From Candidatus Binataceae bacterium (GTDB taxonomy: Bacteria > Desulfobacterota > Binatia > Binatales > Binataceae), in the NCBI GenBank assembly GCA_035531855.1, contig DATKSB010000080.1:14243-78242 (forward strand): a DNA stretch of 64,000 nt. The letters are read 5' to 3'. The position numbers and the translations under genes are program-made. The notes under the pieces were generated by a model. It did not search any database, was not told the origin of the DNA, and worked only from the letters and a program-made list of their open reading frames with translations. Positions 1 through 64,000 of this stretch are shown here, piece after piece (the first letter of the stretch is position 1; the number at the start of each line of letters is the position of its first letter).

Positions 1-1148
1 AGAAATTCGCCGAGCTCGACGCAGTCGCGCGCGAGTTCAACCAGATGGCCGAGCGGCTCGAACGCTTCGAAAAGCTCAACGTCGATCGCCTGGTGTACGA
101 GAAAAGCAAGACCGAGGCGATCATCGAAAGCCTTGAAGACGGTGTGGTGCTGATCGACTCCGAAGGGATGGTCGCGCACATCAACGAAATTGCGGCGCTG
201 ATCATGGGGGTCGAACCCAAGGACGCGCTCGGCAGCCCGTTCGAGGATCTGAGCAGCAATCATCCGCACTACCTCCGCGTGCGCGACGCGCTGCGAAATC
301 TGCGCAAAGCCGACCCGGCCAGCCAGCGAATTGAGGTGCAGCTCCACGTGCGCGGCCGCGACCACACTTACGTTCTCAAACCGATGCCGCTACATCACGA
401 TGAAGGCGCGCCCCTTGGCACGCTGCTGATCCTGCAGGACGTGACTTATCTGCGCGATCAGGATCGCGCGCGCGCAAACCTGATCGCCACGCTGTCGCAT
501 GAATTGCGCACCCCGCTGACCTCGCTCGCGCTCTCGGCCGAGCTGTTGCGCCGCGACGGTGCGGCCCTCGATTCCAAGCAGCGCGATCTGCTCGAAGCGA
601 TTCTCGAAGAATGCGCGCGCATGAAGGCGCTCAGCGATAACCTGCTCAACCTCGCGCGCGGCGAGCTGGCGTCAATCTCGGTGCAGCGCGAGCGGCTCGA
701 TCTGCGGCAGATCATCGAAGAAGTCGTCCACCGTTTCGCGCTTCAAGCCGAAGAAAAGCACGTGCACCTGACCGAGCATCTCGAATCCGTTCCCGAGATA
801 TCGGGCGACGCGGTTAAGCTGTCGTGGGTGGTTTCAAATCTGATTGGCAATGCGCTGCGCTATACGCCCGAGGGCGGCGAGATCGAAGTTGCGGCTTGCT
901 CGATCGATACCAAGGTGCGGCTCGAGGTCTCGGATTCCGGCCCCGGAATTCCGCCGGAGATTCGCGAACACATTTTCGAGCGGTTCGCGCAGTACGGCCG
1001 CGGCGGAATCGAAAAAGGTTCGGCGGGCCTGGGCCTCGCGATTGCAAAAGATATCGTCGCCGCCCACGGTGGACGGATTTTCGTCGATAGCAACGCGAGC
1101 GCGGGCAGCCGCTTCGTGGTCGAGCTGCCGGCCGGAGGAACTCTGTGA
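1..1148 (+). CDS. Sensor histidine kinase, 5'-partial: open upstream of the window; PAS-like region followed by HisKA and HATPase_c
   Basis: The frame is open from base 3 (KFAELDAVAREFNQ precedes the first Met). H-box LSHELRTPLTSL and the C-terminal ATPase motifs (LRYTPEGGEI, DSGPGIP, GSAGLGLAI) are present. The stop overlaps the start of the downstream response regulator (ATGA). Confidence 0.85.
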   Translation, partial: KFAELDAVAREFNQMAERLERFEKLNVDRLVYEKSKTEAIIESLEDGVVLIDSEGMVAHINEIAALIMGVEPKDALGSPFEDLSSNHPHYLRVRDALRNLRKADPASQRIEVQLHVRGRDHTYVLKPMPLHHDEGAPLGTLLILQDVTYLRDQDRARANLIATLSHELRTPLTSLALSAELLRRDGAALDSKQRDLLEAILEECARMKALSDNLLNLARGELASISVQRERLDLRQIIEEVVHRFALQAEEKHVHLTEHLESVPEISGDAVKLSWVVSNLIGNALRYTPEGGEIEVAACSIDTKVRLEVSDSGPGIPPEIREHIFERFAQYGRGGIEKGSAGLGLAIAKDIVAAHGGRIFVDSNASAGSRFVVELPAGGTL

Positions 1149-2494
1149 TGTCTTCCCTGCTGATCGTTGACGACGAAAAAAATATCCGCCGCAGCCTCGC
1201 CTCATTCTTCGAGTCGATCGGCCATTCGGTCGCGTCCGCCGAAAACGGCCGCGAGGCTGCCGCGATGCTCGCGGGCCGCGCCTTTGACCTGGTATTGACT
1301 GATTTTCGGATGGCCGAGATGAATGGCCTCGAGTTGATCGGCGAAGTGCGCCGCCGCCAGCCCGATTGCCTGATCATCCTGATGACCGCGTACGCGACGG
1401 TCGAGAATGCGGTCACCGCGATGAAGGCCGGCGCGTACGACTACGTGACCAAGCCGTTCTCGCTCGAACAGATTCAGCACATCGTCGAGCGCGCGCTCGA
1501 GCTGCGCGGCCTGCAGGCGGAAAATCGCGCGCTGCGCGACACCATCGACGAAGCGCCGCTGCTCGAATCGCACAGCGCCACGATGACGCATCAGCTCGAA
1601 CTCGCGCGCCAGGCCGCCGCCAGCGACGCGACTATCCTGCTGACCGGCGAAAGCGGAACCGGCAAGAACGTGCTCGCCCGCCAGATGCATCGATGGAGCC
1701 GGCGCCGGGAAGGCCCCTTCGTCGTGGTCAACTGCACAACTTTGTCCGACGAGCTGCTCGAAAGCGAACTATTCGGACACATGCGCGGGTCATTCACCGG
1801 AGCGGTGAAGGACAAGCCGGGACGGCTCGAAGCGGCGGACAACGGATCGGTCTTTCTCGACGAGATCGCTGACTTGACGCCCACGTTGCAGACCAAGTTT
1901 CTGCGCTTCGTGCAGGAGCAGAGTTTCGAGCGTGTTGGCGGCGACAAAACGATTCGCGTCAACGCGCGGATCATCGCCGCCTCCAATCGCGATCTTGAAG
2001 CCGAGGTCGCGGGGCGCCGTTTCCGCGAGGATCTTTTCTACCGTCTCAACGTCATCACGATTCGGGTTCCTCCGCTGCGTGAGCGGCGCGAGGACGTGCC
2101 GGCATTGGCGCTGTGGATGCTCAAGGCCGCCGCGATCCGGCATCAGCGGCCCGCGATGCGGCTGACGCCGGAAGCGTCCGCGGCGATCTCGAAGTATCGA
2201 TGGCCCGGCAATGTGCGCGAGTTGCGCAACGCGCTCGAGCGCGCCGCGGTGCTCTCGCGCAGTGACGAGATTACGCGCGAGGATTTACCGGATTCGCTTT
2301 TTCGCGAGGCCGTCGATATTCCTTCCGGCGCAGTGCATTCAGCGGGATCGTATTCGCCGAGCCTCGAAGACCTCGAGCGCGAGCACATTCGCCGCGTGCT
2401 CGCCGAGAGCGCAACTCTGGACGAAGCCGCCGCCGCGCTCGGGATCAACGTCACCACGCTGTGGCGCAAGCGCAAACGTTACGGAATCGAATGA
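1145..2494 (+). CDS. Sigma-54-dependent response regulator (NtrC family): REC, AAA+ sigma-54 activator and Fis-type HTH domains
   Basis: N-terminal REC (LLIVDDE, D...K). Walker A GESGTGK, GSFTGA (GAFTGA-like) motif and ESELFGH. C-terminal HTH (LDEAAAALGINVTTLWRKRKR). Translationally coupled to the upstream kinase. Confidence 0.9.
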   Translation: MMSSLLIVDDEKNIRRSLASFFESIGHSVASAENGREAAAMLAGRAFDLVLTDFRMAEMNGLELIGEVRRRQPDCLIILMTAYATVENAVTAMKAGAYDYVTKPFSLEQIQHIVERALELRGLQAENRALRDTIDEAPLLESHSATMTHQLELARQAAASDATILLTGESGTGKNVLARQMHRWSRRREGPFVVVNCTTLSDELLESELFGHMRGSFTGAVKDKPGRLEAADNGSVFLDEIADLTPTLQTKFLRFVQEQSFERVGGDKTIRVNARIIAASNRDLEAEVAGRRFREDLFYRLNVITIRVPPLRERREDVPALALWMLKAAAIRHQRPAMRLTPEASAAISKYRWPGNVRELRNALERAAVLSRSDEITREDLPDSLFREAVDIPSGAVHSAGSYSPSLEDLEREHIRRVLAESATLDEAAAALGINVTTLWRKRKRYGIE

Positions 2495-2512
2495 TCGAGC
2501 ACGCGCCGCGCG

Positions 2513-2942
2513 CTAGCGGATGTAGTAGCCCGAGACGCGCCAGTGCCCGTCCCTCTCCAGCCTCGGAGTGACGATCTCTTTCGCCGCACGATGTCCGGCG
2601 AAATCCGTGGCATAAACCACAACCACGTATTTTCCCGTCGGCGCGCCCGGCAGCGACCTGGCGTAGGTGGCGGACTCGAACTTGCGCGAGGTCACGGCAC
2701 CGAGCTGCGCGCGCGTCTCGTCCATCTTTTTTTTCGAATTGATCCGCGGTCGCCGCCGCTTTGACCGGCGCAGCGGCCTGCCGCCAGGCTTGCGCGTATT
2801 GACCAGCGTCGATTTCATGCAGCCATCCTAGCGCGACGGTTCGCGCCGCGGCCTCGTCCGCCTTTTCGTCGGCTCTGACCAAGGCCGCCACCGCAATGAT
2901 CAGAATCGCCGCGATCACTCCGATTCGAATTGCGCGCTTCAT
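2513..2942 (-). CDS. Secreted DUF4019-like protein, disrupted by a frameshift in an A8/T8 homopolymer (2722-2729)
   Basis: Two minus-strand ORF fragments share one locus. An N-terminal signal peptide (MKRAIRIGVIAAILIIAVAALVRADE...QFEKK) and a C-terminal part (KKMDETRAQLGAVTSRKFESATYARSLPGAPTGKYVVVVYATDF...DGHWRVSGYYIR) join seamlessly if the A8 run is read as A7. The domain assignment is from memory of the family and needs a search. Confidence 0.45.
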
Positions 2943-3009
2943 CCGTAGCAGTCCTCCCGTCGCCGGGTTTCTTAGCAGGCGTGCGCGCACCGCGACAAGT
3001 CGCTGCTCA

Positions 3010-4239
3010 TCAATCGATCGCGAGGCTCGCGAACGAAACGCACGACTCGGTCTGCGGTTCCATCGCGATCCCATACTTAAGCAACCGCGCGGTGCATCCG
3101 CGCAAAAGTTCGAGCTGGGTGTACATCGGCGCTAGCCCGCAGATTTTCCGCGCGTCGCGGTCCGCCGCGATCGCGGCAAAAAACCCAGCCGGATCGCCGC
3201 GCTTGAGATTTTCGATCAGCGCAAGGTCTTCGCGTTCAACCTGCTTGGCCACCGTTTCATCGGCCGCAAACGCGTCGCCGAATTTCCTGCCGACATGCGC
3301 GAAATCCACGCCCGCAAGCACCAGCACGCTGCGCTTTTCAGCCGCGATCATTGCGCCCAGCGCTTCGATAAACGAACCCACGCGCGGATCCTCCGCGGGC
3401 ATCCGCCCGGACCGGATCATTTCATGGAACGAGCTTACGAGGATCGGAACCACCTGGTAGCCGCGCACCCCCATCGCATAGGCCAGGAACAGCGCCTGAA
3501 ATTCGATCGAATGCTCACCGCGATGCAAAAATTCGTCGGCAAACAAATCGCCGCCCGAGTAGCCGCCCGCAAGCTGATCCACGAACTCGCGGTCGGTCTC
3601 AACCGTTCCAAGCGGTGTCAGATAATTCTTGCGCGTCGCGCTGAACAGTGAAGGCCCCGCGCCGTAATGCGAAGTGCCAAGGATGATCACCAGCTCGGGC
3701 GGTTCGTGCGCCATCAGCTCGGCGTATGCGTGCGCATAGGCGGCCGCTCCGCGGCGCGGATCGATATGCGGGGCGATCAGGCCGCGCAGCCTTGCGCCGC
3801 TTTTGCGCGCGGGCTTGCGGCCGGGTCCGTCGGGAGGATCGAAGAACCCCGCGAGTTCCATCCGCAGTTGCGCGGGCTCCGGGGAGTAGCACAATCCAGC
3901 GAGGGCGGCAGGGCGGTCGGCCTGCGCGCGAAATTCCTCGCGCACGCGGCGTTCATGCTCCTGAAACGCGGGCGAATCCAGAAAACGCGCCTGATCGAGC
4001 GTGCCGACCAGCTCGCTTATCTTTTCGAGTTCCAAAGTCTCGCCGAAGCGCTTGGTGAACGCGGCCTGCACCTCGTGCAGATCGTTGCGCCCGTCAAACA
4101 GCGAGACGATGAAATATGCGCCCATCCCGAGCACGATCGACTCGGGCGCGAGGCCCGTCGGATCGCGCAGGCATATATAGGTTTGTCCGTCCTGATCGAC
4201 CGGAAAGGCTTCGACTCCGCGAATTATCGGTTTTTCCAT
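3010..4239 (-). CDS. Memo-like protein (AmmeMemoRadiSam system protein B / MEMO1 family) with an extra ~125-aa N-terminal domain
   Basis: Start MEKPIIRGVEAF. The Memo domain begins near ALAGLCYSPEPAQLRMEL (AG-FYP-like motif), with GLIAPHIDPRRG and ILGTSHY motifs. No AMMECR1 or radical-SAM partner is adjacent. Confidence 0.7.
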   Translation of the reverse strand: MEKPIIRGVEAFPVDQDGQTYICLRDPTGLAPESIVLGMGAYFIVSLFDGRNDLHEVQAAFTKRFGETLELEKISELVGTLDQARFLDSPAFQEHERRVREEFRAQADRPAALAGLCYSPEPAQLRMELAGFFDPPDGPGRKPARKSGARLRGLIAPHIDPRRGAAAYAHAYAELMAHEPPELVIILGTSHYGAGPSLFSATRKNYLTPLGTVETDREFVDQLAGGYSGGDLFADEFLHRGEHSIEFQALFLAYAMGVRGYQVVPILVSSFHEMIRSGRMPAEDPRVGSFIEALGAMIAAEKRSVLVLAGVDFAHVGRKFGDAFAADETVAKQVEREDLALIENLKRGDPAGFFAAIAADRDARKICGLAPMYTQLELLRGCTARLLKYGIAMEPQTESCVSFASLAID

Positions 4240-4402
4240 TCGAAAGATTTCTCGAAAAATTCTTCGGCCGCGCACGCTAACCGCAGGCCCAACCCGCATC
4301 CAGTGCCGCAAGCGCGTGAAAGATGCTATGGCCTTTGTCACACCCCGGCAAGCGCGGTTTACCCGTGCCGCGCGATACGTGAGAATTTAGTGCGGTAGAA
4401 GT

Positions 4403-5170
4403 ATGAAAATCGTTCGTTACATTTCTAATGGCAAAGTCAGTTTCGGCGCGCTCGATGGCCCATCGATCACCCCGCTTGCGGGCCCGCTCGACGCGCTTAA
4501 ACCAGTCGCCGGCGCGCAGCCGCTTGCGGCGGCGGCGGTTGCGATGCTCGCGCCGATCGCGCCGGGCAAAATCGTCGCGGTTGGCGTCAACTATCGCGAC
4601 CACGCGCAGGAGATGGGCCGCCAACTTCCGGAAGAGCCGCTGTTGTTCATCAAACCCTCGACCTGCGTGATCGGCCCGGGCGACGAGATCATCTACCCGC
4701 CGCAATCCAAGCTGATGCATTACGAGGGCGAGCTCGCGATCGTGATTTCCCGCACGGCGACCAAAATCGCGGCGGCGAACGCACGCGCCTACGTGCTCGG
4801 ATACACCTGCATGAATGACGTGACCGCCCGCGACCTGCAGCGCAAGGACGTGCAGTTCACCCGCGGCAAGGGTTTCGACACGTTCGCCCCGCTGGGCCCG
4901 ATCATCGAAACCGGCATCGCCAACCCCGACGATCTTGCGCTGACCACGCGCCTGGGCGGCGAGGTCCGGCAGCATAGCCGCACCTCGAATCTGATTTTCA
5001 AGTGCGATTTTTTGGTCAGCTACATTTCCCATATCATGACGCTGCTGCCGGGCGACGTGATCTCGACCGGCACGCCGTCGGGCGTGGGCGAGATGAAGCC
5101 GGGCGACACGGTTGAAGTCGAAATCGAGAGGATCGGATGTCTTCGGAGCATCGTCGCCGCGCCTCGCTGA
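4403..5170 (+). CDS. Fumarylacetoacetate hydrolase (FAH) family protein
   Basis: 255 aa with FAH-fold motifs (HYEGELAIVI, GPIIETG, PGDVISTGTPSGVG). Confidence 0.8.
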   Translation: MKIVRYISNGKVSFGALDGPSITPLAGPLDALKPVAGAQPLAAAAVAMLAPIAPGKIVAVGVNYRDHAQEMGRQLPEEPLLFIKPSTCVIGPGDEIIYPPQSKLMHYEGELAIVISRTATKIAAANARAYVLGYTCMNDVTARDLQRKDVQFTRGKGFDTFAPLGPIIETGIANPDDLALTTRLGGEVRQHSRTSNLIFKCDFLVSYISHIMTLLPGDVISTGTPSGVGEMKPGDTVEVEIERIGCLRSIVAAPR

Positions 5171-5568
5171 CGCGCAGCCGCGCGCGCGCCACGCCCGCGC
5201 CGACGCATCGACGCTACCGGGTGGGGCCCGCGCAGGATTTGGCGCCGGGAGAATCGCAGAAATTCATGCTGCCGATTCGCGGAGCCGACGAAGAATGCTT
5301 CGTGATCAATTTCTCGGGTGAGTTCCGTGCCTACGTCAACCGATGCCGTCACGTGCCGATGGCGATGGATTGGGTCGATAACCAGTTTTTTGCCGAAGAA
5401 GGGCGCTACCTGATGTGCCAGACGCACAACGCCTACTACGAACCCGGATCGGGCGAGTGTATTGCCGGTCCAGAATCCGCGTGCGGAAAATTTCTCTATC
5501 GAGTGCCGATCGAAATCGAAGACGGAATGATTTATGCGCGCGCCCCCGAGCAGGAATTCGACGACTGA
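5137..5568 (+). CDS. Rieske [2Fe-2S] domain protein
   Basis: CRHVPMAM ... CQTHNAYY, the CxH...CxxH Rieske ligand boxes. Overlaps the upstream FAH gene by 34 nt; the true start is uncertain (long Arg-rich N-terminus). Confidence 0.6.
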   Translation: MSSEHRRRASLTRSRARATPAPTHRRYRVGPAQDLAPGESQKFMLPIRGADEECFVINFSGEFRAYVNRCRHVPMAMDWVDNQFFAEEGRYLMCQTHNAYYEPGSGECIAGPESACGKFLYRVPIEIEDGMIYARAPEQEFDD

Positions 5569-5580
5569 GGGAACCGGCGC

Positions 5581-5832
5581 TTATTCGTACTCGTCGCCGA
5601 AATGGGCGCGCACGATACGCGCCTTTAAGTATTCAAGCGTGCCGAGGTCTTCGACGATATCCCCGCCGGTGTCATAAAAGAACAGTTCCCCGTTCTTCGT
5701 GCGTCCCACGGCGATTATCCACTCCAGATCATCGCGATCTTCGAGCAAATAATTGATGGTTTGAGCCACGCCCCGCCCGGGGATGATGGTGATCTTTGGG
5801 CGGGCGATCTTTTCCTTTTCCTGCTTGGGCAT
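5581..5832 (-). CDS. Hypothetical small protein (83 aa)
   Basis: Clean ORF in an intergenic slot; no family recognised. Confidence 0.35.
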   Translation of the reverse strand: MPKQEKEKIARPKITIIPGRGVAQTINYLLEDRDDLEWIIAVGRTKNGELFFYDTGGDIVEDLGTLEYLKARIVRAHFGDEYE

Positions 5833-5898
5833 CGTTCTGAATAACCCTCTGGCGGGAAGGTACGAACCGACTCACCTACATTAAGGATGCCCCATGAT

Positions 5899-7152
5899 TT
5901 AAGTCAATACCGCGTTCGCCGCGATCTCGGCGTGATGGGTGTTGGGAAAAAAATCGAATGCGCGCACGCGCGATAACTTGTACCCACGCGCCGCGAGCGC
6001 GCGCAGATCCCGCGCCAGAGTCGCCGCGTCGCAAGATACATACACCACCCGCGCGGGCCCCAGCTTCGCAATCGGCTCAATCAACGCCGTCGCGCCGGTG
6101 CGCGGCGGATCCAGAATCACGACGTCGGGCCGAAATCGCGCAAGCCGCAGGAACGCCGCCAGTTCATGCGCCTGCATCGCGGCGAATTGTGCCTCGCCGA
6201 GCCCCATCCGCTCGGCGTTGCGCGCAGCAGCCGCTGCCGCCGGCGGATCCGAGTCCACCCCGGTAACGTTCGCGCCTCGCCGCGCGGCGGGGATACTGAA
6301 ATTTCCGGCGCCGCAAAACAGATCGAGCAGCTTCGCGCCCGGCGCCGGCGCCGCCATCGCCATCACCTCCGCGACCAGCCGCAGGTTTTGCGCGCGATTC
6401 ACCTGGCTGAACAAGTCCGCGCCCGCGCGCAGCATGACGCCAGGTTCGATCTCCGATTCGATCTCGACGTCGCCCAGGATCGCGCGAGACCCACCAGCAC
6501 GCAGCACTATTCCCCCGATACGCGAATCGGCTTCAAGCGTGTGGCGCGCCCGTTCGATCTGCTCCGTGCCGGCCGGCTTCTTCAGATATCCAACCAGCAC
6601 CGTGCGATCGCCGCCGGCCGCAACCGCCTCGATTTCGCTCAGATCGCGCGCGAGCACCCGCGCCAATACCGAGGGCATCGCGATGCCGTCCTCCGCGACC
6701 AGGCATTGCTCGATCGCGACCAGATCATTGCTGCCCAGCTCATGGAACCCGAGCGCGCCGCCGCGGCCGACCTTGAGCCGGATCCGTGCGCGATATCCGA
6801 ACTCGGCGGGAGCAGGCTCGACCAAACTCGAAGGATCGATCTCGACGCCGAGCGCGCGGCCGAGTTCCCGCGCGATCAGCTCAGACTTCAGCCTGACCTG
6901 CGTCGGATATTCGATCTGCTGCCAATCGCATCCTCCGCAACGCGGCAGATACGGGCATGGAGTGGCCCGGCGCTGGGGACCGCCGGCGACGACCCGCTCG
7001 ATCACGCCAACGCTGTAGTCGCGCCGCTCAGATCGAATTGCGACCTCGAGCCGATCTCCCGGCGCGGCATTCGGCACCATCACCGTCTTGCCGTCGCGGT
7101 GCCCCACGCCGTATGGCCCAAGCGTCATTGTGGTGATTTCGATTTCTGCCAT
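5899..7152 (-). CDS. rlmD: 23S rRNA (uracil-C5)-methyltransferase, RlmD/RumA family (TRAM + Fe-S + class I SAM methyltransferase)
   Basis: Start MAEIEITTM (TRAM). Cys cluster CPYLPRCGGCDWQ. Methyltransferase motif I LDLFCGAGNFS, motif IV VILDPPRTG, and the catalytic YVSC region. Confidence 0.8.
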   Translation of the reverse strand: MAEIEITTMTLGPYGVGHRDGKTVMVPNAAPGDRLEVAIRSERRDYSVGVIERVVAGGPQRRATPCPYLPRCGGCDWQQIEYPTQVRLKSELIARELGRALGVEIDPSSLVEPAPAEFGYRARIRLKVGRGGALGFHELGSNDLVAIEQCLVAEDGIAMPSVLARVLARDLSEIEAVAAGGDRTVLVGYLKKPAGTEQIERARHTLEADSRIGGIVLRAGGSRAILGDVEIESEIEPGVMLRAGADLFSQVNRAQNLRLVAEVMAMAAPAPGAKLLDLFCGAGNFSIPAARRGANVTGVDSDPPAAAAAARNAERMGLGEAQFAAMQAHELAAFLRLARFRPDVVILDPPRTGATALIEPIAKLGPARVVYVSCDAATLARDLRALAARGYKLSRVRAFDFFPNTHHAEIAANAVLT

Positions 7153-7270
7153 CGCCAAGAGTCTCTGCGGCCGGGCCGGATATTGCGCTATGAGTGCCGG
7201 GCCGGGAAACAATATAATAATCGATCGAGCGGATTCAGTCGCCGCGCAGAGTTTATGGTCGTAATGAAAG

Positions 7271-10200
7271 GTGATCGTCTTGGCGAGAGCAGGTGCCCTG
7301 TCCGAAATTATCGCGCGTAACTTTACCGGTGACGAGGCGCCGCGCCTCAAGCTATTCGCTGAGCGACTGTTCGCGCGTGAGCCGCACGACCGTCTCGATC
7401 ATTCCGCGCCAGACCACTACCTGGCGGCGCTGAAGTCGGCCTACGCGTTCTTCCTCACGCGCACGGAACCGATCGCGGTATCGGTTACCCCCGCGCCTGA
7501 TTCCGCCGGCGTTACGGTGGTTGAAACCGCGATGCAGGATCGCCCGTTCATCGTCGATAGCCTGCTCGCCTACTTTCATCATCTCGGCGCTCCCGTGCTC
7601 GCGATGCTGCATCCGGTTTACAAGCTCACGCGCGACGCCGGGGGAACCATCGTCTCGTTCGAGCAGACCTCAGCGGTCGAACAGGGCGAATCGCTGACCT
7701 ACACCGAGCTGGAACTTGCGGCGTCCGCCGCGGACGCCGAGCGGATCGCGCGCGAGGTGCGCGCTGTGCTGCTCGAGGTGCGGCAGGCGACCGACGACTT
7801 CGAACCGATGGTAGCGCGCGCGCTGCAGATTTGCGAAGAGACCGCCGCAAACCGCGAGATCGTGGACGTGCGCGATTTTCTGCGCTGGCTGGTGCAGGGT
7901 GGCTTTGTTTTTCTCGGCTACCGCCATTACGACATTTCCGGTGACGGCCACGCCGCCAAGTTTTCGGTCCAGTCCGGCAGCGAACTCGGCATCATGCACG
8001 ACCACGATGAATCGCGTTTCCGCAGCGCGGGTTCGCTTGATGAGATCGCGCCGGCACGGCGCAAACTGTTTTTCGATGGCGCTGCGCTGGTGATAGGAAA
8101 AACCCTCGCCGAGTCCCTGGTGCATCGCCGCGCCCCGATGGACAGCGTGACGATTCGCCGCACGGGCGCCGCGCGCCGCGTTACGGGCTTCGATCACTTC
8201 GTGGGTTTGTTCACTTCCAAAGCATATGCCGAAGAGGCGCAGCACATTCCGACCCTGCGCGCCAAGCTGCAGGCGGTGCTCGAGGCGGAAGGCGCGGTCG
8301 CGGGCTCGCACGATTACAAGGAGCTGGTGAGCGCGTTCAACAGCTTTCCCAAGGATGAACTATTTCGTGCTCCGGTTTCCGAGCTAAGTGCTCAACTGCG
8401 CCTGATCCTTGACGTGAAGAACGAAGCCACCGTGCGCCTGTGCGTGCTCAGCGATCCATACCGCGGCAATGTGATCGCGATGGTGGTGATGCCGCGCGAG
8501 GCATTCTCGGCGCGCGTGCGCCTGAACATCCAGGACGCTCTGGCGGCGGGATTTGGGGGCACGCTCATCTACTACTACCTCGCGATGGGCGAGGGTTACA
8601 CAGCGCGGCTGCATTTCTGCTTCGCGGCAGAGCCGCCCAAGGCGCAAAAGATCAGGGAGCTCGAAATCGAGATCGCCCGCCTGGCGCATCGATGGGAAGA
8701 GCGGCTGACTGAACGGCTGGTAGGAAAATTGGGCGCTTCGCGCGGGCGGGCGCTCGGTGCGCGATGGACCGGCGCGTTCACTGACGAGTACCGCGCCGCG
8801 GTCCCCGCGAAACGCGCGCTCGTTGATATCGAGCGCATCGAAGAGCTGCTTCAAACCGGCGCGACGTTTCACGTGGAACTTGGCCATAACCCAGTGGCGG
8901 ACGAAACCGCGGACGAACTGCGGATGCTGGGGGTCGGAGAACCGCCGATGCTCTCGGATCTAATGCCGATGCTGCAGAACTTCGGCATCAAGGTGCTTGC
9001 CGAGGAGTTTCACACTTTCAAACCCACGATCGGCGGGCAAGTCGCGGGCGCATACGTGCAAGCGTTCTCGGCCGAGGGTCCTGACGGCCAGCCGCTGCTG
9101 AAATCCGCAGGCGCGCAAACGGTTGCCGACGCGATCGCGGCGGTGCGCGCCGGTCTCGCGGAAGACGATCCGCTAAACGGGCTCGTGGTTTCGGCGGGAC
9201 TCAAATGGCGCGACGCCGCATTGCTGCGCGCGTATCTGGAAGCCGCATTTCAGATGCGGCTGGCACCGGCGCGGCCCGCATTGCGCCGCCTGTTGCTTAA
9301 CTATCCGGCGCTTCCTCGCGCGATGTTCGATCTGTTCGCCGCGCGCCTTGATCCCGATCGCGAGGACGACCCCGCGAAGATCGCCGAACTGCGCGCCGCA
9401 TACCTGGGTCAACTTGGATCGATCGAAAATATCGCCGACGACCGCGCCGCACGCATGCTGCTTGCGATGCTCGAGGCGACGGTGCGCACGAACTTCTTCT
9501 GTCCCATGCCCGCGCCCGATCCATATATCGCACTCAAATTCGAAAGCGGAAAAATCGCCGGCCTGCACGACACTCCGCCGCTGTACGAGATTCACGTCAA
9601 CAGCCCTCGGATGGAGGGATGTCATCTGCGCGCAGGCAAGGTCGCACGCGGCGGAATCCGCTTCAGCGATCGCCCCGACGATTTCCGCACCGAAATTCTC
9701 GGCTTGATGAAAACCCAGACGATCAAGAACGCGATTATCGTACCGATCGGCTCGAAGGGCGGATTCGTGGTCAAATGCGCCCCGGAAAATTCCGCGCCAG
9801 GGGTCGAGGCGTACGAGACGCTGATGCGCGCAATGCTCGACCTGACCGACAATCGCACCGAGCACGGCGTCGCGCATCCGCCGCGGGTCAAGGTGCTCGA
9901 TACCGACGGCTCCTATCTGGTGGTCGCGGCCGACAAGGGCACCGCGGCGTTCTCGGATATCGCAAACACCATCGCACTCGAGCGCGGCTTCTGGCTGGGC
10001 GACGCGTTCGCTTCCGGCGGCGAGCACGGCTTCGATCACAAGGCGATGGGAATCACCGCGCGCGGCGCGTGGGAATCCGCGCGGCGGCATCTGCGCGAGA
10101 TCGGCCGCGACCCCGACCGCGGCCAGCCGATCACGATGATCGGAATCGGCGATATGTCGGGCGACGTGTTCGGCAACGGGCTCCTGCGGTCCCGAAATAT

Positions 10201-12019
10201 CGCGCTCATCGCGGCGTTCGATCATCGGCATATCTTTATCGATCCCACGCCCGATCCCGCCGTGAGCTTTGACGAACGCCGGCGGCTCTACGAGCTGCCG
10301 CGCTCGGCGTGGACGGATTACAATCCCGCGCTCATCAGCAAGGGAGGCGGCGTATGGCGCCGCGGACAGAAGCGGATCGAACTGAGCCCGCAAGCGCGCG
10401 GCGCGCTCGCTATCGAAGAGGACGCGCTCGACGGCGAGAGCCTTGTGCGAGCAATCCTGCGCGCGCCCGTGGACATGCTTTACAACGGCGGGATCGGCAC
10501 CTATGTGCGTGCAACCGACGAGACCGATGAACAGGTCGGCGACCACGCCAACGACGGATGCCGGATCACAGGCGCCGAGTTGCGCGCGAAAATCGCAGTC
10601 GAGGGCGGCAACCTGGGCTTCACGCAGAAGGCGCGCATCGAGTTCGCGCTCGCCGGCGGACGCATCAACACCGACGCGATCGATAATTCCGCCGGCGTGG
10701 ATACCTCCGACCACGAAGTGAATATCAAGATTCTGCTCGACCCCGAGGTCGCGCGCGGCGCTCTGACCTTCGACGAGCGCAACCGTACTCTGGCCGGTCT
10801 CGCCGACGACGTTGCGCAAAGCGTCCTGCGCGATAATCGCGACCAGGCGCTGCTGCTCTCGCTCGAACAAATTCGCAGCCGCACCCGCGTCGATGCGTTC
10901 CGCGAGCACATGCAGGCGATCGAGGAACGCGGCCTCTTGAGCCGTCACGAGGAAACGCTGCCCACGCGCGAGGCGCTGCGCGAACGGCGCGCACGCTTCG
11001 CCGGCCTGGTCCGTCCGGAACTTGCGCTTATCACGGCGTTCACCAAAATCGATCTGGTGCTGCGGCTCGAAGACGCGACCTTGACCGCGGACCCGCACCT
11101 GGTCGATCGCTACCTCGTCCCTTACTTTCCCTCCTCGATCGCGCAGCGCTTCGCCGCGTCGATTCCGACCCATCGGCTGCGCCGCGAGCTTATCGCCACG
11201 CGGCTGGTTAACGAGATGGTGGATTTGATGGGCTCAACCTTCGTGTTCGGAATCGTTCGCGATCATGGCGTGAGCGCGGAAGCCGCGGTCCACGCGTGGC
11301 TAATCGCGTCCGAGGTGCTCGCGGTCGCGCCGCGTGCGGAGCAAATTCGCGCGATCACGGCCGCCGCCACCGCGGAGGCGGAAACCGGCGCGTTTTTCGC
11401 GCTCGAAAAAGCCGCAAGCGCCGCCGCGGCGTGGGCGCTCAGAAATTTTGCGCCGGATGCGGCGCTGGACGGCGCGGTCCGGCGCTTCCGTCCGGCGTTC
11501 GAGAGCCTGAGCTCGAATTTTGAAGAATTTCTTCAGGCCGGTGAGCGCGAGCGTTTCGAGAAAATCTATCGCGATCTACGCGCCACGGTGGCTGACGGTG
11601 AACTTGCGCATGACCTGGCGCGCCTCGCCTTCGCCGATCATTTGCTGAACGTGCTGAGCGTCGCGCTCGCGCGCGAGCTGCCGGCTGAGCGAGTGGCCGA
11701 GGCGTACTTTGGCGTGAGCACTCATCTGGATTTCTCGCGCCTGGAAGCTACTGTGGTCAATTTCGATGACGAGGATCATTGGCGCCGGCGCGCCGCGCAG
11801 GAATTGGCGGTAGAGTTGCGCGAGGGCCGTTTGCAACTGACCACTCTCGCGCTGGAAGCGGGAGGAGCGGCGGCCGCAATCGAGCGTCTTGGCAGCACCC
11901 ATCCGCGCGAGTTTGCGGACCTTGAACGTCTGCTGGCCGAGATCGCAACCATGCAGACGATCTCGCTGCCAGCGGTTCATGTCGCCGCGCGCGCAATTGC
12001 CCGCGTCGCGAAGGATTAA
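7271..12019 (+). CDS. NAD-specific glutamate dehydrogenase, large (about 1580 aa) bacterial GDH family
   Basis: 1582-aa ORF. Central catalytic region [40 protein letters not shown] is characteristic of the Bac_GDH (180-kDa class) family. Confidence 0.9.
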   Translation: [1582 protein letters not shown]

Positions 12020-12026
12020 AAGCTGC

Positions 12027-13010
12027 TCAGGCCGTGGCGCCGCTCAGCGGAACGGTGGCCTGAAGCGTAGCGCTCGAATTTGGCTGATCGCCGGTGCCCG
12101 CGCGCGCGATCGCAATCAGGTCCTGGTACATCCGAACCCCCGCCGCGATGAAAAACGCGGAGGTCGCAAGGCTGATGCTCAGCCACATCAGGTTCAGAAG
12201 AATCACGATCGTCGAGACCACCCCGGTCAACTGCGCGACCGGTCCCAGCAGTAAGCTCACTTCATAGAATGCGACCACGGCCCAGGAATTATAACCGGAC
12301 CATACTGCCAGAAAGACCACGACCCGCGATGCGACCGTAAAAAAACGCTTGCGCATCAGATCGCGGCTGAACAATAGCGAATGAAAACTACGCTCGCCGT
12401 CGAACACCAGCGCGTACTCGGCGAAATACAGCCACAGGTAAACGATCCCAGCGCCGACCAGCAGCGCCATCCGCGCCACAAAAATGAACACCGACAAGAC
12501 CGCGTAGTCGGTCCCCAGACTGAGCTCGAGCACCAATATGGCCGCGCCCGGCGCCAGCAACTGCAGGATCGCGATCCACAAGTACGCGAGCGCGAGCCGT
12601 CCGGCGCTCGCGTAAACCGCGATCGTCTCTCCGATTATCCCCGAAGCGCGTTCGCCGGTTTGAATCCGCTTCAGCTCGACCAGCACCACCAGCCCCGCCA
12701 CCAGCGAGATCAGCGCGCCCATCCCGCGCATCGCGTAAATCAGCCATTCGGGATACGGGGCGGGCGCGGCGGAAGCGTTGGTGGGAGGATGATATGGCTC
12801 CTGCGCGAGGAAGTAGCCGACCGTCGTCCCTCCCCCTCCGCTCGAGCTCGCGAAATGATGCTGCAGGTTCAGCGCCTCGGGCAGCAGGCACATCGAGGCG
12901 AGCACGATCAGCGGCGCAAGCACGACGGCAAGATTTATCCAATTGCCGCGCAGGTCGTTTACCGCGTTGGCCAGATATATGAAGCCGCTCTTGATTCGCT
13001 GCTGCGCCAT
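12027..13010 (-). CDS. Polytopic membrane protein of unknown function
   Basis: Start MAQQRIKSGFIYL; at least 6 predicted TM helices. Confidence 0.5.
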   Translation of the reverse strand: MAQQRIKSGFIYLANAVNDLRGNWINLAVVLAPLIVLASMCLLPEALNLQHHFASSSGGGGTTVGYFLAQEPYHPPTNASAAPAPYPEWLIYAMRGMGALISLVAGLVVLVELKRIQTGERASGIIGETIAVYASAGRLALAYLWIAILQLLAPGAAILVLELSLGTDYAVLSVFIFVARMALLVGAGIVYLWLYFAEYALVFDGERSFHSLLFSRDLMRKRFFTVASRVVVFLAVWSGYNSWAVVAFYEVSLLLGPVAQLTGVVSTIVILLNLMWLSISLATSAFFIAAGVRMYQDLIAIARAGTGDQPNSSATLQATVPLSGATA

Positions 13011-13177
13011 CGTGCGTAAGAATTTGTCATCGCTTTGAGGCCGAAACAAGTACGCCTCGAAACGCGCAGTTGCAGTGCTGCCACACGAACTCAAACGATT
13101 GCCCGAAGCGGTGCGTTCCGGCTACGGTTGAGGAAGATCGCACGCATCTCGCGCGGCGATTTTTACGGAGCATCCCA

Positions 13178-13429
13178 ATGCCCGATGACAATCGCAAAGC
13201 CGCGCTCGAGCTCGAAGACAAAATGCTTCGCCGTCTGCGCTTTCTGGTCGATCTGACCTTCGCCACGCTGGTGCAGGATCAGGACCTGACTCTCGAAGAT
13301 GCCTGGCAGCACGTGATCGCGCTCAAAGGCGCGGCGGTCGCGATGTTCCCCGGCAAGGAAGAGACCTTCGATTTGATTTATCTTCCGCGCTTCTCGCGCC
13401 TGCTGGCAGAGCGCTTCCGCGCAAACTGA
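13178..13429 (+). CDS. Hypothetical protein (83 aa)
   Basis: Start MPDDNRKAALELEDK with an upstream ACGGAG SD-like sequence; sits immediately upstream of nagA. Confidence 0.35.
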   Translation: MPDDNRKAALELEDKMLRRLRFLVDLTFATLVQDQDLTLEDAWQHVIALKGAAVAMFPGKEETFDLIYLPRFSRLLAERFRAN

Positions 13430-13449
13430 TCGTCCAGCCACTCGCAGTC

Positions 13450-14583
13450 ATGGCGATGATGAAAACTCTCAGCGGCGAGATCGCACGCACCGATGGCTCG
13501 CTCACTCGCGGACAGATCACATTCGCGGAGAAGATCGTCGAGGTTCATGAGGGCCCGGCCGCCGGCAACGACTACATTCTGCCCGGTTTCATCGACTTGC
13601 AGGTCAATGGCTCGCACGGAATCGATGTGATGTCCGCCGACTCGCCTGCGCTGCGCGCTCTGGGCCAGAAGCTCGCGTGCGAGGGAACTACATCGTGGCT
13701 GCCGACGGCGGTGACCGCGCCGCTGGAGCGAATCGAGCGCGCACACGCGGCTATCGCCAGCGCGATCGCCGCGGCAGAAGCGGATCTCGCCGCCGGGCAA
13801 GATAGCGCCGCGATTCTCGGGATGCACCTGGAAGGCCCGTTCATTTCCGCACGCCGGCTCGGCGCGCATCCCGCTCTGAATCTCGAACCGCACGGTGATG
13901 AATTCGAACGCGCGTTCGCGATGCGCGCGTTGCGGCTGGTCACGCTCGCACCCGAACTGCCGGGTGCGCTCGACGCGATCCGCCGCCTGGTCGCGCGTGG
14001 TGTTGCCGTATCGATCGGGCACACCGACGCGACGCTCGAGGAAGCGCGCGCCGCAATCGCCGCGGGCGCGCGGATGTTCACGCATCTTTATAATGCGATG
14101 CGCCCGCTCGGTCATCGCGATCCCGGGGTAATTGCCGCGGCGCTCGCGAAGTCGGAGGCGCGCCCTGCCATCATTCCCGACGGCGTACACGTGCATGCCG
14201 AGATGCTGCGCCTGGCGTACGTCGCGCGCGGCATGAAAGGACTCATCATCACCTCCGACAAGGTTGCGCTCGCGGGCACGGAGCAAGATGCGGCGCTCGA
14301 GGTTGGGCGTGCGCGCGCGAAAATCGATCGCGGCGCCGCGCGTTTGGCTGACGGCACTCTGGCCGGAAGCATCATCAGCATGCTCGACGGTGTCCGCCTG
14401 ATGGTGCGTGATCTCGGCGTGCCGGTCGCGGAGGCCGCGGTGATGGCCGCGACCAATCCTGCCGCGGTGGGTGGATTCAAGGATCGCGGCCGGCTCGACC
14501 CCGGAACCCGCGCGGATTTGATCGTGCTCAGCCGGGCGCTAGAGTTGAAGGCGGTGTTTATCGCGGGTCGCGAACTCCGCTGA
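13450..14583 (+). CDS. nagA: N-acetylglucosamine-6-phosphate deacetylase
   Basis: Amidohydrolase motifs FIDLQVNGSHGIDVM, LEGPFIS, SIGHTDAT, THLYNAM, all typical of NagA. Confidence 0.85.
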   Translation: MAMMKTLSGEIARTDGSLTRGQITFAEKIVEVHEGPAAGNDYILPGFIDLQVNGSHGIDVMSADSPALRALGQKLACEGTTSWLPTAVTAPLERIERAHAAIASAIAAAEADLAAGQDSAAILGMHLEGPFISARRLGAHPALNLEPHGDEFERAFAMRALRLVTLAPELPGALDAIRRLVARGVAVSIGHTDATLEEARAAIAAGARMFTHLYNAMRPLGHRDPGVIAAALAKSEARPAIIPDGVHVHAEMLRLAYVARGMKGLIITSDKVALAGTEQDAALEVGRARAKIDRGAARLADGTLAGSIISMLDGVRLMVRDLGVPVAEAAVMAATNPAAVGGFKDRGRLDPGTRADLIVLSRALELKAVFIAGRELR

Positions 14584-14636
14584 AGCATCGCTGCACGAAA
14601 GTGCGGCAACCTTCTTTCACGAAACGGGAGCATCCG

Positions 14637-15488
14637 ATGCCTCTGAACAAGGCCTGTGTGGGCCGCCAGTATCCGCCGATCGTGAGCGACGTCACCGCCG
14701 ATGCGATTGGCGCATACGCCTGCGCTTACAATGAAGACAACCCGGCGTTTTTCGACGCGAGCCGTTCCGGGGGAATCGTTGCGCCGCCGATGTTCGGCGT
14801 CGTGGTCACCTGGAACTCGGTGATGGGCGCGGTGACGGATTCTGAAGTCGGCGCCGATCTCCTGCGCCTGGTACACGGCGATCAGGACATGCAGTTTCTT
14901 GCGCCGATTCGGCCCGGCGACAAAATCACCTCGCACGCGAAAATTATTTCCATCGAGACCAAGCCCAGCGGCGAAACGATGGCGGTCGAGCTCAGCGCCG
15001 AAAATCAGAAGGGCGATCCGGTTCAGCGGATCGTGTTCGGCGTCTTCATTCGCGGCGGCGGCCACCGCGCAGCGCTGGCGCAAGCGCGCGCAGCCGAGGT
15101 CGAGCGCGGAGAACCGCTGTTCAGCGTGGCGCAAAAGATCGACCCCGATCAAACCGTTCGGTACGCGGCGGCCTCGGGCGATCACAACCCGATTCACGTT
15201 GACGAAAATATCGCGCGGATGGCAGGGTTGCCGGGAATTATCGTGCACGGCCTGTGCACGATGGCATTCACCTCGAAGGTCGCGATCGACAGATTGTGCG
15301 GCGGCAAACCCGAACGGCTGAGACGCCTCGCGGTCCGCTTCTCGCGCCCGGTGCGTCCGGGCGAAACCATTACGACCAAAGTCTGGCGCGACGGCGAGCA
15401 CGCAGGCTGCGCAAGGTTCGCGTTTGAGACCTTCAATGCCAACAATCAGGCTGTCATCAAGGGCGGTATCGCCGAAGTCGGGGCCTGA
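14637..15488 (+). CDS. MaoC-like dehydratase with two hot-dog domains
   Basis: N-terminal hot-dog-like half followed by a C-terminal MaoC dehydratase domain (GDHNPIHVDENIARMAGLPGIIVHGL). Confidence 0.75.
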   Translation: MPLNKACVGRQYPPIVSDVTADAIGAYACAYNEDNPAFFDASRSGGIVAPPMFGVVVTWNSVMGAVTDSEVGADLLRLVHGDQDMQFLAPIRPGDKITSHAKIISIETKPSGETMAVELSAENQKGDPVQRIVFGVFIRGGGHRAALAQARAAEVERGEPLFSVAQKIDPDQTVRYAAASGDHNPIHVDENIARMAGLPGIIVHGLCTMAFTSKVAIDRLCGGKPERLRRLAVRFSRPVRPGETITTKVWRDGEHAGCARFAFETFNANNQAVIKGGIAEVGA

Positions 15489-15515
15489 TACGCCGCGCGC
15501 GTTACGGCCATCACC

Positions 15516-16775
15516 GTGAAAATCACTCTTGGCCTGTCGCTTTCTCTCAGCGGAAAATACGCCGCGATGGGCCGGCAGGCGGAAGCCGCGCTGCGCCTGT
15601 TCGTTGCCGATACCAACGCTGGCGGCGGCGTACGGCTAAGCGGTGATCACGCGGAAATCGCGCTGGACTGTATCGACGATCAGAGCAACCCCACGCGATG
15701 CGCCGAAATTTATCGTACGCTGGCCGCGGGAAACCGCGCTGAACTTCTGCTTGGTCCGTACTCGAGCAACCTTGCCGCAGTGGCGGCACCGATCGCGGAA
15801 GCCAATGGACACGTGTTTATCAATCATGGCGGCGCCGCCGACTCGCTCTACCAAAGCGGATACAAAATGATCGTGGGCGTGGCTGCTCCCGCAAGCGATT
15901 ATCTGACCGGCTTCGTGCAACTTCTCACGTCTCTGAAATTCTGGCGCAAGCGAATGGCGATAGTCACTACCGGCTCGCCTTTTTCACGCGCGGTCACCGG
16001 CGGAATCGAAACCGCTGCGAAAGATCGCATTGCGCGGCGGCGCGGAGTTCGCGTGCGGGTGAAGTGGAACGGCAGATTCGACTCGTATCGCACGCCCGAT
16101 GCGCTGTTTCCCGCGCTGCGCCGAAATCGCGTCAACGTACTGGTCAGTGCGGGCAGCTACGAACACGACCTGGCAGTGATGCGCGCGGTCACGGCGGACC
16201 CACGCCTCAACATCCCTGTGCTCGCGTGCGTCGCCGCCGGAGTTGCGCGCTTTCGCGATGATCTTGGAGAGAATGCCGAAGGAATCGTCGGTCCAAGTCA
16301 TTGGGAGGCCGACTCCAAAGTCACTCCGAGCCTGGGGCCCGCGCCGCGTGAGTTCGCAACGCGGATTTACCGCGCTGCCGGAATCGCGCACCCCGACTAC
16401 ACCGCCGCGCAGGCGTATGCAGCCGCGATGCTTGCTGGCGCGGCGCTGGAAGCCGCGGGATCGCTCGATCAAAACCGGATTCGCGCGGCGTTCTCGGACT
16501 TGCGTGCGACCACTTTGCTCGGCGACTTTGCGATCAATCCGCCTACCGGTCGGCAGATCGGGCATCGTCCACTTTTGGTGCAATGGCATGGCGGAAGCAA
16601 AGTCATTATCGAGCTGGAGGCGGGCGACGATACCGGCTCGCTCGAAATACCGGCCGGATGGCGGCTGATCGCGGCGGGAATCGAGATGCTGAAATTAAAT
16701 CGCGGCCCTGACGACGAGCCCGAACAGATATCTGGAGACGAACGGGGGCAGATCGATGAGCGCGAAAAAGACTAG
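15516..16775 (+). CDS. Periplasmic-binding-protein type I fold protein (Leu/Ile/Val-binding / AmiC-like) with no signal peptide
   Basis: Begins directly in the ligand-binding domain (KITLGLSLSLSGKYAAMG). No hydrophobic leader. Highly acidic C-terminal tail. Overlaps the next gene by 20 nt. Confidence 0.6.
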   Translation: MKITLGLSLSLSGKYAAMGRQAEAALRLFVADTNAGGGVRLSGDHAEIALDCIDDQSNPTRCAEIYRTLAAGNRAELLLGPYSSNLAAVAAPIAEANGHVFINHGGAADSLYQSGYKMIVGVAAPASDYLTGFVQLLTSLKFWRKRMAIVTTGSPFSRAVTGGIETAAKDRIARRRGVRVRVKWNGRFDSYRTPDALFPALRRNRVNVLVSAGSYEHDLAVMRAVTADPRLNIPVLACVAAGVARFRDDLGENAEGIVGPSHWEADSKVTPSLGPAPREFATRIYRAAGIAHPDYTAAQAYAAAMLAGAALEAAGSLDQNRIRAAFSDLRATTLLGDFAINPPTGRQIGHRPLLVQWHGGSKVIIELEAGDDTGSLEIPAGWRLIAAGIEMLKLNRGPDDEPEQISGDERGQIDEREKD

Positions 16776-17961
16776 GCGTGATCCCGGCGGAGTTCTGGCG
16801 ATCGGCCTGATGTCCGGGACCTCGCATGACGGCGTGAGCGCCGCGATTGTGAATATAGATGAGCGCCGGCGGCCACCCGCGCGCGCGATCCGTTTTCGCA
16901 CCTATCCCTACTCGGCAAAGTTCCGCGCGCGGTTGCTGCGAGCAACCGCGGGAGAACCGGTAGGTTCGGGAGAATTATCCACGCTCAACTTCGAGCTCGG
17001 CAGCGCATTCGGCCACGCCGCGATCTCCGTGGCGCGCGAAGCGCGAATCGCACTTTCGCAAATCGATTTTATCGGTTCGCACGGCCATACGTTTTTTCAT
17101 CGGCCACCGCGAGTCGCAGGACGCGGAGCGACCGCCTCGACGCTGCAGCTCGGCGAGTCCGCGGTGATCGCCGCGATGACGAATCTTCCGGTCGTCGCGG
17201 ACTTTCGTCCGATGGACATCGCGCTCGGCGGTGAGGGCGCTCCGCTCGCACCGCTGGCACATCTGTGGCTCTTCGCTGACGCCCGGCATGGCCGGGTGAT
17301 CCAGAATATCGGCGGAATCGGCAACGCGACCTATCTTCCCGCGCGCGTGCGGCTGGGAAATCCTGATCTGATCGCGTTCGATACCGGACCCGGAGTCGGC
17401 CTGATCGATGCGCTGATGAGTCAGATGACCGGCGGGAAAATGCGGATGGATCGCGGTGGAAAAATCGCGGCGCGGGGGCGGGTCAGCGACCCGATGCTGA
17501 CGGCGCTGTTGCGGCGTCCTTTCTTTCGCCGCCGTCCGCCGAAATCGACCGGACGCGAAGAATTCGGGCTGCCATTTCTCGCGGAGATCCGGCGCATCGC
17601 GAAACCGCTCGCCGTGCGCGGCGATGATTTGCTCGCGACGGTCACTGCTCTCACCGCCCGATCGATCGCCGAATCGTTCCGCCGCTTTATCGCACCGCGC
17701 GGCCGCGTTGATCAGCTCATCGCAACGGGAGGCGGTGCTAACAATCCCACGTTGATCAAGATGGTCGCGCAAGAAATGCCGGCGCTCGAAGTGACGACGG
17801 CGGCAAAGGTAGGAGTGGACGGCGATTCGCTCGAGGCGGTGGCATTCGCGATTCTCGGCTACCAGATGCTGCGCGGGCGGCAGGGAAATATCCCGAGCGT
17901 GACGGGTGCGCGCGCACCGGCGATTCTCGGCAAGCTGACGCCCCCGCCGCGGGTGTCGTGA
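16756..17961 (+). CDS. anmK: Anhydro-N-acetylmuramic acid kinase
   Basis: GLMSGTSHDGVSAAIV N-terminal motif and the full ASKHA fold length. Confidence 0.8.
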   Translation: MSAKKTRRDPGGVLAIGLMSGTSHDGVSAAIVNIDERRRPPARAIRFRTYPYSAKFRARLLRATAGEPVGSGELSTLNFELGSAFGHAAISVAREARIALSQIDFIGSHGHTFFHRPPRVAGRGATASTLQLGESAVIAAMTNLPVVADFRPMDIALGGEGAPLAPLAHLWLFADARHGRVIQNIGGIGNATYLPARVRLGNPDLIAFDTGPGVGLIDALMSQMTGGKMRMDRGGKIAARGRVSDPMLTALLRRPFFRRRPPKSTGREEFGLPFLAEIRRIAKPLAVRGDDLLATVTALTARSIAESFRRFIAPRGRVDQLIATGGGANNPTLIKMVAQEMPALEVTTAAKVGVDGDSLEAVAFAILGYQMLRGRQGNIPSVTGARAPAILGKLTPPPRVS

Positions 17962-17976
17962 GAGAAGGGGATCGCG

Positions 17977-18471
17977 ATGGCCGCTCGACGGATGATCACG
18001 CTGCGCGACGAAACCTGGATGTTTCAATATCGTGTCGCGGCGATCGCGCTTCGCGACGGCCGCGTCCTGCTCTGTCGCGACAACGTGAACGGCTATTGGT
18101 ACATGCCCGGCGGCCGGGTCGAACTTGCCGAGTCGTCCGAAACGTCGCTCGCGCGCGAGATGAACGAAGAGCTGAAGGCCGCGGTACAAATCGAACGGCT
18201 CGTGTGGGTAGTTGAGAATTTCTGGGGTCCGACTTCTGATCATGTGCACGAGATTTGCCTCTACTACCTGGTCTCGTTTCCCGAAAGCGCGATCCCATCG
18301 ACCACGGAGGAATTCACGCTCGAGGAATCCGACGGGCAGAAAAACACTTTTCGGTGGTGGCCGTTCGACGAGCTGGTTAGTGCGCGACTCTATCCTTCGT
18401 TCCTGCGCAGCGCGCTCAGCGACCTGCCGATTAGTGTGCAGCACATCATTCATCGAGACGCGGACGGTTAG
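17977..18471 (+). CDS. NUDIX hydrolase
   Basis: Nudix box GGRVELAESSETSLAREMNEELKA. Confidence 0.8.
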   Translation: MAARRMITLRDETWMFQYRVAAIALRDGRVLLCRDNVNGYWYMPGGRVELAESSETSLAREMNEELKAAVQIERLVWVVENFWGPTSDHVHEICLYYLVSFPESAIPSTTEEFTLEESDGQKNTFRWWPFDELVSARLYPSFLRSALSDLPISVQHIIHRDADG

Positions 18472-18510
18472 GCGCCGGCTTCGCCAACTTCGCGGCAATG
18501 CGCGCGGCCC

Positions 18511-19794
18511 TCAGAAACTTCGCTTGTCTTCTGGCGGAGCGATGCCGGCCTCTTTCGCGGACTCGAGCGCGGTCGAATGGAAAATTCCGTGCGCCATCGT
18601 CGAGGTCTCCGCATCCGCGCGCGCCTGGTAGATCTTCGAGCGCGCGGCGTGCGCCGATTTGTCTTCGGGCGCGGCGCCGACGGCCCAATCCGCCAGATGC
18701 GCCGCAAGCGCCAGATCGCCCGCGCCCAGCTTCTCGAGCGCGCGCGCGACAACCTTGTCCGCGCCGCCCGCAAGCGATGCGATCTCCTGCGCGCGCGCAG
18801 CCTCGGTCGCGGGCTTAAGATGCGACGGCGTGCCGTCGTACCATCCGCCTTCGAGCCGCCAGATATTGCGCACGATAAATTCCGGATCGTCATAGACCGG
18901 CTGTAGATAAGGCTTGTCGGCCAGATTCGCCGGAGGCTTGACCGAATGAATCACCTCGTCGAGCGACGCGCCCGCATTCATCATCGCGATTGCCTGATCG
19001 TAAAGACTCTGCAGAAATTCCGCGGTGTCGTTCAGCACGCGGCGAACGCGAAGCGCGCCGAAAACCGGGTAACCGTGGCCCGGCAGCAGAACTTCCGCTC
19101 CAAGCTTCGCCATCGTGCGCAGCGCCTCAGCCCATTCGCGCGCATAGCGCTGAGCCTTCTGTGGATTGCCGGCGTTGGGCGCGGCCCAGATAATCAGATC
19201 GCCGGTGCACAGCACCTTGCGCTGCGAAATAAACACCCAGCAGTGATCGTCGGTCTCGCCGCGCGCATGGTGGCAATCGAACTTGTGCTCGCCTGCGACC
19301 ACATTCAACTGATTATCGAAGTAGGTATCCGGATAGACATACTCAGTTGGGAATGAGGAAGGGCGGCTGAACTGCCGCGTATTGATGACGTTGTTGTAGC
19401 CCTGGGTACGCTTATAGCGGTCGAACCGCGCCGAAACGCCTTTTTGTCCGACGATTCGCGGACGCGCCAGGTTGCGGCTGCGCGCTTCTTCCATAATCAC
19501 GGGCGTGCCGCACGCATGATCGACGTGGCCGTGGGTGTAAATCGCGGTGTTGACGCGGTCGGGCGAAAATTTGCGCAGAAGCTCGAGCGTCGCCTGCTGA
19601 TTGAAGTACGCGCCGGTGTCGATCAGCACCAGCCCCTCGCCGGTCTTCGCCGCCGTGACGTTCGCGAACCATCGGTAGAACATCACGCCGTCGGCGACTT
19701 CCTCGTACTCTCCGGTCGGCATCAGCGGATGAAATTGGCGGGTCGTGATCTCGCCGTTGAACATTTTTTCGGACTGATCTCTTATTGCGCCCAT
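18511..19794 (-). CDS. MBL-fold metallo-hydrolase, alkyl/aryl-sulfatase-like (MBL + dimerisation domains, no SCP2 domain)
   Basis: Start MGAIRDQSEKMF. YTHGHVDHACG metal-binding motif. Overall similarity to the SdsA1/BDS1 N-terminal part. Confidence 0.6.
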   Translation of the reverse strand: MGAIRDQSEKMFNGEITTRQFHPLMPTGEYEEVADGVMFYRWFANVTAAKTGEGLVLIDTGAYFNQQATLELLRKFSPDRVNTAIYTHGHVDHACGTPVIMEEARSRNLARPRIVGQKGVSARFDRYKRTQGYNNVINTRQFSRPSSFPTEYVYPDTYFDNQLNVVAGEHKFDCHHARGETDDHCWVFISQRKVLCTGDLIIWAAPNAGNPQKAQRYAREWAEALRTMAKLGAEVLLPGHGYPVFGALRVRRVLNDTAEFLQSLYDQAIAMMNAGASLDEVIHSVKPPANLADKPYLQPVYDDPEFIVRNIWRLEGGWYDGTPSHLKPATEAARAQEIASLAGGADKVVARALEKLGAGDLALAAHLADWAVGAAPEDKSAHAARSKIYQARADAETSTMAHGIFHSTALESAKEAGIAPPEDKRSF

Positions 19795-19898
19795 CGTGTT
19801 GTTTCCCACTCCCGCATTTCGGCGCGGATTATCCGCCGCATCCGCTCGATCGCGCAACCGGCGGGTTCGCAACGAGCCGCGGGCGGCACAAGCGCGGG

Positions 19899-20694
19899 CT
19901 AGCCGCCGTCAGGTTCGTTTTTCCATTCTTCGGGATAGAGCAGCAGCAAGTCCTGGCCGAGCGTGCGCACCAGGAAGCGCTGGGTCGGCGCGATTGCGCG
20001 CTCGAGCGCGCGGCCACCGATCAGCCAATGGCCGCGTCCCGGAATTTGCGCGAGTGTTGCGCCGATCGATTCCGCGAACGCCGCGGTCCTGGCAACCGGG
20101 GCGAAGATATCCGAGTCGCCCGCGACGATCAGCCTGGGCGCGGCGGAAGTGGAGAAGGCAATTTCGCCGCGCGCGATCTCCAGAGCGAGCTTCGCGCTCT
20201 CCGGCACCATCGCGCGGATGATCGCGTCGCGCTGGAACCGATCGGCGTCGGCGACGAACTCGAACAAGGTGCGTTTTCGCGGAGGATCGATCGTCCCGCG
20301 CCGCCAGGCGGAGAGCCGTGCGGCGAATCCGGAAACCAGCAGCGACTGGTAGCCCGGCACAAGCGGCGCCAGCGCAACCGCGGCTTTTACCTCGGGACGC
20401 TCAGCCAGCTTGAGCGCGGCCAGCCCTCCAGCGCCGTGACCGACGACGATCGCGCCGCGCCCGAGGGCATCGAGCGCTTCAGCGCAAAGCGCGATCAGAT
20501 CCGCAAAAGAAAACTTCGCGAGCGGCGGAGTTGCGCCCACTCCGATCGCGGAGCGCAAATCGGGTGCGTACACTTCCCATCCGATGGTGGCGAAGTAACC
20601 CATTAACACGCCCAAATGACGAGCGGTGGTGAACGAGTCCGGTATGAGGATTACTGGCCATGCGAACTTCAGCGGCTCCGGCCGCTCGGCCACG
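19899..20694 (-). CDS. Alpha/beta-fold hydrolase-like protein with Gly at the nucleophile position (GHGAG)
   Basis: ILIPDSFTT ... VVGHGAGG ... GDSD ... GRGHW. Asp and His of the catalytic triad are present but the nucleophile Ser is replaced by Gly (codon ggc). Putative GTG start at RVDELL. Confidence 0.55.
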
Positions 20695-20730
20695 CATGGG
20701 AAGCGTCCGAGTAATTCGTCCACGCGGCGC

Positions 20731-21990
20731 TCAGGCGGCGCGCGCCTGCCGCGCCAGCATCCGCGCAAACCGGAACGAGGGGAAGCCGCCACTCGACGCC
20801 ATCTGGCCGAAACGCGCCATCTCGCGCGCGGCCCAGGTCTCGCGCTGTGCGACCAGATGCGCGGCATGCGTGGTCGGATCGTGGCGGAGTCCGCCGGAGG
20901 TCCTGACGCTGGAGGAATAATAGGGCATCAGCAGACGATCGCGGCGGCTTGCGAATTCGCTCATCGCGGCGGCGCCGATCACGCGGCCGTCACGCGCGGA
21001 GAACCATCCGGGTGCAAGTTCGCCTACTATCTCCGCGGTCATCAGCGCGAGCGAATGCCCCTGCCCGAACAGCGGATCGACGTGAAGTCCCGCGTCACCG
21101 ACGAGCAGCGCGCCGTCGGTAATCGGCTTGCGATAGGTGTTGAGCAGTATTCCCGACGAATAGATTTTCCCGGATGCGCGCCCGCCTTCGATTAGCGATC
21201 CGACGACGAACGAACGCTCGAGCTCGCGTTTAAGATTGCCTTCCAGATCGGTGCGAAAGGAATGCATCCGCGCCGCATCGAATGCGACCGCGGCCACCAC
21301 GCGCCCATTCTCGCATCGGCACAGGATCGCGCCCTGACCGGGACCCGCGTCGAGTTCGGTCACCAGGTCGTCGCCGAAGCGCTTGCGGCTTACATCTTCA
21401 TAGTACGAGTAGTAATAGGCGCGAGCGCATGGAACTTCGGTGCGCACGAAGGCGCCGAGTTTCGCCTCGGCGAGCTTCGCGACCGTGCTGCGCATCCCGT
21501 CCGCTCCGACGACGAGCGCGGCGCGAAATTCGTGCGCGCCGCTTTGGTCCTCGCCGCGGACTCCCGCGACCGCGCCGTCTTCAATCACCAGGCCGGTGAG
21601 CCTGAAGCGCTCGCGAACGACCGCGCCTGAGTCGCGCGCGAGCGCAAGCATCGCGGCATCCATCGGCATTCGTCCGAAGCAAAATCCGCGCAGGTCTTCG
21701 TCTTCGCGCGCGAGATCGACCGAGTAATCGTAACCGGGCCCGAGCATCCGCATGCTTTCGTAGCGGCGCGCGCCGGCGCGTTCGAGATGCTCCAGCGCGT
21801 TCATCCGGGCCAGCACCTTCGCGCCACCGGCCAGAACGATATGGGTGGAGAGCGTGTCGGACGGGAACGCGGCCTTGTCGATCAACAGGACCTTGAGGCC
21901 GCGGCGCGCAAGCGCAATCGCGACGGCGCTTCCGGCCACGCGCGCACCGGCGATAATCGCGTCGAAGGTGGAATCAGGAGAGGTTATCAT
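20731..21990 (-). CDS. FAD-dependent oxidoreductase, geranylgeranyl-reductase-like
   Basis: FDAIIAGARVAGSAVAIALARRGLKVLLIDK dinucleotide-binding motif; about 420 aa. Confidence 0.7.
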   Translation of the reverse strand: MITSPDSTFDAIIAGARVAGSAVAIALARRGLKVLLIDKAAFPSDTLSTHIVLAGGAKVLARMNALEHLERAGARRYESMRMLGPGYDYSVDLAREDEDLRGFCFGRMPMDAAMLALARDSGAVVRERFRLTGLVIEDGAVAGVRGEDQSGAHEFRAALVVGADGMRSTVAKLAEAKLGAFVRTEVPCARAYYYSYYEDVSRKRFGDDLVTELDAGPGQGAILCRCENGRVVAAVAFDAARMHSFRTDLEGNLKRELERSFVVGSLIEGGRASGKIYSSGILLNTYRKPITDGALLVGDAGLHVDPLFGQGHSLALMTAEIVGELAPGWFSARDGRVIGAAAMSEFASRRDRLLMPYYSSSVRTSGGLRHDPTTHAAHLVAQRETWAAREMARFGQMASSGGFPSFRFARMLARQARAA

Positions 21991-22057
21991 AGCGCCCGCG
22001 CAGGTCGCGCCGCTTGCAATCGCAATCATTAGGTACGCGGCGGCGCGAACGCAAGTA

Positions 22058-22091
22058 TCGCGGAAAAAGAAAGAGCCCCCTGTTACGGGGG
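22058..22091 (-). terminator. Intrinsic terminator for the minus-strand micro-ORF
   Basis: Perfect 8-bp stem GAGCCCCC/GGGGGCTC with a 6-nt loop. On the minus strand it is followed by TTTCTTTTTCC. A second hairpin (CCTCCGAG-N9-CTCGGAGG) lies at about 22158-22182. Confidence 0.6.
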
Positions 22092-22198
22092 CTCTCTCGG
22101 TTTACGAGGCGTGAGCGCCTCGGCTCATTCCAGCAGCTAGCCCGGCATCGTTAGCCAGCCTCCGAGGGGTTAAAGCTCGGAGGAAAACTTTTGGCTAG

Positions 22199-22297
22199 TT
22201 ACTTCTTCTTCTTTTTGCCGGCTTTCTTTTTCATATTGCTCTTCAACTTTGACTTGGACTTGGTGGCCCGCTTGGGAGCCTTCTTCTTCACTGGCAT
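22199..22297 (-). CDS. Lysine-rich 32-aa basic peptide (MPVKKKAPKRATKSKSKLKSNMKKKAGKKKKK)
   Basis: GGAGG Shine-Dalgarno 5-6 nt upstream of the ATG, AT-rich promoter region upstream, and an intrinsic terminator downstream. Confidence 0.5.
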   Translation of the reverse strand: MPVKKKAPKRATKSKSKLKSNMKKKAGKKKKK

Positions 22298-22546
22298 AGA
22301 CACCTCCTCTTCCGTTGGCCGCTGCTGGATAAGCACACTACCTAATGAGTGGTCTAACCTTCTCCACCCCTCGGTGCGCATTATAGAAACCCGTTATTAG
22401 GAATGCAACAGGCTAAGCAACATATTTATAAAGAAATTCTAAAGTCGGCACGAGCCGCTGATTCTATACACTTTCCGAACTTTGGAATGACGTTAAGGCA
22501 TCGGCGGTCTTGAACTTCGCCCGCGCGGTGCTTTACCATTGGTCAG

Positions 22547-22864
22547 ATGCTCCGCTTAAGCAACTACCTCCGGCGCCGGTGGCTCCCGCTAATCCTGACC
22601 GGGATCCTCGTGGTCCTGGGCGCGAGCCTGGCGATGGGGCCGCTGGGACCGCGCGATCTGCTGGCGCTGCGCACCAGGCGCCGCGCGCTCGAGGCGCGGC
22701 GCGCGGAGTTACTGGCTCGCAACGAGACGCTCAGAACGGGCGTTCAGAACCTAAGTTCCAATGATCGCTACCTGGAACACCTGATTCGCCGCGAACTCGG
22801 ATTCACCCGCGACGGCGAGCTGGTGTATAAATTCACCGGCGATTCCACTTCCGCCCAACACTGA
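22547..22864 (+). CDS. ftsB: Septum formation initiator, FtsB/DivIC family
   Basis: Single N-terminal TM helix, then a coiled coil (ALRTRRRALEARRAELLARNETLR) and the conserved C-terminal RRELGFTRDGELVYKF. Confidence 0.65.
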   Translation: MLRLSNYLRRRWLPLILTGILVVLGASLAMGPLGPRDLLALRTRRRALEARRAELLARNETLRTGVQNLSSNDRYLEHLIRRELGFTRDGELVYKFTGDSTSAQH

Positions 22865-22884
22865 ACGCGCTAGAAAACAGAACC

Positions 22885-24219
22885 CTAAAAGATCGATCGC
22901 GGCAGCAGCCGATACTCGCGGGCCGCGCGTTCCAGCTCCTCGCGAAAATCCGGATGCGCCAGCCCGATCAGCGCGCGCGCCCGCTCCGGCACCGACTTGC
23001 CCTTGAGGTTGACGATTCCGTATTCGCTCACCACGTACATCACGTCGGTGCGCGGCGTGGTCACGACATTCGAGTCGTCGATTCGTGCGACGATCCGGCT
23101 GGCGCGCCTGCCCGCGCGCTCGTAGGTCGAGGCGAGGCACAGGATCGCCTTGCCTCCGGCCGAAGCGTAGGCGCCGCGAATGAACTGGAGCTGGCCGCCG
23201 GTGCCGCTGATCTGTCTGATGCCGGCGGATTCCGAGCAGGCTTGGCCGGTTAGATCGATTTGCGCGGCGTTGCAGATCGCGACCGCGTTATCGTTGCGCA
23301 TGATGTGATGCGGCAAATTCGTGTAGTCGACCGGCCCCGCGAAACAGGCCGGATTGCGATCGAGAAACTTGTACAGACGCGACGACCCCGCGGCGAAGCA
23401 ATAAGTCATCTGGTAGAGATTGTCCGCCTTGTGCGCGCCAGTGATCTTGCCCGCCTCATACAGCGAGATGAGCGAGTCGACGAACATCTCGGTATGCACG
23501 CCAAGGTCTTTGACTGCCGAAGTTGCCAGCAGCTCGGCGACCGCATTCGGCATCGCGCCGATTCCGATTTGCAAGCACGCGCCATTTCTGATTTCCGGCG
23601 CGATCAGCTCCGCCACTTTCTGATCGGCTGGTCCTGGAGCCGGGTTCTTTAGCTCGGGCAGCACGCCGACGCCCGCGTCGATCACCTGGTCGACTTCGCT
23701 GATATGAACGCCGCACTCGAGCCCGAAAACATACGGCACGCTCGCATCGGTTTCGATTACCAGGTGCGCGGCTTTTTCGGTGATCGCCTTGTGATAGGTC
23801 ACCGACGGACCAAAGTTGAAATAGCCGTGCTCGTCCATCGGTGCGCACTTCAGCGCCGCCACGTCCACGTCGACGAAGCGGCGGTAGTCGTCGGGCGCCT
23901 CGCCGAAGTTCATCGGAATGTGATGGCACAGTCCGCGATCGTGCAGCTTTCGTTCGAGTCCCGAGAAATACCAGGAAAAATAATCCACGTGACGACCCTC
24001 GGGATCGGCCTCGATCGCCGCGCGCGGTTTCATCGCAAGGCATCCGCGCAGGCGCACGCGCTCGAGCCTGGCGACGCGAGCGGCCAGAGCCTGATCGAAC
24101 AGGTCGGGCTGTCCCAGTCCGAATCCGTACTCGACCCAGTGGTCCGACTTGACTGACGCCGCGGCCTCTTCGGCGCTGACGGTTTTTCGCCTAAGCTCGG
24201 ACTGATATGAATACGCCAT
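22885..24219 (-). CDS. Acetyl-CoA hydrolase/transferase family protein (4-hydroxybutyrate CoA-transferase-like)
   Basis: 444 aa; the GIGAMPNAV and downstream AcetylCoA_hyd_C region are typical. Confidence 0.8.
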   Translation of the reverse strand: MAYSYQSELRRKTVSAEEAAASVKSDHWVEYGFGLGQPDLFDQALAARVARLERVRLRGCLAMKPRAAIEADPEGRHVDYFSWYFSGLERKLHDRGLCHHIPMNFGEAPDDYRRFVDVDVAALKCAPMDEHGYFNFGPSVTYHKAITEKAAHLVIETDASVPYVFGLECGVHISEVDQVIDAGVGVLPELKNPAPGPADQKVAELIAPEIRNGACLQIGIGAMPNAVAELLATSAVKDLGVHTEMFVDSLISLYEAGKITGAHKADNLYQMTYCFAAGSSRLYKFLDRNPACFAGPVDYTNLPHHIMRNDNAVAICNAAQIDLTGQACSESAGIRQISGTGGQLQFIRGAYASAGGKAILCLASTYERAGRRASRIVARIDDSNVVTTPRTDVMYVVSEYGIVNLKGKSVPERARALIGLAHPDFREELERAAREYRLLPRSIF

Positions 24220-24382
24220 CTCTAACCTCCGTCGCTCGCTGTTTCATAAATGCTATCCGCCGAAGCGGCTGGCAAGCGTCCGGCAGGTAGCGTGCGCTTC
24301 TACCGCTCGCGTCGATACGGTACCGTCGTGCAGTCCGCGGACCCTTGGTCCATCTTAAAGGTTCACCGCAGGAGATACCGAA

Positions 24383-24814
24383 TTGAGCGACGCCGCGTTC
24401 CAAATCGTTTTGGCACTTCACCTGTTCGGCGTGATTTTCTGGATTGGCGGGTTGTTGATGCTCGCGAGCCTGCTCGGACGCGTGCCCGAGGAAGTCGGCC
24501 TTCCCAAGGAGCGGTTGCTCGGAACCATACGGCGGCTGTTCGAGGTTACCGTAAACCTGGGCGCTGCGATCACGGTCACGCTTGGGATTATTCTGATATT
24601 GATGCGCCCCGAGGTTCTGCGGCAGGGATGGCTTCATGCGAAGCTGCTGCTGGTCGCCGTGATTCTATTTTATCACGTGCGCTTCTACCGCCGGATTCGC
24701 TTCCTCGAAGACAATCCCAGCGCCTCGACGCGGCGTGAATTCGCGGTCGTGCACGGAGTCGTGAGCCTGCTGGTGCTGGCGATCCTGATGCTGACGATCC
24801 TGAGGCCGTTCTAG
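24383..24814 (+). CDS. HemJ-like / CopD-like small membrane protein (UPF0093)
   Basis: 143 aa, 4 TM helices, conserved His residues (HLFGVIFW, HAKLLLVAVILFYHV). TTG start with GGAGA SD. Confidence 0.5.
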   Translation: MSDAAFQIVLALHLFGVIFWIGGLLMLASLLGRVPEEVGLPKERLLGTIRRLFEVTVNLGAAITVTLGIILILMRPEVLRQGWLHAKLLLVAVILFYHVRFYRRIRFLEDNPSASTRREFAVVHGVVSLLVLAILMLTILRPF

Positions 24815-25587
24815 AACCGATCCTTCAACTCCCGGGCTTTGGCGAAAATCGCGACCGGATCGTTCGCGAGCGCCGGATCGATCTTCCTGAGGCTCGCGCG
24901 CAGTTCGGCGCTGTCGGTGCGCAGAAACGGGTTGATCTGCTTTTCGTCGCCGATCGTCGAAGGGACGGTCCACTTGCCTTCGCCGCGCGCCTTGCGCGAC
25001 CAATCGTGCTTGGCTTTGAGGGCAGCGTTATTCGGTTCGAGTGTCAGCGCGAAGCGGAGATTCTTTTCGGTGTATTCGTGCCCGCAGTAAACCCGCGTCG
25101 AATCGGGCAGCGCCGCCAGGCGCTTCAGCGAGGCGACCATCGTCGCTGCAACGCCCTCGAACACGCGGCCGCACCCGCCAATAAACATCGTGTCGCCGGT
25201 AAAAACCGATTCGAGCTTCGGAAAATAATATGCGACGTGGCCGTTGGTATGCGCCGGAATTCCCATTACGCGTGCTTCGAGCGCGCCGATCCGGATCGTG
25301 TCGCCGTCGGACACAGGATTGGTCAATCCAGGAATCCTGCCGTTCTCGGCGCTCGCGCCATAAACCTTGATGCCCGGGACCTTCGCCGCGAGATCCTGGT
25401 TGCCGCCACTGTGGTCGGCGTGCCAATGCGTCGTCAGGATCGCGGCGATCTGCACGCCGAGCCCGCGCGCGGCCGCGACAACCTTGTCGGCCTCCGCGCA
25501 ATCCACCACCGCACATTCCTTGCTGGTTTCATCAACCACCAGGTACGCGAAATTGTCGGAGAGCTGGGGAACGATATGTATCGCCAT
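24811..25587 (-). CDS. gloB: Hydroxyacylglutathione hydrolase (glyoxalase II)
   Basis: THWHADHSGGN metal-binding motif; about 258 aa of MBL fold followed by the HAGH C-terminal domain. Confidence 0.8.
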   Translation of the reverse strand: MAIHIVPQLSDNFAYLVVDETSKECAVVDCAEADKVVAAARGLGVQIAAILTTHWHADHSGGNQDLAAKVPGIKVYGASAENGRIPGLTNPVSDGDTIRIGALEARVMGIPAHTNGHVAYYFPKLESVFTGDTMFIGGCGRVFEGVAATMVASLKRLAALPDSTRVYCGHEYTEKNLRFALTLEPNNAALKAKHDWSRKARGEGKWTVPSTIGDEKQINPFLRTDSAELRASLRKIDPALANDPVAIFAKARELKDRF

Positions 25588-25620
25588 CGCACTTCTCCCT
25601 GGATAACTGATTTGGGACTA

Positions 25621-26394
25621 TCAGAACCCTACGATGTTGTAGCCGACGTCCACGTATACCGTCTGCCCGGTGACGCCAGTCGAAAGATCACTGAGCAGCA
25701 CGGCAGCCATCTTGCCGGCCTCTTCGATTTTCATGCCGCGGCGCAGCGGCGCGCGATTTTCAACCTCGTGCGCCATCGTATGAAAGCCGCTGATCGCTGA
25801 GGACGAAAGCGTGCGCGCCGGACCGGCGCTGAGCGCGTTGACTCGTATATTCTTCGGGCCCAAATCTATCGCCAGGTAGCGCACGCAGGCTTCCAGAGCC
25901 GCCTTGGCGACTCCCATCACGTTGTAGTTGGGGACCGCGCGCACCGCGCCGATATAGCTGAGCGTGACGATCGAGCCGCCTCCGCGCGCCGCCATCAGCG
26001 GTTCGGCCGCGCGCGCGAGCGCGACCAGCGAGTAGGCGCTGATTTCCAGCGAGCGCGAAAAGTTCTGCCGCGTCACGTTCAAGAACCGATCGCGCAAATC
26101 TTCGCGCTCGGCAAACGCAACCGCGTGAACGAGCATATCGAGTCCGCCCCACTTGCGTTCGAGCTTGCCGATAACTTCGGCGATCTGCGCGTCGTTGTTG
26201 ACGTCGAGCTCGCCCACAATGTCGGCTTCTATCTGCGCGGCGAGCGGACGCACGCGCTTCTCGAGCACTTCCCCTTGATAGGTCAGCGCGATCTCGGCGC
26301 CCTGCGCGTGCAGCTCCTGCGCGATCGACCACGCGAGGCTCTTGTCGTTCGCGACGCCGACGACCAGCGCGCGTTTTCCGTCTGCAATTCCCAT
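25621..26394 (-). CDS. fabI: Enoyl-[acyl-carrier-protein] reductase [NADH]
   Basis: GKRALVVGVANDKSLAWSIA N-terminus and the Y-x6-K catalytic region of the FabI family. Confidence 0.85.
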   Translation of the reverse strand: MGIADGKRALVVGVANDKSLAWSIAQELHAQGAEIALTYQGEVLEKRVRPLAAQIEADIVGELDVNNDAQIAEVIGKLERKWGGLDMLVHAVAFAEREDLRDRFLNVTRQNFSRSLEISAYSLVALARAAEPLMAARGGGSIVTLSYIGAVRAVPNYNVMGVAKAALEACVRYLAIDLGPKNIRVNALSAGPARTLSSSAISGFHTMAHEVENRAPLRRGMKIEEAGKMAAVLLSDLSTGVTGQTVYVDVGYNIVGF

Positions 26395-26431
26395 GAGCGA
26401 GTTTCCTTCCGCAGGTTTGCGCCGCAGGCCG

Positions 26432-27157
26432 CTAGACAGCGAGTTTCATTCCGTCGGATGCCATCTCGATCTTTATTTGGCGCCGATGGTTCAGTACTTC
26501 GCGGCCGATGTGCGTCAACAGCATCCGGCCGACTTTGAATTTCCCGCGCTGCTCGGCGAGCTCGGGATAATTGATGTGAAATTTCAGATGCTTGCTCTCG
26601 AAGTAAGTGCATTCGCAGACGAAAAGATCGGCGCCCGCCGCGAACTTCACCAGCGCGTCGTTCCATCCGGTATCTCCCGAAAAAACAATTGTCTTCCCGC
26701 CCACTTCGACCTTGAACGACAACGAAATGTCGGGCTTGGTGTGCGGGCTGCGAATCGCCGAGAGACGGACCTTGCCGATTTGCAGCGTTGCGCCCGGCTC
26801 GATCACAACGAAGTTCAGCTTGTGCTTTATCCGTTTCAGGTCGAAGCCGGGAAACAGAGTTTTCAAGAGTCGCCAGCATCGCGATTCCAGATTGCGCGGC
26901 CCCACGATCGTGAGCGGACCCTCGAGCCGGCTTTCCCACATGTATTCGAGGATCAAAAACGGCAGGCCGCCAAAGTGGTCGCCGTGCAGATGGCTAATGA
27001 CAATCAGATCGATATGATTGGGCTGAACCCCGTGGCGCTTCATCGCGCCCAGTATTTCCGGACCCGCTTCCATCAGGATGCGGGTGCCATCGGCGTCAAT
27101 GATGAAACCGGCCTGCGCGCGGCCTCCGCTGGCGAAAGCGTCTCCCGTGCCAAGCAT
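26432..27157 (-). CDS. MBL-fold metallo-hydrolase (RNase Z / PhnP-like)
   Basis: Start MLGTGDAFASGGR; HLHGDHFGG motif. Confidence 0.6.
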   Translation of the reverse strand: MLGTGDAFASGGRAQAGFIIDADGTRILMEAGPEILGAMKRHGVQPNHIDLIVISHLHGDHFGGLPFLILEYMWESRLEGPLTIVGPRNLESRCWRLLKTLFPGFDLKRIKHKLNFVVIEPGATLQIGKVRLSAIRSPHTKPDISLSFKVEVGGKTIVFSGDTGWNDALVKFAAGADLFVCECTYFESKHLKFHINYPELAEQRGKFKVGRMLLTHIGREVLNHRRQIKIEMASDGMKLAV

Positions 27158-27276
27158 GGTCACACTCGCGCTGTTCTTGCGTACTGGCGCGTGATTGGAA
27201 TTCTTCAAAGCGGACCTCATGCTAGTATCTACCATATGGCTATGCAAAATACGGTGCGCCGAAATAGTGTGCATTC

Positions 27277-28230
27277 ATGACACCGCAAGTAAAGATAGGT
27301 GCTGGTTTTGGATTGTGGCGTTTAGGAATGCCGTCGGCCGAGACGATCGCTCGAGTGGCGGAGCGCGCCGAAGACTGGGGCCTGGATTCCTTCTGGCTTT
27401 CGGACCATCTGCTCGCGCCGTCGCCGGAACTCGACGTCGTCGCCACGCTTTCGCTCATCGCCTCGCGCACCTCGCGGATGAAACTCGGGCCGAGCGTGCT
27501 GCTCTTGAACCTGCGGCATCCGCTGATGGCAGCGAAGTCGTTCGCGTCGCTGGATTATCTGTCCGGCGGCAGGATGGTGATGGCGGTCGGCACCGGATCG
27601 AATCTGGCCGACTACGCGGCCTGCGGAATTTCGCCGGACGCGCGCGGCAAACGGCTGGACGAAGGAATCGAAGTTCTGCGCACGGTCTGGAAAGATCGGC
27701 AGGCGAGTTATCATGGCCGGTTCTTCAATTTCGACAACGTGACGATCGAGCCACGGCCCGCGCCGCGCGCGAACAACGATTTCGGCACGATGGACATCTG
27801 GATCGGCGGACGCGCGGAGTCGGCGCTGCGGCGCACGGCGCGGCTCGGCGACGGATTCTTCGCGTCGTTCCAGACCCCCGAGGAATACGAATCGAGCATG
27901 GCGAAAATTCGCGCTTACGCCGTCGAGTACGGCCGCGCGAATGCGCGAATCGAGTCGGGGCTGATCCTGCTCTGCCGAATCGCGAGCTCACGCGAAAAGG
28001 CGCTCAAGGAAATGCAGCCGATGCTCTCCGCGATGGGCCGCGGGTCCGAAGCATTTCTCGAGCGCAGCGTGTACGGCTCCGCCGAAGATATCGCCGCGCA
28101 GATGGAACGGTACATCGCAAAGGGACTCGACAAGTTCGTCCTGTGGCCGATCGCAGCCCCCGATTCATGGGAGCAGCAAATCGAGCTGGTCGGTCGCGAG
28201 ATTGCCGCCCATTATGCGCGCGCCGCATGA
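27277..28230 (+). CDS. LLM-class flavin-dependent oxidoreductase (luciferase-like monooxygenase fold)
   Basis: 317 aa; the LSDHLL and TIM-barrel LLM signature regions. Confidence 0.75.
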   Translation: MTPQVKIGAGFGLWRLGMPSAETIARVAERAEDWGLDSFWLSDHLLAPSPELDVVATLSLIASRTSRMKLGPSVLLLNLRHPLMAAKSFASLDYLSGGRMVMAVGTGSNLADYAACGISPDARGKRLDEGIEVLRTVWKDRQASYHGRFFNFDNVTIEPRPAPRANNDFGTMDIWIGGRAESALRRTARLGDGFFASFQTPEEYESSMAKIRAYAVEYGRANARIESGLILLCRIASSREKALKEMQPMLSAMGRGSEAFLERSVYGSAEDIAAQMERYIAKGLDKFVLWPIAAPDSWEQQIELVGREIAAHYARAA

Positions 28231-28813
28231 GCATAAGAGCATAGCGCGCCTGCTCGGCGCGCTGATCGTCGCGACGGCGCTGTGCGCCGCGGCGGGATGC
28301 AGCCGCCCCGCGCCGCCGCCTGCCGCGCATTCGATCTATGCCAGCGCGGAATCGGTCGAGGAAAACTTTCGCGGAAGAGAATTCATTCTCGGCGAGAGCA
28401 ACACGGTCGCGATGGTTCGCACCCTCGGCTCGGGCAACAACGCCTGGATGAAACTGCCGTTCTGGTTCGGCGTCAACATTCTGGTCCCCGGCGTCACGCA
28501 GCCGAAGGAAGGCGACTACTACGTGATCAGCGAGGCGACGTTGGGCAAGCCGCTCAGCGCACCAGGCGAATGGATGATCGACGCGGGCAGCACGCTCGTG
28601 AAACAGGAGACCGTATTCATCACGACCCGCACGCACTACGACAGCGGCGGAAAAATTCTTCCAACCATCGTGCAATACATGGGCAAGCGCGAATTTACCC
28701 GCGGTGACGGCAAAAAGGTCGAGATCCCGGTCGTGCGCGAGGTCTCGTTGCCAATGAAATGGACGCTCGAAGGCCAAGTGCCGGCAAGCTACGCGCGTTT
28801 TCGAATCGGATGA
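28214..28813 (+). CDS. Lipoprotein of unknown function (paralog 1)
   Basis: Signal peptide with lipobox LCAAAGC. Shares about 35 % identity with the downstream paralog (PFWFGVN, VREVSLPM). Confidence 0.55.
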   Translation: MRAPHEHKSIARLLGALIVATALCAAAGCSRPAPPPAAHSIYASAESVEENFRGREFILGESNTVAMVRTLGSGNNAWMKLPFWFGVNILVPGVTQPKEGDYYVISEATLGKPLSAPGEWMIDAGSTLVKQETVFITTRTHYDSGGKILPTIVQYMGKREFTRGDGKKVEIPVVREVSLPMKWTLEGQVPASYARFRIG

Positions 28814-29436
28814 ACCGCGCGCGAATCAAAGCGTGGACCGTCGCCGCGATCACCGTGCTGATGATCGCGGGCGGCGCGGGATGTAGTCCGGACAAGGCGC
28901 TGGATTTCGGTCCGACCGGCGAGATTAATACTCCGCCGCAGGATCAGCTAAGCCGCGACATCCTGCGCGATTTCGACGGCAAGGATTTCACCCTCGGCGA
29001 CAACGATCGCCAAGCCCACGTTCATCTGAGCGGATGGGCGGAAAATCGCGGGGTCGTGATGCCGTTCTGGCTGGGCGTCAATCCGCTGTATCCGGGGTTT
29101 CTGCGGCCCACGGTCGGACATATTTATGTGATGAGCGAATCGACGATGGTGCGGCCTCTCGGCCACAACGAGTACCTGATTCGCGCGGGCTCGAAACTGT
29201 TCAAGTTCGACACGCTGCTCGAAGCCACGCACACCCGCTACCTCGACACGGGCAGGATGCTCCCGATAGTGGTGCGCTTCGTCGGCACGCGAGTGATCAC
29301 GGTGCCAAAAGACGCGCCCGCAGCCGGAACGATTACTGAGAAGGTCCCGGTCCTGCGCGAAGTCTCGCTACCAATGCACGTCGATGCACCCGAACCGGGC
29401 TACGTAAAGTTCGAGGTTATGAAGAACCCCGCCTGA
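28810..29436 (+). CDS. Lipoprotein of unknown function (paralog 2)
   Basis: Start ATGA-overlaps the paralog 1 stop. Lipobox MIAGGAGC. Motifs PFWLGVNPL, IVVRFVG and VLREVSLPM are shared with paralog 1. Confidence 0.55.
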   Translation: MNRARIKAWTVAAITVLMIAGGAGCSPDKALDFGPTGEINTPPQDQLSRDILRDFDGKDFTLGDNDRQAHVHLSGWAENRGVVMPFWLGVNPLYPGFLRPTVGHIYVMSESTMVRPLGHNEYLIRAGSKLFKFDTLLEATHTRYLDTGRMLPIVVRFVGTRVITVPKDAPAAGTITEKVPVLREVSLPMHVDAPEPGYVKFEVMKNPA

Positions 29437-29462
29437 ACGTAGGCCGCAGCGGCGATCCCCTT

Positions 29463-29519
29463 CCGTCATCCTGAGCGGAGGCCGCAGCGGCCGGAGTCGA
29501 AGGATCCCGGACGCTCATG
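29463..29519. repeat. Left arm of a ~57-bp inverted repeat flanking the GIY-YIG gene
   Basis: CCGTCATCCTGAGCGGAGGCCGCAGCGGCCGGAGTCGAAGGATCCCGG. The reverse complement matches 29929-29985 with about 5 mismatches. Each arm carries an internal GGCCGCAGCGGCC palindrome. Confidence 0.7.
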
Positions 29520-29582
29520 CAGACTCTCACGATTGCCCGCTCTGGCCTGGAAACGACTAGAGTCGCCGTTCTCATTCGCCGC

Positions 29583-29855
29583 TCAGGTCACTCCAGGTGG
29601 ATTGTTCCGCTCGATCAGCGCAGTCTTCTTCGCGCGCGTCCACCCCTTGAGTTGCTTTTCTCTCGCGATTCCATCCGCAGCCCGATCAAATTGCTCGAAA
29701 TAGACCAGGCGCGTGACGTGGTAACGCGCGGTAAAACCGGCGATCGCTTTCTCCCCATGCTCCGCGATCCACCGATCGAGGTCATTTGTCACACCGACGT
29801 AGATGACGCGCGAGGGGCTCGCGACGATGTAAACCGAAAACGTGCGCTCGCGCAT
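29583..29855 (-). CDS. GIY-YIG nuclease family protein (UPF0213 / YhbQ-like)
   Basis: Start MRERTFSVYIVAS. VIYVGVTNDLDRWIAEH and Y..FEQFDRAADGIAREKQLKGW motifs. Confidence 0.75.
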   Translation of the reverse strand: MRERTFSVYIVASPSRVIYVGVTNDLDRWIAEHGEKAIAGFTARYHVTRLVYFEQFDRAADGIAREKQLKGWTRAKKTALIERNNPPGVT

Positions 29856-29928
29856 AAGCGCGATCGTCGCTGGCATCGCGGGCGAGGACAAGCGCCCGGA
29901 GGTCGGAAGAGGAATCGTGACGGCGTGC

Positions 29929-29985
29929 ATGGACGCCCGGGATCCTTCGACGCCGGCCGCAGCGGCCTCCGCTCAGGATGACGCA
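29929..29985. repeat. Right arm of the inverted repeat flanking the GIY-YIG gene
   Basis: CATGGACGCCCGGGATCCTTCGACGCCGGCCGCAGCGGCCTCCGCTCAGGATGACG, the reverse complement of the left arm. Confidence 0.7.
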
Positions 29986-30098
29986 AGATCGAGCCGGTTC
30001 CGATAAAATCACAAACTCTGAGCAGCGTGTCAGCCGACTTCTCGCTCGATAGCGGTCAATCCCGAAAGATCGTATACACGCCGGCAAAGGAGGAACCT

Positions 30099-30842
30099 AT
30101 GCAGATCTTCTGCACGTATCCCTTGAGCGTAAGCGATCGGTCTAAAGGAAAAGTTGAAGCTATTCGCCGGTGGGGAACGCCTCGTGTGAAAGGAATTGAC
30201 GGTCGTGCCAGATCGGCCAAACGCGGAATGTTTTTCGTCTCCGGTTCGTTCGGCTTAATACCTCATGATCAGCCGGTCAACTCAGATCTCAAGACGTTCA
30301 CCGAAACCGATATAGAAGGCATTCTGCCACGAGTGCGAAATAGCCTGATAAAATACCAAATCGACGGTATCACGTTTTACCTAAACCCGACCGAGAAGCA
30401 GGGTCTAGCTTACCTGCGCCTGCTCGTAATCGCCTGCTATTTACAGCGTAAGACCCTGACGGCCAGGTCCTTCAAAGACGAGGAATTTCCTGACTGGATG
30501 GAATCAATGCGCGAAGCCAAGCTGACTCGAGAGCGCGCCCGGGGATTACGGGACAAACCGGACAGAATCAAAGAGTCGTTTGATCTTCTCTTGAAGAAAT
30601 ATGGCCGCGACCCAATGATTCTATTCGAACAGGCGAACACATATGCAGACCTAGACAACTTCGAGGCCGCGGCGAAAGACTACGAGGAAGCGGCAAGGCT
30701 GCTCCCGCTTCCTGAGTTCGAAAATCTGGCCCATCAGAAAGCGCGAGCGGAAAAGAGAAGATCAGGGGCTCTTCTGCCCGCGACCTCGGACCCTCCAAGT
30801 TGGAGCAAGGAATCTCGTGGCCCGAATCGGATCCGGGCATAA
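30099..30842 (+). CDS. Hypothetical protein (247 aa) in a low-GC island; C-terminal TPR-like region
   Basis: Strong SD AAGGAGGAACCT-ATG. Local GC is about 50 % against 65-68 % in flanking genes. No family recognised. Confidence 0.45.
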   Translation: MQIFCTYPLSVSDRSKGKVEAIRRWGTPRVKGIDGRARSAKRGMFFVSGSFGLIPHDQPVNSDLKTFTETDIEGILPRVRNSLIKYQIDGITFYLNPTEKQGLAYLRLLVIACYLQRKTLTARSFKDEEFPDWMESMREAKLTRERARGLRDKPDRIKESFDLLLKKYGRDPMILFEQANTYADLDNFEAAAKDYEEAARLLPLPEFENLAHQKARAEKRRSGALLPATSDPPSWSKESRGPNRIRA

Positions 30843-31168
30843 AGACGCTTTACGCACAGGCCCGGAAACTCGTGCCTCATTGCCCATCAGCTTCCGTGTC
30901 TGTGTCTCGGACGGCACTCGTCCGCCTGGTTGTCATTCGCGAGGCCCCAACTACCCGCGAGACGGATAGGAACAATAAATTAGGCGAACGGATTCAGGCT
31001 TTAGGGGTATCTCCGCACGTGAAAACTCTTATGGGGGAGTTATCGACGCTGCGGAACAAGATCGAATATGACCCTTGTAGACGCGCTAATCTCGCGACTC
31101 CGACGGACGCAAAATTATGCGTCGACAAGTTGATGGAGGTTCTAGCGGCTCTCTATCCTCGTCGTTGA
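30800..31168 (+). CDS. DUF4145-like protein (tentative), overlapping the upstream ORF in the -1 frame
   Basis: TTG start. IKTLYAQARKL...LGERIQALGVSPHVKTLMGELSTLRNKIEYD...LMEVLAALY resembles the DUF4145 helical domain, which is usually C-terminal in restriction/Abi-type proteins. The assignment is from memory only. Confidence 0.35.
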   Translation: MEQGISWPESDPGIKTLYAQARKLVPHCPSASVSVSRTALVRLVVIREAPTTRETDRNNKLGERIQALGVSPHVKTLMGELSTLRNKIEYDPCRRANLATPTDAKLCVDKLMEVLAALYPRR

Positions 31169-31200
31169 CCCTTTTAGCCATTTCAGTTCCCGCAACAAGC

Positions 31201-33207
31201 TCATGTGTTCGCCTCTTCGGCGTCCTGCAGCGTCGCGGTGGGAAGAATTTCGGCGGGAAGATCGTCGAGGAAGCGGGAGGCGCGGCCCATCATGTAGCCG
31301 TTCATGCGATCGAACATGTAGATCGGATAGGTCAGGTAAAGCTCGTCGCGGGCGCGCGTGCTCGCTACGTACATCAGGCGGCGCTCTTCTTCGATTGACT
31401 CTTCGTCCACGCTCATCGGACCGGGGAAGCGGCCGTCCGCCGCCCAAATTACGAAGACAATGCGCCATTCGAGGCCCTTGGCTGAATGGATCGTGCTGAG
31501 CGTCAGGAACTCGTCCTCGGGACCCTCGGCCAGAACGCCGCCAAGGGAATCGCTCGGAGGCTCGAGCGCCATGTCGGAGAGCATCGTCTCGAGGCTGCGG
31601 TAGCGCTCGGTGATGTTCTGAAAATGTTCGAGGTCGCGCTCGCGCTTGGGGAAATCGTCGGGGTACGCCTCGCGCATCAGCGGCAGGTAGTATGCCAGCG
31701 TCGCGGCGATCTGCTCGGCAGGACGTTTCGATTCGCCGCGGATCTCTGTGAGCAGCGCCGCAAGTTGCGCGTAACCCGACGCCGCTCCGCCGCGTCCTCC
31801 CGATTGCCCCAGCCGCGCGAGTTCGCGCTCGGGCGCATCTGAGGTAACGAGCGCCTCGACTGTGCGCTCGGCGGTGCGATGCCCGACTCCGCGCACGAGC
31901 ATCAGCGCGCGCAGCCATGAGACCGCATCGGCGGGATTTGCGACCACCCGCAGATGCGCGAGCACGTCTTTGATATGCGCGGTCTCGATGAACTTGAATC
32001 CGCCGCGCTTGATAAACGGGATATCGCGGCGCTGGAGTTCGAGTTCGAGATCAAAGGAGTGAAAGCTCGAGCGGAACAGCACCGCCATCTCGCCCAGCTC
32101 GACGCCCTCTTCGCGCAGCTCCAGGATGCGTTGCGCGACGAAACGCGACTGCATGTGCTCGTCCTGCGCGCGGACCAGGATCGGCCGGAAATCGCCGCGG
32201 CGCGAGGTGAACAGGACCTTGGTGTACTTCTCGGCCGCGCGCGAAATCACCTCATTGGCAACGTCGAGGATTCCCTGCACCGAACGGTAATTCTCTTCGA
32301 GCTTGATCACGCGAGCGCCGGTGAACAACTCGGGAAAGTCCATAATGTTGTGGAAGTTCGCGCCGCGAAACGAATAGATCGACTGCGCGTCGTCGCCCAC
32401 CGCCATCACGTTGCGATGCTCCGAAGCGAGAAGCTGCACCAACTCGGCCTGGATGCGGTTGGTGTCCTGATATTCGTCGATCATAATGTAGCGATAGCTT
32501 TGCGAAAGGCGCTGGCGCACCTGCGGATACTGCCGCAGCAATTCGGCGAGCCGGTAGAGCAGATCGTCGTAGTCGAGCAGCGCGCGTTCGCGCTTGTAGG
32601 CCTCGTACTTTTCGGCGAGCGCGACGATCTCGCCCTGATGCTCGATCAGGTGCGCGAAATCCATCTCGATCTCTTCGGCCAGGTCGCGCATCTTGTTGCG
32701 CGCCATGCTGATCACTTCGGCGACCGTGCTCTTTTTCGGAAAGCGCCGCTCGCGCGACGCAAGTCCCATCCGCGCGCGCAACAGATTGATCACGTCCTCC
32801 ATATCGCCGCGATCGAGAATCGTGAAATTCGGTTTGAGCCCCATCTGGGCGCCGTGGCGGCGCAGAATATTGTTCGCGAACGAATGAAAGGTACCGCCCG
32901 CGACCGCGCGTGAAGCCTCACCGACCAGCCGCTCGACCCGCTCGAGCATCTCCTGCGCCGCGCGCCGGGTAAACGTCATCAGCAGGATCGCGCCGGGCGG
33001 GACTCCGCTCTCGATAAGTCGCGCGACGCGGTAGATAAGCGTGCGAGTCTTTCCCGAGCCTGCGCCCGCGATCACCAGCAGCGGGCCGTCGCGATGCGTC
33101 ACCGCGGCAAGCTGTGCCACGTTCAGCAACTCGGCATACTTGATCTTGTAGACGCGCTCGCCCGGCTCCCGATTGGGGTCGCGCAGGAAAATAACCTTAT
33201 CCGCCAC
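31201..33207 (-). CDS. ATP-dependent DNA helicase, UvrD/PcrA/Rep family
   Basis: 668 aa. Walker A AGAGSGKT, motifs Ia/II (DEYQDTN), GDDAQSIY, and the C-terminal 2A domain. Confidence 0.85.
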   Translation of the reverse strand: MADKVIFLRDPNREPGERVYKIKYAELLNVAQLAAVTHRDGPLLVIAGAGSGKTRTLIYRVARLIESGVPPGAILLMTFTRRAAQEMLERVERLVGEASRAVAGGTFHSFANNILRRHGAQMGLKPNFTILDRGDMEDVINLLRARMGLASRERRFPKKSTVAEVISMARNKMRDLAEEIEMDFAHLIEHQGEIVALAEKYEAYKRERALLDYDDLLYRLAELLRQYPQVRQRLSQSYRYIMIDEYQDTNRIQAELVQLLASEHRNVMAVGDDAQSIYSFRGANFHNIMDFPELFTGARVIKLEENYRSVQGILDVANEVISRAAEKYTKVLFTSRRGDFRPILVRAQDEHMQSRFVAQRILELREEGVELGEMAVLFRSSFHSFDLELELQRRDIPFIKRGGFKFIETAHIKDVLAHLRVVANPADAVSWLRALMLVRGVGHRTAERTVEALVTSDAPERELARLGQSGGRGGAASGYAQLAALLTEIRGESKRPAEQIAATLAYYLPLMREAYPDDFPKRERDLEHFQNITERYRSLETMLSDMALEPPSDSLGGVLAEGPEDEFLTLSTIHSAKGLEWRIVFVIWAADGRFPGPMSVDEESIEEERRLMYVASTRARDELYLTYPIYMFDRMNGYMMGRASRFLDDLPAEILPTATLQDAEEANT

Positions 33208-33249
33208 AGCGTCCGCGATCCTATCACGCCACGCACGCAGCCGTAGCGC

Positions 33250-33708
33250 CTACGGCTGACCCAGAGACCCGTTCGCCGGCAACGGCTGCGCTCCGTTCTT
33301 GTAGATTCCTTCCATCGCGTGATTCCATTGCTGGTTGGAGTTTTGCGCGGGAGTGTTCGCGGCGTCTGGCGACGTATCCGCACCGGTATCGGCGGCGGCA
33401 GAGTTGATCGACGGATTGACCTGAATGGAATCTGTGATCGGGACTCCGGTTACGCCCAGAAAGCGCTGCGCTTTGCGCTCGGCATCGGCGCGGCCCGCAT
33501 CTGTAGCGGCGAAACCGTACAGATGCACCTGCGGATCGCCAGCGTTATCTCGCTGAACCTGTGCGCCCACCAAAGGCAAGCGATGCCGATGCAGGTACTT
33601 GGTCAGCGCTGTGCTGCTGGCTTCATCGACGTGATACTGCTGCGCATGAACGGCACTGGCCGGTAGAAATACCGAGAAGATCAAAACGGTAAAGATTATT
33701 CGCGCCAT
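33250..33708 (-). CDS. Secreted BON-like domain protein
   Basis: Signal peptide MARIIFTVLIFSVFLPASAVHAQ. OsmY/BON-like segment VGAQVQRDNAGDPQVHLYGFAATDAGRADAERKAQRFLGVTGV. Low-complexity C-terminus. Confidence 0.5.
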   Translation of the reverse strand: MARIIFTVLIFSVFLPASAVHAQQYHVDEASSTALTKYLHRHRLPLVGAQVQRDNAGDPQVHLYGFAATDAGRADAERKAQRFLGVTGVPITDSIQVNPSINSAAADTGADTSPDAANTPAQNSNQQWNHAMEGIYKNGAQPLPANGSLGQP

Positions 33709-34333
33709 TATTCGCACCCGGGTACGCATGCATCTTGCGCGACAATATACGGCGCGCCGGCGGATGTCGCGAGATGGGCAGCGCTATGGCGCTTGAGCGC
33801 GGGCTTCGGTCCGCATAATCTAAGAAAGGTTTGGGTAATGGATTCGGTCGGTAAAGCCAGTCATTCAATCTTCGCGCTGCTGCATGTGGCGGGATGCGTG
33901 CTCGCGCTCGGGATGGCGATCATTCTCCCGGCGCTCCATACCCGGAATTTCGGACCGTCCTATAAACCAGTTGAGGTGCGCCAGACCGCCGCGCGGCACG
34001 AATATCTGGGCCTGTCCGAGGACCGTACCGACGCCGGGATGGAATCGCTTACGGCGTTTTCCGGTCCCGCGCCGCTATCTTTACTCGATTCGGCTCCCGC
34101 CGCGTCGCGTTGGTGGCGCGCGGCAACGCTTTTGATCCCGAAAACTGTGGCGCCGCGATATGTTCGGCGCCTCAAAATCTCCTCCGACCCCTGCGGTCCT
34201 CCGTTTTTTTCCGCCCGGATTCAGCCGCTTTAATCAAGTATAATCGTCGCGGCGGATGAGAAGTCCCCGCTGATATTTCACACCCTGGCGTGCTCGTTTG
34301 AGCCGCCCGGAAATTCCCGCGAGGTGCATTGAC

Positions 34334-37300
34334 GTGCCGAGCTTCGCTTTGCGCAACCCGTTCACGGTAATCGTGGGGGCGCTGATCGTTTTGATCCTTG
34401 GAGTCACCGCATTCGCCCGAATGCCGGTTGACGTTTTTCCGAATCTCAAAATTCCGGCGGTCGTGGTCGCGACCTTCTACCCCGGCATGCCGCCGCTGGA
34501 CATGGAACGCGATATCACAACTCGCTACGAGCGATTTTTCACCCTCGGCAGCGGAATTGAGCATATCGAATCGCGCTCGCTGCCCGGCGTCAGCATGATC
34601 ACCGTTTATCTGCACAGCGGCGTTGACGTGGATGCGGCTTCCGCCCAGTTGGCCACCCTGGCGATGGCCGACCTGGGCGTATTGCCGCCCGGCACGCTGC
34701 CTCCGCTGGTGCTCAAATTCGACGCCTCGTCGTTGCCGGTCACGCTGGTCACGGTCGAGGGGCAAGGCTTCAGCCAGGTCGATCTCGAAGACCAGGCCCG
34801 CTACAACATCCGCAATCAACTCGCGACGGTCTCGGGCGCGTCGATCCCGATGCCGTTTGGCGGCAAGTTCCGGCAAATCATGGCCTATGTCGATCGCAAC
34901 GCGCTGCAGGCGCGCGGGTTGACGCTCAATTCCGTGGTCCATGCGCTCAACGACACCAATCTGATTTTGCCGGCCGGCGACGCGAAAATTGGCTCGACCG
35001 ATTACTACATCTATTCGAACGCGATGATCGGGCATCCGGAAACCCTCAACGACGTTCCGATCAAGCTCGGCAAAAACCAGATGCCGGTGCGTCTGGGCGA
35101 CGTCGGGAACGCCGAGGATTCGACTGCGATCCAGTACAACGTGGTCACGATCGACGGCCAGCCGTCGGTCTATATTCCGGTTCTGAAGCAGGGCGGCGCC
35201 AACACGATCTCGGTCGTTGACGGTATCCACGATCTGCTCCCGAAAATCTTCGGAATGCCGAAGGGGATGAAGCTCAAGGCGATCTTCAACCAGTCGGACT
35301 ACATCCTGGACGCGGTCCATTCGCTCGAGCACGAGGCGATCTCCGGCTCAATCCTCGCCTCGCTGATGATCTTGATCTTCCTCGGCAGCATGCGCTCGAC
35401 CTTTGCGATTTTTTTGTCGATTCCGCTGTCGATTCTGGCCGCGACCTTCTGCCTGTTCATGGGCGGCTCGACCATCAACATCATGACGCTCGGCGGATTC
35501 GCGCTCGCGATCGGACGTCTGGTCGATGATTCGGTGGTGGTCCTGGAGAACATCAACCGCCATCTGGCGGAGGGCAAAGAGCCTGCCGTCGCGGCGCGCG
35601 AAGGTGCGGAGGAAGTAGCACTGCCGGTGCTCGCCTCGACCATCACCACGATCATCGTGTTCTTTCCAGTGATGTTCCTGTTCGGGGTTGCCAAGTATCT
35701 GTTCAGCGCCCTTGCGCTGGCGGTGGTGCTTGCGATGCTGGCGTCGTACGTGGTGGCGATGGCGGTAATTCCAATTTACTGCGCACGCTTTCTGACTGCG
35801 GAAGACGCCCGCGAGTTCGAGGAAGCGGCCTCTGGCGGCGGCCATGGCGAACATTCGGGCAGCCTGTTCAAAAGGGCATTCGGAGTTTTCAACCGCCGCT
35901 ACCAGCGGTTTGCCGATTGGTACGAGAGACAGCTCCGGCTCGCGCTCGATCACAAGCTTATCGTGATCGGATCGGTCTCGGTGCTGTTCGCGGTCTCGCT
36001 GCTGATCTTTCCGCTGCTCGGAACCCAGCTTTTCCCGACCACCGATGCCGGCAAGTTCATCATCCATATGCGAGCGCCCGCGGGCACCCGAATCGAGCTA
36101 ACCCAGGCGCTTGCGGCGCGAATCGAAAATGAAATCCGCCGCATAATTCCTCCTCAGGAACTCGAAACCGTGGTCTCGAATCTCGGTCTGGCTCCCAGTA
36201 TCTCGGCCATCTACTCGTCCAATTCGGGAGAGGACACCGGCGAAATCATGGTGACGCTGAAGGACGACCACCGGTTCTCGACCTTCTTTTACATGGACAA
36301 GTTGCGAAAACGACTGCCGGCCGCGGTGCCTTCGGTCAAGGCGTTCTTTTCCTCGGGCAGTATCATCGACGCGGTGCTGAACTTCGGATTGCCCGCGCCA
36401 ATCGACATTCAGGTGAGCGGTCCGGATTATGGCCCGCTGTTTCAGGTCGCGCGCCGCATTCAACGCGACGTGCGCAAATTACCCGACGTATCGCAGACCT
36501 ACATCCCACAGGAACCGGACTATCCGACCATCGACGTAAAGGTGGATCGCGTGCGCGCCGCGCGTCTGGGACTCACGGAAAAAGACGTCGTGACCAACGT
36601 GATCACGGCGCTGACTTCGAACCAGATGATCGCGCCTTCGATCTGGATCGATCGGGCCACCGGCAACGATTATTTCCTGACCGCCCAGTATCGCGAGCAG
36701 GCGATAAACTCGACCGAGACGCTGTTGAACATCCCGGTCCACCATATCAACGGCGGCGACGCGCACGAGCAATCGATTTCGCTGCGCAACGTCGCGACCC
36801 TGGTGCCGGAGAAATACCCGTCGGAGGCCGACCATTACAACATTCAGCGCGTCGTTGACGTGTTGGTTCAACCCGCGACCTCGGACCTGGGCGGCACGGA
36901 AAATTCCATCGAAAGCCGCCTCAAAAACATGAAGCTTCCGCCGGAGGTGCAGATCACATATCGCGGCGCGGTCGCGGCGATGCAGCGCTCGTTTTCGAGC
37001 TTCGGCTTCGGGCTCGGGATGGCGGTGCTGCTGCTGTACCTCGTGATGGTGGCGCAGTTCGCATCATTCCTGGACCCGGTGATCATCATGTTCGCCGTGC
37101 CGATGGGGCTGATCGGGGTTATCTGGACCCTGTGGCTGACCCATACCACGCTCAACATCGAGTCGTTCATGGGGATCATCGTGATGGTCGGAATCGTGGT
37201 ATCGAACTCGATTCTGCTGGTCGATTTCGCCAATCAGCGCCGCCGTGAAGGACAAGCGCTGCGCCCCGCGGTGGTCGAATCCGCGCGGATCCGCATGCGC

Positions 37301-37492
37301 CCAATCCTGATGACCGCGCTCGCCACAGTGGCGGGCTTGATGCCGATCGCACTGGAAATCGGCGCCGGCTCCGAGGCCTCCGCTCCGTTGGCGCGTGCCG
37401 CGGTAGGCGGCTTAACCGTCTCCACAGTCCTGACGCTTATCCTGGTCCCTTGCATTTACGAGCTGTTCTATTCCCGGAGGACAAAACAGTGA
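34334..37492 (+). CDS. RND efflux transporter permease (AcrB/HAE1-like)
   Basis: About 1050 aa with 12-TM RND topology. GTG start with GAGGTG SD. The stop overlaps the next gene. Confidence 0.9.
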   Translation: MPSFALRNPFTVIVGALIVLILGVTAFARMPVDVFPNLKIPAVVVATFYPGMPPLDMERDITTRYERFFTLGSGIEHIESRSLPGVSMITVYLHSGVDVDAASAQLATLAMADLGVLPPGTLPPLVLKFDASSLPVTLVTVEGQGFSQVDLEDQARYNIRNQLATVSGASIPMPFGGKFRQIMAYVDRNALQARGLTLNSVVHALNDTNLILPAGDAKIGSTDYYIYSNAMIGHPETLNDVPIKLGKNQMPVRLGDVGNAEDSTAIQYNVVTIDGQPSVYIPVLKQGGANTISVVDGIHDLLPKIFGMPKGMKLKAIFNQSDYILDAVHSLEHEAISGSILASLMILIFLGSMRSTFAIFLSIPLSILAATFCLFMGGSTINIMTLGGFALAIGRLVDDSVVVLENINRHLAEGKEPAVAAREGAEEVALPVLASTITTIIVFFPVMFLFGVAKYLFSALALAVVLAMLASYVVAMAVIPIYCARFLTAEDAREFEEAASGGGHGEHSGSLFKRAFGVFNRRYQRFADWYERQLRLALDHKLIVIGSVSVLFAVSLLIFPLLGTQLFPTTDAGKFIIHMRAPAGTRIELTQALAARIENEIRRIIPPQELETVVSNLGLAPSISAIYSSNSGEDTGEIMVTLKDDHRFSTFFYMDKLRKRLPAAVPSVKAFFSSGSIIDAVLNFGLPAPIDIQVSGPDYGPLFQVARRIQRDVRKLPDVSQTYIPQEPDYPTIDVKVDRVRAARLGLTEKDVVTNVITALTSNQMIAPSIWIDRATGNDYFLTAQYREQAINSTETLLNIPVHHINGGDAHEQSISLRNVATLVPEKYPSEADHYNIQRVVDVLVQPATSDLGGTENSIESRLKNMKLPPEVQITYRGAVAAMQRSFSSFGFGLGMAVLLLYLVMVAQFASFLDPVIIMFAVPMGLIGVIWTLWLTHTTLNIESFMGIIVMVGIVVSNSILLVDFANQRRREGQALRPAVVESARIRMRPILMTALATVAGLMPIALEIGAGSEASAPLARAAVGGLTVSTVLTLILVPCIYELFYSRRTKQ

Positions 37493-38673
37493 GCCGTCTT
37501 GGAAAGTCGTTACTGATCGCCGCGGTCGTCTTCGCGGTGGCTGGCTGCCACGACAGCAGCGACACTCCCGCCGTCCCGACCAAACTGGTGGTCACCACCG
37601 CTGACCTGCGGACGGTTCCGGTGATCCGCCCGCATCGCCACACCGTCGTCGAGTCGATCGATCTGCCCGGCGACCTGGTGGGCTTCTATGAAGCCGCGCT
37701 GCACTCGAAGGTGACCGGGTACCTGGTAAAGATGAACGTCGATAAGGGCGATTGGGTCAAGACCGGCCAGGTGCTTGCCGTGATCGAGGTGCCGGAACTC
37801 CAGCAAAATCTCGACCGCGCCGAAGCCAGCCGGGAAATCGCAAAGCTGACCTGGCAGCGTCTGGCCGGCGTGCGCAAGACCGATGCACGCCTGGTCGCGA
37901 AGGAAACCGTCGATATCGCGTACGCTAAATATATCGAGGCGAAATCCGAGGCCGGCGCGCTCGAGACCATGGTCTCATACACGAAGATCATCGCCCCGTT
38001 TGACGGCGTGATAACCGGACGCTTCGCAGATCCGGGCGCGCTGATTCGCGCCGGCGGCGGCGACTTCGGCGTCACCGGCTCCGGCGCCGCGGTAAGCTCG
38101 GGGGCGATGGAAGGCGCAGGCGGCCATATGACCGGCGGTGGTCCGATCCTGACCGAAGCGGCGATCACCAAACTGCGAGTCTATGTCTATGTGCCCGAAC
38201 GTGAAGCCGGAACCGTGCGCATCGGGATGCCCGCGACGATGACGTTGCGCTCATTCCCGGGCCAGACCTTTCATGCAACGGTGACGAGGTACGCGTCGTC
38301 GCTGGATCTCGCTACGCGCACGATGCTCACCGAGCTCGACATCCCCAATCTTGATCACCGCCTCTACCCGCGGATGTACGCGAACGTGACGCTGATTTTG
38401 GCCCAGCATCCCAACGCGCTCGAGGTTCCGCGCACCGCGGTCTCGGGCCTGGGGCAGTCGGACTCCTACATCTTTACCGTCATTAGCGGAAAGCTGCGCA
38501 AAACTCCCGTGGTCACCGGACTTACCGACGGAACCAACGTCGAAATCGTCTCGGGTCTGAACGAAAGCGACGAAGTCGTGACCCACATGAGTCCTTCGCT
38601 CGAGGCGGGCGAGCCGGTTCGGGTTCTCGGTCATCCCGACGAGGACGAAACTGCTTCCGGGCACGGAGATTGA
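37489..38673 (+). CDS. RND efflux periplasmic adaptor (membrane fusion protein), lipoprotein
   Basis: GTG start overlapping the RND stop (caGTGAgc). Lipobox AVAGC. Biotinyl/lipoyl-like and beta-barrel MFP motifs. Confidence 0.8.
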   Translation: MSRLGKSLLIAAVVFAVAGCHDSSDTPAVPTKLVVTTADLRTVPVIRPHRHTVVESIDLPGDLVGFYEAALHSKVTGYLVKMNVDKGDWVKTGQVLAVIEVPELQQNLDRAEASREIAKLTWQRLAGVRKTDARLVAKETVDIAYAKYIEAKSEAGALETMVSYTKIIAPFDGVITGRFADPGALIRAGGGDFGVTGSGAAVSSGAMEGAGGHMTGGGPILTEAAITKLRVYVYVPEREAGTVRIGMPATMTLRSFPGQTFHATVTRYASSLDLATRTMLTELDIPNLDHRLYPRMYANVTLILAQHPNALEVPRTAVSGLGQSDSYIFTVISGKLRKTPVVTGLTDGTNVEIVSGLNESDEVVTHMSPSLEAGEPVRVLGHPDEDETASGHGD

Positions 38674-40082
38674 CTATGGATCGCAGGCTTATCCGGCGAA
38701 GTAAGTTGGCGCTGTCGGTTGCGGCACTGGTGCTGGGGCTTGCCGGCGGCTGGTGCACTTGCGCCCACGCCCAACAGATCATGATTCCGCCAAACTCGGA
38801 TTTGACCCTCCAGCAGGCGACCGAGATCGCGCTTAAATTGCATCCGCTGCGAATGCAGTCAGAGGCTGATGAGACCGCCGCCCGCGCTGGAGTGGGTGTG
38901 GCTCGATCCGACCTGCTGCCGCAGGCGTATGGCTCGGCCCAATACCTGCGCAGCACTGACAACGGTATCGGCAACACCAACTACTTCGGACTCAATGTGT
39001 TTCCGCGTATGACGGGCCGCAATCACAACCAGGCCAGCAGCGACACCTCGCAGAGCACCGAGTCTTCAAACAATTATCTCGGCGGAGTGTCGATCTCGCA
39101 GTTCCTGTTCGACTTCGGCCGGGTCCGCGGCTATATCGACGAGCGCCGGGCCGACCTTGAAGCCGCCGACGCGCAGCTCAAGCTGACTGATCTGAACCTG
39201 ATTTTCGCGGTCGCCGAGCGCTACTATGAGCTTCTGGCCGCCCAGCAGGAAATCAAGGTTTACAACGAAGCGATTCGCCAGCGCAGCGAGCAACTGCATC
39301 AGGCAACCGAGCTCGCCAAAGCCGATCTGCGCCCCGGAATCGACGTGTCGATCACCCAGGCCGATCTCTCGCGCGCCCAGATGGAGCTGGTCAAAGCCGT
39401 CAACGCGCGCGACGACGCCAAGGTCGCGCTCGACGCCGCGATGGGCATGGCTGACTCGGCGCCGCCCTACAACGTGGTCGGCGGGCTGGCCTATTCACCG
39501 GTCACCGATACGCTGCCGGACTTGCTGGCGCGCGCGTTTCAGCTACGTCCCGATTTGAAAGTGTTGGTGGGCGAAGCCCGCGCGGCCGGCGCCCGCGTCG
39601 ATCAATTCAAGAGCGACTATCTTCCCACCGGAACCGCGCAGCTCGGTTACAGCGCGCTGGGAACCGGATTGCCCGCGGCGAACAACATGTTCGCCGGACT
39701 GGTGATCACCTGGCCGCTGTTCAACGGCTTTCGCACCGAGGATCAAATCGCCGAAGCCCGCGCCCGCGAACATGCTATCGGCTATGCCTTCGCCGACCTG
39801 CGCCAGCGAGTGGTTGAAGAGGTGCATACCTCATTCCTCAACTGGCAGGCGTCGGTGGTCGTCATCAAAAGGTCCGAAGAAACGCTGGCCGCCTCGCGCC
39901 AGGAGCTGAGCCTCGCGACCCAGCGCTATCGCGGAGGTCTGAGCTCGATCGTCGAACTCGACGACGCCGAGCGCCGCTTCACCGAGGACTCCGCCGCCTA
40001 CGTCAATGCGCTCTATGGGTACTCGGCGGCGCAGGCCGCGGTACAGCGCTCGACCGGGGAATCGATCGCCAATATCAAGTGA
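38670..40082 (+). CDS. TolC-family outer membrane efflux protein
   Basis: ATGA overlap with the MFP stop. Signal peptide. Two OEP repeats with coiled-coil regions. Confidence 0.8.
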   Translation: MTMDRRLIRRSKLALSVAALVLGLAGGWCTCAHAQQIMIPPNSDLTLQQATEIALKLHPLRMQSEADETAARAGVGVARSDLLPQAYGSAQYLRSTDNGIGNTNYFGLNVFPRMTGRNHNQASSDTSQSTESSNNYLGGVSISQFLFDFGRVRGYIDERRADLEAADAQLKLTDLNLIFAVAERYYELLAAQQEIKVYNEAIRQRSEQLHQATELAKADLRPGIDVSITQADLSRAQMELVKAVNARDDAKVALDAAMGMADSAPPYNVVGGLAYSPVTDTLPDLLARAFQLRPDLKVLVGEARAAGARVDQFKSDYLPTGTAQLGYSALGTGLPAANNMFAGLVITWPLFNGFRTEDQIAEARAREHAIGYAFADLRQRVVEEVHTSFLNWQASVVVIKRSEETLAASRQELSLATQRYRGGLSSIVELDDAERRFTEDSAAYVNALYGYSAAQAAVQRSTGESIANIK

Positions 40083-40335
40083 GCGCCTGACGTTCACATC
40101 AGGCGGTGGTGCTCAGTTTGCGCCCGTCATGTCACCGAGACCCCGCCCGTGATTTCGAGCGAAGAGAAAAATCCCGATCGCTAAGCCGCTGCAACTGGCG
40201 TAGCTCTATCCATCGGTGCCTCGGGTTATTTCGCCCCCGTGCCCGTCCGGCACCAGACTGCCCATTCGCAACAGTCAGAGACGCGGGTCGGAAATGACGA
40301 ACCACGGGTGCGGCTCAGCACCAAAAGAAAAGGCC

Positions 40336-40380
40336 ACGGGCGCCGGGGAGGAGTTCGGCCCGGCGCCCATGGCCACACAT
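40336..40380 (-). terminator. Intrinsic terminator downstream of the small lipoprotein gene
   Basis: Perfect 10-bp stem GGGCGCCGGG/CCCGGCGCCC, followed on the minus strand by GTGGCCTTTTCTTTTGG. Confidence 0.55.
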
Positions 40381-40420
40381 CCGGTTCCCACGCGCACTTC
40401 GCGGGAACCGGCTCGGGGGG

Positions 40421-40681
40421 CTATCTCACTTGCGTCGCACTGTCTATCTTTCCGTCAGCATCGGTCTCGAATACGTAATGATGACCCTGGTACGAGTAGA
40501 AGAGCATCTCGCCGCCGGTGTCGGTCATCGGTACGGCGCCCTTCGGATCGCCCATTTCCGATGACAGATCGCTCCGGGTTTTGCCAATCCATTCGCTCTG
40601 GCTCTGCTCCCGCGACGACGCGCATCCCGTCATCGCAAGCATCGCGAACCCCAGCACTCCGGCAATAATCACTCGCTTCAT
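40421..40681 (-). CDS. Small lipoprotein of unknown function
   Basis: MKRVIIAGVLGFAMLAMTGC lipobox; 86 aa. Confidence 0.5.
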   Translation of the reverse strand: MKRVIIAGVLGFAMLAMTGCASSREQSQSEWIGKTRSDLSSEMGDPKGAVPMTDTGGEMLFYSYQGHHYVFETDADGKIDSATQVR

Positions 40682-40700
40682 GCCCAATTGTCCCCATCGG

Positions 40701-42419
40701 TTAGTAGTTTACTTCCATGTTGATGAAGAACGCGTGCGTATCGCGCGGCACGGCGTCGGTCACGGACTTTCCCGCCGTCGATCCGGTGAACACCGGCGCA
40801 AAAGAATTCACATATGATTCCGAGACACTCCGCTGCGAATGATAGAACATCAGATTCTGCGAATCGATCGCAAAGCGCAAATACTCATTGTACTGATAGC
40901 TAATCCCGGCGACCCAGCGCTGGAAATCAAGTGGATCGTTATCCACCTTGGTGTTCGGCTGGAACCACTCGAATGTCCCGAACAGAGTAAATGGCGTTGT
41001 CGGGATATGATAATGCCCCATGAAGTCGAGTCCGCGCTCGACTGCGTTGCCATTTTCCAGAAACGCCGTCGTCATCTTGCTGAACCCGGCGTAAGAGGTC
41101 GTGGCCGTACCAAAGTAGTCCGCCGGTCCGCTTGACGAGAACAAATTCCCGCCGGTGAAAGCGTTGTGCCCGAAATCATACTCCGCGATCAAACCCCAAT
41201 TCTCCGCCGTGTAATGCAGCATCGCGGCGGCACGCATTATGTGACCCGTCTTGGCATTGAGAAGCGAGGTTCCCGTGGGACTGTCCGGCGCGACATTGCC
41301 ATAGCCGTAGTCATAGAAGAATGTCGCCCCCAGTCCCTGGAAACGCCACTTCGCGCCGAAGGGATACACGCTCAGCCGGCCCATTACCTGCTTGGTATTG
41401 GTCTGTTCGAACGCATGGAAGGTCGAGTTGTTATATGCACCAACGTCATAGTCAGCATACTGCTTTTCGTTGATCTTGATCGGCCCGGCAATTGATAATC
41501 CGGGCTGGGTTGAGGACAGGCTCAAATAGTTCCACGGAGTGAGATTGACATATCGATAGCCGTACAGGTCCTCTTCCCATGCCACCAGCGGATTGGGAAT
41601 GAACCCGCCCTGAATACTGTCGCCCTTGAGCGCGTCGGATAACCGGTCAAACACTTTACTATATTGCAAGTATGCATATTTGAGCCGATAGTTCATGCCG
41701 CCCGACAGGTTGCTGCCGATTGCACTCGAGCTCCCGAACTTGTCCGCCGGCGCAGTTCCATCGCCGCGATATATGTTCGGCGTCACCCGCAGCGTAAATC
41801 CATCGGCCGGAAAGAAAAAGAAATTCAGATACGCGCGGCTGATATCGAACGAATTGAAACTATTGTTGCCCGGCCCCGGCGAGTTGATCTGCGTGAGTTC
41901 CTGCGGTCCGAACCCGGTATGCGTATAGAAGCGGTAGTCGCCATATACCAGGGTGCCGACTGCGAACTTGTTCTGGAAATTGGTAATATAGTCGCGCCAT
42001 GCGGGCTTGATTTCGGCGACCTGCTGCGCCAGTTGATGATTTTGCGACGCGAGTTCGTCGTTCTTTTTCTCCAGATCAAATAGCTGCTGCTGGTTCTGCT
42101 GCAACTGCGCCTGCGTCTTTTCCTCGACATGCCGCTCGATCGTGTTGGGATCTAGCGCCGTCGCGGGAATCGTCGTCAGGAGCGAACGGCCTTTGCCGGG
42201 CCGCGTAAAGACTTGGCCGGTTGCCGGATCAACATACAGCGTCAGCATCGGCGTGGCTCCCGCCGAGCTGCTTTGCGCGCGCGCCACCCCGGTTCCCGCC
42301 AGAGCGACGAGCACCGCCCCTGCCAACGCGGCGATCGCGTAGCTGAATCTTCTCCTGTTCACGGAGATCCTCCCATTCTGGAGATCCGCGGCGCCGCCGC
42401 GAATCCATTTTTTCCGCAT
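40701..42419 (-). CDS. Outer-membrane beta-barrel porin-like protein with an N-terminal coiled-coil (OprO/P-like architecture)
   Basis: Signal peptide. Gln-rich coiled coil (QAQLQQNQQQLFDLEKKNDELASQNHQLAQQ). Alternating amphipathic strands rich in Tyr/Gly/Asn. C-terminal aromatic residues (FFINMEVNY). Confidence 0.55.
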   Translation of the reverse strand: MRKKWIRGGAADLQNGRISVNRRRFSYAIAALAGAVLVALAGTGVARAQSSSAGATPMLTLYVDPATGQVFTRPGKGRSLLTTIPATALDPNTIERHVEEKTQAQLQQNQQQLFDLEKKNDELASQNHQLAQQVAEIKPAWRDYITNFQNKFAVGTLVYGDYRFYTHTGFGPQELTQINSPGPGNNSFNSFDISRAYLNFFFFPADGFTLRVTPNIYRGDGTAPADKFGSSSAIGSNLSGGMNYRLKYAYLQYSKVFDRLSDALKGDSIQGGFIPNPLVAWEEDLYGYRYVNLTPWNYLSLSSTQPGLSIAGPIKINEKQYADYDVGAYNNSTFHAFEQTNTKQVMGRLSVYPFGAKWRFQGLGATFFYDYGYGNVAPDSPTGTSLLNAKTGHIMRAAAMLHYTAENWGLIAEYDFGHNAFTGGNLFSSSGPADYFGTATTSYAGFSKMTTAFLENGNAVERGLDFMGHYHIPTTPFTLFGTFEWFQPNTKVDNDPLDFQRWVAGISYQYNEYLRFAIDSQNLMFYHSQRSVSESYVNSFAPVFTGSTAGKSVTDAVPRDTHAFFINMEVNY

Positions 42420-42485
42420 CGGCACGCTACTCGTGCGCATTTTGCGTGCGGAGGGTTAAACGGTCTGGTCGTCGCCGGCTCGGCG

Positions 42486-42799
42486 CTAATTCACGGACTT
42501 TTGAGAATCGCTCCAGTCCGCGCGCATCTGGGTTATTTGCCGCGACGTATATACCTTGCCGTCACAGGCGTATTTGCTTGGCGATCCGATGCTGACGATG
42601 CCGCAATCCAGAATATTTGGCGGCGCCGCAGGCTTTGCGCTCGCGCTCTGCGCAGACGGCGGCGGGTCAATCGGCCTCGCCATCGTAAACGCCGAGTCCG
42701 AGCATCCCGCCGCCGCGATCATGATTGCCGCGGCGAGAGTACTCACTTTCAGCGCCCCACCAAGCGTCTTGCTATTCGATCTGGTTCGGTTCATCCGCA
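42486..42799 (-). CDS. Small lipoprotein of unknown function
   Basis: MRMNRTRSNSKTLGGALKVSTLAAAIMIAAAGC lipobox; two Cys in the mature part. Confidence 0.45.
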
Positions 42800-43103
42800 T
42801 TTCTCCCATTACCAATTGCGAATCCCTGAGTGATGCTGTAGTCCGATTTGCAGACATTTTTGATCTTCCCCTCCGGTCAGGGTCTCGCCGTCGCAACCCA
42901 ATGCGCGGCAGGTGAAACCTAAGCGGCCAAGGTTACGGGCGAATTAACGCGCCGTTGCCCGCAATTGAATTCGGAAGCGGTGCTTCGGCTTCCGGGCGAA
43001 ATAATCGAAGCAATCCGGGCCGTTTGCATTTTTGCGCTGTGCTCAACCACAATTGCGCACGACGCCGCGCGGATGCGGCGCGATTTTTTCTTCGAGGCTC
43101 GCG

Positions 43104-45428
43104 ATGAAGGCGCTTGACGGAGTTAATGTTCTCGAACTTGCTTCCAATCTGGGCGCGGAATACGCCGCGTGGATCCTGGCCGAGCAGGGCGCTCGCACGA
43201 TCAAAGTCGAACCGCCCGGCGGCGCGGCGCATCGCGGCTCATCGCACTTTCATCTCTTGAACCGCTCGAAAAACGGGGTGTTCTTTGACCTCGCCGCCGC
43301 ATCAAGCGGACCGCGCGTGGCGGAGCTTTTGCGCTGGGCCGATATCGTCGTCACCGGCTCCACCCCGGCCCGCCTCTCCGCGCTCGGTCTCGGCTACGAA
43401 TCGATTCGCGAGATCAATCCGCGCGCGATCGCCGTTAATGTTCCTCCCTTCGGCAGCCGCGGACCGCTAGCCGAATTCGACGCGAATGACGAACTGATCG
43501 CGGCCTTCGGCGGGATCACCGGCAGCCAGTGGGCGCGCAGCTCGAATCCCGTGGCGCTGGTGTTTCCAGCGGCGAGCTATTCAGCTGGCTTGATGGCCGC
43601 GACTGGCGCAACCGCGGCGCTCTATGCGCGCGCCAATGGCGTCGCGGGCCAGGCCGTCGAGGCCTCGATGCTCGCGGGCGCATTTTCGCTACAAACCGGC
43701 GGTATTCTGCATCATGAGTCGCTGACCCGGCTCTATCACGGACCGCAGGATCCGCTCGGCCCGATTCCGGTTTACCGTCTGTTCCAGTCAAGCGACGGAA
43801 AATATTTCTTTGCCGCATGCGGCAACGCGACCTTCTGGGGCAAGTTCGCGATCGCGCTCGAGCGCCCCGACCTGGTCGCCGACGATCGCTTCGAGAACGC
43901 GCCGTGGGGTATTGCGAGCGCGCACTGGCAGGAACTGAAGGATATCATCGAGCCTATCACCCGCTCCCGCCCGCGCGCCGAATGGCTCCGTATCCTGCGC
44001 GAGGCCGACGTTCCCAGCGCCCCCGTGATGACCCGGCAGGAATTTATCGAATGGGAGCAGACGCGCGCGCTCGGGATGCGCCAGGAGATCGCCGATCCCA
44101 CGCTTGGTGCAACCGTCCAGATGGGCTTGCCGTTTTTTCTGAACGACACCCCCGGCGCAATCACCGGTCCCGCGCCCGCCGTCGGTGACGAACGTGTAGC
44201 GACCCAATGGCTCGCGGAACCTCGCACGCAGGACGCGCGTGCTGCCGCGACGCAATCCGCCGTGCGTTCGGAGAAAGGTCCGCTCGACGGAATCTTCGTG
44301 CTCGATTTCGCGAGTTACATTGCCGGCTCCTACGGCCCCATGATCCTGGCGCAACTCGGAGCCGAAGTGATCAAGATCGAAAGCCTCGAGGGCGATTCGT
44401 TTCGCCACTTCGGCTTCGGTTTTCTCGGATGGAACCAGGGCAAACGCGGGCTCGCGCTCGATCTCACCAAACCCGACGGCCGCGAGATCATCCGCGGACT
44501 CGCCGCGCGCGCCGACGTGATCATCGAAAATCTGCGCCCCGGCCGCATGCAGCGCTTCGGCTACGATTACAAAACTCTCGCCGCGATCAACCCGCGCCTC
44601 ATCTATATGTCGGTCAACGGTTTCGGAAACCGCGGGCCCGAGCACAATCAACCCGGATTCGATCCGCTGTTGCAGGCGCGTTCGGGCGTGATGGCGGCAC
44701 AGGGCGGCCCGCACGCGCATCCGGTCTATCTCACCTGCGCTATCTGCGATTACGGCGCCGCGATGATCTCGGCGCTGGGATGCGTAATGGCGCTGCGCGC
44801 CCGCCAGAAGACTGGCTGCGGACAATTCTGCGAAACCTCGCTGCTGCAAGCCGCGATGGCTCTGCAAGCGGGCGAGTTCATTTTCTATCCTGGCCGCCCG
44901 GACCTGGAAAACGGCAATCCCGAGCGCCGCGGAAGCGCTGCTCTGTCGCGCGCCTACTCATGCCAGGACGGCGAATGGCTATTCATCTCGATCGACAATC
45001 CCGTACAGTGGGAAGCACTGCGAAACGCACTGCCGGCTCTTCCCGCGCTCGATTGGAACGCCGCGCGCGCCGAACCCGTCGATGGCCGCCTGGCCACCGC
45101 ACTCGAAGTCTCGCTCGCGCCGCTTCGCCGCACCGGAATCATCGAGCAATTGCGCCGCGCGGATATTCCAGCCGTGCCGGTGCGCCACTTCAAGGAGATG
45201 TTCGACGATCCGCAGATCGCGGCCAACGAGTTGATCGCGGAGGTAACCCATCCCGAATTCGGCAAAGTCCGGCAGACCGGAATGCTAATCAAGTTTTCCA
45301 CGACCGCGGCCCAAATCGACCGCGCCGCCCCGCTGTTGGGACAGCACACCGACGAAATCCTCCGCGACTACCTGGGCTACGACGCAACGAAAATCGCGGC
45401 ATTACACCAATCGAGAATCGTCTGCTAA
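43104..45428 (+). CDS. Tandem-fused family III CoA-transferase (two CaiB/BaiF-type domains in one 775-aa polypeptide)
   Basis: First domain from LDGVNVLELASNLGAEYAAWILAEQGA. Second domain from LDGIFVLDFASYIAGSYGPMILAQLGAEVIKIES. Each half is about 380 aa. Confidence 0.8.
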   Translation: MKALDGVNVLELASNLGAEYAAWILAEQGARTIKVEPPGGAAHRGSSHFHLLNRSKNGVFFDLAAASSGPRVAELLRWADIVVTGSTPARLSALGLGYESIREINPRAIAVNVPPFGSRGPLAEFDANDELIAAFGGITGSQWARSSNPVALVFPAASYSAGLMAATGATAALYARANGVAGQAVEASMLAGAFSLQTGGILHHESLTRLYHGPQDPLGPIPVYRLFQSSDGKYFFAACGNATFWGKFAIALERPDLVADDRFENAPWGIASAHWQELKDIIEPITRSRPRAEWLRILREADVPSAPVMTRQEFIEWEQTRALGMRQEIADPTLGATVQMGLPFFLNDTPGAITGPAPAVGDERVATQWLAEPRTQDARAAATQSAVRSEKGPLDGIFVLDFASYIAGSYGPMILAQLGAEVIKIESLEGDSFRHFGFGFLGWNQGKRGLALDLTKPDGREIIRGLAARADVIIENLRPGRMQRFGYDYKTLAAINPRLIYMSVNGFGNRGPEHNQPGFDPLLQARSGVMAAQGGPHAHPVYLTCAICDYGAAMISALGCVMALRARQKTGCGQFCETSLLQAAMALQAGEFIFYPGRPDLENGNPERRGSAALSRAYSCQDGEWLFISIDNPVQWEALRNALPALPALDWNAARAEPVDGRLATALEVSLAPLRRTGIIEQLRRADIPAVPVRHFKEMFDDPQIAANELIAEVTHPEFGKVRQTGMLIKFSTTAAQIDRAAPLLGQHTDEILRDYLGYDATKIAALHQSRIVC

Positions 45429-45506
45429 TCTCGCTCGCCCATACTTGCCATCATCAGCACGAGCGCGGATGCTCTTGCCCGAAGGGGCGGGCGGGAAGGA
45501 GCAACG

Positions 45507-46109
45507 ATGCCATCACAAGCAGACGCGGTTATCGCAACCGAGCTTCAGCCCGGCGAAGAGATGCTCTGGTGCGCGCAACCCGACGGTACCTCGCGATTTT
45601 TCATCCGGATTGCCTTAGTCGTCTTGTGCATCGTCGCCGCGATCGGCATTCACGGCATAACCGACACGCTCGCGTTCAGGCTCGCGATGCCGTTTGGACT
45701 TAAGCCCGGCTCGGCGGCTCTGTGGGCGCTCGCCGCGGTGATCCTGGTCGATTCGATCCTCTTCGGCGCATACATAGTCAATACTTACTACGGACTGACT
45801 AATCGCCGAGTGATCATAGTTTCCAATCTGCCGCGCCACAGCGTATATGATTTTGCGCTGGACGATTTTCGCGGCGCGAAGCTCGGCTTCACGCGCCTCG
45901 GCACTACCGTCGAGATCTACCGCGGATCACCGGGAACATTTTTCAGCAATAACCTGATGCTGTTCGCAAATCCCTCGATCCAGCGCGGCGGCGCCTTGGG
46001 TATCGAGCATTATTTTCTGGTCGGGATTCCCGACGCGGGAATCGTAGAGCAAGCACTCCGCGACGCCGCCTCCGGAATGCCGGCTACCCCGTTCGCGACG
46101 GAATCCTGA
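45507..46109 (+). CDS. Membrane protein with two TM helices and a bacterial PH (bPH_2/DUF304-like) domain
   Basis: Two N-terminal TM helices, then YYGLTNRRVIIVS in a PH-like fold. Confidence 0.5.
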   Translation: MPSQADAVIATELQPGEEMLWCAQPDGTSRFFIRIALVVLCIVAAIGIHGITDTLAFRLAMPFGLKPGSAALWALAAVILVDSILFGAYIVNTYYGLTNRRVIIVSNLPRHSVYDFALDDFRGAKLGFTRLGTTVEIYRGSPGTFFSNNLMLFANPSIQRGGALGIEHYFLVGIPDAGIVEQALRDAASGMPATPFATES

Positions 46110-46147
46110 ACGATTTCCTTGTATAGCAAAGCTGCTATACTCCAGCA

Positions 46148-46477
46148 GTGGACCGGTGGAAAGTAGAAATTCTCGATGAGTCTGTCGAGGCTGAATTGTT
46201 TTCACTGCCCAAGGATATGCAAGCCAGATTCCTGAGAATTTCCGCGTTACTTGAGGCTTTCGGCCCGCAGCATGTGGGCCTCCCGCATACCAGGCCACTT
46301 GGCGAGAAGCTGTGGGAGATGCGCCTGACGGGTAAGGACGGGATCGGCCGGACCATTTATACGGCAACATCAGGGCGCCGCCTGATGGTGCTTCACGCGT
46401 TCGTGAAGAAGACGCAAAAGACGCCCAGGCGCGCGATCGAAATAGCGCTCAGGCGAAGCAGGGAGATCGTGTGGTGA
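46148..46477 (+). CDS. higB: Type II toxin, HigB / Gp49-like (RelE/ParE superfamily)
   Basis: 109 aa with GTG start; immediately upstream of and overlapping an XRE-HTH gene (HigBA order). Confidence 0.7.
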   Translation: MDRWKVEILDESVEAELFSLPKDMQARFLRISALLEAFGPQHVGLPHTRPLGEKLWEMRLTGKDGIGRTIYTATSGRRLMVLHAFVKKTQKTPRRAIEIALRRSREIVW

Positions 46478-46755
46478 AAAAGAGCCTCCATTCAATCAAG
46501 ACGAAGATGCTCTCCGATCGCGCTGTCAGCGCCGCCTATGATGCGCTCGCCGACGAATTCCATCTCGCGCGTGAACTGATCGGCGCGCGGGTACGTGCAG
46601 GGTTGACCCAGGCGGAGCTGGCCCATCGGATGGGCACGACGCAATCCGCAATCGCCCGGCTCGAAAGCGGCACCCGAATGCCCAGCGTGAACACGCTTCT
46701 CAGGTTCGCAAAGGCGACCCACTCGCGCCCCGTCATCAAGCTGCAAGCCGCTTAA
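46471..46755 (+). CDS. higA: HigA-type antitoxin, XRE-family HTH
   Basis: LTQAELAHRMGTTQSAIARLESG helix-turn-helix; overlaps the toxin stop. Confidence 0.7.
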   Translation: MVKKSLHSIKTKMLSDRAVSAAYDALADEFHLARELIGARVRAGLTQAELAHRMGTTQSAIARLESGTRMPSVNTLLRFAKATHSRPVIKLQAA

Positions 46756-46784
46756 TCGCCGCCGGGACGCTCGTGTGGCGCGCT

Positions 46785-47885
46785 TCAGTCGATGCGCAAT
46801 GCGTCCGCCGGCGGGAGTGCCGGGAACGGCGCGGCGGGCAGCGTCTGATACCAGTATGCGACCGAGGCGATATCGTCGCGCAGGGGCAGGAACTCGGCGC
46901 CCTTGCGCGGGTCGCCCTTCCATCCGAGCGCCTGGATCGTCACGCGCAAATCCTGTTTGAAGCGGACCGGATCGCCGATATGCCACCGGTACATCCCGAA
47001 TCGCATTTGCGAGCTGTACAGCCCGTCCGGACGAATCACCTGCGCCAGGCCCGAGTATGGTGTCGTGAATTCCCGGTAGCCGCCATTGTCGCGCCCGACG
47101 TCGAAATTATATGACCCGCCGAAATAATCTTCGGTGCCGGTGCCGCAAATCGTCGGGAACTCTCCGTCGCCGTCGAGGAAGAATTTAATTTCGCCCTCGC
47201 CCCACCATCCATTGTTGTGCACGCCCCACGCCAGGTACGTGCCGACGTAATGCCCCTGCCCGCACACGCCGTCGAGGATCGTAACCACCTGTTTTTCCGG
47301 CAACGGATTGACGCGCCGGAACTGCGCGTGAAAAGACGCGGCGTCGGCGGGCACTTCGGTCAGCGTGTAGTTGATTTGATAAAACAGGATCATCGCCGCC
47401 GCGCCGATATTGGTCATCGTGATTCGCGCGCGGCTGCGAAACGGCATCTCCCAGTAGCAGTTGAACGCGCTGCCGGGATTCACGCATACCGCGAGCGAGG
47501 AAATTTGCGCGTAGCGGTTCCATCCGCAAGCGAAAAAATCTCCCACCGGACATTCGACCGAGGGCGCGGCCTGGTCGTCCCAATAGACGCGCAAGATCGA
47601 CGCGCGCCACGGACCTGTCGGCGTCATCCAGATTTGCTGGATCGCACCCTGTCCCGCGATATCGGCAAGCGTCGCGCTCTCGCCGGGCTGGATAATGATG
47701 TACGGCCGCACTTTCCATCCGCGCCCGAGACTGCGCGCCGGGCTGCTCGTGAGGTCGGGCTCGGCCATCGCGCCGCGGCCTTTCTCGCCGGTCGGATTTT
47801 CGGGACTGATCGAGCGCGAGTCTGCGTTCGAGAGCCGCGACAAGGTGCCTAGATGCATGCCAAGTCCGTTGAATGATGAAGCCAT
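46785..47885 (-). CDS. DUF2961 (GH172-like) family protein
   Basis: RSISPENPTGEKG ... IWMT ... CGTGTEDYFGG motifs typical of DUF2961. The real start is probably MASSFNGLGM; the upstream part of the ORF is Arg-rich junk. Confidence 0.6.
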   Translation of the reverse strand: MASSFNGLGMHLGTLSRLSNADSRSISPENPTGEKGRGAMAEPDLTSSPARSLGRGWKVRPYIIIQPGESATLADIAGQGAIQQIWMTPTGPWRASILRVYWDDQAAPSVECPVGDFFACGWNRYAQISSLAVCVNPGSAFNCYWEMPFRSRARITMTNIGAAAMILFYQINYTLTEVPADAASFHAQFRRVNPLPEKQVVTILDGVCGQGHYVGTYLAWGVHNNGWWGEGEIKFFLDGDGEFPTICGTGTEDYFGGSYNFDVGRDNGGYREFTTPYSGLAQVIRPDGLYSSQMRFGMYRWHIGDPVRFKQDLRVTIQALGWKGDPRKGAEFLPLRDDIASVAYWYQTLPAAPFPALPPADALRID

Positions 47886-47956
47886 CGCGAGTGAGCCTCC
47901 GGGCGCGCGCAATTGTAGGCGATCGGACCTGCGATGCGGAAGCGCGCGCAGCTCGG

Positions 47957-48892
47957 CTAAATCTCGATTGCGACGGTGATAAAATCGTGATCCGAAAACC
48001 GCCGCGCCGCGAATGATCCGCGCGCCGCGACAACTTGCGCGCTGCCTGCCGCCGCACGCGCGCCGCGCAGCGCGATCCAGTCCAGACGCGGACGAAACAA
48101 CGCGGGAATCGCGCGCGAGAATGTGAACGTCGGGCGGCCGAGCGCGTTCGCGCCCTCGATCTCGAATCCCGCCCCGGCTATCCGCTCGAACATCGGTTCG
48201 TAGCGCTGCGGACTTTTGAATCGCCACGGAGTCACCAGCATCGTCGCAAAAACGCGTGCGAATGACGCCGGACGCATCAGCTCCGCAGTCGTGGAGTTCA
48301 GGTCGCCGCCGATTATCGCCGGTCCTTCTTTTGGAAACCCGTTCACAAAGGCGGCCATTTGTGCCGCGCGGCCGGCAGGAGCGCAGCGGCTATGCAGATG
48401 CATTACGCCGATCCAAATCGAGCCGCCGCCGAACCTCGCGCGCGCGGCCAGCCCAGCGAAGCCACCCGTCCATCCGTGCCGCAGGCGGTCAGCTTTTTCC
48501 GGCTGAGGATCCGGCATCGGTATCGCGCGGACATCTTCCAGCGGCGCCGACGACAGGATCGCGTTGCCCATGCATATGCGGTTATTCGCGCCGCCGCTCG
48601 AGCGGCTGAACTCCGGCAGATAGGCCATGTTCATCCCGAGCCGCGACGCCAGCTCCGGCGCGACTTCGCGTCGCCGGGACCGTGGGGTGCGCCAATCCGC
48701 CTCGCACAGAAGGATTATCGATGCGTCTTTGAGAGGCGGAAGCGACAACCGCCGCGCGATTTCCTCGACCTTGGCGCCTCCCGCGGCGTTAAATTCAACT
48801 GCGCGGATCGGTCCATTTCGGTCGCTCGCGGTCTGCTTGCGAACGTTACCGACGTTGCGAACGACAGCCGCATACGGATGCTCGAGGCTCAC
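47957..48892 (-). CDS. Endonuclease/exonuclease/phosphatase (EEP) family protein
   Basis: Catalytic motifs including the C-terminal SDHDFITV. Confidence 0.7.
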   Translation of the reverse strand: MSLEHPYAAVVRNVGNVRKQTASDRNGPIRAVEFNAAGGAKVEEIARRLSLPPLKDASIILLCEADWRTPRSRRREVAPELASRLGMNMAYLPEFSRSSGGANNRICMGNAILSSAPLEDVRAIPMPDPQPEKADRLRHGWTGGFAGLAARARFGGGSIWIGVMHLHSRCAPAGRAAQMAAFVNGFPKEGPAIIGGDLNSTTAELMRPASFARVFATMLVTPWRFKSPQRYEPMFERIAGAGFEIEGANALGRPTFTFSRAIPALFRPRLDWIALRGARAAAGSAQVVAARGSFAARRFSDHDFITVAIEI

Positions 48893-48904
48893 AGCGACGT
48901 CCGA

Positions 48905-51010
48905 TCACCCGAGCAGTTCGCTCTCCAGCGCCTTGAATTCCGTTAGCGGCGTCGTGCAGGTGCGGTCGCGGCAGACGTATGCGGTAATCCTGCCGTCCAC
49001 CTGATGCTTCCCGCGAATCTGTTCGGGCAGAAAGCCCGTCGTGGCCGTACCGGACGGTTCGGCGGCGAAAATCGCAAGGTTCGGAACATAGAGCAAACCC
49101 AACCGCTCGATCCATTCGCGAAACTCTGGCGAATCGCGCTCACCGACGATCACAACCTCGGTTGCGCCGCGATGATACAAATCGACCGCCTCGAGCATGT
49201 GCGAAAAACCGAACGGCTGCTTTTCGATAAACTCGCGAAACAGCTTCAGAGCCCGCTCCGCTTCGATTCGGTACTCGTCCTCACCCGTGTACTCGAAAAG
49301 CCGCAGGAGGGCCGCTACCGCCGCGCGGTTGCCCGACGGCGTCGAGCCGTCGAAGGCCGCCTTGCTGCGCGTGATCAGCGCCTCGTGATCGTCGGAGGTA
49401 AAGTAGAACCCGCCCTTGGCGCGATCGATAAAGCGCTCGAGAATGACCGCCGCCAGCGTGCGCGCATGCTCCAGGTAGCGCGCGTCGAGCGAGGCTTCGT
49501 AGAGATCGATCATCGCGCCCGCCAGCAGCGCGTAGTCCTCGAGATAAGCGTTGAAGCGCGCAGCGCCGTCCTTGTACGAGCGCTTAAGCGCGCGCCCATC
49601 CCACATCTGCGTCATGATCAGGTTGGCTGCGCGCTGCGCCGCTTCAAGGAAGCGCGGTTCGTGAAGCGCCCGGTAGCCGACCGCAAACGCCGATATCATC
49701 ATCGCGTTCCACGCGGTCAGAATCTTGTCATCGCGGCCCGGATGCACCCGCTTTTCGCGCGCGGCGAACAGCTTTTCGCGAATTGTTCGCAGCGCGGCTT
49801 CGATCTCGGCGTCGGACTTGTGAAACATCCGCGCCGCATCGCCGACTTCGAGTGTGCGATGCAGGATATTCTCGCCCTCGAAGTTGCCCTCGACGCTGAT
49901 ATCAAAATATCGCTCGGCTATCTCTGTCAGCTCCGCGCCCAGAATGTCCTCGACCTCTTCCGGCTCCCAGACAAAGAATTTTCCTTCGACGCCTTCGCTG
50001 TCCGCGTCCTGGCTCGAATAAAATCCGCCCTCCGGACTGGTCATTTCGCGCAGAATGTAATTCAGAATATCGCGCGCGATATCCAGAAACTCGGGCTCGT
50101 TCAGCGCACGACCCGCATCAGCATAGAGCACCGCAAGCTGCGCATTGTAGTAGAGCATTTTCTCGAAATGCGGCACCAGCCATCGCTCATCGACGCTGTA
50201 ACGATGAAATCCGCCACCGATCTGATCGTAGATTCCGCCGCGCGCCATCTTCTTGAGCGTGTGCCGCACGATCTCGCCCATCGCTTCGTCACCTTCGGCG
50301 TCGAAGACACGAAGAAAAAGCGAGAATACGAAAGTGTTGGGAAATTTCGGCGCTCCGCCAATTCCGCCGTTCACGCTGTCGTACGCTCCCGCCAGCGCGC
50401 GCGCCGCAACCACGGCCTGGTCGGGCCGCAACTCGCCGGATTTGGGTTCGTATTCCGAAAGCGCACCCAGCGCGGCACCGAGTTTCTCGACGTTGTGCGA
50501 AACCTCGTGCGCGCCGTTGCGAAAAGCATTCGCGACCGCGGTTAGAACCTTGGGAAATCCCGGCATCCCCTGCCGATCCTCGGGCGGCCAATAGGTGCCG
50601 CCGAAAAACGGCCGCGCGTCGGGAGTGAGGAACATCGTAAGTGGCCATCCGCCGCGCCCGGTGATCATCTGGACCGCGTCCATATAAATCTGGTCGAGGT
50701 CGGGCCGTTCTTCGCGATCGACTTTGATCGACACGAAATTTTCATTCATCAGCGCCGCGATCGCTTCGTTCTCGAACGACTCGCGCTCCATCACGTGGCA
50801 CCAATGGCACGCGGAGTACCCAATCGAAAGCAGGATCGGCTTGTTCTCGGCCTTCGCGCGCGCGAGCGCCTCGGCGCCCCATGGATACCAATCGACGGGA
50901 TTGTGCGCATGCTGGCGCAGATAGGGACTCTGCTCGCCTATCAGGCGATTGGTTTTGCCTCGCGCCGGATGCGCGGAGTCGTGATGTTCGCTCATGTGGC
51001 CCCAGCTCAA
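48905..51010 (-). CDS. Thioredoxin-domain protein, DUF255/YyaL (SPATA20-like; thioredoxin + six-hairpin glycosidase-like domains)
   Basis: [40 protein letters not shown]-terminal DUF255; 700 aa. Confidence 0.8.
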
Positions 51011-51141
51011 ATTGAGGGTTGATCAGGATGCGTGTGCATTTTCGACGCTAGCATGCACCTGCCGACGGCGCCACGCAGAGTCGGCGCAATCTGCGTGGCA
51101 GTATGGCGGCGATACGCCGCCGACGGATAGAATTTCCCCCG

Positions 51142-52875
51142 ATGAGCTCCAGTCCGACCAGTCTCCGCGACCAGACTTCGTCCGCCGATATGCTCTGGCG
51201 GCGATGGTTCTTCGCGATCCTGGCGCTGTCGGCGATTTTGTTTTTCACCCGCCTGGGGGCTCGCGCGCTATGGTCGTCGGAATTTCGATGGGCCGAGATC
51301 GCGCGCGAGATGCTCGCGACCCACAACTACTTCTGGCCGACCATCAACGGCCGCGTCTATTACGATAAACCGCTCGGCTCCTACTGGCTCGTCATTTGGT
51401 CCACTTACCTCTCCGGCGGGATGAACGAACTCGCGGCGCGATTGCCATGCGCCGTCGCCGGCGTGCTCGGCGTAGCGCTCCTGATGATGCTGGCGCGGCG
51501 TTTGTACGACTCGCGCACCGCGATCGTCTCCGGCGTAATTTTAGCGACCAGCTTCAGTTTCGTGTTTTTTTCACGCAACGCCTCCGCCGATGTCGAGACA
51601 CTGACCGGAGAGCTCGCCGCGCTGCTGCTGTTTCTGAAATACGAAAACCGCCAGGACGGATGGCGGGTCGTCGGACTCTGGATCATCATGGCGCTCACGT
51701 CGCTGACCAAGGGCCTGCTTGGCTTCGTTTTGCCCATCATGGTGATCGGGCTGTACTGCACCCTCGCGCAGGGTTGGCGCGCGTTCGGCGACGCGATCCT
51801 GCACGGTGCGATAAGTTCGCGCGTCCGATGGGTAACCGAGCGCAATCGATGGCTGTTCACCTGGAAATCGATTCCGGCGATCGCGATCGGAATCGCGCTC
51901 TACTCGTTCCCGTTCTGGTTCTCGAAGCAGGTCGAAGGCTCGGACAAAGGCCTGCAGATGGTATGGCGCGAGAACGTGGTGCGCTTCTTCCATCCGTTCG
52001 ATCATCGCGGTCCGGTTTATCTTTATGTTTACGTAATTTTCGCGCTCATGGCGCCGTGGGCGATGCTCCTGCCGGCCGCGCTGGTCGAGGCGCATCAGCG
52101 CCGTCGCGAGCAAATCGAACCCGCGCGCAGCGATCGCTTCGCACTAATTTATTTCTGGGCGACATTCGTCTTTTATACGGTTTCCGGATCGCGCCGCAGC
52201 TATTACATCCTGCCGATTCTTCCCGCCGGAGCGCTTCTCGTCGCGAGAATCCTGGCCGGAGACATGCTCCGCTCGCGATGGTCTCGCATCCTGCTCGCGA
52301 TCGGTTATGGTCTCACCGCGATCGGTACAATTCTCGGCGTCGTCGTGCTCTTGCCGCCGTCGATGATTCTGCGCGGCTCGATGGCGCTGCTGCCGGCGGC
52401 GCCGGATCGCATGTTCTTCGCGATCGCATGGGTCGTCAGCATCGCGAGTATCGCGTATGTGCTGCGCAATTACCGGCCCGAGCGCGTCGCGGTCTCGATG
52501 GGCGTCATCGCGTACGGCGTCATGCTGTACATCTTCGTGTTCGCGATGCCGGCGGCGGACGCATATCGCGGCGAGAAACCGTTCGGGCTGCAGACGCTGC
52601 AACTCCTGCGCGGCGACACCAGCCATCTGGCCCTGTATCGAACCGAAGGGCCGCTGTTTTATCTGAATCCGCCGGCTCCGCTGCCGGAATTTAATCATTT
52701 GCGGGACTTGAAGAGCGCGTTGGCCAACGATGATATTCGCTGGATGATCGTTCGGCGCCGTGACGTACCGTCGCTTGGGGTTCCAGCGACGGAGCTTCTG
52801 CACGAGGCTTCTTTTCCGTGGGAAACGCCAGAGCAAGTGCGCAATAAAGTTGTGTTGCTGAAGATCTCGCGCTAA
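51142..52875 (+). CDS. Membrane glycosyltransferase, ArnT/PMT (GT39/GT83) family
   Basis: More than 10 TM helices; the N-terminal loop motif region (YYDKPLGSYWL) is typical of dolichyl/undecaprenyl-phosphate-sugar transferases. Confidence 0.75.
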   Translation: MSSSPTSLRDQTSSADMLWRRWFFAILALSAILFFTRLGARALWSSEFRWAEIAREMLATHNYFWPTINGRVYYDKPLGSYWLVIWSTYLSGGMNELAARLPCAVAGVLGVALLMMLARRLYDSRTAIVSGVILATSFSFVFFSRNASADVETLTGELAALLLFLKYENRQDGWRVVGLWIIMALTSLTKGLLGFVLPIMVIGLYCTLAQGWRAFGDAILHGAISSRVRWVTERNRWLFTWKSIPAIAIGIALYSFPFWFSKQVEGSDKGLQMVWRENVVRFFHPFDHRGPVYLYVYVIFALMAPWAMLLPAALVEAHQRRREQIEPARSDRFALIYFWATFVFYTVSGSRRSYYILPILPAGALLVARILAGDMLRSRWSRILLAIGYGLTAIGTILGVVVLLPPSMILRGSMALLPAAPDRMFFAIAWVVSIASIAYVLRNYRPERVAVSMGVIAYGVMLYIFVFAMPAADAYRGEKPFGLQTLQLLRGDTSHLALYRTEGPLFYLNPPAPLPEFNHLRDLKSALANDDIRWMIVRRRDVPSLGVPATELLHEASFPWETPEQVRNKVVLLKISR

Positions 52876-54014
52876 AGACGCATCGGCATTACGACATAGG
52901 TGAATTTCGTGTCCGCTTCGGTTCTCACTACGCCGGGGCTGACGTCGTCGCTGAGTCCGAGCTCGACTTTGTTGCCCGACGGAATCACGCCGAGGACATC
53001 GCGCAGATAGTTCGCGTTGAATCCGATCGCGAACTCTTCGCCTCTGAAGTCAACGTCGAGCGACTCGCTCGCCTCACCCATTTCCGGGCTGGTCGATGAA
53101 ACCGTCAGGCTGCCCGAGGTGAGCGCGAACTTTACCCCGTGATAACGCTCGTTCGAGAAAATTGCCGCCCGCTTGATTGCCGCGAACAGTGCGTCGCGAT
53201 CAACCCCGATCGCGTGCTTCGATTCTTTCGGGATCACGCCGCGATAGTCGGGAAACTCGCCCTCGACCAGCCGCATCGAGACTTCGGTCGAGCCGCGTTT
53301 CATGTAGGCAAGCTGGCCGTCGAGCGAAAGTTTAACGTCCTGATCGCCGGTCTGGTCCAGAATCTTGCGCAGTTCCTGCAAACCCTTGCGCGGGATAATC
53401 GCGCCGCCTTCCATAACGAAGCCCGGAGCTTCCCGCTCGACCATCGATAGCCGATGCCCGTCGGTCGCGACCATCCGCACTCCGCCCGGACCTGCGGCTT
53501 CAAGATAAACTCCGCTCAGGTTGTAGCGCGCTTCGTCGGGGCTGACGGAGAAAACCGTCTTGTCGATCATCGAAGCCAGCACGGTCGAGGCAATTCCAAG
53601 TTCGGCCTTGAGCACTTTTTTGGCAGCCGCATTTTCGGTTTTTGCGGCGCTCTGGCTGGGCATCGCGGGAAATGAGCGCGGATCGAGGCCCATCATTTTG
53701 AATTTCGCGCGTCCGCATTTGAGCTCGACCCAATCGTTGTCGAGCGTGTCGAGTTTGACCTCGTCGCCTTCGGCCTCGCGCACGATTTCGAAAAGTTTTC
53801 GCGCGTTGAGCGTGATGCTCTTGTCCTTGGCGGTGCGCGCCGCGATTTCGGTACAGATTCCGACTTCCAGATCGGTTGCGCTAAGCTTTAGGCTTCCGCT
53901 TCCGGGTTCCAGGAGAACGTGCCCGAGAATCGGCACCGTTGTCCGTCGTTCTACGATCCCCTGCATCATCGCCAGCGCGGTCTGCAAAGCTCCGCGGTCA
54001 ATTACCAATCCCAT
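52872..54014 (-). CDS. dnaN: DNA polymerase III beta sliding clamp
   Basis: 380 aa with three-domain beta-clamp signature; immediately downstream of dnaA. Confidence 0.9.
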   Translation of the reverse strand: MGLVIDRGALQTALAMMQGIVERRTTVPILGHVLLEPGSGSLKLSATDLEVGICTEIAARTAKDKSITLNARKLFEIVREAEGDEVKLDTLDNDWVELKCGRAKFKMMGLDPRSFPAMPSQSAAKTENAAAKKVLKAELGIASTVLASMIDKTVFSVSPDEARYNLSGVYLEAAGPGGVRMVATDGHRLSMVEREAPGFVMEGGAIIPRKGLQELRKILDQTGDQDVKLSLDGQLAYMKRGSTEVSMRLVEGEFPDYRGVIPKESKHAIGVDRDALFAAIKRAAIFSNERYHGVKFALTSGSLTVSSTSPEMGEASESLDVDFRGEEFAIGFNANYLRDVLGVIPSGNKVELGLSDDVSPGVVRTEADTKFTYVVMPMRL

Positions 54015-54249
54015 GAACTGTCCGTCCTGCCTGCTATTCTTCTTAAGAGATCTTAAATTTAAAGATCAGTAAGACCCGTAGAGGGTGTTGATTTGTTGAG
54101 TACTCCATCAAGTACCTGATTTTCAACGTGAATCGTGATGGTACAAGCTGTCGGCGATTTGCCGTCTCGATCTCTGCGATCCGCGCCTGACCGATTGGGT
54201 ACGAGTTTTGAGCCAAGTTATCCAGAAGCGCTCCACAGGTTTCTCCACA
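54015..54249. promoter_or_regulatory. dnaA-dnaN intergenic region: AT-rich, near-palindromic GATCTTAAATTTAAAGATC, DnaA-box-like 9-mers (TTATCCAGA, TTCTCCACA)
   Basis: Seen directly in the sequence; AT content is markedly above the window average. Confidence 0.5.
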
Positions 54250-55656
54250 TCAGGCGGCATTAGCGCGGATCGCTTTTAGATCGCGTTCGATCTTCTCGAT
54301 CGAGAGCCGAAAAGCCGAGTCGTTGGTTACACGCCGCTGAATCAGGTTGTGTGCATGGATCACCGTGGAATGGTCGCGGCCAAACGCCTCGCCAATAACC
54401 GGAAACGAGCTGGCGGTCAGCTTGCGGCACAGGTACATCGCAACTTGCCGGCAAAACGCGATGTGCTGGGTTCGTTTTTTCGATTTCAAATCGATCAGCC
54501 GGATATGAAAAAAGTCTGAGACCGTTCTCTGGATCATCTCGACGTCGGGCTTGGCTTCGTGATTGCGAATCAGATCGTGCAACGCCTGCCGCGCGAAGTC
54601 CAGCGTGATCGCCGATTTGCTGAGCGACGCGAGCGCTCCGAGCCGGGTCAGGCATCCTTCGAGTTCGCGCACGTTGGACTGGATGCTCTGCGCGATATAG
54701 AGCGCGACGTCCTGCGCAAGATGCAGATTGTCCAGCGCAGCCTTCTTTTGGACGATTGCGACTCGAGTTTCGAGATCGGGCGGCGCAATATCCGCGATAA
54801 GTCCCGATTCGAACCGATTGCGCAGGCGTTCTTCGAGCCCCGGAATCTCGCGCGGCACTTTGTCCGAGGTCAGGATGATCTGATGCCGGTCGGCGTGCAG
54901 CGAATTGAACGTATGAAAAAATTCTTCCTGGGTGCGTTCGCGGCCGGCCAGGAACTGGATGTCGTCCAGGATGAGCGCATCGACCAGGCGGAACTTTTCG
55001 CGAAACTCGTTCATCCGGTCACGCCGGATCGAGCCGATAAGCTCATTCATGAAGACTTCTGCCGGCATGAACAGTACTTTGCGCGGCCGATCGCCGCTGC
55101 CGTAGATGTGATGCCCGATCGCGGTCACCAGATGAGTCTTGCCCAGGCCGACTCCGCCATAGATGAAGAGCGGGTTGTATTTGTCGCCCGGCTGGTTAGC
55201 CACTGCCAGTGCGGCTGCATGCGCGAATTGGTTGGCCGAGCCAACCACGAACTCCGCCAGGGTATAACGCGGGTTCAGTTGCGGATGGCGTTCCGCTCGG
55301 ACCGGCTCTCTGGTGGCAGACGCTTTCGCGGCATGATGTCCGTTGCCATTGCCGCCGTTGCCGTGTCCATTGGAATTGCCATTGCCGTTCCCGTGCGGCG
55401 CCGCAGTCGCGCCGGCGCTCTCGCCCAAGGTCAGCTTGACCTCGACCGGCTCGCCGGCCTCCTCCGAGAGCGACTTCTGCAGCATCGGAAGGTAGCGTTC
55501 ATTAACCCAGTCGCGGAAGAATCGGTTGGGCGCCTCGATCGTAACTGTTCGGCCTTGTTGTCCGACAAAGCTCAGCGGTCCGATCCAGGTTTCAAATCCA
55601 ACTTGTCCAAGTTCTTCACGCAAGCGGTCATTGGCTTTGCGCCATAACCCGTTCAT
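54250..55656 (-). CDS. dnaA: Chromosomal replication initiator protein DnaA
   Basis: Start MNGLWRKANDRL. AAA+ Walker A GGVGLGKTHL. Box VII and the C-terminal DnaA-box-binding HTH (FGRDHSTVIHA). Confidence 0.9.
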   Translation of the reverse strand: MNGLWRKANDRLREELGQVGFETWIGPLSFVGQQGRTVTIEAPNRFFRDWVNERYLPMLQKSLSEEAGEPVEVKLTLGESAGATAAPHGNGNGNSNGHGNGGNGNGHHAAKASATREPVRAERHPQLNPRYTLAEFVVGSANQFAHAAALAVANQPGDKYNPLFIYGGVGLGKTHLVTAIGHHIYGSGDRPRKVLFMPAEVFMNELIGSIRRDRMNEFREKFRLVDALILDDIQFLAGRERTQEEFFHTFNSLHADRHQIILTSDKVPREIPGLEERLRNRFESGLIADIAPPDLETRVAIVQKKAALDNLHLAQDVALYIAQSIQSNVRELEGCLTRLGALASLSKSAITLDFARQALHDLIRNHEAKPDVEMIQRTVSDFFHIRLIDLKSKKRTQHIAFCRQVAMYLCRKLTASSFPVIGEAFGRDHSTVIHAHNLIQRRVTNDSAFRLSIEKIERDLKAIRANAA

Positions 55657-56237
55657 TCGTTGTCCTCCCCAAGTCTCCGGGCCGCCGATCGGCAAGGTCC
55701 GGATCCGGCCGTACGCCGCGCCCAGCGATCATTTCTGCACAAGCTTATCCACATCTGTGGATAAGCACTGTTTTGGTCCGTCCTGAAAGCAGATTCGGGC
55801 CGAATTACGACCGGCTATCAACTCGCTGGTGCGGTTTACGGTTCTGTCAGCTTCTGAATTCTCTGGAACAGCAACGGCAAAGTGCGTGCGCTTTCGAGCC
55901 ATCGATGATCACGAAGGTCGCCAGAATTTTCGCTTCAAAAAGATGTGCGTGCGGAAAAGTCTCGCGGCCAAGGCAACGTGATAAGCTCTTTTCCGATTAC
56001 TGACAAGTGCGCGCGCGCAGAATCTCGTATCATTGCGGAACGTAAAGGAAAATTTTGTGATCGACTTGATGTCATCCTTTCGCGTAAATTCCGGCTTCGA
56101 TCGTGCGATCCGGCACGATGGCTCCTGGAGCCGTTGTACTCGATCACAAATTTCTTCGTACGCGAACGCCGAGTGCGATCCAATACGCGTTTGACTGCAT
56201 CGGCGCGCGATGTTAGCTGGCGACTCACAGGATACGA
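55657..56237. other. Putative oriC / dnaA promoter region (580-bp intergenic, AT-richer, contains DnaA boxes)
   Basis: Position between dnaA (minus) and hemL (plus). DnaA-box palindrome. AT-rich stretches (aaattttgtgatcgacttgatgtcatcctttcgcgtaaatt). Confidence 0.55.
55745..55764. promoter_or_regulatory. Perfect palindromic pair of consensus DnaA boxes, TTATCCACA-tc-TGTGGATAA
   Basis: Exact consensus 9-mers in inverted orientation, about 90 bp upstream of the dnaA start. Confidence 0.8.
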
Positions 56238-57536
56238 TTGATGTCTTCCGATAAAAATTCACGCGAGTTGCTCGCTCGCGCGCAGAAGATAATTCCCGGC
56301 GCGGTGAATTCTCCGGTGCGCGCGTGGAAGGCAGTCGGCGGTTCGCCGCGGTTTATCGCCCGCGCCGGCGGCGTATTCCTTTTTGACGCCGACGGCAATC
56401 AATTATTTGACTACGTAGGCTCCTACGGTCCCGCCATCGCAGGCCACGCGCATCCCGCGGTAATCGAAGCGATCGCGAAACAAGCGCGCGGCGGTCTGGG
56501 CTTCGGCGCCTCGACCGAACTTGAGATCGAGATCGCAGAGATCATCACCTCGGCCATCGCAATTGCGGAAAAAATTCGCCTCGTCAGCTCCGGCACCGAA
56601 GCCGGCATGACCGCGCTCAGAATCGCGCGCGCCGCGACCGGACGTCCTGCGATAATCAAATTCGACGGATGCTACCATGGGCATAGCGATTCGATGCTGG
56701 TGCGCGCCGGTTCGGGCGCGATGACGCTCAGCTTGCCCGACAGCGCGGGCGTTCCGGAGGAACTGGCGGCGCTTACGATGGTGGCGACCTACAACTCGAT
56801 CGACAGCGTCGAAGAACTCTTCAGGAACAATCGTGATCGAATCGCGGCGGTGATCGTCGAGCCGATCGCTGCGAATATGGGAGTGGTTCTTCCCGAGACC
56901 GGATTTCTGCAAGCGCTCGAAAGGGTCGCGCATCGAAACGGTGCGCTGCTGATCTGTGACGAGGTGATTACCGGTTTTCGCCTGAGCTTCGGCTCCGCGA
57001 GCGAAAAACTTGGCATCGGCCCCGACCTGGTCATGCTGGGAAAAATAATCGGCGGCGGATTGCCGATCGGCGCGGTCGCCGGACCCGCGAAGTTGATGGA
57101 TCTGCTCGCGCCCGATGGGCCGGTCTATCAGGCGGGGACGCTATCGGGGAATCCGCTGTCGGTGCGGGCGGGGATCGAGACGCTGAAGCTGCTCAAGGAA
57201 GCGGGCTTCTACGAACGGCTCGAAGTTGCCGGTGCGCGGCTCGAGGCGGGGCTTCGCGATGCTCTCGTGCGCTGCGAGGAACGCGGATGCGTCAATCGTG
57301 CGGGGTCGTTGCTGACGATGTTTCTGGGTCCGTTGCAGGTCCGCAACGCAAATGACGCGCGGACGTCCGACACGGCCAAGTTCGCACGATTCTTCCATGC
57401 GATGCTCGAGCGGGGCGTCAATATCCCACCGTCGCAATTCGAGGCGTTATTCGTTTCATCCGCGCACAGCGATGCGGATATCGATGCGACCGTATCGAGC
57501 GTGCACGACGCGCTCGAGATCGCCGCTCGAGGCTAG
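56238..57536 (+). CDS. hemL: Glutamate-1-semialdehyde 2,1-aminomutase
   Basis: KIIPGAVNSPVRA N-terminus and the PLP-lysine region GKIIGGGLPIGA. Confidence 0.9.
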   Translation: MMSSDKNSRELLARAQKIIPGAVNSPVRAWKAVGGSPRFIARAGGVFLFDADGNQLFDYVGSYGPAIAGHAHPAVIEAIAKQARGGLGFGASTELEIEIAEIITSAIAIAEKIRLVSSGTEAGMTALRIARAATGRPAIIKFDGCYHGHSDSMLVRAGSGAMTLSLPDSAGVPEELAALTMVATYNSIDSVEELFRNNRDRIAAVIVEPIAANMGVVLPETGFLQALERVAHRNGALLICDEVITGFRLSFGSASEKLGIGPDLVMLGKIIGGGLPIGAVAGPAKLMDLLAPDGPVYQAGTLSGNPLSVRAGIETLKLLKEAGFYERLEVAGARLEAGLRDALVRCEERGCVNRAGSLLTMFLGPLQVRNANDARTSDTAKFARFFHAMLERGVNIPPSQFEALFVSSAHSDADIDATVSSVHDALEIAARG

Positions 57537-57541
57537 CGGTA

Positions 57542-57757
57542 ATGCAGTGGACGGCGGGCAAGGCGGCGCGTTTCATGGCGATCGGATTCGAGTTTTCAGG
57601 TCCGATCATCGCTGGCGCCGTGGTCGGCCACTATCTCGATCTCTATTTCAAAACCGATCCGTGGTTGACGTTCGCGCTGTTCATGGCGGGCCTGGGCCTT
57701 GGCTTCTACCGCCTGATCCGTGAGCTTCAGCTCGCGCAGCGGACGCTCGGGCAATGA
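57542..57757 (+). CDS. AtpZ-like small membrane protein (ATP synthase operon gene 1 family)
   Basis: 71 aa, 2 TM helices, first gene of the F0 cluster. Confidence 0.5.
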   Translation: MQWTAGKAARFMAIGFEFSGPIIAGAVVGHYLDLYFKTDPWLTFALFMAGLGLGFYRLIRELQLAQRTLGQ

Positions 57758-58146
57758 CGCTCGGGTGGGCGGTTCCGACCATCGCGGCGATTCAGCGCAC
57801 CAATGTTCTGCTGGTCGCGCTCACCGCGGCTGCGCTTGCTTACCTGGTCTCGATCAACTCCGCGATCGGATGCATGCTTGGCGGCGCAGTGGTGATCGCC
57901 AATCTATGGATTCTCGCTGCCCTTGGACGCCTAGTCCTGGCCGCCGCCGGCGCGGGAATTTCCGGCAACGCAGCGCGTCTGGGCGCGGCCGCAATACCGC
58001 TCAAACTGCTCATCGTGGTGGGTCTGGTGTACCTGGCTTTCACGCGCGCGCATATTGACGGACTTGGGTTCGGCTTCGGCGTCTTGACTCAGTTGGCCGC
58101 CATCATTATTGAAACCGGACGAGCCTCGCTCGCTGGCGCGGCCTGA
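57754..58146 (+). CDS. atpI: ATP synthase protein I-like membrane protein
   Basis: 130 aa hydrophobic protein between atpZ and atpB; ATGA-type overlap. Confidence 0.5.
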   Translation: MTLGWAVPTIAAIQRTNVLLVALTAAALAYLVSINSAIGCMLGGAVVIANLWILAALGRLVLAAAGAGISGNAARLGAAAIPLKLLIVVGLVYLAFTRAHIDGLGFGFGVLTQLAAIIIETGRASLAGAA

Positions 58147-58170
58147 GCGAGTGCGCACGGAGAATCTCCT

Positions 58171-58863
58171 TTGCAGAAATCGGTCAATTTTCTCGAGCTG
58201 ATCGGCGGCGGAAAAGTCCCCGAAGTTATTGTCGGAACCTGGATCGTGATGGGAATCCTGATCGTGTTCGGGTTCGCCGCGCGCCGCGCGCTCGCCCGCG
58301 CCAAGGACCCGGTCGTTCCCGACGACGGGATGAGCCTGCGCGCGATGTGCGAAGTGCTGGTCGAATGGCTCGATGGCTTCGTTCATGACGTGCTCGAAAC
58401 CCACGGCTACCGGGCGCTGGTGCCGTTTTTCGGATGTATTTTCGTATTCATCCTGTTTGCGAACTTCTTTGGCTTGATTCCCGGAATGGAACCGCCGACC
58501 GGAGATTCCGATCTGACTTTCGCGCTCGGAACAATCTGCTTCGGCTACTACATCGTGCAGGGCTTCAGATCGCAGGGCGCCTGGTATCTCAAAAGCTTTC
58601 TCGGACCGTACCTGCCGCTGGCGTTTCTGATGCTGCCGATCGAGCTGGCGGACAATTTGTTCCGCCCGTTCTCGCTCGGTATCCGTCTTTACGCGAACAT
58701 GTTTGCCGACCATACCGTGCTCAGCATCTTCACCGGGCTGACGAAGCTGGTGATTCCGCTGGCCTTCTATGCGCTCGGCGCGATCGTGTGCATAATCCAG
58801 GCGATCATTTTTGTGGTGCTATCGATGGCCTATGTACGGCTGGCCGCGAGCCACGAACATTAG
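58171..58863 (+). CDS. atpB: F0F1 ATP synthase subunit a
   Basis: LGIRLYANMFADH with the conserved Arg in TM4. Confidence 0.85.
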   Translation: MQKSVNFLELIGGGKVPEVIVGTWIVMGILIVFGFAARRALARAKDPVVPDDGMSLRAMCEVLVEWLDGFVHDVLETHGYRALVPFFGCIFVFILFANFFGLIPGMEPPTGDSDLTFALGTICFGYYIVQGFRSQGAWYLKSFLGPYLPLAFLMLPIELADNLFRPFSLGIRLYANMFADHTVLSIFTGLTKLVIPLAFYALGAIVCIIQAIIFVVLSMAYVRLAASHEH

Positions 58864-58982
58864 ACGAAAATTTATGTAGGGATTTTTCGCGACCAGGGAC
58901 GCCCGTCCGAATTGGTGGTGGTAGAGGACAGAAGATGTGGCGGCGCGGGCGCCGGAAGCGCGCAAAACGAGGAGGACTCGAG

Positions 58983-59321
58983 ATGGTTCGCAAAATGGGT
59001 ACGGTGATCGCGATGCTGGGCGTCGCGATTCTAGCTTCGCCGATGCTGGCGATGGCGCAAGAGGCCGCCGCGGCAGGCGGTTCAGGCGCTCCGCTGCGCG
59101 CGGGGTTGATCGCGCTGGCGGCGAATATCGGCATCGGAATTGCCGCCTTTGGGAGCGCGATTGGTCAGGGCAGGATGGCCGCGTCGGCGATGGAATCGAT
59201 CGGGCGCAATCCGAACAGTGCCGGCCAGATTTTCGTTCCGATGATCATCGGGCTTGCGTTTATCGAAGCGCTGACTCTGTACGCATTGGTCATCGCATTT
59301 TTCCTGCAGGCGAAGATTTAG
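58983..59321 (+). CDS. atpE: F0F1 ATP synthase subunit c
   Basis: Two-helix hairpin with GRNPN loop and the conserved carboxylate (IEALTLYALVIAF). Confidence 0.85.
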   Translation: MVRKMGTVIAMLGVAILASPMLAMAQEAAAAGGSGAPLRAGLIALAANIGIGIAAFGSAIGQGRMAASAMESIGRNPNSAGQIFVPMIIGLAFIEALTLYALVIAFFLQAKI

Positions 59322-59428
59322 TCGCATCTGCCGTAACGACCAGGTTTGATAGGCGGGCTCCGCGAAAAGCGGCGCCCGCTTTCTTTTCGGATTGCAGAGA
59401 AGAAACGCGCGGTCGAAGGCGCTGTCGT

Positions 59429-60205
59429 TCATCCCCGGCGCTTGGCGCCTTGCAGGATGTCGAAGGGGGCGCGCTGCTTTTCGCGGCGCAGCAGGACGTA
59501 CATCGCGCCTGCTCCGCCGTCGGCCGGGCGGGCGGTCGTGAATGCCAGCACGTGGCCGCCGATCGTCCCGTGCGAGAGCCACTCGACCGTGGCATGCTTC
59601 AGGACTGGACGGCCACCGGGCGAACCCAGTCCTCTGCCATGTACCACCAGCACACTGCGATGCCCCTTGCGCACGGAATCCACGATGAACGCGGTCAGAG
59701 CCGCATGCGCATCGGGCTGAATCATCCCGTGCAAATCGACGTGCTCCTGCATCGCGAATTCTCCGCGGCGCAGCCGCGTGACCATCCGCGGGTCGATTCC
59801 GACGCGCGCGCCTTCAACATATTCCTCAGTCTCGGTGACGTCGAAGGTCCCATGGCCGGACACCAGGTCCGACAGCCGCGCGACGACCTCGGCGTCTTCG
59901 CTGACGACCTTGTGCTCGACGCGCGGCTCGACCGGGGTTCTGCCCGCACGGGTCGCGTCGAGTGGGCGCACACCGGCGAACGCTTCACGAAACAACGCGG
60001 CGTCATCGACAGGGACCGCAGGTTCAGCGATCACCAAAGCAGACGGCGGCGCGGGCTTGGCCGGCGCGGCGGGACGGCTTACCGGCCGCTGGCCGACGAG
60101 CTTTTTCAGATCCTTGAACGGCGAGAAACTGACCGGCTGATTGATCGCCGTCTTTGCGGCGGCGGGGTCGTCAGCGGAGCGGCGGATTTTCTTTTTGCGG
60201 GCCAT
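59429..60205 (-). CDS. Smr-domain protein (stand-alone Smr nuclease-like) with a disordered Pro/Ala-rich N-terminus
   Basis: C-terminal Smr domain VDLHGMIQPDAHAALTAFIVDSVRKGHRSVLVVHGRGLGSPGG. Confidence 0.7.
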   Translation of the reverse strand: MARKKKIRRSADDPAAAKTAINQPVSFSPFKDLKKLVGQRPVSRPAAPAKPAPPSALVIAEPAVPVDDAALFREAFAGVRPLDATRAGRTPVEPRVEHKVVSEDAEVVARLSDLVSGHGTFDVTETEEYVEGARVGIDPRMVTRLRRGEFAMQEHVDLHGMIQPDAHAALTAFIVDSVRKGHRSVLVVHGRGLGSPGGRPVLKHATVEWLSHGTIGGHVLAFTTARPADGGAGAMYVLLRREKQRAPFDILQGAKRRG

Positions 60206-60356
60206 CGCGATTCGCAATCACGCGCGTCGCACGGAACTTCGGATTTATTATGCCGCGCGGGACCTGCGCGTGGAACGGCCCCGCGTCGTCGCGTCTAAGC
60301 AGCTGATTGGTTAAACTGCGGCGGACGGTCAGCTTGCGGAAAGGGGAAATTGGGCG

Positions 60357-62849
60357 ATGCGCAAATCACTCGTCATCATCGGCGCCGCGCTGGGCGGGAT
60401 TCTCGTCGCGATCGCCGCGATCCTGATTTACGCCGACGCCAATTTGAACTCGATTATTGCGGACAATCGCGATCGGGTGCTGGCCCGGGTGAGCGAGTCG
60501 ATGGGCCGCAGCGTTCGCGTCGAGAGCATCAAGGCCGAATTCGGATGGGGTATCGTGGCCGATCTGTCGGGGGTGGAAATTGGCGACGACCCCGCGTTCT
60601 CGGCCAAACCCTTCATCACGTCCTCGAATGTGTATGCGCAAGTCGAGCTGATTCCACTTTTGGCGCGCCAGCTAAGGATCAACAAGGTCGTGCTGAGACA
60701 TCCGGAGATACGGATCATCCGCGACGCGAACGGGCAGCTCAATCTTGCGACCCTCGGGAAAAAGCACGCTAAGGCTTCCGAGCAGGGCGAAGCGGCGGGC
60801 GGCGAAAACTCCGCGGCTCGCGGTCCGGTCCAGGGCAATCCGATGGAGGAAACGCGGCGCAAAGAAGAGCGCGATCGCAAACATCTGGACGCGCTGCACG
60901 TCGCGAATTTTTCGATCGATCAGGGCGAGATTGTCTATCGCGACGCGAGCCAGCCGCCAGTCGAGGTCTCCGGAATCGATTTCGAGCTGACAAATTTCAG
61001 TTTCAACTCGGCGTTCGCGATTGACCTGAAGATGAATGCGCTCGAAGCCAACGCGCAGAACGTCGAGCTAAGCGGCCAGGTCGGACCGCTGCTCAGCGGC
61101 GCGGGTATCGATGTGAACGCGGTGCCTCTGGACCTGAGCCTCAAAGCGGGACCGTTCGCGCTGGCGGATTTTCGCAAATTCGAGCAGCTCCAGCGCGCTC
61201 TTCCGGCCAAGCTGGAAATCTCCGACAGCATCAACTTCGACGCGACGGCCAAAGGACGCCTCGACGAGCTGCATCTTCATGGTGCAACCGATTTGACCTC
61301 GAATCAGGTGAGTTTCGGCGACTCGTTTATCAAGCCTGCGGGCACCGCGCTCAAGGTCGGCGTCGATGGCGACCGTGAAGGATCGAAGGTGAGTATCGCG
61401 GTGGCGCAGGTGACTCTGGACACGCTCGATTTGAAGGCCACCAGGATTGTGTTCGGCGGCGGCAACTTTAGCGGACGGATCGACACCAATCAGTTCGATA
61501 TCGGATCGCTGGCAAAGCTGGCGCCGGTGGCCGCGAAGCTTGGCGTGACCGGCAAGACCGAAATTCACACCGACCTGAGCATCGCCGATGGCAAGCCCAC
61601 CGCCAACGGCGTCGTATCGCTCAGCGGCGTGACGATTCCCAAGCCGGGCGCGCAGGCGGGCGGAGCCAACGCGGTCAGCAATGTGACCGGGGATATCAAG
61701 CTTGCGGGCGCCACTGCCGATATCGGTCCGCTGACCTTCAACGTCGGTGCGGCGAACGCAACCCTGAAGGCGCATGCCGATCCGATCTATCCGCCGGTCG
61801 TCAGCTACGATTTGACCGCTGACGCGATTCACACCGCGGATTTCGCGCCGGGCCGTCCGGCCGACGAGCAGCTCAACAACATCAAGGCGACCGGCACCGC
61901 GAGCATGAAGGCGTTCGGGATCGATGACGAAAACAAGCTCACGTCGCCGGCCGGGCTTCTGAACAACGTCGCGTACACGAACCTGAAGCTCACCACCTCG
62001 CTCGAAGGCAAGCGGCTGCGCGTGATGGAGCTGAACGTCGGTGCGTTCAGCGGCCAGATCGCGGGGACCGGCGAGACTCAGCTCATGGTGTCGGCGCCGT
62101 TTAATACTTCGGTGGCGATCGCCAACGTGGACGTGCAGCAGGCGCTGGCGTCGCAGAAAGCGAAGGCCGCGCAAAAGGTGCGCGGAATACTGACCGGCAA
62201 CCTTCAGCTCTCGGGCATCTCGGGCAAATTCGATCAAATCAAACCCACGCTCGCCGGCACCGGCAAGATTCTGCTGACGCAGGGTAAGCTGATTGGCATC
62301 AACGTCGCGGCGACTGCCCTTAAGAAGATCGACAAGTTGCCCGGAATCGGAAACCTGGTGCCAGGCTCAGTGGTGAATAACCATCCGGAGCTGTTCAAGA
62401 ATCCGGACACCGATATTCAGTCGGCCTCGCTGACGTTGGTGTTGAAGAGGCAGCGCGTCACCTCGCACGACATCCTGATCAAGAATGTGGATTACTCGCT
62501 CACCGGTGACGGATGGATCGACATGGACCGCAACCTCGATATGGCGGCGCGGATCCTGCTGACGAAGGAGTTGACCAGGGAGATCGTCGCGCGGAAGCCA
62601 GCCGTGGCTTATATCAGCAACAAGAACGATCAGATCGATTTTCCGCTGCAGATCACGGGGCGGTTGCCCAAGCCGATAGTGGTGCCCGATATCGAGGAGC
62701 TGGCGCAGCGCGCGCTTTCGGAGCAGGGCCAGAAAGCGCTGGGCAAGCTTCTCGGCAAGAAGGGGCTCGGCAAGATCCTGGGCGGCAGCGGCAATTCCGG
62801 CAACGGCTCGGACTCGAATCCGCTGAACAATCTGAAGAAGTTGTTCTAG
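60357..62849 (+). CDS. AsmA-family outer-membrane biogenesis protein
   Basis: N-terminal TM anchor, long beta-rich repetitive body, 830 aa; AsmA/DUF748-like. Confidence 0.75.
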   Translation: MRKSLVIIGAALGGILVAIAAILIYADANLNSIIADNRDRVLARVSESMGRSVRVESIKAEFGWGIVADLSGVEIGDDPAFSAKPFITSSNVYAQVELIPLLARQLRINKVVLRHPEIRIIRDANGQLNLATLGKKHAKASEQGEAAGGENSAARGPVQGNPMEETRRKEERDRKHLDALHVANFSIDQGEIVYRDASQPPVEVSGIDFELTNFSFNSAFAIDLKMNALEANAQNVELSGQVGPLLSGAGIDVNAVPLDLSLKAGPFALADFRKFEQLQRALPAKLEISDSINFDATAKGRLDELHLHGATDLTSNQVSFGDSFIKPAGTALKVGVDGDREGSKVSIAVAQVTLDTLDLKATRIVFGGGNFSGRIDTNQFDIGSLAKLAPVAAKLGVTGKTEIHTDLSIADGKPTANGVVSLSGVTIPKPGAQAGGANAVSNVTGDIKLAGATADIGPLTFNVGAANATLKAHADPIYPPVVSYDLTADAIHTADFAPGRPADEQLNNIKATGTASMKAFGIDDENKLTSPAGLLNNVAYTNLKLTTSLEGKRLRVMELNVGAFSGQIAGTGETQLMVSAPFNTSVAIANVDVQQALASQKAKAAQKVRGILTGNLQLSGISGKFDQIKPTLAGTGKILLTQGKLIGINVAATALKKIDKLPGIGNLVPGSVVNNHPELFKNPDTDIQSASLTLVLKRQRVTSHDILIKNVDYSLTGDGWIDMDRNLDMAARILLTKELTREIVARKPAVAYISNKNDQIDFPLQITGRLPKPIVVPDIEELAQRALSEQGQKALGKLLGKKGLGKILGGSGNSGNGSDSNPLNNLKKLF

Positions 62850-62989
62850 CGCGTGCGGGCGCTCGCCAGGATGCGGCCTGCGGCTCTCTAGTATTATAAC
62901 TCTACATTTGGTAGTATCATGGTCGTCGCGGGGATGATCTGGGGCGGGGGCTTGCGGGGCCGCGTTAAATTTGGCATCAAGGGGACGGT

Positions 62990-63247
62990 ATGGAAACACG
63001 AGTTCGGCAGTTCTTCGGACGCATCACCTGCTCCGTATGTCTGCAGGAACGCACGCCGGCGCGTGCGCGGGTGTTCGTCGTGGTGGGGGAAGAGGAAGGG
63101 GATCCCGCAGTGATGGGCTTTTGCTACGCCCACGCCGCGCAGAAGGCGGGCTCGTTCAAGACGATGGCCCGCAACGCGGCGGCGGCCAGATTCACGCCGC
63201 ATCCGCCAGAGCACTGGGGCGTGATTCCGATTCGTCCGCGAGTCTGA
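62990..63247 (+). CDS. Hypothetical small protein with CxxC...CxxH zinc-ribbon-like spacing
   Basis: ORF follows an AT-rich region (ttataactctacatttggtagtat); weak support. Confidence 0.25.
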   Translation: METRVRQFFGRITCSVCLQERTPARARVFVVVGEEEGDPAVMGFCYAHAAQKAGSFKTMARNAAAARFTPHPPEHWGVIPIRPRV

Positions 63248-63262
63248 TAGCGGCGGCGAGCC

Positions 63263-64000
63263 TTACAGGTTCAGCCGCACGATAGTCGCCCCGGCGCCGC
63301 CGTGGTGCGGATCGGCGGGTATGAACGACGCGCAGTAGGGCGAGGTTCCAAGATATTCCTGGATCGCTCTGCGCAGCGCGCCCGAGCCGATTCCGTGGAC
63401 GATTCGCACCTCGGCGCGGTTGGTCAGAAACGCCTGGTCGAGAAATTCTTCGAGTTTTCGCAGCGCGTCACCCGAGCGCATCCCAATAAGATTCAGTTCC
63501 GCATGCTCGCCCGCGTCGGTGGTGAAAGTGACCGCGTGGCTCGGCTCTTTGCGTGCGGCCGCGTGCGGCTGCGCGACATTCTCGCGTGCGCGGCGCAGGC
63601 GCTCGGGCGAGACTTCGATTTTGAGTCCGCCGCGAACGATCACGGCCTTCTCCGAATCGATCGAGAGCAGCTCGGCGCGAATCTCACCGAGTTCGACCTG
63701 ATCGCCCGGCCGCAGCGGCGCGTCACCTGTCGCGGGCCGATCCGATTCGCGCGAGGGTGCCGCGGTTTCGAGCCGCGCCGACGCGTCGGTCACGAACTTG
63801 CCCAGGTCGGTGCGCGATTTGGAGCGTTCCTTGAGCTCGCGCATCAGCTCCGAGCCCTCGCGGCGCAGGTTCTCGATCATCTCGTTCACCGCGGTGCGGC
63901 CGCGCACGCGCTCGAGCTCGGATTTTTCGCGCACGCGCTCAGTCTGTGCGCGAGCCTCGCGTAGATCGCGCTCGAGTTCCTGCTGACGCGCTTGTGCGCC
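63263..64000 (-). CDS. mutS2: Endonuclease MutS2, C-terminal part (gene continues beyond the window end)
   Basis: Coiled-coil region and C-terminal Smr domain (LNLIGMRSGDALRKLEEFLDQAFLTNRAEVRIVHGIGSGALR). The frame is open to base 64000. Confidence 0.75.
   Translation of the reverse strand, partial: GAQARQQELERDLREARAQTERVREKSELERVRGRTAVNEMIENLRREGSELMRELKERSKSRTDLGKFVTDASARLETAAPSRESDRPATGDAPLRPGDQVELGEIRAELLSIDSEKAVIVRGGLKIEVSPERLRRARENVAQPHAAARKEPSHAVTFTTDAGEHAELNLIGMRSGDALRKLEEFLDQAFLTNRAEVRIVHGIGSGALRRAIQEYLGTSPYCASFIPADPHHGGAGATIVRLNL

Follow-up and report, generated by a model that had tools for sequence, protein, structure and literature searches.

Ssn proteins are single-domain GIY-YIG nucleases of about 94 aa (CDD cd10448; Chenal et al. 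2025, Nat Commun, PMC11893778). SsnA binds a hairpin repeat, called NTS in Neisseria (CGTCATTCCCGCGMAVGCGGGAATCYRG) and SRM more generally, as single-stranded DNA only and cuts just upstream of it; binding of RNA or double-stranded DNA was not observed for Neisseria Ssn (PMC11893778). An SRM lies near 71% of ssn homologs and on both sides of the gene in 42%, and in N. meningitidis SsnA lowers the integration of NTS-flanked transforming DNA (PMC11893778). The authors likened the NTS-ssnA-NTS layout to insertion sequences (IS200) and to REP/RAYT systems (PMC11893778). The architecture of a nuclease gene between repeats is already published and not new, and since it was published in 2025, the finding described below opens no new category.

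We analyzed a 64,000-nt stretch of a Candidatus Binataceae bacterium (GCA_035531855.1, contig DATKSB010000080.1), hereafter the window, in which a small GIY-YIG gene is enclosed by an inverted repeat. We consider the locus to be an Ssn-family unit flanked by two inverted copies of its cognate SRM, with a probability of about 85%. The features of the unit are listed in Table 1.

Table 1. Features of the ssn unit, with positions counted from the first nucleotide of the window.
Feature	Position	Strand	Remarks
Outer SRM copy, truncated (CCTGAACGTAGGCCGCAGCGGC), then C-rich leader (GATCCCCTTC)	29432..29463	+	Overlaps upstream lipoprotein gene stop codon
3' arm, downstream of ssn gene	29460..29534	+	SRM-like hairpin core 29464-29510, inner extension 29511-29534 (ACGCTCATGCAGACTCTCACGATT)
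3' arm apical stem-loop, GGCCG-CAG-CGGCC	29480..29492	+	
ssn gene, 90 aa, single GIY-YIG domain	29583..29855	-	Pfam PF01541, homolog alignment
5' arm, upstream of ssn gene	29913..29987	-	SRM-like hairpin core 29937-29983, inner extension 29913-29936
5' arm apical stem-loop, GGCCG-CTG-CGGCC (on - strand)	29955..29967	-	
Outer module of 5' side, CTCAGAGTTTGTGATTTTATCGG... (on - strand)	29988..30031	-	Common to units in L081, L029, L052, L174

The enclosed ORF (29583..29930, minus strand) matched Pfam GIY-YIG (PF01541, E=1.8e-11) and no other Pfam family. The ORF-finder start (MHAV..., 29930) lies inside the 5' arm, so that the frame reads through the right arm of the repeat, as had been noted from the sequence alone. 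Alignment with homologs, which are 92-100 aa long, placed the start at M26 of the ORF (MRERTF, 29855). The resulting protein is the single 90-aa GIY-YIG product, encoded on the minus strand between the arms, that the sequence-only reading had proposed. With one GIY-YIG domain, which spans nearly all of its sequence, and fewer than 150 aa, it has the size of an Ssn protein. A tblastn search of PLSDB with this protein found two N. gonorrhoeae chromosomes (E=9e-15, 87% coverage). The match (L021, NZ_CP119140.1) is a 94-aa ORF at 1492..1776 amid 16 NTS copies in 3.2 kb, and because of this setting we identify it as ssnA. In PLSDB, two complete 2.17-Mb gonococcal chromosomes are labelled as plasmids, and the ssnA ORF is unannotated in its gene table. 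In pairwise BLASTP, the window protein and the gonococcal SsnA ortholog were 50% identical over 80 aa (E=4e-24), which is within the BLAST limits for Ssn proteins (E<1e-10, >75% of length) when this N. gonorrhoeae ortholog, rather than CAX49033.1 itself, serves as the reference. The gene had first been placed in UPF0213, the family of YhbQ and YazA (cd10456). However, the sole relative in the PDB was the UPF0213 protein 1zg2 (BH0048) at E=0.008, as against E=4e-24 for SsnA, and the protein therefore belongs with Ssn and not with UPF0213. Neither the NCBIfam models nor the PADLOC models gave a match for the nuclease.

A repeat search resolved the flanks into two arms of 75 nt each, 87% complementary and spaced by 378 nt; the near-perfect inverted repeat of about 57 bp claimed earlier is thus real, and longer. 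The longest exact inverted match between the arms is 22 nt; 200 dinucleotide shuffles gave 11.6 on average and 18 at most. The sequence GTCATCCTGAGCG occurs exactly twice in the window, once per arm, and the palindrome GGCCGCAGCGGCC, predicted to lie inside each arm, is present there as one exact copy each. With up to one mismatch, GGCCGCAGCGGCC has 6 matches against 0.6 expected. There is a single motif cluster in the window, at the ssn unit. A further 12-nt inverted pair (29209/30020) was taken as chance.

Read on the strand that begins with CGTCAT, either arm has the form CGTCAT-CCTGAGCG-GA-GGCCGCnGCGGCC-GGn-GTCGAAGG-ATCCCGG; the core of the 3' arm on the plus strand is CGTCAT-CCTGAGCG-GA-GGCCGCAGCGGCC-GGA-GTCGAAGG-ATCCCGG. 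In order, an arm comprises the 5' tag (C/T)GTCAT, which is conserved and oriented, then an imperfect hairpin, a 3' tag ATCCCGG and an extension of 24 nt, which is lineage-specific. Within the hairpin, ATCCT/AGGAT forms the basal stem, G-A mismatches occur in tandem, and the apical stem-loop varies in sequence. The CGTCAT tags open both arms, and the arms point outward; each arm thus carries the conserved, oriented upstream tag. Alignment of nine 5' ends and eight 3' ends from related units showed that the arms are of two distinct types, each conserved across units, with conservation reaching into the untranslated regions on the inner side and into extra modules on the outer side. The outer module formed by the truncated SRM and the C-rich leader precedes the 3' arm in every related unit compared. 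Its truncated motif copy (29432-29453) overlaps the stop codon of the upstream gene. It was initially taken as an independent third copy, and this was revised because CCTGAAC is native to the end of the lipoprotein gene, as seen at the empty site of L145.

The arms share the layout of the NTS, that is, CGTCAT...hairpin...ATCC(C)GG. We applied the published degenerate SRM pattern, HGTCWYN(0-2)YYVSBRHN(0-5)WNVSBRGN(0-2)RNCYNB, together with its criterion of one or more SRMs within 500 bp on each side of the gene, and found no match in the whole 64-kb window or in the related loci L001-L003. The pattern accommodates the prefix CGTCAT and the suffix ATCCCG but neither the letters of the stem nor the length of the loop, so that the arms are not counted as SRMs under the authors' operational definition. 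A scan of one genome per species with CCTGAGCGN{6,30}GTCGAAGGATCC returned at least 120 loci. The matches listed came from Acidobacteriota, Verrucomicrobiota, Fibrobacter (Fibrobacterota), Clostridia, Coriobacteriia, Gemmatimonadota, Patescibacteria, Proteobacteria and Binataceae. Among them, NGTCAT precedes 113 of 132 motif instances, a tag that is absent from the scan pattern. An ssn-like gene was present within the 8 kb fetched at only 2 of the 120 loci listed, and most copies of the motif are therefore solitary, as with NTS.

Covariation was assessed on the apical stem, the basal stem being fixed by the scan pattern. In the class with an 18-nt insert, the apical helix, which the pattern leaves free, comprises five pairs that are 91% paired, and all five change on both sides. 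The score was reached in none of 500 shuffles, and the slid controls collapsed. Folding of each arm, a check suggested by the sequence-only reading, did not add to this: as RNA (86 nt) or as DNA (49 nt), the predicted energies were no better than those of shuffled sequences (z -0.4 to +1.1), and the Neisseria NTS folded as a control gave z=-3.9. The structural case consequently rests on covariation and not on stability.

The arms had also been proposed as a conserved cis-regulatory structure for the nuclease gene, acting as leader and trailer RNA structures or through a long-range stem between the arms that controls expression or stability. The 5' arm does fall within what is presumably the leader, at 58 nt from the start codon; at L008, 5 nt separate the end of the motif from the ATG; and the arms could pair over 75 nt if co-transcribed. 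We nevertheless regard this explanation as very improbable. A scan of 29300-30150 for promoters and terminators found no such sites inside the arms, a scan of 28500-31000 against Rfam (E<=10) found no family match for them, and their fold energies are unremarkable, as described above. Moreover, most copies of the motif stand far from any ssn gene in the loci listed, gene-less units keep both arms, and Neisseria SsnA does not bind RNA, nor Neisseria Ssn double-stranded DNA (PMC11893778). A mir-1911 match in the Rfam search (29475-29529, minus strand, over the 3' arm) scored 23 bits against a gathering score of 88, and we attribute it to chance, the arm being a GC-rich hairpin. When the motif strings themselves were looked up in the literature, only primer sequences without relation to them turned up.

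The window copy of ssn differs from its relatives at conserved positions. Both the window protein and P0001 have Trp as residue 29, where 119 of 122 relatives, gonococcal SsnA among them, have Arg; in the window protein, residue 62 is Gly, and Ala in 118 of 122. Y9, Y19, H33, E66 and N85 are kept, and the catalytic set is incomplete because of Trp29. Position 29 lies at +10 from the second Tyr and at -4 from the invariant His; this spacing matches that of the catalytic Arg27 of I-TevI, and we take position 29 to be the likely catalytic Arg position. In addition, a 1-nt deletion shifts the frame and replaces the family C-terminus NPxWxDLxxE by NPPGVT. The changes are not assembly errors, because P0001 also has Trp29 and the altered C-terminus, and the 90-aa protein recurs unchanged on L142, an independent metagenome contig. 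Given R29W at the catalytic-Arg position and the frameshift at the C-terminus, the window copy is probably impaired and heading for decay, and it may be inactive.

The repeat is not unique to this locus. A search of related genomes, as had been advised, found the same arms at homologous loci, along with solitary and gene-less copies. At three loci from Binataceae assemblies (L001, L002, L003), they enclose proteins 81-87% identical to that of the window, and the gene neighbourhoods differ. P0097 (L008-L017), a Binataceae homolog that is more distant, is flanked on both sides by a variant with a shorter hairpin, and its neighbourhood is identical in all 10 places listed. P0004, too, is found downstream of a gene of the isocitrate/isopropylmalate dehydrogenase family (Iso_dh), with differing intervening genes. 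More distant homologs in other lineages have GTCAY-hairpin repeats of their own.

Two further features of the homologous loci were observed. At L003, L007 and L018 the contigs stop 140-250 nt from the ssn gene, which fits flanking repeats breaking short-read assemblies. At L004-L007, the Ssn homolog P0064 directly follows AAA_15/AAA_21 ATPase and DUF4276 genes and precedes a type I restriction specificity subunit; downstream of P0064 there is a tandem array of CCGTCACGCTGAGCGCAGCGA... motifs with a period of ~37 nt, broken by assembly gaps.

Two Binataceae MAGs contain at least three units each, some of them gene-less. L052 has two gene-less units (170-410 and 2280-2540) that share the same coding-sequence deletion junction and are ~85% identical; they lie in inverted orientation on either side of an FtsX-like permease ORF (999..2135). 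This repeat-gene-repeat layout recalls the NTS-gene-NTS clusters described in Neisseria. L081 contains a unit with two internal deletions, and L029 and L095 contain gene-less arm pairs. The gene-less units of L052, L029 and L095 measure 240-340 nt and have terminal inverted repeats.

The backbone around the window unit (27277-33207) is common to about 50 metagenome loci (L142-L191) and comprises, in order, a luciferase-like monooxygenase/oxidoreductase gene, lipoprotein genes 1 and 2 and a convergent UvrD-like helicase gene. The two tandem lipoprotein genes are paralogous (35-40% identical). The site between lipoprotein 2 and the helicase is empty in L145 and L146, with 9 nt between the stop codons, and many more distant relatives have short gaps there without the motif. 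It contains repeats only in L144, L174 and L147, a truncated ssn unit in L189, and the full unit together with a low-GC block in the window and L142 alone among the about 50 loci. L143 has an NAD-binding epimerase-like gene at this site instead, and the junction is a hotspot for differing insertions. The series from empty through repeat-only and truncated to full at one orthologous site suggests that the unit is mobile, and the comparisons show the arm-gene-arm unit to be a discrete, unstable module with distinct 5' and 3' ends.

The low-GC block adjoins the unit at 30000-31200, where GC is 0.50-0.57 against about 0.62 around it, so the lower-GC island noted earlier is real. It contains a TPR-containing ORF (30027..30842) and an overlapping 122-aa ORF (30800..31168), neither of which has a Pfam match above the gathering threshold or a PADLOC match. 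Besides the window, only L142, its near-identical twin, has the block; about 48 related loci lack it.

The junctions at this site were compared in detail. At the lipoprotein stop, the left junction falls within a native CCTGAAC that is similar to CCTGAGC of the unit, and L144 resembles L189 minus the unit, joined at CCGCAGCGG. Both junctions would point to short-homology (microhomology) events. Comparison with the empty site revealed no target-site duplication; the CTTC/CAAG flanks belong to the inverted repeat.

These observations bear on the possibility, raised by the Ssn authors themselves (PMC11893778), that the unit is an autonomous transposable element, that is, a new type of insertion sequence with the arms as terminal inverted repeats, the GIY-YIG protein as the nuclease that mobilises it and the gene-less copies as non-autonomous, MITE-like derivatives. 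The 75-nt terminal inverted repeats, whose distinct 5' and 3' end types are kept from locus to locus and from genome to genome, the three or more units per MAG, the deletion junction shared by gene-less copies, the presence/absence polymorphism at an orthologous site for which an empty state exists, the 81-87% identical proteins in differing neighbourhoods and the several contigs ending beside ssn genes would all fit such an element. However, the target-site duplication is lacking, and the left junction looks like microhomology and not like a staggered cut. The gene-less copies of L052 are only about 85% identical and hence are not recent products of transposition, and the constant neighbourhood of P0097 and the position of P0004 beside the Iso_dh gene suggest long residence. 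Most motif copies are solitary hairpins and not paired ends, and we know of no strand-transfer chemistry among GIY-YIG nucleases. Taken together, an autonomous transposon is possible but doubtful.

GIY-YIG enzymes hydrolyse DNA without a covalent intermediate. Given this and the absence of a target-site duplication, the protein alone cannot explain insertion. We instead favor the reading of the locus as an Ssn unit whose arms would be the recognition hairpins of the encoded nuclease, by analogy with the Neisseria and Wolbachia enzymes. We infer recognition and cleavage by a protein of the window type from the experiments on those enzymes. The nuclease would bind the folded arm only as single-stranded DNA, which may become accessible at replication forks or when DNA enters by transformation or conjugation. 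If it cuts as its counterparts do, nicks would fall a few bases 5' of CGTCAT, just outside each arm and on opposite strands, and the unit could persist and spread as a module through host recombination. The proposal of a nuclease sitting between its own substrate hairpins in a REP/RAYT-like, mobile or domesticated arrangement is supported, and such recognition was shown experimentally for the Ssn family (PMC11893778).

Tentatively, Ssn units may even be self-propagating elements of a new mechanistic type, in which the hydrolytic GIY-YIG enzyme nicks single strands beside the hairpins and the host then copies the unit into new sites, by repair or by switching templates at short CCTGAGCG-like homologies; we hold this to be a minority possibility. 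If true, gene-less miniatures would be copied likewise, the solitary hairpins across phyla would be footprints of the process, and the lipoprotein/helicase series together with the gene-less Binataceae copies would be the first comparative evidence for self-propagation.

The unit could also have been domesticated by the host to restrict or shape single-stranded DNA that enters the cell (transformation, conjugation, ssDNA phages), a role proposed for Neisseria, with the arms as leftovers of the gene's arrival. The lowered integration of NTS-flanked transforming DNA by N. meningitidis SsnA (PMC11893778), the location of P0064 between AAA/DUF4276 genes and the gene of a type I restriction specificity subunit, and the dispersal of motif copies in genomes of many phyla are consistent with such a role. 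Against it, the protein matches no PADLOC model, the window copy looks impaired, the unit is missing at the lipoprotein/helicase site in most close relatives, and the window contains one motif cluster only. Domestication is compatible with the account of the locus as an Ssn unit given above; as an explanation of this locus, we consider it unlikely.

The assignment of the locus as an Ssn unit extends the Ssn/SRM association to the uncultured Binataceae lineage and to a class of hairpins that is missed by the published pattern and is common in Acidobacteriota, Verrucomicrobiota, Fibrobacterota, Clostridia, Gemmatimonadota and others. Because the published pattern misses this widespread class, the published counts of SRM-bearing genomes are probably underestimates. 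Each new pair of nuclease and motif is a potential reagent for site-defined cleavage of single-stranded DNA, and the series of empty, repeat-only, truncated and full states at one site, together with the gene-less copies, provides a comparative handle on whether and how Ssn units move.

The locus resembles several known systems to different degrees. UPF0213/YhbQ/SLX1-like proteins (PDB 1zg2) share the similar size and the single GIY-YIG domain, but the sequence similarity is weak (E=0.008 for 1zg2) and an association with repeats is not described for that family. GIY-YIG homing endonucleases such as I-TevI and the Seg proteins have the same catalytic fold with the same Tyr/Tyr/Arg/His/Glu/Asn spacing, and their genes likewise appear and disappear at a site in the manner of selfish elements. 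They differ in adding a DNA-binding domain, in cutting double-stranded DNA at the allele that lacks the gene and in having no flanking hairpin repeats.

MITEs, for example the Correia elements of Neisseria, are matched by the gene-less units of L052, L029 and L095 in their small size and terminal inverted repeats. Like insertion sequences and MITEs, the Binataceae units have terminal inverted repeats and occur in multiple copies, including non-autonomous ones; unlike them, they showed no target-site duplication, no cognate DDE transposase is present, and their ends would be Ssn recognition hairpins. REP/RAYT systems (REPtrons) and IS200/IS605 elements also place a small nuclease gene between inverted hairpin repeats that are scattered in the genome, and recognition of folded single-stranded DNA, known for both, is inferred for the window unit. 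RAYT and TnpA belong to the HUH/Y1 enzymes, which attach covalently to DNA through a 5'-phosphotyrosine and are able to join it again, whereas the window protein is a GIY-YIG hydrolase with no known joining activity and no relationship to them in sequence or fold. The window unit thus has the inverted, dispersed palindromic repeats that flank a REPtron gene but not its HUH/Y1 protein.

The closest counterpart is the Ssn nuclease with its NTS/SRM repeats. Both consist of a single-domain GIY-YIG protein of ~90 aa, the gonococcal SsnA ortholog being 50% identical to the window protein, with oriented hairpin repeats on both sides that start with CGTCAT, end with ATCC..G and are also dispersed without the gene. 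The hairpin differs in size and build: it spans 31 nt between the tags, compared with about 16 nt in the NTS, and has a CCTGAGCG/CGAAGG basal stem with G-A mismatches below a variable apical stem-loop. Compared with the published Ssn systems, the arms of the window run 24 nt further, are split into 5' and 3' types and are missed by the published SRM pattern, the host belongs to Binataceae, and the gene copy carries R29W and a frameshift. New here are the gene-less and decayed Binataceae copies, the series of states at an orthologous site, and the altered catalytic-Arg position and C-terminus of the window copy.

Follow-up and report, generated by a model that had tools for sequence, protein, structure and literature searches.

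Two overlapping reading frames of unusually low GC content, here called ORF1 and ORF2, lie between a GIY-YIG element and a UvrD-family helicase in a 64,000-nt stretch of the genome of an uncultured Candidatus Binataceae bacterium (the whole stretch analysed, hereafter the window), and the question is whether they form a coupled pair of foreign defence genes or are the pieces of one gene. Their position between these two neighbours, as described in an earlier note on the sequence, was confirmed. It seems very probable that the locus is a horizontally acquired single gene, which has been split by a one-base frameshift and is decaying.

A foreign segment in a variable junction

The GC content of 30027-31168 is 0.533, against a mean of 0.617 over the whole window (sd 0.025, z = -3.3), and only two of 1258 windows of the same size are lower, both of which overlap 30027-31168 itself. 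On a coarser scale, none of the 64 1-kb bins of the 64-kb window is lower than 30001-31000. The earlier note had put the drop at about 50% over some 1.1 kb, with neighbours at 65-68%; the drop is real, but values near 0.50 are reached only in 300-nt windows (minimum 0.50, at 30150-30600), and the neighbours are at 0.60-0.64. GC3 is likewise low, at 0.58 for ORF1 and 0.57 for ORF2 versus 0.71-0.80 for the surrounding genes.

Judged by the GC profile, the low-GC foreign segment with its one broken gene runs from 29988 to 31173 (plus strand), i.e. from 111 nt upstream to 5 nt downstream of the gene, its left edge being the end of an inverted repeat and its right edge the return of homology to relatives. 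It belongs to a lineage-specific insert (29440-31173, no strand assigned) at the junction of a convergent gene pair, lipo2 (a lipoprotein gene, stop at ~29436) and a helicase of the UvrD type (31201-33207, minus strand, stop at 31201). The seven closest species lose blastn homology at 29425-29440 and regain it at 31174-31220. A search for direct repeats flanking the insert, and for a target-site duplication, found neither, and promoter and terminator scans, which were uninformative here, predicted no promoter on the plus strand and no terminator. The insert also holds a GIY-YIG module (29460-29987, minus strand), which is bounded by 75-nt inverted repeats (29460-29534 and 29913-29987, 87% complementary) and carries a GIY-YIG gene (29583-29930, minus strand; Pfam GIY-YIG, 44.6 bits). 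This gene has a host-like GC3 of 0.72, unlike that of the broken gene, and the unit is a separate module. In Rfam nothing was matched except, spuriously, mir-1911 (E 0.1), within the inverted repeat of this module.

In ~60-80 Binataceae species that do not carry the island, the helicase and the genes flanking it belong to a syntenic core. The junction itself is a variable hotspot, which measures between 6 bp and 5.2 kb depending on the species, and what it carries in the others is mainly metabolic. Neither ORF1, ORF2 nor the GIY-YIG protein had a tblastn match in 80 related Binataceae loci, and the segment is missing from the helicase/lipoprotein junction in 80 of 80 species-level relatives. 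This absence, along with the foreign codon composition, supports the proposal that the low-GC segment was acquired horizontally, and the synteny comparison suggested earlier came out in its favour.

One gene in two reading frames

ORF1 (30099-30842, plus strand; 247 aa) starts at the ATG at 30099 and ends with the stop codon at 30840-30842. The textbook Shine-Dalgarno sequence that had been reported for it, AAGGAGG, can indeed be read at 30087-30093 (plus strand), 5 nt upstream of the ATG; a GTG at 30027 is a mechanical ORF start only, the N-terminus of the homologues corresponding to the ATG at 30099. ORF2 (30800-31168, plus strand; 122 aa) was correctly described as overlapping ORF1 by about 43 nt in the -1 frame and as having a non-ATG start, the overlap being 43 nt and the start a TTG, which lacks a Shine-Dalgarno sequence. 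The NCBI annotation at the locus consists of a 218-aa 'hypothetical protein', and ORF2 was left uncalled by every gene caller in four other assemblies.

A word-indexed homologue search returned only ORF1 itself and nothing for ORF2. By contrast, an exhaustive HMMER scan (phmmer with ORF1 against 1.84 billion representative sequences) gave 55 matches, with E-values of 1e-11 to 1e-17 to family members, in which residues 1-215 of ORF1 align to residues 1-215 of the homologues. The latter are mostly 330-370 aa long and encoded as single ORFs. The missing part is supplied by ORF2, which BLASTP matches to the last 110-115 residues of P0002 (E 3e-13) and P0003 (E 3e-17), through to the C-terminus, so that ORF1 represents the 5' two-thirds and ORF2 the 3' third of the gene. 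The close subfamily was needed for this link, as ORF2 alone gives an hhalign probability of only 9% (E 0.0036) against the canonical family profile. When one base is repaired, the locus encodes a protein of 356 aa, which matches the homologues over its whole length (hhalign against the family: probability 100%, E 1.2e-57) and whose predicted structure (pLDDT 90) contains YaaA-like, TPR-like and HEPN folds. These alignments support the reading of ORF1 and ORF2 as two halves of one frameshifted gene. Of the two options raised in the earlier note, a single frameshifted effector-DUF4145 gene is therefore upheld, whereas a coupled pair is disfavoured at the present locus and possible for the family, in which split versions exist. 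This corrects the public annotation, the locus being a gene of 356 codons with a frameshift.

Three-frame translation shows that both frames are open over 127 nt (30716-30842, plus strand), the last stop in the ORF2 frame being at 30713. The frameshift is the equivalent of a 1-nt deletion (-1) and lies in an unconserved linker, because of which its exact position cannot be fixed, homology placing it near 30790-30800. The C-terminal end of ORF1, after the DUF6884/YaaA-like and TPR-like parts, is an out-of-register tail.

Domains and motifs

Intact relatives (~350 aa) consist of three modules: a DUF6884/YaaA-type domain, ~2.5 TPR-like repeats and a C-terminal DUF4145-type HEPN domain. The same order is found here, with an N-terminal alpha/beta domain (aa 1-128; 30099-30482, plus strand) of the YaaA-type ('cantaloupe') fold, a TPR-like helical middle of five helices (aa 133-221; 30495-30761, plus strand), and the HEPN remnant of ORF2, which has the all-alpha HEPN fold. 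The statement that the first gene has no recognisable domain other than a TPR-like C-terminus had to be given up for its first half, where a divergent DUF6884/YaaA-like domain was found, while the TPR-like signal is real, though sub-threshold (TPR_2, aa 174-203, 22.8 bits vs a cut-off of 27). Direct scans of ORF1 and ORF2 against Pfam and PADLOC gave only sub-threshold TPR matches: Pfam DUF4145 (PF13643) matched neither ORF2 (even at E <= 1) nor the repaired 356-aa protein, and Pfam DUF6884 (PF21818) matched neither ORF1 nor the repaired protein. The likeness of ORF2 to DUF4145 proved correct by way of the homologues P0002 and P0003 and of distant family members, five of which (P0006, P0009, P0013, P0016 and P0018) exceed the Pfam DUF4145 cut-off (31-50 bits vs 23.1). 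DUF6884 is matched by P0016 (31.4 bits vs a cut-off of 30), the other homologues scoring 17-30 bits.

Domains of the DUF6884/YaaA type carry CxxxK and LSAxxG motifs (PMC11701544), and for DUF6884/YaaA/DpdC-type domains a mode of DNA binding has been proposed in which a base is flipped into a pocket (motif roles: PMC11701544). In the present protein the CxxxK site (30111-30143) reads CTYPLSVSDRS instead of the CTYCSxxK of the family, i.e. Cys is replaced by Pro and the Lys is missing. An LSAxxG-type motif is present (VSGSFGL at 30237-30257 vs ILSGxxGL in the family), with G52 invariant in all 31 aligned sequences. The C-terminal motif, in HEPN generally Rx4-6H and in canonical family members MHTxRxxGNxxAH, reads MGELSTLRNKIEY at 31031-31069, with Ser (31043-31045) for the catalytic Arg and Tyr (31067-31069) for the catalytic His. 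In RAZR, of which DUF4145 is the HEPN RNase effector, this Arg and His are needed for anti-phage activity (PMC13017515). Altogether the protein differs at 14 of 44 strongly conserved family positions, which is the most among 31 sequences. To some extent catalytic residues are also missing from P0002, P0003 and P0014, intact proteins of the closest subfamily, in which the HEPN catalytic positions are variable (F, W, Y or H) and the N-domain has kept the motif Cys and lacks the Lys. Since these proteins are partly alike in this respect, the loss may reflect a changed function instead of decay.

Strain comparison and decay

Five near-identical assemblies could be compared, i.e. the window and four contigs from four samples (L001-L004), processed through the ENA and JGI pipelines. 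The frameshift that splits ORF1 from ORF2 is present in all five independent assemblies, and the 247-aa ORF1 product is identical, and called, in the four others. Only two substitutions occur inside the gene, one synonymous and one nonsynonymous, which is too few to measure selection. The five-assembly alignment does contain a polymorphic 1-nt indel at 30922-30923 (plus strand), which reads CC in the window, L002 and L004 and C in L001 and L003. The C variant amounts to a second frameshift, which interrupts ORF2 within the first conserved helix of HEPN.

With its catalytic motifs substituted, no ribosome-binding site for ORF2 and this second frameshift in two of the five assemblies, the local copy looks dead or dying. 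ORF1 may still yield a 247-aa DUF6884-like/TPR protein, which is probably non-catalytic and which we infer to be non-functional. It may also be a functional short form, being intact, equipped with its textbook Shine-Dalgarno sequence and the same in five assemblies, and true short forms do exist: L095-L097 are genuine ones that have no HEPN remnant at all. P0004 (221 aa) was considered as another short form and rejected, its sequence being cut by a contig end.

The history suggested by these data is that the gene landed in the variable junction between two convergent core genes of the present Binataceae lineage and would later have suffered the equivalent of a 1-nt deletion in its linker. A ribosome would now stop at 30842, past the TPR module, leaving the HEPN module (ORF2) untranslated in the -1 frame. 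The copy is also devoid of the motif Cys of the N-domain, of the motif Lys, which is missing throughout its subfamily, and of the Arg and His of the HEPN domain, and some strains have the second frameshift at 30922. Given these motif losses and the second frameshift, ORF2 would be a dead remnant, and the locus a foreign gene seen mid-decay in a hotspot of an uncultured soil lineage.

Alternative explanations of the split

In three independent lineages, namely the window, L121 and L122/L123, the HEPN part is shifted into the -1 frame at this linker. The two ORFs of L121 are 246 and 121 aa long and share 40 nt, the second starting with ATG. In L122/L123 (identical sequences) two genes were called, one of 242 aa for DUF6884+TPR and one of 124 aa for DUF4145, with a 4-nt overlap (TTGA), an arrangement that occurs in at least four contigs. 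The R...H motifs are intact in the L121 and L122 lineages, and the split arrangement is possibly a stable and functional state. That the split in the window is functional as well, with a sensor/TPR protein (ORF1) and a HEPN-like protein (ORF2) both expressed through coupling or re-initiation at the TTG at 30800, would fit this recurrence, in which the second ORF is always in the -1 frame. It is nevertheless rather improbable, as that TTG lies 43 nt inside ORF1 and has no Shine-Dalgarno sequence, ORF2 was not called in four assemblies and is broken again at 30922 in two of five near-identical haplotypes, and its HEPN Arg and His have become Ser and Tyr. Programmed -1 frameshifting in the linker, by which one mRNA would give both the 247-aa and the 356-aa product and which would determine how much sensor-only protein is made relative to sensor-RNase, could draw on the same three lineages. 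However, no X_XXY_YYZ slippery heptamer occurs in the 127-nt overlap of the window (the search gave only A4, A4 and G4 runs) and none is evident by eye in the overlaps of L121 and L122, the linker sequences of the lineages are unrelated to each other, the protein is encoded in a single frame at ~17 other loci (~10 distinct proteins), and the second frameshift in two haplotypes would defeat any recoding, all of which leaves this explanation very little probability.

The remaining explanations, under which the locus holds either an intact gene or two genes, are more improbable still. Single-base indels are common in assemblies and the overlap does contain short A4 and G4 runs, so that the frameshift might be an assembly or sequencing artefact in an organism that encodes the intact 356-aa protein; yet the frames are the same in the window and in four contigs from four samples and two pipelines, and the runs are too short for typical Illumina indel sites, which makes an artefact barely conceivable. 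Hardly more credible are two unrelated defence-island genes that act together with the GIY-YIG nuclease and the UvrD helicase, e.g. in a Gabija-like helicase-nuclease system. The nuclease does adjoin them and the helicase matches PADLOC GajB models (E 1e-90), but these models match UvrD-family helicases generically, the helicase lies in syntenic core without the island elsewhere (on which ground its Gabija-like reading was rejected), the GIY-YIG unit is self-contained between its inverted repeats and host-like in GC3, PADLOC has no match for ORF1 or ORF2, and these are halves of one gene. The decaying single gene is thus the reading that we retain.

Family context and a possible defence role

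The earlier note had further proposed a role in defence or as mobile-element cargo from the position next to nucleic-acid enzymes. As an argument this is weak: the neighbours in the window are core genes and one GIY-YIG unit, the helicase being conserved, the cargo of the junction mostly metabolic and the GIY-YIG unit a module of its own. A defence or cargo role is plausible for the family instead, from its RAZR-type HEPN domain, from the atypical GC of family members seen elsewhere too, and from the defence-type, nuclease or toxin-antitoxin neighbours in five of nine family contexts inspected (a raw count), namely AbiTii and GmrSD (L095), REase-ARP/PDDEXK (L116), SNF2 and DUF1156 (L119), Mrr_cat, GIY-YIG and DUF7669 (L112), and ParE/Phd (L089). 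Housekeeping neighbours surround L085, L114 and L122, and L124 has a UvrD-type helicase as neighbour. No family members were found in viral contigs, GenBank phages or PLSDB plasmids, so that a phage or plasmid origin is unsupported.

No description of the DUF6884 + TPR + DUF4145 HEPN architecture was found in the searchable literature, and the family appears, from its sequences, to be a rare and undescribed one, in which a YaaA-like nucleic-acid-binding domain is joined to a HEPN RNase domain. RAZR (zinc finger and DUF4145) and Csm6 (CARF and HEPN) suggest by analogy that the intact protein is most likely a sensor-effector, in which a nucleic-acid or protein cue would be sensed by the N-domain and TPR, whereupon the HEPN domain would dimerise and cleave RNA. 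Through such a fusion the recognition of DNA lesions or modified bases might lead to the cleavage of RNA. Taken further, the intact protein could be an undescribed anti-phage or abortive-infection module in which the base-flipping YaaA-like domain senses foreign, damaged or modified DNA and switches on the RAZR-type HEPN RNase, the -1 split in the linker being selected, as opposed to random decay, to uncouple, tune or phase-switch a toxic RNase, with the window as an end state; to this we assign a small but appreciable probability. Intact members (e.g. P0009, P0013 and P0016) are candidates for toxicity and phage-challenge tests.

Comparison with known systems

Frameshifted pseudogenes in hotspots resemble the present locus in their atypical GC, in the insertion of a single gene at a variable junction, in disabling frameshifts that vary between strains and in the loss of conserved residues. 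They differ from it in that the break here falls exactly at a domain linker and recurs in two unrelated lineages of the family, neither of which is predicted by simple random decay.

Among the DUF6884 (PF21818), YaaA (DUF328, PF03883; PDB 5caj) and DpdC proteins the present family stands out by the fusion of this domain to TPR and HEPN, and the window copy by Pro for the motif Cys, the lack of Lys and the absence of a direct Pfam match for ORF1. With Csm6/Csx1 the family shares the order of its modules (alpha/beta N-domain, helical middle, C-terminal HEPN), and the best Foldseek matches in the PDB were to Csm6 of T. thermophilus (5fsh_A, E 1.3e-4, probability 0.98), but the N-domain of Csm6/Csx1 has the CARF fold and that of the present family does not.

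RAZR/PD-T7-4 (PMC13017515; PDB 9y9c) has a C-terminal domain of the same DUF4145 branch of HEPN as the present family, the profile of which matches PDB 9y9c ('DUF4145 domain-containing protein') with an E-value of 1.6e-4. PADLOC PD-T7-4 is matched by the C-terminal domain of the homologues only (E ~1e-5), and not by the ORFs of the window. Both RAZR and the present family are single polypeptides in which a non-catalytic or sensing N-terminal module precedes HEPN, this module being a Cys4 zinc ribbon in RAZR and a YaaA/DUF6884-like alpha/beta domain with TPR in the present family; ring assembly and phage triggers belong to the RAZR side of the comparison. R146 and H154 of RAZR have their counterparts in an Arg and a His at the same spacing in canonical family members, whereas the window copy has neither residue and is frameshifted.

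Probably one gene, broken by a frameshift

It is quite probable that the low-GC patch at 30027-31168 holds just one gene, of the type DUF6884-TPR-DUF4145(HEPN), which was acquired horizontally, has been split by a frameshift and is decaying. The patch is a real compositional outlier, as the earlier note had proposed (GC 0.533, mean of the window 0.617, z = -3.3). Among 1258 windows just 2 have a lower GC, both overlapping the patch, the minimum of the 300-nt windows within it is 0.50, and the 1-kb bin 30001-31000 has the lowest GC of the 64 bins. Its neighbours measure 60-64% GC instead of the 65-68% initially assigned to them. At third codon positions ORF1 and ORF2 have a GC (GC3) of 0.58 and 0.57, the adjoining genes one of 0.71-0.80. 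ORF1 (30099-30842, + strand, 247 aa) has a Shine-Dalgarno sequence (AAGGAGG, 30087-30093, +), the GTG at 30027 being a mechanical ORF start only, and NCBI lists its product, at 218 aa, as a 'hypothetical protein' from a Candidatus Binataceae MAG. ORF2 (30800-31168, + strand, TTG start, 122 aa) lies in the -1 frame relative to ORF1, which it overlaps by 43 nt; it has no Shine-Dalgarno sequence, nor does the overlap contain a slippery heptamer.

Against Pfam, ORF1 gave TPR matches only, all sub-threshold, and ORF2 gave none, even at E <= 1; neither matched PADLOC. In a word-indexed search of 5.8 billion clusters the sole match of ORF1 was ORF1 itself, and ORF2 had no match, i.e. it was never called by any pipeline. 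An exhaustive phmmer search with ORF1 (1.84 billion representatives) yielded 55 matches at E <= 1e-3, 20 of those at E <= 1e-10. These homologues are mostly 330-370 aa long and their residues 1-215 align with residues 1-215 of ORF1, so that they carry some 120-150 further C-terminal residues. It is exactly this extra part to which ORF2 aligns, reaching the last residue (aa 250-363 of P0002, the closest intact relative, E 3e-13; aa 243-352 of the homologue P0003, E 3e-17). Upon addition of one base after 30797, the repaired 356-aa protein aligns over its full length with 30 homologues (alignment A1), which supports the earlier suggestion that both ORFs are one frameshifted effector-DUF4145 gene.

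The close subfamily, including the repaired protein, matches the canonical subfamily over 347 columns (hhalign probability 100%, E 1.2e-57). In Pfam, canonical members score above the DUF4145 cut-off (31-50 bits, cut-off 23.1) and reach or approach that for DUF6884 (31.4 bits, cut-off 30). Their profile matches PDB 9y9c ('DUF4145 domain-containing protein', 24 chains) with E 1.6e-4, as well as the PADLOC models PD-T7-4, PDC-M16A, PDC-M57A and DpdC. DUF6884 has been described as YaaA-related, with CxxxK and LSAxxG motifs, a positively charged cleft and predicted base flipping (PMC11701544); within HEPN, DUF4145 forms a divergent family that occurs in fusions with restriction and helicase modules (PMC3710099). 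The DUF6884-TPR-DUF4145 architecture appears to be undescribed.

Site and origin of the insert

When species-representative genomes were scanned with the UvrD-type helicase (31201-33207, - strand) as query, 80 loci from Binataceae or relatives were obtained, most of which keep the order helicase, two lipoprotein genes (lipo2-lipo1), luciferase-like monooxygenase (LLM) and metallo-beta-lactamase fold (MBL) gene. ORF1, ORF2 and the GIY-YIG gene are missing from all 80, and horizontal acquisition, already claimed from composition, is thereby borne out by synteny. Homology to the seven closest species ends at ~29440 and restarts at 31174-31220, an interval that in the closest species comprises just 146 bp. 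The gap between the convergent 3' ends of helicase and lipo2 (29437-31200 in the window) is 6 bp at its shortest and 5.2 kb at its longest among Binataceae species, with unrelated cargo that differs between them: UPF0047 (in 15 species), an S9 peptidase, an epimerase, a deaminase, an NTP_transf_8 protein, a protein with HTH and M78, one with MerR and DUF433, a 1145-aa ORF and an IS1-like transposase. The junction is a general plasticity hotspot across Binataceae and not a defence island.

The insert is composed of two modules, i.e. a 528-bp GIY-YIG unit (29460-29987), which ends in 75-nt inverted repeats (87% complementary) and encloses a 115-aa gene (29583-29930, - strand), and the 1.19-kb low-GC gene. 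The unit is present only once in the window and its GC3 is host-like, unlike that of the adjoining broken gene, so that the two modules probably came separately. P0002 has the same composition as the broken gene (GC 0.52, GC3 0.58).

The putative lipoprotein genes (28202-29436) are tandem paralogues of 203 and 225 aa (35-40% identity). Both lack Pfam domains, their mechanical ORFs share 28759-28813, and the pair adjoins the LLM gene in most Binataceae loci. The MBL-fold gene (26432-27274, - strand) has a precomputed Pfam match to Anti-Pycsar_Apyc1 (PF23023), a label that probably reflects generic MBL similarity, since this is a conserved syntenic core gene in relatives.

Decay or functional split

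The frameshift corresponds to the loss of one nucleotide (-1) somewhere in 30716-30842, in an unconserved linker, and homology suggests a position of ~30790-30800. Four other contigs, from four samples, share the locus at 98-100% identity, and the frameshift is present in all five assemblies. Substitutions inside the gene number only two (one synonymous in ORF1, one non-synonymous in ORF2). Two of the contigs (L001 and L003) have one C fewer at 30922, an additional frameshift that disrupts ORF2 in its conserved first helix ('SRTALVRLVV'), and in all four there are no gene calls between ORF1 and the helicase. In the window protein the family motif CTYCSxxK has become CTYPLSVSDRS and the HEPN motif MHTxRxxGNxxAH has become MGELSTLRNKIEY, with Ser at the Arg site and Tyr at the His site; the anti-phage RNase activity of RAZR requires DUF4145 residues R146 and H154 (PMC13017515). 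Of 44 strongly conserved positions the protein differs at 14, more than any other of the 31 aligned sequences, and its whole subfamily is divergent too (5-12 departures per member). On this reading ORF2 is a dead remnant, and ORF1 may live on as a short, non-catalytic form.

For the family as a whole a functional split has to be considered as well. Besides fused proteins (~17 loci, roughly 10 distinct proteins) and short ones without any HEPN part (L095-L097), there are split forms in the window, L121 (206-1272, 40-nt overlap) and L122 (3001-4100, identical to L123 1577-2676), the last called as two genes with a 4-nt overlap (TTGA). The latter two are further independent lineages that retain intact Arg...His motifs (MHTxRTLGNxxAH), and in all three the HEPN part is in the -1 frame at the same TPR-HEPN linker. 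Random decay does not explain this recurrence, which keeps the functional reading alive for the family; the window copy itself is, as stated, most likely a decaying gene.

Several observations stand beside these. L122 has a C6 run ~20 nt upstream of its split junction. One of the four contigs, L004, is identical to the window over the island and immediate flanks (~28340-31440) and diverges sharply on either side (28243-28339 and 31450-31927); the island has 0.004 SNPs per nt and the adjoining 3' part of the helicase 0.077, with third codon positions holding 46 of the 58 SNPs in the latter. The shared stretch suggests a recent sweep or recombination tract that carried the island. In L093 (6337-7071; also L094, 2609-3343) a 244-aa paralogue with the TPR region and a family-like C-terminal tail ('ILEWW'), lacking DUF6884, directly follows a full-length 400-aa member, which looks like a tandem partial duplication. 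In L100 (6839-8405; also L101, 19-1321) a 373-aa protein matching Pfam YaaA (PF03883, 35 bits), with the C-terminal motif 'RFRNKVVF', is immediately followed by a standalone 134-aa DUF6884-like gene (GC 0.48 for both, contig 0.59); this may be a second YaaA-like and HEPN-like architecture.

The family and its contexts

The family is rare and found in environmental sequences only (22 metagenome loci), with no members in viral contigs, GenBank phages or PLSDB plasmids. Its members are often below the surrounding GC (0.38 versus 0.51 in L106, 0.48 versus 0.59 in L100), as for P0064 among housekeeping genes in L085 (10001-11089; GC 0.354, GC3 0.28, contig 0.555), a single-gene low-GC island still sharper than that in the window.

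The earlier note proposed a defence role, which is plausible for the family but unproven, and to which the local neighbourhood gives no support: the helicase adjacency in the window is explained by synteny. Nuclease, restriction or toxin-antitoxin genes occur in 5 of the 9 family contexts inspected; three of the others are housekeeping, and in one (L124, 639-3711) the short member P0012 directly follows a UvrD-type helicase gene. The five comprise AbiTii with GmrSD, REase-ARP/PDDEXK_13 with HARE-HTH, Mrr_cat with LEM-3 GIY-YIG and DUF7669, ParE/Phd, and L119 (188-6972), where P0060 has a SNF2/ResIII+NOV_C helicase on one side and a DUF1156 methylase on the other, in a DISARM-like setting.
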